The translations under genes and the position numbers were made by a program. Below the pieces are notes generated by a model. That model made no database searches. It saw only the letters and a list, made by a program, of their open reading frames with translations, and was not told the DNA's origin. This document shows positions 1 to 40,403 of a DNA stretch of 40,403 nucleotides, in pieces. The stretch lies in assembly GCA_012862495.1 (NCBI GenBank), contig BLSG01000157.1, positions 1 through 40,403 on the forward strand. The letters run 5' to 3'. Each line of letters starts with the position of its first letter. The stretch's first letter is position 1. This DNA is from Thraustochytrium aureum (Eukaryota).

Positions 1-810
1 CAAGCTGCGGTGAGGCTTTCGGGCTCTGTTGCCCTGCACTTTGTTGCGAGGGCGTGCGCTCCTCGATGCTTGCCACTCTGGTGGCTCGGCGCAGCTGTCT
101 TGTTCTGGTGCCGCCAGCTACTCGCGGTTTCGGGCTAACGGACTGGATGCGTCACGGTGGGCCACTTTGTCTCTGCCGCCGCTGCTCGTCCGACAACCCT
201 TAAGCGTTGGGTTGTCGATGCCCCCAAACACTCGCTTCATAGATGGCCGAGAGCTTGTTTCTGGATCTCCTTGGCGCCCTTGCCTTGCGCTGGGCAACGA
301 GTGAGTTGTTTTGAGCAAGCGGAAGAAAAAATACGTGGAGGACCGCGACGTCCTCGGCCGCCTGCGCGTCGACGTGCGGCGCTTGCTTCGCCCCGAGCCC
401 CGAGCCCTCCAAGTGCGCCACCCTCAATGGTCTCCTGTGGCAGAGCTAACGAGGTACCACACGCTACAGCCGGCCGGCCCAACGAAACAACGAAGAACGA
501 TGTTGACAGACTTGGACCGCCTTGAAAATGCCAGCAGCACAGGCTCAGACGACGGGGTTTCTGGCCGCGGCGCGCAGCCAGGGCCGCCAAGTGTGTGAGA
601 GCGAGAGAGCAAAATGCAATTGGTGCCGTTGCGTGCGGGAGCCGAGACACGAGTACTGGATGAGAGAGTACCTACTCTACCACTTGTAAGGGAATTCCAT
701 CGAAAGTGTGCCATGAAATGTGAGCCAAACGTGACACGAGCAGGCTGCAATCGTCAATTGGACCCCAGCGAGTTGGGCACCAGCAGACCTGCAACCTCGG
801 CGACAGCGTA

Positions 811-834
811 CAGGCAGGCAGGCAGGCAGGCAGG
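811..834 (+). repeat. (CAGG)n tract upstream of MIOX
   Basis: caggcaggcaggcaggcaggcagg read directly, ~65 nt before the ATG. Confidence 0.85.
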
Positions 835-897
835 GGCCCAGGCAGCGGCGGGCGAAGGCAGACAGGGAGTCGCGTGCGCGCGCAAGGACAGGCGGCG

Positions 898-1797
898 ATG
901 GACGGGAGCGCGGCCGCGGAGACGGTGGCGGGTCCCGAGGTCGCTGCCGGGAACGTTGGCGACCTTACACCTGGCAAGGCCCATGAAGAGTTTCGCAACT
1001 ACGAGGACAGCGCGAGGCACGCGGTGGTGGAGCGGCACTATCGGCTGATGCGCGAGAATCAGACGGTCGACTTTGTTGACCGCATGTGGAAAAAGTACCA
1101 CACGTTCGACCGCACGCAAATGACTGTGCTGGAGGCCTTCGACACGCTAAAGACCTACGTGGACTCTAGCGACCCGGACACAGACCTCCCCAACCTGGAG
1201 CACATGCTGCAGACCGCCGAGAGCATCCGCGCTGCAGGCCACCCGGACTGGATGCAGCTCACTGGCTTGCTGCACGACATGGGCAAAATCATGTTCCTCT
1301 GGGGCGGCGCCGAGGACGGCCAGCAAGGTACCGCAGACGGCGACCAGTGGGCCCTCGGGGGGGACACTTGGGTCGTGGGTTGCCGCATCCCGGACAGCGT
1401 GGTTTTCCCGCACTTTAACGCGCTCAACCCGGACATGGCCGACGAGCGGTACAACACGGAGCACGGCCGGTACGAGCGTGGCTGCGGCCTCTCCAACCTC
1501 AGGTTTGCCTACGGCCACGACGAGTACATGTACCAGATGCTGGTTGCCAACAAGTGCCTGATCCCCGAGGAGGGCCTCGCCATGATCCGCTTCCACTCGG
1601 CGTACTGCTGGCACCAGGGCGGCGCGTACGCCGACTTTGAGACAGAGCACGACAAGTACCTCAAGGAGTGGGTGCTCAAGTTCAACCAGTTTGACCTCTA
1701 CACCAAGTCTGACAAGCGCCCAGACCCCGAGTCGCTCTGGCCGTACTACCAGGCGCTCCTGGACAAGTACGGCATCGGCGGCAAGCTCTGGTGGTGA
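898..1797 (+). CDS. MIOX: myo-inositol oxygenase
   Basis: Motifs 'FRNY', 'VDSSDPDTDLPNLEHMLQTAESIR', 'DWMQLTGLLHDMGK', 'GHDEYMY', 'IRFHS', 'FNQFDLYTKSD' match the MIOX di-iron HD-fold family. ATG at 898. Confidence 0.95.
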   Translation: MDGSAAAETVAGPEVAAGNVGDLTPGKAHEEFRNYEDSARHAVVERHYRLMRENQTVDFVDRMWKKYHTFDRTQMTVLEAFDTLKTYVDSSDPDTDLPNLEHMLQTAESIRAAGHPDWMQLTGLLHDMGKIMFLWGGAEDGQQGTADGDQWALGGDTWVVGCRIPDSVVFPHFNALNPDMADERYNTEHGRYERGCGLSNLRFAYGHDEYMYQMLVANKCLIPEEGLAMIRFHSAYCWHQGGAYADFETEHDKYLKEWVLKFNQFDLYTKSDKRPDPESLWPYYQALLDKYGIGGKLWW

Positions 1798-2215
1798 GCA
1801 GTGTGGCCGCCGCTGCTACTTCCGGCGTGACCGACCCTGACTGACGGAACGGAATGGCCGTTCTGGTGGCTCGCGTACGTGCGGACGTGCACATACACAC
1901 AGCAGGCTCTCCAGTTCTCTACAGAGTACCGAGACCGAGTATAGCGCGCGCCTCGAGCAACCTAACGCCCAGACTTGATTTGCTTTTCGCCGCCGGGCGC
2001 GACGACAACCTTGCGCTCGCCTCTGCAGGCCCCCTCCTCCCCTCCCCCCTCGCACGCTCGGTGCGCTCACGCCTTACACGGACGACCAGCCGCGCCGCAT
2101 TCAGTTTGAAGCTGCAAATTGCAGAGTACTCTACCAGCCCGCGCGCGCTTTGCTGGCCAGTCCCACAAGGGCCGCGTCCGTCCAGCAGAGGCCGTCGCGA
2201 GGAGCAGCCGCAGAG

Positions 2216-2917
2216 ATGCTCGCAGCGGCAGCGAACGCAGGCGGCCAGCTGCGAGGCCGAGCGCTCTGCGTGGTCGGCGCATCTCGCGCTTCAGCAGCGC
2301 GAGCAAGAGCTGCTCGACAGCCGCGGCGCGTCTCTGCGCCACTGCGCAGAGGGCTCTTCACGAAACGGCACCCGCACCAGGTGCTCGGGCTCGAGCCCGG
2401 CGCTGCGCTGCGAGACGTGAAGCGCGCATTCCGCGAGCTGGCGCACCGGCTGCACCCCGACAAGCCAGACGGCAGCGCGGACGCGTTTCGAGAGCTTCGC
2501 GAGGCGTACAACATCCTCACGGACGGCAAGTTCCTCTCGCGGGACGCAATGCTCTGCGAGGAGCTAGAGGAGGCCGTCGCCCGCGGCGATGTGCACCGGG
2601 CGGCCGAGCTGTTGGAAGCCATCGTGGCGCACGGCACGGCGGCCAGCTACAGCGACTGGTTCCCACACTTTGTGGGCCTCGTCCGGCTGCGCGGCTCCAG
2701 AGACGGCGTGTTCGAAAGCATCGAGCGCTTTCGCGCGGCCGACTTGCTGCCTGGCGACCTACACAGGCAGGCGCTCAACGACGTGCTCGAGCTGGCCGCC
2801 TCTGACGACTCGATTGACTTCGCCATGGAGGTGCTCGGCGAGATGGACAAGCTGGGGCTGCAGCCAGAGCAGGCCACAATGCATCGCGTATTCAGCTACT
2901 TTCGGGGCGTCTCGTGA
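2216..2917 (+). CDS. J-domain (DnaJ-type) protein with Arg/Ala-rich, transit-peptide-like N-terminus and helical C-terminus
   Basis: 'PHQVLGLEPGAALRDVKRAFRELAHRLHPDKPDGSADAFRELREAYNIL' is a J-domain with the HPD motif. The N-terminus is basic and nearly free of acidic residues. Confidence 0.85.
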   Translation: MLAAAANAGGQLRGRALCVVGASRASAARARAARQPRRVSAPLRRGLFTKRHPHQVLGLEPGAALRDVKRAFRELAHRLHPDKPDGSADAFRELREAYNILTDGKFLSRDAMLCEELEEAVARGDVHRAAELLEAIVAHGTAASYSDWFPHFVGLVRLRGSRDGVFESIERFRAADLLPGDLHRQALNDVLELAASDDSIDFAMEVLGEMDKLGLQPEQATMHRVFSYFRGVS

Positions 2918-3030
2918 GCTGGGTTTTTTGCGCAAAATGAGGCTGTGCTGTGCTGTGGCGGGAGTCGCCGCGGCCGAGCGCTCTACTTTGAGAGGAAAGG
3001 TGTGCTTTGATTGTAACGCGGCGAGCTTGA

Positions 3031-4443
3031 CTAGTAGATCGATGGTTCGTGCTGCTCCTTCTCGCGCACAATGACCGGCACAGAGCTAGCAGGCAGCATA
3101 CCAAACTCGGTCACCACCATCGTGATATACTCTTGCGGCATGAGGTCGTAGGTGAGGTTGAGCAGCTCGAGGCACGCGTCGCTGCGCCAGTCGCCCAGGA
3201 CGCTATTGGTGGATTGGTCGCCGTCCCAGGCCTGCGGCAGGACGAGGTCGTCGGGGTCCCCCAACTCGTTGTAGCAGATACTGTCGAGCTGCACGCGCTC
3301 GGTGAACTTGTGCGTTTCGGCGCAGACGAGAACGGGCTTGTTGAAGGTCTTGGCGGTCATGGCCACCAGCGCTGTGCCGGCTCTGCCGAGGCAGGCCCCG
3401 TTCGAGAACAGAGCGCTGGCGCCGAGGAGAACCTTGGTCACGGGCCCCATCATGTAGCTGATCGAGGTCAGAAGCACAAAGGCGCACTCGACGCCGGCCG
3501 CCGCCAGCCGCCGCACCAGCATCGCCCCTTCGTTTTGCGGCCTGCAGTTTACCACGACCACCTTGAACCGCGTCCCGCGCGCGTGGGCCGCCAGGAGGAT
3601 CTGCTCCACAACGTGCGAGCGCCCAAAGGTCATGATCGTGTCGCCGTCCTCCACCTTGCCCAGCGCGAGGCGCACGATCTCCGCCTGCGCCAGAGTCACG
3701 TTGGTGTTGATGTACGTGTCGATCACCTGACACAGCTCTGCCTTGGCGTCTGCCTCGCCCAGCTCGAGCGCCAGCGTCGAGATCGCGCCGCGCAAGTGCC
3801 TGATTGCGTTGCCCATCGTGATAGAGTGAGGCCTGCACTCGATGAGAAACTGGATCATCGGCTTCAGCTCGCGGTCCAGGTGCCTGCTAAGGCTCGTTCC
3901 TGGGGGAGTCGTGTAGTCCTGAATCACCTCCTTGAAAGCGAGCAGCATTGCCACCATGCGCGCGTTCGCGCCTGACAAGACGCCTTCGGAGAACTTGAGG
4001 CCCACGCTAACGACCGCCGGGTGGATCTTGCCTGTGTCGCCCAGGCCAACCTTGAGCGATCGCGAGCTGTTCTTGCCTCGCGGCGCTTCGAGGTGCGAGA
4101 ACAGCGCGGACGTGTACTCCGCAGAGCGCTTCGGCGCCGCCTTCGAGTGAGCCGATTTACCTTGCGCCGGCTTTCCTGGTGCCAACGACTTTGCCGCTTT
4201 GGGCGGAGGCGGCGCTGCGCTGGCCTTCGCGGTCTGCTTGGCTTTCGCGGCCATCTCTCGCTCCTGCTTTTCGCGCCTCTCCTTCTTGGAGAGCGGCTTC
4301 TTCGCAACCGCCGCGCCCTTCGCGGCGCGCTCCGCTTCCCATTGCTTTCGGCGCGCCTCCTTCTCCAGCTTGGCGCGCTCTGCCTCCGCAGCCTTGTCTG
4401 CATCAAGAGCTGCGGGGGCCGGCTTGCCTTCTTCGCCGTCCAT
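3031..4443 (-). CDS. EIF2B4: translation initiation factor eIF2B subunit delta
   Basis: Lys/Ala-rich N-terminus followed by 'IHPAVVSVG', 'GANAR', 'CRPHSITMGNAIR', 'PVLVCAETHKFTERVQLDS', 'NELGDPDDL', 'LNLTYD', 'PASSVPVIVRE'. Confidence 0.93.
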   Translation of the reverse strand: MDGEEGKPAPAALDADKAAEAERAKLEKEARRKQWEAERAAKGAAVAKKPLSKKERREKQEREMAAKAKQTAKASAAPPPPKAAKSLAPGKPAQGKSAHSKAAPKRSAEYTSALFSHLEAPRGKNSSRSLKVGLGDTGKIHPAVVSVGLKFSEGVLSGANARMVAMLLAFKEVIQDYTTPPGTSLSRHLDRELKPMIQFLIECRPHSITMGNAIRHLRGAISTLALELGEADAKAELCQVIDTYINTNVTLAQAEIVRLALGKVEDGDTIMTFGRSHVVEQILLAAHARGTRFKVVVVNCRPQNEGAMLVRRLAAAGVECAFVLLTSISYMMGPVTKVLLGASALFSNGACLGRAGTALVAMTAKTFNKPVLVCAETHKFTERVQLDSICYNELGDPDDLVLPQAWDGDQSTNSVLGDWRSDACLELLNLTYDLMPQEYITMVVTEFGMLPASSVPVIVREKEQHEPSIY

Positions 4444-4931
4444 TCTGGCGCACTCCGCCTCGGCGCCGCCAATCACAAGGCTCGCGATGCCGCCTGCGAG
4501 GCACGCCTTTCACCACTCAATCGCCGGCCCGCCCGCCCGCCCGCGTGGCTTCCTGCCTGCCCGCCTGCCTGCCTGCCTGCCTGGCCTGCGCGGCGCGTCT
4601 CGAGTCGCTGGTGGCCTGGCACTGGCAATGTCCTGCTCGTTCGAGGACCACGCGCAGACCAGACCTGGAACATTGGCGCTGCGCGGGCGCGCCGCTCGCA
4701 TGGCTGGCAGGAAGGCTGGCTGGCTGGCTAGCTGGCTGGCACGGGCCGCGGTACCTTTGGCGCGGCGCTCGCAGGAACGACGGCGGGTTGGCGGATGAGT
4801 TGATCGTTGGGCTTGCTCGAGCTGCTCGCCTTGCAGGAGCGTGACGCGCTTGGCGAAGCGGCGCTCGCGGAAAGCGCGGCGCGGAGCGGTGGCGGCCCTG
4901 CGGCTGGGGGCCTCTAGCGCGCGGAGGCGGG

Positions 4932-6017
4932 ATGGTGCGGCAGCTGGCGAGACGGACCACTGCAGCCGCGGCGGTGGTCCTGACCAAGTTTGACAGCAAC
5001 TTGGAAGACCCGGAAGCGGAGGTGATCGAGAAAAGGCTGCACTCGCTGCTCGTGGTTGCTGCGCTGCTGCTCTCTGCCTCGATTGGGCTGCTCAACCTGC
5101 CTTCCGAGGCGGAGATCAGCCTCCAAGGTCTTGACCTTGTCCGGTCGCACGAGGCGCTGGCGGTGATCACGTCTGGGGCCGACTTTTGGATGTCGTGCAC
5201 GCTGATCAGCTGGGCGTGCCAGCTGGAGCGCGAGTCGCGCGCGTTTCTAGACGCGGTGGGCACCCCGGGCATCGTCAGCCCGCTTGAGAGGTTGCGCGAC
5301 GGATTCCTCGAGTGGGCCTCGCTCGCAGTGCAGCTCTCGATGCTTGGCATCGTGCTCACCATGCTCACCTACTTGTCGCTCAACCACGTCAAAGCGAGCA
5401 GCGAGTCTCTCAGGGTCTGGTACAAGCTCAACGCCCTTGTCGTGTTCGTGAGCTACGGGATCACAGGGGCCTCTGCGGTGTGCATGTGCTTTGCTTTCAC
5501 CTCGCTCTCGCTCCTCAAGGGCGGCATACCGCTGTACACGCGGACGCTGCAGCGGACCTACTTGCTCGGATACACCTCCATGGCTTTGGCAGTGTACATA
5601 CTCGGTGGCCTGCTGCTCTGCAATTCGATTAAAGGCGAGATTGTCGGGCGCTACCAGCGCCGTGTTACGCTACCCCCGGTGCGGTCTGGCGCAGACTATG
5701 TCGCGGCCCCGGCGGCCCTGCGCGACGCGGCTCCCTGGAAGGTCGCTCCAGCGCAGACAGGCGGCCTCGCGTACCGCCCACTTGGCAACAAGAACAAGCG
5801 TGACGATGCTGCAGCTCCAAGCGTGTTGCGCGACGACGTTGAAGCGTTGCGCGACCCAAACCGCGCTCCAGGAGCGGCCGCTCTTGGGAAAACCGTAATA
5901 TTGGCTGATGAAGGGCATGCCTCGTCGGCGAGGCCGCCCCGAACAATACCCAAAGCCGGGGGTTCGCCGGACTCGTTTGCGCGCCTCAACCTCGACCTAG
6001 AGGACCTCATCAACTAG
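4932..6017 (+). CDS. multi-pass membrane protein of unknown function (about 5 hydrophobic segments, low-complexity tail)
   Basis: 361-aa ORF with coding-like codon bias and several hydrophobic stretches. No family recognised. Confidence 0.6.
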   Translation: MVRQLARRTTAAAAVVLTKFDSNLEDPEAEVIEKRLHSLLVVAALLLSASIGLLNLPSEAEISLQGLDLVRSHEALAVITSGADFWMSCTLISWACQLERESRAFLDAVGTPGIVSPLERLRDGFLEWASLAVQLSMLGIVLTMLTYLSLNHVKASSESLRVWYKLNALVVFVSYGITGASAVCMCFAFTSLSLLKGGIPLYTRTLQRTYLLGYTSMALAVYILGGLLLCNSIKGEIVGRYQRRVTLPPVRSGADYVAAPAALRDAAPWKVAPAQTGGLAYRPLGNKNKRDDAAAPSVLRDDVEALRDPNRAPGAAALGKTVILADEGHASSARPPRTIPKAGGSPDSFARLNLDLEDLIN

Positions 6018-6490
6018 CGGCGTACCTCTCCGCCGCTTGCGGACTCAAGGAAAGCCGCGGCGCTTGGGGGGGTGGGCTCCACCGGCGTTTCTTTCCACCA
6101 GGCAAAGCAAAAAACGAAACCGAACATGCTCTCTTGTTGACGGCCAAGACGCGCGGCCCACGCGTCGCTCTCTGGCAAAGCCCCAAGCTCGCGTCGGCGC
6201 CGACTGGACGGCCTTGCGGTTGCCAAGTGCCGCATTCCATCTTGATCAAGTTGGGCCTGGAATCGGGATTTGCGCGCTAGTTCCCCTGAACAAGACCCAC
6301 CACAAACACCAGCCAGCCACCAGTTGGCAAGTCACGGATCGACCAAGCGCAAGCGCGGGCGGTGACAGCTCGAGACGGGCCGGCGAGCGCGCACGAAACT
6401 TGTCGCGCCTGTCTGCGGTGCCGGAGAGGCTGCTTGGCGAGGGGCTTGCGCAGCAGGGCGGCAGAGCACTCCGCTCCCAGGAAGGCGACA

Positions 6491-9160
6491 ATGGCACGTG
6501 GACGACGCAACCGTGCACGCAAGGAGCGCAACGACAAGCGGCGCGAGACCCGCGAAAGGTTCCGGGACGACCGCGACGACCCCAAGGACCCGCGCAACAA
6601 GTACCGCGTTGCCCCGAAATGGAGCAGGACCTACCGGGAGTACTACGCCGCGCAAGGTGTGGCGCGCGACGAAGCCGACCTCGAGGCCATGATGGACACG
6701 CTGGCCCAGCCCCTCCCCGCCACCGTGCGCCTGCACGCCGAGGGCAACTTTGCCGACTCGCTGCGTGAACGACTCAAGGGCGAGCTCTCCGAAGGCTACC
6801 CGGTCTTTGCCAAAGACGATGAAACGCGCAAGTCTNNNNNNNNNNNNNNNNNNNNNNNNNNNNNNNNNNNNNNNNNNNNNNNNNNNNNNNNNNNNNNNNN
6901 NNNNNNNNNNNNNNNNNNNNNNNNNNNNNNNNNNNNNNNNNNNNNNNNNNNNNNNNNNNNNNNNNNNNNNNNNNNNNNNNNNNNNNNNNNNNNNNNNNNN
7001 NNNTGGCGTCTCGGCTGCGACAGGGCCACAATTCGCAAGCTCTCGGGCCTTTCCAAGCTCAAATCATTTCTCATCAACGAAACCGAGGCCGGAAACGTGA
7101 CGCGGCAAGAGGAGGCCTCGATGATTCCGCCATTCTTTCTCGATGTGCAACCCGAGCACCGCGTTCTGGACATGTGCGCGGCTCCTGGGTCCAAGACGTC
7201 CCAGCTGCTCGAGGCGTTGCACGCCAAGGATGCGGAGCGCGGGTTCTTGCCCCCCGCGGGCATGGTGGTCGCCAATGACGCCAACGAAAACAGGGCATAC
7301 ATGCTTGTCAAGCAGAGTCGCCGCATGGACAGCGGCAACTTGCTGGTCACTGCGCACGAGGCGCAGAGCTTTCCGCGCATTGAGGCCCTTCTCAAGGACG
7401 ACGGGTCGTTTGGGTTTTTCGACCGCGTCCTCGCCGACGTTCCCTGCTCTGGCGACGGCACCGCGCGCAAGTCCCCAGACGTCTGGACCAAGTTTGAGCC
7501 CGCCAACGGGTACACGCTGCACCCCTTGCAGCTCATGATTGCCAACCGCGGCCTCGAGCTGCTCAAGGTTGGTGGACTAATGGTCTACTCGACGTGCAGC
7601 CTCAACCCGATCGAGAACGAGGCGGTCGTCGCGCAGCTCCTCCGTGCCCACAAGGGCGCCGTCGAGCTCGTGGACACCTCCGAAACTCTCCCGCTCCTCA
7701 AGCGCCGCCCAGGGCTCTGCACATGGCGCATGGCCATCCAGCAGTTCGAAGAGAAGGGAGAGGGAGCGGAAGGCGTCGATGCCGCGGCCAGCTCGGCCAG
7801 CTCGGCCCCCGGCCAGCTCGATGGAGCAAAGCCCGGCGCCTACCTCAAGTGGCTCGACGCCCCAGACTCGAGCATCAAGGCGGCGGCCAAGATCCCCGAG
7901 ACGGCCTGGCCGCCTTCTGCGGATGAGGCGCAACAGATGCACCTCGAGCGCTGCATGCGAATCATGCCAAACGACAACGACACGTCCGGGTTCTTCGTAT
8001 GCCTTCTCCGCAAGACCGCTGACCTGGACAAGCGCGTCCGGATCAGGCGCGTCGTGCAGCGCGCGCCGCGCGCAAAAACGGCGAAGCGACCGAGGGCGCG
8101 ACGAACACACCTGCTGCCATTGCCACGCCAGACGGCGACCAGGACGCTGCGAGCGTCGCCGACGATGCCGAGGCGGGCGCCTCGGCCGGCGCCTCGGCCG
8201 GCGCCTCGGCCGGCGCCCCGAAAGACGCGAAGGAGGAAGCCGAGCCATCGTTCGGGCGGAATGACTCTTACCAGCCGCTCCCCCTCGCCATGTACGAGCG
8301 CGTCAAGGACTACTACGGCATCCTGGAGGGAGGTCCCTCCGTAGAAAACCTGTTCTGGCGCGTTGGCGGCGGCGAGATGCTGTCGCGGCGCCAGGCGAAG
8401 AAGCGGCGCATGGAGCGCGCCGACCAGGTGGAAACCGGCGAACACAAGCCCATCAACATCACCTATGTGTCCAAAGAGGTTGCCGACCTGATTCTGAGGC
8501 CGGAACGAGGCGCAAAAGGTCCGCATTGTCGCGGTCGGCACAGTCGTCTTCAAGCGCAACCAGCGCATCACGGGCGAGAACTCCGAGTACAGGATCTCGC
8601 AGAACGGCATCCGCGTCGCGCTTCCGTTTGTGACCAAGCGCAAGGTCGAGGTCGCGCTCGCGGACTTGGCCATCATGTGGAAGCTCGCCATGCACGAACC
8701 CAAGGACCCTGCGGCGGCGCGGCTGATCAAGCGATTCCACGGCACGCCGCTTGGCATGCTCTCGAGCGACACGCAGCAAAAGCTGCGTGACAAGAACAAC
8801 GCTGGCGGCTCCATTCTCATGCTCGGCGGCGAGGAGCAGCGCTTGTATCAAGAACGGTTCGGCGAGCCTCTGGCGCTCAGCTTTTGGGTCGGCAGCGAGA
8901 CGGTCACGCCGATGATCAACAAGCTCGACTTCAACGGGGTATTCGACAAGCTCTGCCGCGTGGGCCTCTACGATGTGACAGCCCTCGACGGCCTGGACGT
9001 CGACCAGCTGGTTATCCAGCACCTTCCATCTGAGGCCGACATCAACAACAAGCTCCCCAGCCACGTGGCCGAGTCGTTCCCGCCCGCTGAAGAGGCCGAC
9101 GACGTCCCAGACGCCAACGCCAACGAGGACGACGAGGCCAACGAGGGCGACGACGAGTGA
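6491..9160 (+). CDS. NSUN2: tRNA (cytosine-5)-methyltransferase NSUN2/Trm4; spans an N-gap and two apparent frameshifts (~8035, ~8500)
   Basis: 'RQEEASMIPP', 'VLDMCAAPGSKT', 'FDRVLADVPCSGDGT' (motif IV Cys), 'VYSTCSLNPIENEAVV' (motif VI Cys), 'DTSGFFVCLLRK'. The C-terminal part continues in other frames ('VKDYYGI', 'VRIVAVGTVVFKR...YRISQNG') to TGA at 9160. Confidence 0.9.
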
Positions 9161-9609
9161 CGGACGGACGGCCCACCCCGCTTCAGCAACCCCTCCCCAT
9201 CCATTCACCCAAAACCAACGCAGATACTAGTGCACGATTCCGCCGCGCTTGTCCCCCAAGCGCGTCTCCTCGGCAAGGCGGATTGTCCTCGGCCTGCTCG
9301 CGCAACGCACATACCGCACTCGAAGCCCGCGGCATAAACTGCGGGCTGCATGCAGTATTGCGGGGTGGGCGGGGGCGCGTCTCGGTTAGGGTCTGCAGCA
9401 ATTCGAATTTTTGAATCCCATTGCCACACGGCTGCGTACAAAGGCAGGCAGGCGAGCAGGCAGCCAGGCAGCCAGGCAGACACCCATCCGACGGCGGCAG
9501 CGCGGCAGCGGGGCACTGCAGGACGGTGCGCAGCCGCGACTCCGCAAGGGATTCTGTCGCGCGGGGCGCGGCGCGGGCTGCTGGCGAACCACTGCGCGGC
9601 GGTAGCGGG

Positions 9610-9765
9610 ATGGCCACTGCTGACGAGGAGGACTCCCAGTCGGTGGGCTCGGCGTCCACCGCGAGCGTGAATGTTGACCCCACCGAGGTCGTGGAGGAGG
9701 AGGAGCAGGAGGAGGAGCAGGCCGTGGAGCCGACTGTGCGTGTTGATGAGCAGACGCCAATGGTG

Positions 9766-9798
<33 letters not shown>

Positions 9799-12700
9799 CA
9801 AGACGAGAGGAGCAGCGCGGCGCCGGGAGAAACGCCTGCGCCCAAGGCTCAGTCCGGCAAGCGACGCAAGACCTACAAGAAGGCGCAGAACAGCAAAACC
9901 GCGAACCGAAGCAGCGGCGATGCGTCGGCCCCCGCCAGCACGGCTCCTGAGGCGACGCAAGGAGAGGGCGATGGCGACGAAAACCTAAGCGAGATGGAGC
10001 GCGACCTACGAGAGGCCGAGGCCATGGACGCCACGCAAGAATCTGAGGAAGAGGAGGAGCCAAAGAGCGACGACCGGGCCTCGGCAGCGAGGCAAGACAC
10101 AAAGACGCAGGAGGCGCCGCGCGCCACGGCCCCAGAGAGCGGCATGCAAGCGGACGACGGAGCAAAAAAAGGCGAGACCGCCACCAACGACGAGGACGCC
10201 GACATGGAGCTCGAAAGCCAGCTGCGCGAATTCGAAGAATCGGAAGCTGCAGAGGAAATGTCAAATCGCGAGATGCGCGACAGCCAGAGCCTGGCCGAAG
10301 ACAAAGCGAGCGCCCAGGGCCCAGCTGGCCCTTCGCCACTGCACACACCAATGAACGTGCGCCGCAGAACGGAGCTTGCAGCCCACTGCCCGGGACGCTG
10401 TGCACTGGCTCTGAGCAGAAGCGGCAAACACGTTGTGACCGGGGGCGGCGACGCCTTCATCAAGGTCTTTGAGATGCTTCGTTCCGAGCCACCCGGCGCT
10501 CCGGAAAGCTCTATCGACTTGACGGATGAGGTGCTCTGTCTCGACGCCCATCCCTCCAAGGACGAGGTCGTCTATGCAGACCCGAACGGCAACGTACAGC
10601 TGATCGGCCTGCCCCAAGGCCAAGCCATTGACCTGCTGTGCCGCCTCCCTGGTCCCGCCCGAAGCGTGGCCTTCAGCCCCGATGGAACACGCGTCGCCGT
10701 TGGAACCACAGAGCACACGGTTCGCATCCTCACCCTCGACAGCGAAACGGCCCCGAAAGAGATGAAAGGCCACCTCGGCGCGCTTCGATCCGTGTCGTGG
10801 GACCCAAGCGGCGGGCTTATCATCTCCACTTCGACGGATGGAACGGCCCGAGTCTGGCAAGCAGAATCGGCAACCTGTGTGTACACTTTCGAAGATGCTC
10901 TCGAGCGCAACAGGAGCGAGGCGCTTGAGGAAAAGCAAGTCGGAATCCCTGCCTGGTCCGGGGACGGCGAGGTCCTCGCACTCCCCGGCAAGCCATACGT
11001 TCGCCTTTTCATGCGCGGCGCGTGGGCGGCGCCAAGCATCGACGTCAAGACCGGCAAGGTCTCGGCCGTTAGCGCTGTCTCGTTTTCTCCGAACGGGGCC
11101 TACCTCGCGGCAAGCACTGTCGCTGGAGACCTCGTCGTGATCGACGTTGAGAAGCGAGAGGTTGTCGTGGATCTCGCAGAGTCCATGGGCTACACCGGCG
11201 CCGCCGTGCAGGCAATGCGCTGGCTTCCGAAGCACAACGTGCTCGTCGCCCTGAGCATGGAGGGCGAGCTGCACGAGTTCCAGCTGGTCATCCCAGAGTC
11301 GTTCGGGAAACCGCCGGTCGCTGCCGCAGAGGCCGCGGTTCAGGGGCGGCAAGGCACTGAGCAAAACGAGGAGCGGCTTGATCAGACGAGCGCCCTTGTT
11401 GAGACGCGCGCGGAGGCGCGCGAAGAGGTCGACTTTGGCGACCAGGATGACGATGACGACGAGCGAGACGACGAGGACGGGGCCGCGCGCCAATCTGCCG
11501 GCCGGCACGGCATCACGCGTGCCGAAGGCGTCTCGCATGAACAGCTGGACCAGCGGATCGCGGCGGCCGTCGCTAAAAAGCTAGCCGAGCGCCCTGTGCG
11601 ACAACCGGCGTTCCAATCTGGCGCGGGCGGGGAGACCGGCGAGGACCGCACGTTTCTTGTCTGGAATGCCACAGGGTCGATTGTGGCGCGTGCAGAAGAC
11701 ACACACAACTCCATCGAGATCGAGTTTGCCGACAGCAAGAACAGGTCGCTGCGCTTCACGGATCATTTTGGCTTCGAAATGGCCGCGCTCTCAGAGACTG
11801 GCGCCATTTTCGCAACACGCGGCTCGTTCGATGTCGCTTCAAGCGATCGTTACGGCTCGCGCCAGGCAGACCCCGCGCGTCCGAGCGACGGCAACCCTGC
11901 AGTCGACGACGTAGACTGGGAGCCCGCAGCCGTCGTTGCTGCTCGGGACGCGGCTGCCAAGGGCGGCAGCAACCACACTGACGCAGACCTGCGCGGCCGA
12001 TCTATCCTTGCCGCTGCTATGGAGGCCGCCGAGCTGGCAGAGGAGCACGGTGTCGCCGTCGATGCCAGCGACGGGGACGGGGAGACGGGACCCGCCGGCA
12101 TGTCCGAGGCCGAGCTGTATGGCGAGGCGTCCGTGGTGTTTTTCCGCCCAGTCAACTCGTGGGGACAACGCCGGCGAGTGGACGCTGCGGCTCCCAGCGA
12201 AGGAGAAGGCGCGGTGCGTGGCTGCGGGCGGCTCGTTTTGCGCAGTTGCTACTAGCCGCCGAACGCTCCGCGTGTTCCGGCCAAGCGGGCTGCAAGAGGC
12301 GCCGATCGTCCTTCCCGGCCCGGTCGTGGGCCTCGCGGGCGCTGGCACGCTGCTCTTTGCTGCTTATCACATTTCAGAGCCTTTCGAGAACGGCACGCAG
12401 CGCATCGGATTCACCCTGTTCAACATTGGCGGCGAGGACATTGTCGGTGGCGGCATTGCAGCGTCTCTGGCTACCGGGGTCATCCCGCTGCCGGTGCGCG
12501 AGCCCAAGCCTCTCCGCTGGCTCAGCATGGCAGACAAGAGCATGGGGTTCATGCCCGTTTGCATTGATAGCAACGGGATGTTACTCGGGCTCTCGTGCGC
12601 CATGCAGTGGTCTTGGGTTCCGCTGCTGGACACGGCCGAGTTGAGCAAGAGGAAGGACGCCAAGCAAACGCGTGCAGCCGGCCATCGGCTTTGGCCCGTC

Positions 12701-13001
12701 AGCGTTCAGCTGAGCAAGCTGATGGCGGTCCACCTCAAGCCTGGGGCTGCCGGCCCGCTGACCTTCCCACGCCCCGTTCTAGATTCCCATGCGCTCGAAA
12801 TCCCTCTTCTTGGGCTGCACGGCTCGACGGGCACGCTAAAGTTTCAGCTGGAAGAGGCTGCAGTGAAGAGCGGCCTGGTCCTCGAGCAACTCAAGTGGGC
12901 CCGCTCGGCAGGCATCGTTCGTTCTTTGGACGACGAGGACAGCAAGCTCAGGGAGGAGGAGGCGCAGCTGGACGCCAAGGTTCTCAAGCACGTCATCCTC
13001 G
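9610..13001 (+). CDS. WDHD1: Ctf4/AND-1 replisome adaptor (WD40 + SepB); frameshift at ~12162; 3' end lost in gap
   Basis: WD40 repeats, then SepB-type motifs 'QPAFQSGA', 'FLVWNATG', 'SIEIEF', 'SW[D]NAGEWTLRLP', 'AVATS..LRVF..SGLQ', 'WVPLLD', 'WPV', 'P..FPRP'. Confidence 0.9.
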
Positions 13002-13954
13002 NNNNNNNNNNNNNNNNNNNNNNNNNNNNNNNNNNNNNNNNNNNNNNNNNNNNNNNNNNNNNNNNNNNNNNNNNNNNNNNNNNNNNNNNNNNNNNNNNNN
13101 NNNNNNNNNNNNNNNNNNNNNNNNNNNNNNNNNNNNNNNNNNNNNNNNNNNNNNNNNNNNNNNNNNNNNNNNNNNNNNNNNNNNNNNNNNNNNNNNNNNN
13201 NNNNNNNNNNNNNNNNNNNNNNNNNNNNNNNNNNNNNNNNNNNNNNNNNNNNNNNNNNNNNNNNNNNNNNNNNNNNNNNNNNNNNNNNNNNNNNNNNNNN
13301 NNNNNNNNNNNNNNNNNNNNNNNNNNNNNNNNNNNNNNNNNNNNNNNNNNNNNNNNNNNNNNNNNNNNNNNNNNNNNNNNNNNNNNNNNNNNNNNNNNNN
13401 NNNNNNNNNNNNNNNNNNNNNNNNNNNNNNNNNNNNNNNNNNNNNNNNNNNNNNNNNNNNNNNNNNNNNNNNNNNNNNNNNNNNNNNNNNNNNNNNNNNN
13501 NNNNNNNNNNNNNNNNNNNNNNNNNNNNNNNNNNNNNNNNNNNNNNNNNNNNNNNNNNNNNNNNNNNNNNNNNNNNNNNNNNNNNNNNNNNNNNNNNNNN
13601 NNNNNNNNNNNNNNNNNNNNNNNNNNNNNNNNNNNNNNNNNNNNNNNNNNNNNNNNNNNNNNNNNNNNNNNNNNNNNNNNNNNNNNNNNNNNNNNNNNNN
13701 NNNNNNNNNNNNNNNNNNNNNNNNNNNNNNNNNNNNNNNNNNNNNNNNNNNNNNNNNNNNNNNNNNNNNNNNNNNNNNNNNNNNNNNNNNNNNNNNNNNN
13801 NNNNNNNTGAATGCCTTTCTCCCCTTCGTGCGCGAGCCGACACAGACACCCACCAACCACAAACCGACACCATCCACGCACATCTCGAAAAAGCACCTCG
13901 CAGTGTTGTGCGCGCAACAGCAAGCAAAACTGGCGAGATCGCATACACTCCAAA

Positions 13955-16459
13955 TCAGCCAGCGCTCCCCGCGCTTGTGCCTGAGCGCAGCGCCGCGCCC
14001 TTGTCGCGGTCTGGCCAGAGTGTCCTGAGCGCTGCGCACTCCTCAATAAACTGCGCAAAGGATGGGTACACTCGAGGCCCGTCGTTCGTGACAATCTGCA
14101 CTCCAGTGTATCCGTGCACTGGCGAAATGAGAGAATGGACAACGCGCCCCCCCGACTGCGTGATCGCCAAGGCAAGCTGCCCTGGACAACTCTCACTTAT
14201 GCGCACCATAAAGGTCCCCGCAGCACAGGGGCGCAGCTTTGCATTCACGGCCTCTTTCGAGACCAGGCCAAAGATGATGTGCGAGTCCCAGTACTTTGAA
14301 AACCGAGCAACCATGGCAAGCGTGGCAGCCGAGCCAGCCCCAGAAGGCCACGAGCGCCCGCCTGCAACCCAACTCTGAGGGCTCGACTGGCACGCGATAA
14401 AGGACTGTCCGCATCCGCTCAATGTCGTCCGCCGAGAGCCGTCGCTCTACTCGACGTGGAGCGTACAGGGTGGCTTCGAGCACGGCACGGATCTCGTCGC
14501 GCACGTGTGGCCACAGGTCGGGAAACGATCCGGGGCCACCCGCAACAATGCGGTTGAACAACGCTTCGAAACGAGCTGGTTCCCAAGAAACGGCAGGGCG
14601 CGATTCGATAGAGCCGCCGTGCGACGCCGTCACGACTGAAGCGCTAAATGGAAAGCCCTGAGAGGTTGCAGAATACGACCCCGACGAAGTTGCCGACACT
14701 GTTGAGGCCACCGACGCTGCGCGCTCGACCGGCGCAGGCTGGCCAGGGACGGGGTCCGCGATCGCAGAGCGGGCCGGGGGCGGCGGCGAAGCGCCCCCGG
14801 GCAGGACCGAGATCAGACCTGCAGAGCCGCTAGTGGTTCTCCTCGGCCCGCGCTCACGCTCGACCCGCTTGCCAGCCAGCGAGCTCGCAGCCTCGCAGGC
14901 CTCCGCGTGCAGTTCGTTAAGGTTCTCCGCCCCAGCTTCTCGGCAATGAGGCCCAGGACAACAGGATGGCCGGCGCAGGCGCGGAGCACGGGGTGCTTGG
15001 CGAGCTGGTTGAGTCGCTGCGCGTGCGACATGTGCCGGAGAAGCGCAGCGGACGCACCGTTCATTATTTCGCCGTCCGACAACTGGCGCGGGCTGATCCG
15101 CGCCAAGAGCAGAGCCGCATGCGCGTCGCTGAGGGCGCCAACCTCGAGTGAAGCCTGCTGAATGCGCGCCCCGCTCACCGCGAGGGCGACCCTGGACGTG
15201 CAGATAACCGACACTGCCGGAGCATGGTCCAGCAATGCCTCGACAAAGTTGTGCAGAAGAACCCACGAACCAGCCCCTGCAACGTCGCAGTCTGCGAACT
15301 GGTCGCAACCGTCGAGCACGATGAAGAGCGGGCCGGGACACGGACAGGCTTTGCTCTCGGCATAGGCTTGAATGGCACCGAACAGTTCTTGCTCGGACTG
15401 CGCGGAGCCAATGCCGCTCCCGGCTGGAGCGCGGGACCGCACAGACTTCCACAGATGGTCCCTGAGCGCAGAGTCTCCAGCGCGTGCTGCCTGGTGGCGC
15501 TGCAACGGCACAAAATATGCGCCTTTGCAGTGACGGCGCTCGCAAAGAAATTCGCAGAGGCAAGCCGCGCAGGATGTCTTGCCGATGCCCTTCTGGCCCT
15601 GAAGGGTCAGCCAGCGGGCCGGTCGCTCAGGGTCCAGCAGCGCACGGACCGCGGCCTGCATGAGGACGCGCCGGCCCACGAACTTTGACGTGACTCGGGG
15701 GCAGGCGCTCAGGGGCCGGGCGACACTTTCATCGATAAAGTCGCCGGTCTGGACGGCCTGGAAGATGTGCACGTCGTGATCCACAGCTCCGTCTTGAGGC
15801 AAGAGGAGGAACTTTTTGCGCTGTCGATCTCGCCAAGCGTCGTCCCGGCCCGGCGTGAGCTGAATGCAGTTGTGCGCGTGCGTGAACGCGCCTTGCACGG
15901 TCTCGCCTGCAAGCAGGGCGGAGTAAAACTTGACAGCAAACTCGCTCGGGAACCTTGTCGGCAACTTGAACATCTCGGCGCACGGCGACGACGTGGGGCA
16001 CGCCGGCCTGGACAAAGACGTTGCCCGTGTCCTGAGAAAAGCAGGCAGAAACAAAACGAGCTTGGTGCCGCTTCCGGCGCCCTCGAGCATGGCGTGCAGG
16101 TCCCTCGTGCTGAGCCGATCGAGGCTGCCGAAGGCGTCCTCCAAGGCGAGGAAGCCGTCTGGAAACCCGTGGCCAGTAAAGTGTATCACGTCAGGCCCGG
16201 GCGCGGTCGCTTCCTCCAGCCCGCCGTCGCCGTGCCCGCTGAGCAGGCGCTGCAGCTCGGCACGGCTAGCGACGCTAAACCGCAGGCGCACCTCCTTGGC
16301 GTTGTCCTCGAACATGGCGCAAAACTCGTCGCATTCGCGCTGCACGTTGAGGGCCTCGAGTTCCTCCACGGACTCGACGACGCGGCCATCGCCTCCGCGC
16401 TGCGTCAGCGGCGAGGCAAACAAATACGCAAACAGCGGCCTGTGCGGTTGCGCCGCCAT
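13955..16459 (-). CDS. CHAT (caspase-like) peptidase - STAND/NB-ARC-like NTPase - STAT-type SH2 fusion protein, reconstructed across 4 indels (~830 aa)
   Basis: CHAT: 'IHFTGHG' and, after 1-nt repair, 'LVFVSAC'. NTPase: 'FVGR', Walker A 'GQKGIGKT', Walker B 'LFIVLDGCD', 'ICTSR', 'CAGHPVVLGLIA'. SH2: 'FWGWL...KYWDSHIIFGLVSK...GTFMVRISESCPGQLALA'. Confidence 0.75.
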
Positions 16460-17432
16460 CCCGGCCGCTCGCTCGCTCGGGCAGGGCAGGGCAGCGCTTC
16501 GAGCTCGCGTCCACTGCGCTGCGTCCGAGCAGGCCTTTCCGGCAGGGGCAGCAAGGCGCCCTCTCGCGACGCGCGCGCCTGCCTNNNNNNNNNNNNNNNN
16601 NNNNNNNNNNNNNNNNNNNNNNNNNNNNNNNNNNNNNNNNNNNNNNNNNNNNNNNNNNNNNNNNNNNNNNNNNNNNNNNNNNNNNNNNNNNNNNNNNNNN
16701 NNNNNNNNNNNNNNNNNNNNNNNNNNNNNNNNNNNNNNNNNNNNNNNNNNNNNNNNNNNNNNNNNNNNNNNNNNNNNNNNNNNNNNNNNNNNNNGAGACT
16801 GTTCTGCGCGGGTCGATGCTCTACTCTGGCGTTCTGGTAGCGCCAGCAGGCCGTTTTCGCATGGATGAACGAGAGCCCGCATCGCGGCCAATCCACCCAG
16901 GTGTTGCTTGCTGCGCCGGGCGCGGAGTGAGGCCCTCTGCGGTGCGAGCCAAGCCGCCCCGACCCGCTTTGGTTGGTGGCTTGGATGGACGGATGGTTGG
17001 ATGGTGAAATGGTTTCGAGAATTTCTGGGCCTGCCTCAGGCTGCCTGTTGTGGGCTCAGAGCGCTCTAGCAGTCCGCCCCGGTCCGGCCCGCCTTGGCTT
17101 TGGATGGGGGGCCGTCGCGGCGGCGTCCGAGTTTCTGCGGGAAAAGGTTCGTCTAGCTAGCGAGAGAGTCCTGTTTCGGTGCTTTGCTCCTTTGGGTGGT
17201 TGATCGCGCGCTCGTGTGCTGCTAACGCACGCACCGATGTGCACGCGCTTGCGCTTTTCGCGCGGTGTGGCTCTGCGCAGTTTCGGCCTTGCGAGCATCC
17301 ATCGCATGATAGCTTCGTTGGCCTGCGAGAAGATGGCCTGCGAGAAGATCTCACAGGCACTCTGCACGGTGTCTACAATCTGATCTGAATTCGGATGACC
17401 TGCGTCCTCACTACACCCAAAGTGCGCAAGGC

Positions 17433-18752
17433 TTACCCCAGCCGCTTCGGGCCGGAAGCTTTGCCCTTCTTGCGCGGGTCACTCGCCGACGCTTCGTCCA
17501 TGAGCTCTTTAGGCTTGACGGGAACAATCTTGCCAGTTCGCTCGAGCTCGTCTCGAAAGTAGGCAATCGTTTTGCGAAGCCCATCGCGGACGTTGGTCTT
17601 GGGCTGCCACATGAGCTCGCGGCGCGCCACCGTTATGTCTGGCTTGCGCCTCGTTGGGTCATCTTCCGTTCCCTTGAGGTATTCGATTCGAACGTCAGAG
17701 CCGATGAGCTCTTTAACCATATCGGCAAGCTCTTTGATGGTGTACTCGTCAGGGTTGCCCAGGTTGACCGGCAGGTCGTAGTCGGAGTTCATGAGCTTGA
17801 TGAGCCCGGAGACAAGATCGTCAACGTACTGAAAGGACCGTGTCTGAGAGCCGTCGCCGTAGATGGTTATTGGCTTGCCCTGGAGGGCCTGGATGATAAA
17901 GTTGGACACAACGCGGCCGTCGAGGCTGTTCATGGACTCGCCATAGGTGTTGAAGATTCGGGCAACGCGGACTTGCACGTTGCTCTGCGACTTGTAGGCG
18001 TACATCATCGTCTCTGCCACGCGCTTGCCTTCGTCGTAGCAGGCGCGCGGCCCGATTGTGTTGACGTTTCCGCGGTAGGTCTCTTTCTGTGGATGCTCGA
18101 GCGGGTCGCCATAGATCTCGCTCGTTGACGTGAGCAGTATACGCGCGTTGACGCGCTTGGCAAGGCCGAGCATGTTGATTGTCCCAAGCGTGGAAGTCTT
18201 GAGGGTCCTGATCGGGTTTTCCTGGTAGTGAGGAGGGCTCGCCGGGCAAGCCAGATGGTAGATCTGGTCCACCTCGAGCATGTACGGCTCGATCACATCG
18301 TGGTGAATGAGTTCAAAATTTGGGTGCCCAATCCACTGCTCGACGTTTCGCCGGCGGCCGGTGAAGAAATTGTCCAGCACGTACACGATGTGGCCCTGGC
18401 GCATCAGCTCGCTCGTGAGGTGCGACCCCACGAAGCCTGCGCCGCCCGTAATCAGGATTCGCTTCTGGTCCATGGAGTGAATGTTGGCAACCGGAGGGAA
18501 TACAGTCTTTCCAGCGTCCACGCTAATCGCCTTGATTCGCGCTTCCAGGGCCTTATCCACCAGGCTTTCAACTTCTTCGGGAGACAGCGCGACATTCCGG
18601 GGCATGCTTCCTAGGCCACCATATTCTGTGGGCACGGGCGCGTTCGACTGAAGCACGAACAGACCAACCGCCAACAGCACGGCGCCGAGCCCGCACAACT
18701 TCAGCAACCCTTGCCTTCCCGAGACGTCTGTCAGCCCCGCCCTGCTTGCCAT
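17433..18752 (-). CDS. UXS1: UDP-glucuronate decarboxylase (UDP-xylose synthase), membrane-anchored type
   Basis: 'ILITGGAGFVGSHL', 'IYHLACPASPPHYQ', 'STSEIYGDP', 'CYDEGKR', 'DGRVVSNFI', 'QTRSFQYV', plus an N-terminal TM segment. Confidence 0.96.
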   Translation of the reverse strand: MASRAGLTDVSGRQGLLKLCGLGAVLLAVGLFVLQSNAPVPTEYGGLGSMPRNVALSPEEVESLVDKALEARIKAISVDAGKTVFPPVANIHSMDQKRILITGGAGFVGSHLTSELMRQGHIVYVLDNFFTGRRRNVEQWIGHPNFELIHHDVIEPYMLEVDQIYHLACPASPPHYQENPIRTLKTSTLGTINMLGLAKRVNARILLTSTSEIYGDPLEHPQKETYRGNVNTIGPRACYDEGKRVAETMMYAYKSQSNVQVRVARIFNTYGESMNSLDGRVVSNFIIQALQGKPITIYGDGSQTRSFQYVDDLVSGLIKLMNSDYDLPVNLGNPDEYTIKELADMVKELIGSDVRIEYLKGTEDDPTRRKPDITVARRELMWQPKTNVRDGLRKTIAYFRDELERTGKIVPVKPKELMDEASASDPRKKGKASGPKRLG

Positions 18753-19174
18753 CACTCCTGTGCCCTTTTACCACGAGGCCGCGGAGGTTTCACCGCCCTC
18801 GGCTCTGGGCGACGTCCAGTACCGGCAAGCGCTTGCACGTCCACAGCGCGGCTGATGACAGGCTGACGAGGCACCGGCAAAGGCGTCTGTCGCTGGCGAG
18901 CACGGAACGAATTCTTCCTTGATCAAGAGGAATTATTCGTGATCATTTCTCTTGATTGAAAGAAGGAATGGTAATTCTTCACTTTCCGAGGAACACAGAT
19001 GCTTTGGCGGACAGTTCTGGGCGCGTCCGAGACCGAGTCCGACGAGTTTGTTCATCGCAGTCCGAGCTCGACGAGCCTGCCAGATCCCAATCGCCAATCC
19101 CCAACATCCAATCAGGAAGCAATCAAGCAATCAGGAAGGATAGATCAGTTCAGTTCAGGACAGCTCGCGGAAAC

Positions 19175-19450
19175 ATGGGCGTCATCGACTTCGTTCGCGA
19201 CACTACAAACTCGGCCGCCGAGACCGTCAGCAACACTGCGAGCAGCGCCGTCGAGTTCACCACAGATACTGCCAACAAGGTGGTATCTGGGGCGTCGGAA
19301 ATTGCGTCCGATGCTGCCAACAAGGCCACAGATGTGGTGCACGATGTAACCAACACTGTTGCAGGCACTGCGGAGAACGCTGTGGACACCACGTCTGAAA
19401 AGGCCACGGAAGCGAAGGACGCCGTCAAGGACGCGGCCAGCAGCAACTAA
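19175..19450 (+). CDS. small hydrophilic LEA-like protein with ~11-aa repeats
   Basis: 91-aa Ala/Thr/Asp/Val-rich ORF with ~11-residue periodicity (e.g. 'TTDTANKVVSG', 'ASDAANKATDV'). No W, C or P. Confidence 0.6.
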   Translation: MGVIDFVRDTTNSAAETVSNTASSAVEFTTDTANKVVSGASEIASDAANKATDVVHDVTNTVAGTAENAVDTTSEKATEAKDAVKDAASSN

Positions 19451-19471
19451 CGCTTTGCAATTCAAATCGAA

Positions 19472-19624
19472 GCCGAAGCTAAAACACAGTCAACTCGCCG
19501 AAGCTAAACCGAGGCAACTCGCGGAAGCTGACCCACAGTCAACTCGCCGAAAAGCTAAACCACGGTCAGCTCGCCGAAAAGCTAAAACACAGTCAACTCG
19601 CCGACGCTAAAACACAGTCAACTC
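19472..19624. repeat. minisatellite, 6 copies of a 24-27 bp unit (consensus GCCGAAGCTAAAACACAGTCAACTC)
   Basis: Units read directly, starting at 19472, 19497, 19521, 19546, 19573 and 19600. Confidence 0.9.
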
Positions 19625-19673
19625 ACTACTTTTCAGCTCGAGTTCCGCTCGCGGGCCATTCCGCCACAGAGCT

Positions 19674-20615
19674 CTATCGACCGGCGACAACCTGCCTGCC
19701 TGCCGCTGCAAGGGCGTGCCGCTCGCTCGAGTCTCGCCCGCTCAGCGCCAGCTGCGCTTCCGCGCTCTCCCGGCGCGCTGTGTCAAGCGCGCGCATCAAG
19801 GTGTCCACGTTTCCAGTCGCCTCTTGCAAGCGCAACGTCTTGGTCTGCGCGGAAGCGACGAGCTGCGCGATCCTGTCTTCAGCAGCTCCGAGCTTGGTTA
19901 GCAGCGCGGTCTGGTCTNNNNNNNNNNNNNNNNNNNNNNNNNNNNNNNNNNNNNNNNNNNNNNNNNNNNNNNNNNNNNNNNNNNNNNNNNNNNNNNNNNN
20001 NNNNNNNNNNNNNNNNNNNNNNNNNNNNNNNNNNNNNNNNNNNNNNNNNNNNNNNNNNNNNNNNNNNNNNNNNNNNNNNNNNNNNNNNNNNNNNNNNNNN
20101 NNNNNNNNNNNNNNNNNNNNNNNNNNNNNNNNNNNNNNNNNNNNNNNNNNNNNNNNNNNNNNNNNNNNNNNNNNNNNNNNNNNNNNNNNNNNNNNNNNNN
20201 NNNNNNNNNNNNNNNNNNNNNNNNNNNNNNNNNNNNNNNNNNNNNNNNNNNNNNNNNNNNNNNNNNNNNNNNNNNNNNNNNNNNNNNNNNNNNNNNNNNN
20301 NNNNNNNNNNNNNNNNNNNNNNNNNNNNNNNNNNNNNNGGCCAAGCATCCCTCCAGACTCACCAGTCTCGCGCAGAACCGTGTCGCGCAGGTCTACGTCG
20401 GCGCCTTTCCTCAGCAATAGGCCCGCGGCGCTCTCGCTCCCTTGCATGCACGCCAAATGCAGCGCGCCCTGCCCGGACACTGGATGAAGCGCGTCCAAGC
20501 CATGGCTCCCGTGCTCCAGCAACTCCCTCAGCCTCTTGCAGTCGCCGCGCAGGGCTGCAGTCCAGGCGTCACAAAGCCGCGACATTGAAGGCCCCCAGAT
20601 CCCGATCTGTGCCAT
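19674..20615 (-). CDS. ankyrin-repeat protein with C-terminal coiled-coil; middle in N-gap; start uncertain
   Basis: 'WTAALRGDCKRLRELLEHG' and 'GQGALHLACMQGSESAAGLLLRKGADVDLRD' are ankyrin repeats. Heptad-like sequence follows the gap. Continuity across the gap is assumed. Confidence 0.65.
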   Translation of the reverse strand: MAQIGIWGPSMSRLCDAWTAALRGDCKRLRELLEHGSHGLDALHPVSGQGALHLACMQGSESAAGLLLRKGADVDLRDTVLRETGESGGMLGXXXXXXXXXXXXXXXXXXXXXXXXXXXXXXXXXXXXXXXXXXXXXXXXXXXXXXXXXXXXXXXXXXXXXXXXXXXXXXXXXXXXXXXXXXXXXXXXXXXXXXXXXXXXXXXXXXXXXXXXXXXXXXXXXXXXXXXXXXXXXDQTALLTKLGAAEDRIAQLVASAQTKTLRLQEATGNVDTLMRALDTARRESAEAQLALSGRDSSERHALAAAGRQVVAGR

Positions 20616-21084
20616 GGCACGGCTGTCGTTCGGCCGGAGCTGAGCCCCGATGGCATGCAACATCACATCGTCGTGTTGCAGTTTATTCGTACGGATAACG
20701 GATCTCTTGCATGCCTTGACGGAGTATCTCCGGATTAGTCCGTTTTAACCATTTAAGAGGAGGCGAGTCTTGTGTTCTCTGATATGATGATACTCCGAGA
20801 GGAGACGAGCGGTCGTGTTTCTCCGTCCCTATCAAATGGGTGAGGGTTTTTTTCCACCGTGCTTCACACCAATTCACACCGTGCGATTCTCAGGCCGCGG
20901 GCAAGGTCAAGGCGACCTGCGAGGCGAGCTGCCAGTTGCGTGTCGGTGGCGGGCACGGAGAGGCCTAGACGAGGACGCCGCTTGTGAGCCGGCATCGAGA
21001 TCAGCGCCCCACCCCACAGCCCACCTCCTCGAGGCCCGTTGTTCGTTCGCGCCGAAGCTCGGAGCGCCGCGGCCGCTCGCTGCG

Positions 21085-22998
21085 ATGGAGGCTCGAGGCA
21101 ATAGCGCAGCGTGCGAGACGGAGGCGAAGGAGTCTGCTCCCGGCGAGGAGAGGGATGGGCAAGAGGACGAGCTGGCTCGCTTCCTTCAGGTGAACTTGAG
21201 GAACATGAAGAAAGTTGACCTCACTGGCTTTGCGAACTGGGTGACAAGGACCAACCTCCTCCTGCTGCGCAAACTGCTCTCTGAATGCGAGTTGGCCGCG
21301 TCGCCTGAAGCCCTCGTGTTGGATAAGACGGACTTGGAGGACAGGCAAATCGATGCGCTGCTCAATGGCGAAGCTGATAAAAAGGAGGAAGCCGACTTTG
21401 CGATACGCGAGCTCAGTCTGGCCTCGAACAAGTTGACCTCCATCGGAGCCTCGACGCTCGCCAGCGCGTTCAAAAGGGGCAAACTGTTCTTGGACCTTGT
21501 GAAGCTCGACGTGTCAGGTAACAATCTCGGGCCGCAGGGAGCGGAAGAGCTGGCCTCGGGTCTAGGAGAAGTCGACATCAAGACACTAAAGATGAACGAT
21601 TGCCAACTCGGCAACGAAGGAGCGCAGGCTGTCTCCAAGCTGATTAAAAATATCCCGACGCTCGAGGAGCTTCAACTGGCCGAGAACGGCATACGGGACA
21701 GCGGCGCATTGGCCTTGGTCAACATCCTCGCGACAGCGACGCGCATTTCGGCGCTCAATCTCGCAAGGAATCGCCTATCGAAAGCCTTGCGTGAAGAGGT
21801 TGAAGCGCTTAAACTGCGTTGCGTGGTCGACCTGACTGGCGAGGAATTCAATCCCGTCGAGAACATCCTGTTGATTCCAAATCTCAAAGGAATGAGCACT
21901 CGCTGGATCAACCGCTCAATACTACCATGTGCTGGCAGCAAATCAACTCCACACGACGAGTGGGCTCCCGACTTCCTCAATCGATTTGCGATCAAGAATT
22001 CCGAGGGCGGCAAGGATCAGGTGCTCTTTATCCTGTTGGATGTTCCAGATCTGGCTTATGGACGTGTGATTCTCGAACAAGGCCTGGCTCGTTGGAGCGA
22101 GTCGGAACTGCAGGTCGTCTGTGTCGTCCAACACGCGACGCATCGCTTGTGGAAAGACCTTGGCGAACCGATTCGGGAGGCGATGAAAACTTCCAATCCT
22201 TTCCTACTCGGAGGGGTTACCGTCATGTTGCACGGGGAGTATGAACTTGGGATATGGAAGGCCTATGCGATTCCCGAAAGTGTTGATCAATCCTCGCAGT
22301 CGCCAGAGCCTTGCAAGCCCAAGACACAAGGCAAGGATTTCTCGCACGATGAGCCTCGCTCCACGTCGCACAGCGCCACACCGAGCAGCGCCACGTTTGA
22401 TTCGGCTTGCACAAACGATTCGACAATTATGCAAGCCGGAAGCAAACGAGACGCCAGGGCCAGGATGGTGGATACTCACAGCCAAGTCGGTCGCGCGGAG
22501 CGGAGGCTGGACGGGCCGCCCTCTGGCGAGCAGCAGCGTCGTAGTTCCCCGCGAACGTTGCCAATTCGAGAAGGAGAGTGCTCCGTCCCTAATTGCAAGG
22601 CTCGCGTAGTGAAAAGGTACTGCGAAGAGCATGGATCCGCGCTATGCGCTTCCGAGCCCAAGAAGGGGTTTGTGTGTAGAGAGGACAGAGCGGTGGGCTC
22701 CAAGTACTGCTCGGCCCACAAATGCAGTTGCGCTGGCTGTGCCGGCTGTGGCATTACGGTGAGCGAAGAGCGCACCTGCTCGAAGAAGGCCTGGAACATG
22801 TCCTGCAAGCTCTGCACGCCATGCAATGAGAATGCAAGGTGCGCAAAGTCTGGCTGTGAAATGGGGCGAGCTGGAGGCGCCAAGTACTGCGAGAATCACA
22901 AGGTGAAAAGGAGCGCTGTGGACCGCGTCGCATCGGCGGACCATGACGCATCGGTGGACAACGCCAAGACCAAAGCCAAAAAAATCCATCTCGGCTAA
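21085..22998 (+). CDS. ribonuclease-inhibitor-type LRR protein with C-terminal Cys/His (zinc-finger-like) repeats
   Basis: LRRs 'LSLASNKLTSIGA', 'LDVSGNNLGPQGA', 'LKMNDCQLGNEGA', 'LQLAENGIRDSGA', 'LNLARNRL'. C-terminal units ending in YC-x2-H. Confidence 0.8.
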   Translation: MEARGNSAACETEAKESAPGEERDGQEDELARFLQVNLRNMKKVDLTGFANWVTRTNLLLLRKLLSECELAASPEALVLDKTDLEDRQIDALLNGEADKKEEADFAIRELSLASNKLTSIGASTLASAFKRGKLFLDLVKLDVSGNNLGPQGAEELASGLGEVDIKTLKMNDCQLGNEGAQAVSKLIKNIPTLEELQLAENGIRDSGALALVNILATATRISALNLARNRLSKALREEVEALKLRCVVDLTGEEFNPVENILLIPNLKGMSTRWINRSILPCAGSKSTPHDEWAPDFLNRFAIKNSEGGKDQVLFILLDVPDLAYGRVILEQGLARWSESELQVVCVVQHATHRLWKDLGEPIREAMKTSNPFLLGGVTVMLHGEYELGIWKAYAIPESVDQSSQSPEPCKPKTQGKDFSHDEPRSTSHSATPSSATFDSACTNDSTIMQAGSKRDARARMVDTHSQVGRAERRLDGPPSGEQQRRSSPRTLPIREGECSVPNCKARVVKRYCEEHGSALCASEPKKGFVCREDRAVGSKYCSAHKCSCAGCAGCGITVSEERTCSKKAWNMSCKLCTPCNENARCAKSGCEMGRAGGAKYCENHKVKRSAVDRVASADHDASVDNAKTKAKKIHLG

Positions 22999-23966
22999 GA
23001 AGCGCAAGACTGGCCCAGGCGCCACCTCACTGGCGTCAGGCAGCTAGGTCGAAACAAGCGTGAAACGTGTCCTGCAGCATGAGCACGTCATGCACTGGCC
23101 AAGCAGGACTTTGAGATTTGGCGAGCTGCACGCGCCAACCACTGCGAGGAATGTGCGCTGTGGACCACGCTGTATACTAGCACTAGCCAGTAATGGCGTC
23201 GAGCTTGCGGCCGGCAGTGCCGCAGCGCAGAGCGAACTTGTCCAGTGCCGCGCCACAAACATTTGTTGAACTCCGGCACAGCAACGTCTGGCACTCCAAG
23301 ACCAGCAGCAGCAGCAGCAGCAGGGCCAGGGCCAAGCCGACCAAGCCCGACTCTGCTATGGAGGAGGTCGGCTCTTCCAGCTGCAGCGTGGACCGCGCAG
23401 GCGCTGACGACCTGCAAGCGCAGCAGCGCGCGCCAGAGCTGGACGAGTCGTGGATCGCTGGACCCGGTTACCGAGCAGCGCTTGGCGCGCTGGGTGCCAG
23501 ACAACCGTTTGCTCAGGCTATGTTCCAGCGCCGGCAACGTCAGCAAAACGGGCCGACAAAGGAGCTCGAAGGGACTGCCGCCATCGCGGCAGTCCTTGAT
23601 CAAAGCAAGTCGACGGGCCACTTTTCAATCAATCAAATCAATCTCTCAGCGGTGGAAGAACGCAAGGGCTGCTGCAGCAATGCAGACACAGTGCGTAGAC
23701 GCCAGCGCGCGTGATGAGACAACACGTTTTCGAAGGCGCTGGCAGAACTATCATATTCCAAACCGAAAACCGTAAGGACGACGCCTCAGCTTAGGGCTTC
23801 TGTTTGGCTGCTATGGCGGCAGGTCGGCTTGCTGGTTCACATGCTCCAGCCTCTTCTTCGGAGCGAGCCGCAACTGATGAGCGATGCCAGCGAGGCGTTG
23901 ACCATGCCGCTGTTGGCGCTGGTTTGCTTGCTTGTTCTTGCTCTTGCGATGGCAAAAAGGGGCCCA

Positions 23967-26900
23967 TCAGGACCGCAGCGGCGGGAGCGCCAGCTTTGAC
24001 GAGACACGGTTGGCGTAGGTTTTGACCATCGCGTCCGAAGCCTGGCCGCCGACGCGGTCTAGCCAGGCCTGAAAGGACGGGCGGACGAACCGCACGATAG
24101 CATCGCGACTGGTCTTGTAGACGACGAGGTTCCCGAGGGAAAACAGCGCCATACGCCGCGGCTGCAAGCCCGGGTCCGACTCTACAATTGCAACAAGCTT
24201 CTCATGCGCTGACACGTCCACGAGGTCCCTGCAAAGCGTGCCCGAGTGGCGCACGAGGTTGCCGATCGCGCCCGCCGCGTTGGCCCGCGTTCTCTTGGAA
24301 GCGTCGTCCAACAGCGCGTTCAGAAAGGGGACGGCCACGGCCAGGTCGGCGCAGAGCAAATCGGAGTGGTAAGCGGCGTTCCCCACCGCGAAACAGGCCA
24401 GCTTGCGCGTCTCGGCGTCGTCGTCGGCGCACCGGGACACCAAGTGAACAAGCAGGTCGTGGCGCCCGCTGTGCATGCTGCCGAGCGTTGGGCTCGACTC
24501 TAGACCAGGCCGCGGACGGGAGGTTGGCGGGAGCTCTTGGACTAGCACGCTGTAAAACTCGGCCGAGTTCTTGCACAGCTTGCCTAGAAGCCGGCAGGTC
24601 TCGGCGCGCAGCTTGGCGGAGGGGTGACTGAGAAGCGCGCGGAGCTCCTCCGCAAAGTCCGCCTCGATGAGCTCGCGGTGGTAGGTGTCTGCCCGCCCAG
24701 CCAGCTGCCCAATCAGGACCAAGGCGCTTAGCACCAGATCCACACGGGCGGCCGAGATCTCTGGCCGAATTTGCGTTGCAGGTCCAGGATCGGCAGGGGC
24801 GGCGGTTGCAGAGCTTTGGCGGCTACCCTCGCTGGATTGGGAATCGGGCTGGTCGGGCCCTAGCGCATGTTGCGAGCTTGCACTTGCTGACGCTGGAATA
24901 CCTTGGGGCGACAGGGCGTCGCGGCCGAGGCTGTCGTCGCGCCCAGCAATAGATAGAAGGCCGAGGTCTTTTATGAGCCTGACGCCGCCATTCTGGACGA
25001 ATTGGCGAGCAAAGTGCTCCGACTCTGTCACTAGGATGGCTTGGAACTTGAGCGGCGCCTCCAGCACAAGCTCTGCGTCTGGTAGGCGGGCGGCTCGAAC
25101 GAAAGCCACAGCGCGAATGCTCTTGCGCATGAACCGTCGAGTGTAAAGGACTTGCTGAACGTGCTTCTGAGCTGCTTCAGGCATCTCGCTCGTGAACAAA
25201 AGCGAAAGCACGTCGTACAGCTGCTGGACAAGCATCGCAAGCCCGCCTTTAGACCCGCCCAAGGCGGGCGGATAAGTGACCAGTCGCTGCAGGTGCGTCG
25301 CGTGCAAGAGGTCGATCACCCAGCACAGCATCTCGTCATTCTCGCCGAGAACTGGCGCGGCGTTCGACCCTGGTTCAGCGACGACCAGCTCGTGGACGAG
25401 CTGCAGAACTGCAATCACCCCGGATGGCGACATCGTTCGTCTGGCTGCTTCAAGCGCAGGTTCCCCGTGGTCGACGGCGTGAGACAATCCATCGACGGAA
25501 GGCTCTGCCGGCAGAGACGAGCGTTTCGACGCCGGCCCGTAGTTTGGACCGACGGCACGCATGACCTCGCTCAGGAGACCTTCTCGCAGGAAAGCGCGTG
25601 CCATTGGTCGCTGGGCATCCTCGCCCACCGATCGCCGCGCGAGCCGCATGCACGCTAGCATGAGAGCGATGGGGACGTCCTCGACCGCAAATTCTGCGAA
25701 GAAATAGCCGTGGCCTTGCATGGGGTGCACTGAAGCTTTGATTGGCTTTTGCGCGCCGTCCGTCTCCTCGTGCGGCTGTCCCGGTCGCGGCACGGTCGCG
25801 GCATGGGACCCAACGCTGGCGCTTGCGGCGGCAAGGCGTCTCATGCCTGCTAGCACGGCGCGGTCTTGAAGGGCGGCCAAATAGTTTGTCGTCACGGTCT
25901 CGAGCGTGGCTGCCCCCTCCTCCAGCTTTGGATGATTGTCTGCACCCGCAGCGAGCTCCTTAAACTCGATGGTAAAGCGGTTGAGGCAAGCAACAAGCAA
26001 GGAAGCGGCCAGGGCGAGACGCGCACCGGCGCACGTTTTCATCGTGACCAAGCAAAGGTCGACGCAGGCGCAGCTCATCGAGACGCTGATCAGGCGCCGT
26101 CTGCAGAGGACAGAAAGCACCAGCATTGCCAGCCCACCCTCGTCCTTCTCTTGGCTGGCAATGCCAAAGAGACCTTCCATTACGTCGAGGCGGCTGCCGA
26201 GCTCGAAAGCGAGCTCGCTCGAGGCGGTAGCGCCTTGCAGCGCAACGCGAAGTACGTCTCGAAGGCTCAGTGCGCGAAGCAATCCTGCAGAGCCATCCAG
26301 CGCGCCAGGGGCCTCGGCTCGGATGCATCCAAGCACGATTTCGAAGCCCGCGCGCTCTCCGTCTAAAAGCGCTTCTGCAACGGCGCGGTGCAAGCGCTGC
26401 CCCTGCGTCGCTTGAAACTCAGCCTGCATAGCGCGATTCGCGAGGTGTTGAAGCAGCCCCGAGCTAAACAGGCCTCCGTCCCACTGCCCAGGGTTGGCAG
26501 AGTACTCGTCCTTGTCGTCAAGGGCGTACGAAAGTGGGAACCCGTTGAGGAGCTTCTCTCCCTCGCCGACTGCACACGGATGCGCGACCATGGCAAACAC
26601 GCGGAGCGCCAGCTTGGCGAGCTTGCTGAGCGATTCCAGATCCCGTGATGGGTCGCTCTCGAGCGCCCCAGCCTTGTCGCGGCCTTGGCCTTCTTCGACT
26701 GACCGGTCAGCTTGGCTGGCCCGCGCGTCCCATCGTGCTTGGCAAGCGCTCACGAGCGCCGCCAAAGCGAAGAGCAGCGAGTCTTGGCCATTCCCGATCG
26801 CGTCGAAGAGCCTTGCCCACAACAACGGGTAGAACCCAGTGCAAAAGTAACGAGCAGCATGACGCACTTCAAGGCCGACGCGCGCGCCGGCGCGGCGTGG

Positions 26901-29011
26901 CCCAGGTCCTCCGCGCGGGCCGGATCGCGCGGAGGACGAATGATTTCATTGCAGAGCCGCAGCGCGTCCGCGCACGCGTCCAGCAGTTTGGCGTCGGAAT
27001 TGCTTGGGTCAAACACGCGCATCCGCTCCCGCAGCACGCAGCGAATCGCGTGCATGGCGTCGGCGAGGTGGCCAAGGTGCGCTTGCGACGCGCCCGGCTG
27101 GGCCTGCAGCGCGCGGGCGAAAGAGAAAAGCTTGCCCGGCAGAGCCGCATCAGCGAGGATGTCGGCGCTTGGCTCCAACGCTGCGTCCCGCCCTCGGCCT
27201 GCTAGAAGAACCAAGGTCCGCAGCGCGTAGTGCGCGCACGTTGCGTGGTAGTCGTCGTCGCTTCGCAGTTCCCCGCGCTCATGTGCGCCGTCGAGCGCCG
27301 CTTTAATTTCGTGCAAGATGCGCAGGTTGGTGCGCATTGAGATGGCAGCGTTGGCATCTGCGCCCGCAGCGGCGGTTTCCAGCTTGGCCCACTCGGCGAT
27401 TCGAATGCTTTGAAACTGTTGGCGCTGCGACGGCGCGTCGTCGCGCGCTGCAGGGTTGGCAGCCTCCCCCGCCAGCTGATCCTCAAATGCTTGCCTTGCG
27501 CCGCTAGATTCGGTTTCTGACTTGCGCGCGGTTCCGTCGCGATCGCCGTCGCGATCGCGATCGCGGCTCAAGTTGTCGGTCGAACCGCTCCGCGGAGGGG
27601 TGCGCCCCCCTTCAGCGGCGCTGGCGGTGCGCGCCAGCGCCCTTGCCGATGTTGGCGACACCTTGATCGGCTCCCCCGGAACGAGCTCGTCGCTAATCGG
27701 TTCGCGCTCTTGCGCAGTGCGCGTCCCCTCGTCAAGGTTCCCGACCGTGTTGCGCCGCACCAGCCGCTCGCGCGGGCGCGCGCTAATGTCCTTCGCGTCA
27801 GCGAGGGCCGCAAGCTGCTCGCCAAACTTGCGCGGGCTCATCGGTTCGCTGTTTCTGCCACGGTTGCGAGACGGGCTGTGGGGGCTCGCTCGCGGCGTAA
27901 GCGGCGACTGGAGGCCGCGGCTGGAGTTCTTCCCGGCCGGCGGCGACGTGTCAATGGGCGGCGGTGGCGTAGCGCCGCGCCGGCGCCGCACCCCGCCGTC
28001 CGGCAACCTCTCGGCGGCACCATCGCCCGCCTCTGTCGAGCGTCCGTTCGCACTGTGCAAAGCGCGGAGATTCTGCCGCTTTGGCGTCTGGGGCGACGGT
28101 GCAAACGACGGACCACCCGAGTTGCCGTGTCCAAGCCTATCCGCGGCAGCGCTCGTCCCCTCGAGGAAGCGCAGCAGCCGGAAACGTGGGTTATAGAGCG
28201 GGTTGCTCTCAAGGGCCTCGCGCTGCGCTCGCTCCGCCTCCGTCTCGCGAACAAAGGGATGGTCCAGGAGCTTGGGCCATTGGAGGCGCGCCCTGTTGTC
28301 CTTCATGAGCAGGCCTTGCAGGAAGCTGCGGAACATCTTGGACATGTCGCCCGGATAGCGCACCTCGTTCTTGACGATGAGGTTGATCAGCGTGTAGATG
28401 TTGTTTGTGTAGAACGGTGGCTGCCCCGCGAAGAGCTCGTACAGGATGACGCCCAGAGACCACAGGTCGGCGGTGTGGTTGTACGGCTGCTCTCGCACCA
28501 GTTCGGGTGCCATGTATAAGGGCGTTCCCTTTATTGAAGTGACCATGACCGTCTTCGCGGAGAGCGCGCGCGCAAAGCCAAAGTCGCACAGCTTGACCCT
28601 GCCATCGGCGCTGATGAGGATGTTTTGCGGCTTCATGTCGCGGTGGATGATGCGATGAAAGTGAAGATAGTACAGCGCCTGCACGAGCTGCTTGGCGATG
28701 CCCTGCACCTGCGGCTCGGGGATACGCTTGTCGTCGTCCAGCAGCTGGAACAAGTCCCCTTGCGCAAACTCGGTTACGACGACGAACTCGCGGCGCGTCT
28801 CGAAGGCGTCCAGCAGCAAAACGATGTTGGGGTGGTCCAGCGCGCGGAGGATCTCAATCTCGCTGCGCAGCTTGCGCAGCTCGCGCTGCGACTTGCCACC
28901 TTTCGCAATAAACTTGAGCGCCAGGCTGTGTCCCGTGAACCTGCGCCGTCCTTTATAGACCTTGCCGAACGACCCCTCGCCGATCAGGTCGAGCACGACA
29001 TAGTTTTCCAT
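23967..29011 (-). CDS. STK36: Fused/STK36 (TIO-like) Ser/Thr kinase with C-terminal ARM/HEAT repeats; one frameshift at ~26835
   Basis: '[23 protein letters not shown]', '[10 protein letters not shown]', 'LCDFGFAR', '[30 protein letters not shown]'. The C-terminus has '[14 protein letters not shown]', '[15 protein letters not shown]', 'ALFSLGNL', as in Fused/TIO. Confidence 0.9.
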
Positions 29012-29229
29012 CGCGCCGCGCGAGCCCGAGGACGCCGCGCGCCCGCCCTTCACCTCTGCGCAGATGCCGCGCGCCCGAGGCCCTCGCGCCCGTCCCAGGC
29101 GCCGCGGCCCCGTTCAAGGTCTGCTGCTGCTGCTGCGCAACAACAACAACACAACAACAACAGCACAAGCTGGTGGTGCGCGCTCGTTCCTCTCCACGAC
29201 TTGGCACGTACCCCCTGCCCCCCACATGC

Positions 29230-29435
29230 GCTAGTATTGAGTACTATCCCGGACTAACTATTTTAGCCTTAAAGCTATTTATATAAAGTAACGTTATTTA
29301 TCCGAGGGGTGGTTCTGCCGGTATAATCCGGTTCCGCGGCCGTCCTGCTCCCGGCACTCCTCACACGTTCCCGCATAATAAGTCTGCGTCCTAGAAGCGT
29401 TTTAGTAAGGACCGAGTTTGAAATAAATAGCCGAG
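29230..29435. promoter_or_regulatory. AT-rich segment between divergent Fused and GST genes; candidate bidirectional promoter
   Basis: Local drop in GC, with TATTTATATAAAG at ~29276-29288, between head-to-head start codons. Confidence 0.4.
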
Positions 29436-29637
29436 AACGTCGAACCCCGTGCGGATCCCATCCGCTTGCACCTTGACGCTTTGAGCCGCGGGGGTACCGC
29501 ACCTTCCTGCCTATCTGCGCGGTTCTCCTTGGCGCAAGTGGTTCCACAAGGCGGCGAGCCGTGCGAGCAGCGCAGCAGACCCCGAACGCGAGCGGCAGCG
29601 AAGAGAGAAGAACTGGCAGGTGCACGGCAGACGCAAG

Positions 29638-29688
29638 GCAGGCAGGTTCGAGCAAAGCAGGCAGGTTCGAGCAAAGCAGGCAGGTTCG
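29638..29688 (+). repeat. 19-bp tandem repeat (GCAGGCAGGTTCGAGCAAA x2.7) upstream of GST
   Basis: Units start at 29638, 29657 and 29676. Confidence 0.85.
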
Positions 29689-29746
29689 GCTTGGCAAGGC
29701 GGACGGCGCGGGCGCTGGGACTGGGACTGGGACCGGAGCGAGGAGG

Positions 29747-30493
29747 ATGAGCGTGAACGAGTCGTCGCCGAAGAAGGCCAAGACGGGCCCGCTGACGCTG
29801 TACCATGCGCTGTATGCGTCGTCATCGCCGGTGCTGCAGGCGCTGGAGGAGATCGGCGCGGCGGACAAGGTGCATGTGAAGAAAATCACCATGGAGGAGG
29901 CCAAGGAGGACCAGTTCCGCAGGATCACGCCGCTCGGCAAGATTCCCGCCCTGGTCGACGAGGGCACTGGGGAGGTGACGCTCGAGTCCCTCGCGATCGC
30001 CCAAAAGCTGCTGGACAGACTGGACACCGCGGGCAAGATCCTGCCGCCCGTCGGGGACGCGCGCCGCTACAAGACCCTCGAAGCCGCGCTCTTCGCTCTC
30101 ACGCACATCTACCCGGCGATCGACATGCTGTGCTCGTCGAAAGACTGCAGCGACGATATCAAGGAGTTTGCCGTATCCAAGCTGCTCGAGGGCCGAGTGC
30201 TGGACCACGTCGAAGACCTTGTTCGCGACCGGACATGGGTCCTCGGCGACGAGCTGTCGCTGGGCGACCTTTTCCTTGGCTACAGCCTGATGGGCTGCGT
30301 GCACTCCACCAAGCCGATCAAGGGCCTCGAGGCCCCTGCCGTCAAGGCATTCTGCGACCGGTTTGCTGCGCTGCCGTCGTCCGTCAAGATCTTCGAGCTG
30401 GAGAGCGACACCGGAAACACCAAGGACACGAGCGACGGCGTTGCGAGCCCTGTTGGGGAGCCCGCCGCGGATGTGGATCCTGCAGCGGCCTGA
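29747..30493 (+). CDS. glutathione S-transferase family protein
   Basis: N-terminal domain 'FRRITPLGKIPALVD...LESLAIA'. C-terminal 'WVLGDELSLGD'. Confidence 0.88.
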   Translation: MSVNESSPKKAKTGPLTLYHALYASSSPVLQALEEIGAADKVHVKKITMEEAKEDQFRRITPLGKIPALVDEGTGEVTLESLAIAQKLLDRLDTAGKILPPVGDARRYKTLEAALFALTHIYPAIDMLCSSKDCSDDIKEFAVSKLLEGRVLDHVEDLVRDRTWVLGDELSLGDLFLGYSLMGCVHSTKPIKGLEAPAVKAFCDRFAALPSSVKIFELESDTGNTKDTSDGVASPVGEPAADVDPAAA

Positions 30494-30688
30494 TCATCGC
30501 GGAAGCAAGGCGCGCTCGAGGAAGCCGCATCGGCCGGCGGCGGCGCTGCAAGCACAGCCTGTACTAGTCACGAGTTCGCAGCTCGAAAAAACGAAAAGCC
30601 CGTCGATATTCTCGTTAGTCTCTTGTGGCTCATGCAGTGGGTCCAAGATCGCAGAGGCGCGCTGGCCAGCGCGCTCCGAGCCACCGCC

Positions 30689-31390
30689 CTACCACGGGAG
30701 CTCCTCGCCAGTGCCGGCGTGGATGAATTTGCCGTTGGCGTCCCCGCCCAAACTTTCGATCCGCGCCATGAAGCCGTCAACACACTCCTCCACAGAGGTC
30801 GGCGCGTTATCGCCAGTCATGTCCGTCTTGACCCAGCCGGGGTGGATCAGCGAAACGACGCAGCCTTTCGGGCCGAGCTCGAGCGACAAGTTGACGCCAA
30901 CCATGTTGAGCGCCGCCTTGGACATCCGGTACTCCCACATGCCGCCGCTGCCATTGTCGGCCATGGAGCCGACTCGCGACGAAACGAGCAGGACCTTGGA
31001 CCCGTCGGCAAGCTTGTCAAGCAGGGCCTGTGTAACGAGGATGCTGCCGAGGCAGTTGGTGCGGAACATGCGGACTGCTTCGTCCGGGTCGACATCCAAA
31101 ACAGAGTTGTTGCTCCAATCTTTCATGCCGATGCCTGCGTTCACAACGAGAAGGTCGACCTTGCTCTCGCCTTGAAGGGCCCTTTCGAGCACGCTTTTGC
31201 ACGCCGGGTCACTGACGTCAACGTCTCGCACGACGACAAAGTCCTCATCGTCCTTCGCCGCGTCCTCGAGCTTGCTCGCAGGGCGCCTGCACGTCGCGAA
31301 GACCTTCCAGCCCTTGCCGCGGAGGCGCTGCGCAAGCGCAAGTCCGATGCCGCGGGAGGCCCCGACGACGACGGCCGCGCCGGAGCTCAT
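30689..31390 (-). CDS. short-chain dehydrogenase/reductase (CsgA/C-factor-like)
   Basis: 'VVGASRGIG', 'LVVNAG', 'SSRVGS', catalytic 'YRMSK', 'IHPGWVKTDMTG', terminal 'LPW'. Confidence 0.93.
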   Translation of the reverse strand: MSSGAAVVVGASRGIGLALAQRLRGKGWKVFATCRRPASKLEDAAKDDEDFVVVRDVDVSDPACKSVLERALQGESKVDLLVVNAGIGMKDWSNNSVLDVDPDEAVRMFRTNCLGSILVTQALLDKLADGSKVLLVSSRVGSMADNGSGGMWEYRMSKAALNMVGVNLSLELGPKGCVVSLIHPGWVKTDMTGDNAPTSVEECVDGFMARIESLGGDANGKFIHAGTGEELPW

Positions 31391-32206
31391 CGCCTTTGCC
31401 GTTCGCAGGTTTTTCTCGCGCCCGTGTCGCTCCGAAATGCTCTCGCGCCCCAGCCGCTCCGATCAGCTTGCTACCTGTGCGCGAGTTGGCCCTTCGAGGC
31501 CTGCCGCTCGAGCATTGCTCGGCGCCTCTGGGCCGCCCACGGTCCGAGCCGAGGCCGGTGCACGAACACAGAGCGCTGAGCGCACGAGGTCCTGTTTGTC
31601 CGCTCTCAGCCTCCCCGCGTGTCCGCTCGCGCGGCTCGCGCACGGCCCGAAACNNNNNNNNNNNNNNNNNNNNNNNNNNNNNNNNNNNNNNNNNNNNNNN
31701 NNNNNNNNNNNNNNNNNNNNNNNNNNNNNNNNNNNNNNNNNNNNNNNNNNNNNNNNNNNNNNNNNNNNNNNNNNNNNNNNNNNNNNNNNNNNNNNNNNNN
31801 NNNNNNNNNNNNNNNNNNNNNNNNNNNNNNNNNNNNNNNNNNNNNNNNNNNNNNNNNNNNNNNNNNNNNNNNNNNNNNNNNNNNNNNNNNNNNNNNNNNN
31901 NNNNNNNNNNNNNNNNNNNNNNNNNNNNNNNNNNNNNNNNNNNNNNNNNNNNNNNNNNNNNNNNNNNNNNNNNNNNNNNNNNNNNNNNNNNNNNNNNNNN
32001 NNNNNNNNNNNNNNNNNNNNNNNNNNNNNNNNNNNNNNNNNNNNNNNNNNNNNNNNNNNNNNNNNNNNNNNNNNNNNNNNNNNNNNNNNNNNNNNNNNNN
32101 NNNNNNNNNNNNNNNNNNNNNNNNNNNNNNNNNNNNNNNNNNNNNNNNNNNNNNNNNNNNNNNNNNNNNNNNNNNNNNNNNNNNNNNNNNNNNNNNNNNN
32201 NNNNNC

Positions 32207-32390
32207 GGCGCTCGTGCAATTCGCAGAGTACACGGCACTCGTTGTTTTCTTTGACAAGAGCGGGGAGGGCTGGCTCGCACCGACGCTAATCATGTTCGCC
32301 AACTTGGGGGTCATCTATGCAGGTGTCTTGTGGTGTGCTCGAGGCACAGCTCGCCGCTCAGTACGTGGCGCACGAGCCAAGACGGCCTGA
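32207..32390 (+). CDS. 3' fragment of a probable membrane protein whose 5' part lies in the N-gap
   Basis: 'ALVQFAEYTALVVFFDKSGEGWLAPTLIMFANLGVIYAGVLWCAR...' gives two hydrophobic segments and a basic tail, ending at TGA 32390. Confidence 0.4.
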
Positions 32391-32636
32391 GACCACCGTC
32401 GCTCCGCTGCCATGCGGTGCACGGTGGCCGAGGCGCTTGCCTCCCAAACCAGTCGGATCCGCCTCGCCCAAACCAGGACCAAGGAGGGTCTGGCTTGGCA
32501 GGACAGATGGATGGCCGAGCCGATCGAAAATAAACATGTTGTGTCTTGTGGTACGCACTGATGAAGGGAAAAAACCAGTTCATGACAGGTCGATTGGGTC
32601 GAGCAAGCAGCGCGAACCATATGCAGGCCGCCCCAT

Positions 32637-34739
32637 TCACTTGAGCTCCTCCATGAGCCGCGAATAGCGCTCGGAAAGCTCTTGCAGCTTGGCGTTGCCC
32701 TCGAGCTTGAGCGCAGCCTGGGCCTTGACTGTCTCCTCAAGCTGCGAGACACGGTTGTTGTCCGTGACGCCTCGCTTGCGGAGGTCCTCGAGCTCGTCAA
32801 GCGCGTCGCCCTCGGCAGTCATAGCATCCGAGATGGCCGTCAGGATCGGGTTGCTCTCATCGAGCTGCTTGGTGAACAGCTCGACGCGCGCGCGCGCCTG
32901 GCGCTCGGCGGTTGCGTCGGCCGCAGCGACAGCCTTTTCGATGTCGACCATCGCCTTGGAAACCTCAATGGAGAGAAACAAGGTGAGAAAGTTGCGGATC
33001 CCGAATCCGCCGCAGCCGGGCTTGATGGGGGCGCAAGACCCGTCCGGGAGCCGCTTTTCGCTGCAGACGCGCTGGATAAACTCGAGGAAGGGCGCCTCGT
33101 CGCCCGTCTTGCGCTGCAGGATGTTGCAGGTGAAAATCTGGAACAGGATGTCGCTGCCCTGGATGTCGACGAGGATCTTGTTGCGCACAATCTGCAAGTA
33201 GGTCTCCTCGGCAAAGTGGTCGCGCAGCAGTGCGTACATGTTGCTGAAGCGCGCGCGCTTGACAGCGGCCACGACCGCGGAGCGGCCTGCGACGTCGAGG
33301 CCGCCGGCAGCCTCCACCTTGGCAAGGGTTGCCAAGATCTGGTCCTGGGTGATGTCCAGCGAGACGATGCCGGCTACCGTGCAGTGCCCGTCGGCGACGA
33401 GCGCGGCCACAACAGCCGCCGCAGCGTCCTTGCCAAGTCCGCACGCCACGAGGTCGGCTTCGGCAAGGTGGCCATAGTACGAGCGCGGGATGTTGAGGAA
33501 GGAGAAGCCGCGCCCGGTCATGACGCGATAGTTGTTGACGCGCTCGATGAAAGAGACCAGGTTTTTGACGCGGCTGGCCAGGTGCTGCACGCCCTGCCCG
33601 AGCTGCTCCAAAAAGAAGTGCACGTGGCCCACGTCCGACAGCGCGTTGTTGATCGGCAAGTAGATCTGCGACTGGTCGCGCAGCACCTCCTTCGAGTCGC
33701 ACTTTTTCTGGGCCGTCCCGGCGCTGTTGCCAGTCACTGTCGACTCGATCTTGGCGCGCCCCGCGGCAACAACACCGGCGTTAAAGTCCACCTTGGGCGT
33801 GAACCCGAGCACGTCCTCCAGGGTGTCGAGGAACGAGCGGCGGTCCACGACGTTGCTGACCCAGTGGTCCGCGTACGCCGGGATCGACGTCCCGTCAAAC
33901 TCCGCGGGGACGTCCTCGAGGCCGGGCAGGACGCCTTCAGGGTTGCCAAAGCCGTCCTTGGCGCCGTACGAGCCAGCGCGGTGCACGAACCGCAACACGG
34001 TCCCCTCGTCTGCGGGCCCAGTCTTGTCCTTTTGGTAGTATGCAAACGCCTCGAGCACTTTCATGGTTCCGAGCACGATGCGCCGCGACTCGCCTGTCGC
34101 GCCGTCCTTGACCATGCGCGAGTCCTCGTACTCGCAGATGCCGCGAAGGAGGCTTGGGTGCAGCTTTTTGTAGCGCTCCATCGTCGCCTCAATCGCGCCG
34201 TCTTCGGGAAGCTCAAAGCCGAGCACGGCGATGCCCGCATGGTCGTGGTGGCACTTGAAGAACTTGTCGATGTTGCTCTGCGAAAAGTGCGCGTACGGCT
34301 CTGCTTGAGCCTCGCCGCTCGTCTTGGTCGAGGTGGTGACCACCAGCTTGACGCCCTTGGGGTCTTTGCTCGTGACGAGCACGGAGCGGGTTCCGGGCCC
34401 GCAGTACTCGGCGGTGACGCGCCAGCCGAGCCCGACGATCATCTGCTCCACCACATCCTGGCCGGCCGGCTGAAAGGCGGCCTCATCGACGGCCTCCAAG
34501 CCGCCCTTGCTGCACAGATCGGCCCACGCGGATTTCCCTTCCAGCACGCGCGCATCCAGGGCGTTGGGCTGGAGAAACTTCATGCCGCCCGAGAACGGGT
34601 CAAAGCTGCCCTTCCCCGCGAGCTTGTTGAGCATAGCCTCGATCTTCTTGTACGTCTGCGTGCTCTGGAGCGAGTCGACGTACATCTGCACATGGTGAAA
34701 CTCGCACCCAAACTCGCGCCCGTCCAGTTCGACGTTCAT
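32637..34739 (-). CDS. HPD: 4-hydroxyphenylpyruvate dioxygenase (elongated, ~700 aa)
   Basis: 'ADHWVSNV', 'YLPINN', 'GQGVQHLA', 'YYG', 'ILVD', 'LFQIFT', 'PFLEFIQR', 'GCGGFGIRNFLTLFLSIE'. The His/His/Glu Fe ligands are present. Confidence 0.88.
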   Translation of the reverse strand: MNVELDGREFGCEFHHVQMYVDSLQSTQTYKKIEAMLNKLAGKGSFDPFSGGMKFLQPNALDARVLEGKSAWADLCSKGGLEAVDEAAFQPAGQDVVEQMIVGLGWRVTAEYCGPGTRSVLVTSKDPKGVKLVVTTSTKTSGEAQAEPYAHFSQSNIDKFFKCHHDHAGIAVLGFELPEDGAIEATMERYKKLHPSLLRGICEYEDSRMVKDGATGESRRIVLGTMKVLEAFAYYQKDKTGPADEGTVLRFVHRAGSYGAKDGFGNPEGVLPGLEDVPAEFDGTSIPAYADHWVSNVVDRRSFLDTLEDVLGFTPKVDFNAGVVAAGRAKIESTVTGNSAGTAQKKCDSKEVLRDQSQIYLPINNALSDVGHVHFFLEQLGQGVQHLASRVKNLVSFIERVNNYRVMTGRGFSFLNIPRSYYGHLAEADLVACGLGKDAAAAVVAALVADGHCTVAGIVSLDITQDQILATLAKVEAAGGLDVAGRSAVVAAVKRARFSNMYALLRDHFAEETYLQIVRNKILVDIQGSDILFQIFTCNILQRKTGDEAPFLEFIQRVCSEKRLPDGSCAPIKPGCGGFGIRNFLTLFLSIEVSKAMVDIEKAVAAADATAERQARARVELFTKQLDESNPILTAISDAMTAEGDALDELEDLRKRGVTDNNRVSQLEETVKAQAALKLEGNAKLQELSERYSRLMEELK

Positions 34740-35759
34740 CCTCGCCTCGTGCACGTCAACGCAACTTGACCGTTCGGTGCTCGTGAGACGTTTGTTTCAC
34801 GCGTCCACGCGCCTCCAACTCGACCGTTCGTGTTCTCACCCGCCCCGCCTTTGCTGCTGCTCACGTCTGCTCTTCGGGCTGGCCTTGTCGGCTGCTCGCT
34901 GCGATGTTTCGGGTCTGCTGGCCAGTCAGGCTTGTCCGAGAAGGTGGTTTGCTTGCTCGAGCGAGGCACCAATTCTCACGTCCCCAAAAAAGGCCACGCA
35001 GAAACAAGCGACGGTCCCGCCTGGACTCGAATGTCCAAGAATGGGCGCGGCGCGGGCCGTACACAGGTAGACCGCAACGAATCGTTGCAGGATCGAGGCT
35101 GCTCTGCGCCTGCGCGGCCTGCGACCAGGAAACGCTGCGAGACATCGACAGTGGGCAATGCCGTTCGGCCTCGCCGTGGTTCGTTCGGATGCGGTCGCGC
35201 TTTCCTCTCATCATGGGCGGGCCGCGCAACGAAACCGTGCAGTCGCGGACAAAACAGTGCCGCACAGAGCTAGCGACAGCGTGGAAGGCGCTGCGGAGGA
35301 GAAGGCGAAGGAGCTCGAGGAGTACCTCGTCAACCCCAGGCAGGCACCCCGGCACAAAACCACCAGAGAACACAGAAGCCGCCCAAGGGGATCACAGAAC
35401 TGTTCGCGATCACCGCACTGATCGTCAAAGCCAACAGATTTCTTCGATCGATCGATCGATAAACTCAATCAAGGACGCGCACATCCTCTTGAAAGACGAT
35501 CAGAACAGATCACCCACTGACCGCGGCACGGCGAGGCCGCGCCGCAGGTAGCTCGGCTGACCGGTGACTCTGAGATGTCCGGCTGAGCGGTTCGCCCGGC
35601 ACGTCCCGCTCAACTGACCGTTGCTCGAGCCGGGAAGGTCTTGCTCTCTACCACACGAACGGATTTCTCTTCTTCACCGCTGGCAGTCCTGCAAATCTCG
35701 GACCCACTTCATCGTCTGCAAATGCGTGCGCGGGCCAAAGCCGATTGACGGAAGCACTT

Positions 35760-35789
35760 GCCTGCCTGCCTGCCTGCCTGCCTGCCTGC
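35760..35789. repeat. (CCTG)n microsatellite
   Basis: About 7 consecutive CCTG units read directly. Confidence 0.85.
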
Positions 35790-36366
35790 GCGCCCGCCCG
35801 CCCGTAGAGACCGAATACACTGGAGCAGTCAGTGGCGAACGCACCGCGCGCACGTGGACACGAGTTGTCTCCAGCGTCGACCAGGTCCAGTTCGCTCTGG
35901 CGGCTAGCGCGGGGCCGCTCGCGGCACAAGACAAACTCGCGAGCAGCCGCGGTGGGCAAAGCGCAGTCATGATTGGGGCGAACGGCGACGCCGAGCCGAT
36001 CTCGAGCATGGTAAAGGCCGAAACGCCCAGNNNNNNNNNNNNNNNNNNNNNNNNNNNNNNNNNNNNNNNNNNNNNNNNNNNNNNNNNNNNNNNNNNNNNN
36101 NNNNNNNNNNNNNNNNNNNNNNNNNNNNNNNNNNNNNNNNNNNNNNNNNNNNNNNNNNNNNNNNNNNNNNNNNNNNNNNNNNNNNNNNNNNNNNNNNNNN
36201 NNNNNNNNNNNNNNNNNNNNNNNNNNNNNNNNNNNNNNNNNNNNNNNNNNNNNNNNNNCGTTTGCGGCCGAGCACCCTGGCGGGCCTCAAGTCCTTGAAA
36301 GCAGGCACGGGAAGGACGTAACATCGGCGTTCGAAGCGCAGGGGGCACAGCAGCGCGGCGCGCCGC

Positions 36367-37782
36367 ATGCTCGATTCTCTGGAATACCGCGAAGAAGGTG
36401 TCAACGTCGAGTCTTTCGCCAACGCGAGCAAAGCTGCAGGTCCACAGGCGGAGGGCGGTGCGGCCGATGCTAGACGGAGCGGCCTGCAAGTGTCGACGGG
36501 AGCGATCGTAGCGATCGCTTTCATCACGTCGCTGGCGTGGGCAGTGCTGCTAAACCTCTCGTCGCAGTCCGGCGCTGGCTGGTGGAATGACATGCGCAAC
36601 CAGTACCCGTTCTCTGGCGAGCTCGGGCTCGGCCGATTTGAGATTCGCGGCTACAGCGGTACCGCGCTGGACTACCCCTGGCGGCTGGCAAAGCGAAACA
36701 CCGCCGGGACAGCGATCGCCTGGCTCGTATACGTTGTCCACCAGGTGGCACAGTGGGTTGTAATCGCCCTCGCCAAGCACGACAAGGACGCCCGCCTGAA
36801 AAAGGCCGGCGAGCCGCGTTTCAGCGATCGGCTCGACAAGCACAACTGGCGAATGCTTGCTGTAAACGCGAGCGGCGTGTTTGCCGCGTACGTGGTGCAT
36901 ATGGTGTGGTACGATGGCCTGGCGGGCACGATCGCCGAGTCCATCTCGCAGTCCTCAGTCATCCTGTTTCTCGCTCTTGTGGTCTTGATGGAGATGCCGC
37001 GGCGCGGCCTCTTCTTCGGGCGCGGCAGACGCGTGGCCTGCTTTTCTCAGGGGCTAAATGAGGCCTTGTTCTCGTTTTTCAAGCGGTACCATGCCTACGC
37101 GTTCTCCTGGTCGTTCGTCTTCGTGTACCATTACCACCCGCACGAAGCCACATCGAGCCACCTTGGCGGGTTTTTCTACACCACGCTGCTCCTCTGGCAG
37201 TCCAACCTAATCTTCCACACGAGCCACTTGAACCGCAACTGGACGTTTGCGCTCGAGGCTCTTGTTGTGATCCATGCGGTGCTGGTGGCCGTGATCCAGA
37301 GCCTGCGCAACGTGATGCAGTTTGGGCTGGGGTTTCTGATCGTCATTTTGGTCGTGGAGCTCGCAGGGGTGCCCGCAGTCCAGCGCTTTATGTTCCCCGA
37401 CTACCCGGTCAACAAAACGCGGGCGCAGAACGTCTTGCTTCCCGTAGGCATCGTCGTGTTTATCGCGGTGCTTGTCGGCAGCTTCTACGCGGCAGGGTAC
37501 TTTGAGGGTTCGAGCCCGACGACGATCATCTTTATTCCCATCGGGTACCTAATCATCGTGCTTGTTACTGCACTGGTCTTTGCGGCTGGATACGTTTGCC
37601 AAGAGACCTGCGGAATGCGCTCCCCTGCCGCGGTGGGCACGTTTGCGGTTTTCGGGTTTGGCGTGGTTTTGTTCATATCCGTGCTGGTCAACGGCGGTGG
37701 CACGCCGGGGTTTCACAAGTTTGCCACTCCGGAGCAGGGCGTGATGTTTCTGGCCGACAACGTAACAGAGCTCGTGCTCTGA
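36367..37782 (+). CDS. polytopic His-rich membrane protein (roughly 10-12 TM); N-terminus may extend upstream across the gap
   Basis: 471-aa hydrophobic ORF with motifs 'YPWRL', 'VHQVAQW', 'HMVWYDGLA', 'SQSSV', 'EMPRRGLFFG', 'RYHAY', 'YHYHP', 'HLGGFFY', 'HLNRNW'. Confidence 0.75.
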   Translation: MLDSLEYREEGVNVESFANASKAAGPQAEGGAADARRSGLQVSTGAIVAIAFITSLAWAVLLNLSSQSGAGWWNDMRNQYPFSGELGLGRFEIRGYSGTALDYPWRLAKRNTAGTAIAWLVYVVHQVAQWVVIALAKHDKDARLKKAGEPRFSDRLDKHNWRMLAVNASGVFAAYVVHMVWYDGLAGTIAESISQSSVILFLALVVLMEMPRRGLFFGRGRRVACFSQGLNEALFSFFKRYHAYAFSWSFVFVYHYHPHEATSSHLGGFFYTTLLLWQSNLIFHTSHLNRNWTFALEALVVIHAVLVAVIQSLRNVMQFGLGFLIVILVVELAGVPAVQRFMFPDYPVNKTRAQNVLLPVGIVVFIAVLVGSFYAAGYFEGSSPTTIIFIPIGYLIIVLVTALVFAAGYVCQETCGMRSPAAVGTFAVFGFGVVLFISVLVNGGGTPGFHKFATPEQGVMFLADNVTELVL

Positions 37783-38877
37783 AGCAGCGGCATTCGCCTC
37801 TCTCTGTGGTAGGTAGAGATCTGGAGCTGAATAGCGTTTCCGAGTCCTCGAGCAGAAAGCTTCGTTTGCCCGCCCTTGTTGTCGCGGGACGTGGAGCCGC
37901 CGGGGCTGCCCTTCCACCGCAGTGCGATGACAGCATTCCCATGGTCGGGCCCATGCCTGGCAGGACTGAGCGAGCCCGAACAGGCAAAGTGCAGAGCGTG
38001 ACGTGGGGGTTTACATTGTGCCAAGAAACAAACAAATCCAAAGCCGGTTACAGCGAAAAACATTCACAATGCAATCACATCGGAGGAGCACCAACCCTCG
38101 CGCAGTAGCAAACGGGGGGCGCTCAGCCCCCCGGCCCGCACTGCTTGCGATCGAAAGCTAANNNNNNNNNNNNNNNNNNNNNNNNNNNNNNNNNNNNNNN
38201 NNNNNNNNNNNNNNNNNNNNNNNNNNNNNNNNNNNNNNNNNNNNNNNNNNNNNNNNNNNNNNNNNNNNNNNNNNNNNNNNNNNNNNNNNNNNNNNNNNNN
38301 NNNNNNNNNNNNNNNNNNNNNNNNNNNNNNNNNNNNNNNNNNNNNNNNNNNNNNNNNNNNNNNNNNNNNNNNNNNNNNNNNNNNNNNNNNNNNNNNNNNN
38401 NNNNNNNNNNNNNNNNNNNNNNNNNNNNNNNNNNNNNNNNNNNNNNNNNNNNNNNNNNNNNNNNNNNNNNNNNNNNNNNNNNNNNNNNNNNNNNNNNNNN
38501 NNNNNNNNNNNNNNNNNNNNNNNNNNNNNNNNNNNNNNNNNNNNNNNNNNNNNNNNNNNNNNNNNNNNNNNNNNNNNNNNNNNNNNNNNNNNNNNNNNNN
38601 NNNNNNNNNNNNNNNNNNNNNNNNNNNNNNNNNNNNNNNNNNNNNNNNNNNNNNNNNNNNNNNNNNNNNNNNNNNNNNNNNNNNNNNNNNNNNNNNNNNN
38701 NNNNNNNNNNNNNNNNNNNNNNNNNNNNNNNNNNNNNNNNNNNNNNNNNNNNNNNNNNNNNNNNNNNNNNNNNNNNNNNNNNNNNNNNNNNNNNNNNNNN
38801 NNNNNNNNNNNNNNNNNNNNNNNNNNNNNNNNNNNNNNNNNNNNNNNNNNNNNNNNNNNNNNNNNNNNNNNNNNNNN

Positions 38878-39590
38878 TCAACGTGCTGATTTCGGACCTT
38901 GTGCGCGGCTCGGCGGTCGTCAGCGATCATGCGGGCCTTGTGCGCGTTGATCTCGTAGTCCTCGACCGGGAGTGGGAGGAGCAGCAGCACGGTCATCGCG
39001 CACAGCGCGGCCCAAGCCGCTGCGATCGCGGCTAGCGCCAGGGGACGCAGTCCGGCGCCAACAGCCAGAGCGAGCGCGACGGACGAGTGCCTAATAGCCC
39101 AAAACTTCATCTTGCCGGTCATCGTGCTCTTCAAGCCCAGGAACGCGGGGTCAGGCGCAGCTAGAAGGGCTCCGTAGGCCAGGCTCCACACCAGCTGCAA
39201 GAACAGGAGGAGCAGCGCCATCAGGCCGGGCCGCCTTGAGAAAACCAGCCCCGTGCTCAAGAGTGCGCCGTCCAAAATATCGACCAGGCAGAACACGATG
39301 CCCTGGCCTACAGTCGAGTTGTACTGGAACCACGGCGCCTCGCTCAGCTGACCAATCAACTTGGGCCGTCGCCTTATTGAAACGCGTCGCTTCCCACTCC
39401 GCCGCTTGCTTTCCCTATTGCCGTCTGGCCCTTCATCGTCCGCGTCGGGCCTGGCAGCGCTCGGTCTCCTGCTGGAGCGCCCAGACTTGTTCTTGTGGGC
39501 CCAGCGCTTGTCGTCCTCTTCGTCGTCGTCGCGCCAGATCTCCTCCGGCGAGGCCCCAAATCCAAGCCCGCTGTTAGGCACGCGAGGCAT
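38878..39590 (-). CDS. membrane protein of unknown function; 3' end in N-gap
   Basis: ATG at 39590, charged N-terminus, then about 4 hydrophobic segments running into the gap. Confidence 0.55.
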
Positions 39591-40403
39591 CGCGCGACGC
39601 TGCCCTGGGCTGCCGCGTGCTGGCGCAGTTTGCGCCCGCTGCAGCAGCTCGCTCGGCCTCGCGCGCCCACGGCGTGGAGCGGGATGGTGCGCGCGGCGAC
39701 ACGAGTACGCGCGCCCGCGCTCGCGGATCGGCGCTTCTGGTACTCTAAGTAGCTAGCTACCTGCGTGCACTCGACGCGGTCGCGCGCGCCGGCGCGGTGC
39801 TTCGATGCGCCTCTGCTCGGTGCTCGCCAGTGTGCACAAGCGACGAGCAAAACGAAGTCGACTTGACGACACCTCAAGCGAGAAGCCAGCCTGATGTCGT
39901 CAAGGGCCAGCAGCTCCGCCAAGCAGGACGTCACGTGGCGTTGTGCATGCAGGAGGCAGCACCTCGGGCCAGGCGGACCGGCCGCTTGCGGTCGCTTGTG
40001 GTCGCTTGCGGTCTTGCCGCTTGCCGCTGGAGGTTTCGGCAAGTGATTGATTGGCCAACCTTTTGCAACGGAGATGTCGGTGGACTCTGACGATGCTGCT
40101 TCATGAGCGCCAGTAGAGCGCTTGGAGGGCCTTGCTACTTGCTCGACTTCGGAGTACTCGAGAGTACTCGTATGCTGGCTGGTGCGAGTACTTGCACTGG
40201 AGAGCCGCCTGAGCCGTCAACCCGCGACGGTGCCAGTCGCCTTCACGTCGATGGATTTGTCTCGCTTTGCGCCGGGGACGTGCGGCTGCTCCTGCGCGAG
40301 CTGCGGAAGCGCATAGGCAGGCACGCGTCATCGGCAAGCCGCAGGCGTTGTGGCAAGGCTGGACGGAACGCGAGAGAGAAAGAAAGAAAAAACGTTTACG
40401 TTT

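Follow-up and report, generated by a model that had tools for sequence, protein, structure and literature searches.

The locus studied here raises the question of whether a protist can carry a CHAT protease domain, a STAND NTPase and an SH2 domain in a single chain, and what such a protein would do. In the window, by which we mean the whole analysed stretch of 40,403 nucleotides of Thraustochytrium aureum DNA, the locus is divided over four minus-strand frames, with changes near 16055, 15950, 14925 and 14330. The preliminary description had listed these four ORFs and quoted their motifs, all of which were found in place, and had proposed that four one-nucleotide repairs would join them into one protein of about 830 residues starting at ATG 16459.

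Four frame breaks are assembly errors

The stretch is wholly or partly present in nine public runs, and short-read contigs from four of them (X1-X4) were compared with the window. They differ from it by exactly four indels and show no joints. The window has lost one base between 16052 and 16053 (added after 16052 in X1-X4) and another between 14929 and 14930 (added after 14929 in X1, X2 and X3), and it has one base too many at 15951 (left out in X1-X4) and at 14327-14328 (left out in X1, X2 and X3). A substitution at 15949 is common to all four runs. When the four indels alone are applied, the coding sequence runs from 16459 to 13955 on the minus strand as a frame of 2505 nt, that is, 834 amino acids and a stop, with no internal stops and no need of an intron. 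The repairs proposed beforehand are thus the same four indels that the contigs of two studies show, and the single protein of the expected length is obtained.

As the source sample is possibly X1 itself, independent support for the indels comes from X2-X4, which are all from one other study and carry further substitutions relative to the window. As explanations of the breaks, tiny introns and RNA editing were rejected, since the same letters without joints are seen in contigs of DNA type and in those of RNA type; the RNA status of X2-X4 is a guess, none of the listed runs being recorded as RNA. The gene is covered piecewise, and positions 14809-14817 and 16456-16459 are on no listed contig. 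The latter stretch holds the ATG, which was chosen from the start points of homologues; since the frame stays open upstream of 16459, through a masked stretch at 16585-16794, an N-terminal extension is possible.

Could the locus still be a pseudogene, or consist of separate genes joined by chance? The four breaks seen in the window, and the lack of a single contig across the gene, would fit such a reading. Against it, all four breaks are absent from the short-read contigs of the two studies, on which ground a pseudogene was rejected. The variant codons between runs and window are synonymous in 15 cases out of 19, where about 30% would be expected with transitions weighted fourfold (P 1e-5; some contigs have a depth below 5), and in the CHAT and NTPase parts all 8 of 8 are synonymous. 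Furthermore, the full-length homologues P0157, P0164 and P0165 are complete transcript-derived ORFs, which implies that in relatives the three domains lie on one mRNA. The breaks are all within or adjoining short base runs, and a neighbouring WDHD1/Ctf4-like gene (9610-13000, plus strand) is split in the same way, its Mcl1_mid domain being found over two frames (profile positions 2-75 and 92-291), likely because of an assembly indel. Indel errors are therefore likely to be general in this assembly. Altogether a pseudogene or chance joining is almost certainly the wrong explanation. The four breaks are assembly errors, the gene only looks broken, and it is intact and under purifying selection.

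The genes of the window are dense and intron-free, and the neighbours of the CHAT-STAND-SH2 gene are housekeeping genes; one of them, for eIF2B-delta, has its best species-named match in Hondaea (53%). This match, the nearest named homologues of the CHAT-STAND-SH2 protein (Hondaea and Mucochytrium) and the dense, intron-free arrangement suggest a host of thraustochytrid-like labyrinthulomycete type. Two further loci seem to be spread over consecutive ORFs with probable indels, an RsmB/NSUN-type methyltransferase (6491-9160, plus strand) and a kinase with a HEAT/ARM ORF behind it (29011-23967, minus strand), the latter pair being presumably Fused/STK36-like. A 700-aa ORF at 32637-34739 (minus strand) has a strong codon bias and matches no Pfam family at E 1e-4; it holds a His-Trp-Val-Ser-Asn motif, which may resemble hydroxyphenylpyruvate dioxygenase. 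Two hydrophobic, membrane-like ORFs, at 36367-37782 (471 aa) and 4932-6017 (361 aa), both on the plus strand, match no Pfam family either.

Domain composition and resemblance to known proteins

Residues 2-826 of the corrected protein align with the homologue P0001 (868 aa) at 42% identity (E 1e-180), and for this reason P0001 was folded as a stand-in, with an alignment of 46 sequences (mean pLDDT 81, pTM 0.68). A second model was made of a member from Mucochytrium whose spacer is short (pLDDT 88, pTM 0.74). The preliminary description had placed CHAT, STAND NTPase and a C-terminal linker-SH2 in one protein, and Pfam and fold matches were obtained for all three. No NCBIfam family came above cut-off, and PADLOC gave only weak SAVED_CHAT and TPR matches.

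The CHAT caspase-like protease domain covers aa 9-235 (15755-16435, minus strand) and is supported by Pfam, by fold match and by its motifs, with the catalytic His97 in HFTGHG (16183-16166) and Cys140 in FVSAC (16054-16041). On the uncorrected N-terminal half the Pfam CHAT match was below cut-off (E 5e-4), because the domain is interrupted there; it was above cut-off on P0001-P0005, with E 3e-16 on P0001. SAVED-CHAT is a type III CRISPR effector in which ligand-driven assembly activates the protease, and in apoptosomes, too, caspase-fold proteases are activated by assembly. The closest solved protease domain is that of SAVED-CHAT (PDB 8tl0, entry title 'activated filament'), on which the P0001 model superimposes with Z 22.8 and rmsd 2.2 over 196 residues, the His and Cys motifs aligned. 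SAVED-CHAT differs from the 834-aa protein in that its sensor is a nucleotide-binding SAVED domain and in having no NTPase. The caspase-haemoglobinase fold is present in the model and the His-Cys dyad in the sequence, and the domain is a predicted protease.

Directly behind follows the STAND NTPase, aa 255-523 (14892-15697, minus strand), identified by Pfam and fold match. It consists of the nucleotide-binding domain and helical domain 1 only, and carries the motifs FVGR, Walker A GQKGIGKT (15598-15575) with Lys294, Walker B LFIVLDGCD (15328-15302) with Asp383, CTSR, and GHP (14971-14963, residues 497-499); Arg423 is a further residue of this domain. Pfam NPHP3_N matched above cut-off (E 5e-8), AAA_16 (2e-7) and NACHT (2e-5) came just below, and no other Pfam STAND family passed the cut-off on the uncorrected pieces. 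Helical domain 1 with its GxP motif was found, and it is a helical bundle in both models. In the P0001 model the NTPase resembles CED-4 (Z 14.5) and Apaf-1 (Z 14.0), so the nucleotide-binding and helical domain fold is shared with the apoptosome proteins, and the logic of an oligomer that activates a caspase-type fold may be shared as well. Unlike these proteins, the 834-aa protein has no CARD, winged helix, HD2 or WD40 repeats, and its protease is fused and of the CHAT type.

Behind the NTPase lies a spacer rich in Ser, Ala, Pro and Gly (aa 524-624, 14589-14891, minus strand) and predicted to be disordered, with pLDDT below 50 in the corresponding part of both models. Then comes a STAT-type helical linker domain (aa 625-725, 14285-14588, minus strand), identified by the family profile and by fold match, and an SH2 domain (aa 726-828, 13976-14284, minus strand), which matches Pfam SH2 above cut-off (E 1.8e-5). 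With the family profile, matches across linker and SH2 together were obtained to Dictyostelium STATa (1uur, E 4e-28) and STAT6 (E 1e-25), and the P0001 model fits STAT6 and other STATs with Z 16.5 and rmsd 2.7 over 162 residues. In the SH2 domain Lys735, Arg753 in FMVRISES (14212-14189) and His775 are in place. The tail behind the SH2 domain is without tyrosine, and the spacer has one, Tyr596.

The protein thus shares linker and SH2, in sequence and fold and with an intact phosphate pocket, with Dictyostelium STATa and STAT5/6, but unlike these it has no coiled-coil, no DNA-binding domain and no tail tyrosine. When 30 homologues were scanned with Pfam, the SH2-bearing ones gave no match to coiled-coil or DNA-binding domains, and in the models there is neither room nor fold for them. 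A STAT transcription factor was therefore rejected: there is no DNA-binding domain, and the tail tyrosine is absent here and in 38 of the 47 members, some of these sequences being possibly truncated. The database name 'STAT A' of the Hondaea member is a mislabel by similarity. This Hondaea model (P0002) is also without the second half of the NTPase, perhaps a gene-model error.

A family that has lost the winged-helix-type module

A search with the N-terminal 548-aa frame against 1.84 billion representatives (E up to 0.001) gave 516 clusters. Among 152 homologues, 150 of them among the matches listed of these 516 and two from a separate search, a linker-SH2 profile matched 47, one by the linker only. 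The profile was built from 46 of its 47 matches, which makes this count partly circular; as an outside check, Pfam was run on the first 30 homologues, and of the 14 flagged by the profile it found SH2 in 12 and STAT_linker in 1. The named SH2-bearing members come from Hondaea, Mucochytrium, Achlya, Saprolegnia, Paraphysomonas, Norrisiella, Partenskyella and Nonionella, that is, from thraustochytrids, oomycetes, a chrysophyte, chlorarachniophytes and a foraminiferan, and hence from stramenopiles and Rhizaria. Nearest to the 834-aa protein are those of Hondaea and Mucochytrium. The range may extend beyond these two groups, as most members have no species name. A metagenome scan of single proteins found no relative, and a viral scan with the family alignment gave none among 25 pattern matches.

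Members of the family can be found in public databases, where they carry automatically assigned names such as 'STAT A' and 'SH2 domain-containing protein'. The architecture had been called unfamiliar, and this holds for the literature, where no published description of the layout was found in full text, but not for the databases, which already contain the family from stramenopiles and Rhizaria. The domain pair could be listed in the supplements or the figure 3 network of PMC4342544, or in subscription surveys of STAND and SH2 proteins; 'CHAT' is absent from the main text of PMC4342544. In that paper SH2 is described as pan-eukaryotic and putative tyrosine kinases are given for the oomycete Phytophthora. 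The available part of PMC3670131 describes the linker-SH2 as older than STATs and makes no mention of oomycetes.

All three sites are conserved in the SH2-bearing homologues (n=46). The CHAT His is kept in 40 (5 gaps, 1 changed) and the Cys in 43; Walker A Lys and Walker B Asp in 45 each and the GxP Pro in 42; the Arg of the SH2 pocket in 43, the Ser next to it in 44 and the basic alphaA2 residue in 39. The sensor-1 Arg is kept in the 834-aa protein and variable across the family. At least two members, P0014 and P0064, have lost catalytic residues, so in some lineages proteolysis is dispensable for the family.

The same data bear on what the SH2 domain may recognise. The SH2 domain of yeast Spt6 reads a ligand other than phosphotyrosine, and the domain could similarly bind phosphoserine or phosphothreonine, or an anionic lipid. 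Such a ligand would suit a host without a demonstrated tyrosine kinase of its own. This is quite improbable, since the closest structures are SH2 domains of STATs and the full Arg-x-Ser-Glu-Ser pocket is kept together with the basic alphaA2 residue. It is also conceivable that the protein recognises itself in a STAT-like or Src-like manner, its own tyrosine being phosphorylated and bound by the SH2 domain in a dimer or a self-lock; the module is STAT-derived, and Tyr596 could serve. The missing tail tyrosine, here and in the 38 members, makes this highly improbable, as does the fact that 23 of the 47 have no tyrosine in the spacer and that no spacer column has a conserved one. With no tyrosine behind the SH2 domain in most members and no conserved spacer position, the ligand is most simply sought in trans.

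In a tree of the CHAT-NTPase core, 44 of 45 SH2 members cluster together in a group of 65 rows (support 0.82); most of the remaining 21 have little sequence behind the NTPase. On the 83 labelled rows the SH2 label changes 3 times, as compared to 27.6 when shuffled. The tree omits near-duplicates and sequences that cover less than 60% of either core profile, such as P0002 of Hondaea, and the label test omits 63 unlabelled rows. The result is compatible with a single gain of the SH2 module.

The preliminary description had regarded the protein as an otherwise standard NLR with an SH2 domain in the sensor slot, and this part has to be revised. The NTPase ends at helical domain 1, and the place of the STAND winged-helix domain is taken by the spacer, which varies from 10 to 228 aa across the SH2-bearing family. 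In both models the GxP helix is followed by one or two helices, disorder, and then the STAT linker. From 16 TPR-bearing relatives a profile was built of what follows helical domain 1, a region taken as winged helix by position; it matched 29 of 33 bacterial-type proteins (one of them in the training set) and none of 60 SH2 members, a number that includes near-duplicates and the 834-aa protein itself. Among 77 metagenome loci, many of them fragmentary, 8 had the SH2 module, 8 the winged-helix-type module and none both. In 8 of the 47 members the spacer is only 10-28 aa, too short to house a winged-helix-type domain. A C-terminal repeat sensor (LRR, WD40, TPR or ankyrin) was looked for by Pfam and profile and is absent from the 834-aa protein, which has the linker-SH2 instead. 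Both the latch and the repeat sensor are thus replaced in the SH2 members. A canonical NLR was rejected, the module being missing in 60 of 60, and without it the classical NLR latch cannot work unchanged, nor is nucleotide-gated switching in the style of Apaf-1 assured.

The contrast is clearest with the NLR-like CHAT-STAND-TPR proteins of bacteria and fungi (P0012, P0018, the bacterial locus L007, and fungal CHAT-NLRs as described in PMC10197012), which are among the top matches to the core. They have the same CHAT directly before STAND, with the same motifs, but continue with a winged-helix-type module and TPRs where our protein has a disordered spacer and the STAT linker-SH2. The gene in L007 (5968-8787, plus strand) is close to the eukaryotic family, and its neighbours are housekeeping-looking (guanylate kinase-, ABC transporter- and asparaginase-like), from which we infer that the CHAT-STAND core also exists in bacteria.

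In other homologues the same core is combined with TPR, LRR, LRR-kinase, FHA, SAM, SPRY, PAS, receiver, Macro, LanC and ARM modules, a pattern that would suit a switch whose inputs can be swapped. With FHA the list includes another module that reads phosphopeptides, and in the FHA-CHAT-NTPase proteins (P0004, P0100, P0113, P0142 and P0171; the named ones from Albugo and Pythium) it is placed in front. Seven proteins (P0119, P0132, P0137, P0062, P0069, P0071 and P0095) have the core with LRR-kinase, LanC-like, Macro, response-regulator or PAS modules, and such fusions make up a large unstudied set of protist receptors. In P0146, a model of 1597 aa that could be a fused gene model, a class C GPCR (ANF receptor, 7tm_3) stands behind NTPase and SH2.

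Integrated domains of plant NLRs show a comparable pairing with varied modules. The linker-SH2 could in the same way be a bait for a protein of a parasite or virus, or monitor a phosphoprotein of the host against removal or modification by an invader, and the protease would fire upon such a disturbance. The many signalling modules on the CHAT-NTPase core agree with such a guard or decoy, and pathogen proteins that bind animal STATs are known from entry titles (7nuf, 8d3f). The pocket residues are strongly conserved and not diversifying, and a guard or decoy function is for this reason unlikely.

How the protein may be triggered

Our preferred reading, which we hold to have an even chance of being right, is that the 834-aa protein is a protease switch triggered by phosphotyrosine. 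The SH2 domain would bind phosphotyrosine on another protein, the resulting clustering together with nucleotide binding would assemble an NTPase oligomer, and in this oligomer adjacent CHAT domains would become active, by analogy with apoptosomes and SAVED-CHAT. With the winged-helix latch and the repeat sensor absent, something other than the mechanism of NLRs has to keep the protein at rest. We suppose that the linker-SH2 packs back on the core and that the ligand lifts it off, with plain recruitment as a close alternative. The pTM values of the two single-chain models, 0.74 and 0.68, are above the 0.66 and 0.58 that we roughly estimate for a freely floating SH2 module, which gives a weak hint from modelling that the linker-SH2 may act as such a lid.

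The SH2 domain could also be only an address label on a flexible tether. Its role would be to carry an assembled or proximity-activated protease to receptors or kinases that have been phosphorylated, and the protease would there curtail or shut down ordinary signalling, with neither an allosteric gate nor a death programme. The spacer is disordered and 10-228 aa long, there is no winged-helix latch, the neighbours are housekeeping genes, and the slow, purifying pattern fits routine signalling. However, Walker A and B are almost invariant, which implies that nucleotide binding is kept under selection, and in eight of the 47 members the spacer has 28 aa or less. Targeting alone is therefore a possible explanation, if a rather improbable one, and we keep to the phosphotyrosine-triggered switch.

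As to the output, CHAT-bearing NLRs have been linked to gasdermin control in fungi (PMC10197012). A defence or cell-death output of the present protein would be a guess, borrowed from these fungal CHAT-NLRs and gasdermins and from other CHAT relatives. No tyrosine kinase, gasdermin or other partner was found among the 15 window ORFs scanned. We tentatively suggest, with more doubt than confidence, that the family is a receptor class of stramenopiles and Rhizaria in which a bacterial-type CHAT-STAND core, without latch and repeat sensor, is gated by a STAT linker-SH2, and that it forms a caspase-like apoptosome triggered by phosphotyrosine and serving death or defence.

To the family the locus adds a complete member in which each of the three sites is intact, proof of the gene at the level of reads, and the loss of the winged-helix-type module. 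For two questions about SAR protists (among them oomycete pathogens, thraustochytrids and foraminifera), namely how their proteolysis is regulated and what purpose their few SH2 domains serve, the family offers one concrete protein, in which Cys140, Lys294 and Arg753 can be tested in one chain and in a lineage that has culturable, non-pathogenic members. It would be evidence that regulation of a STAND core does not require the winged-helix latch, and would mark some of the 'STATs' that databases list for SAR lineages as proteins other than transcription factors. If the reading as a receptor class is true, a single protein would link tyrosine phosphorylation to a caspase-like apoptosome, and beyond animals and amoebae the STAT module would have been put to a use other than transcription.
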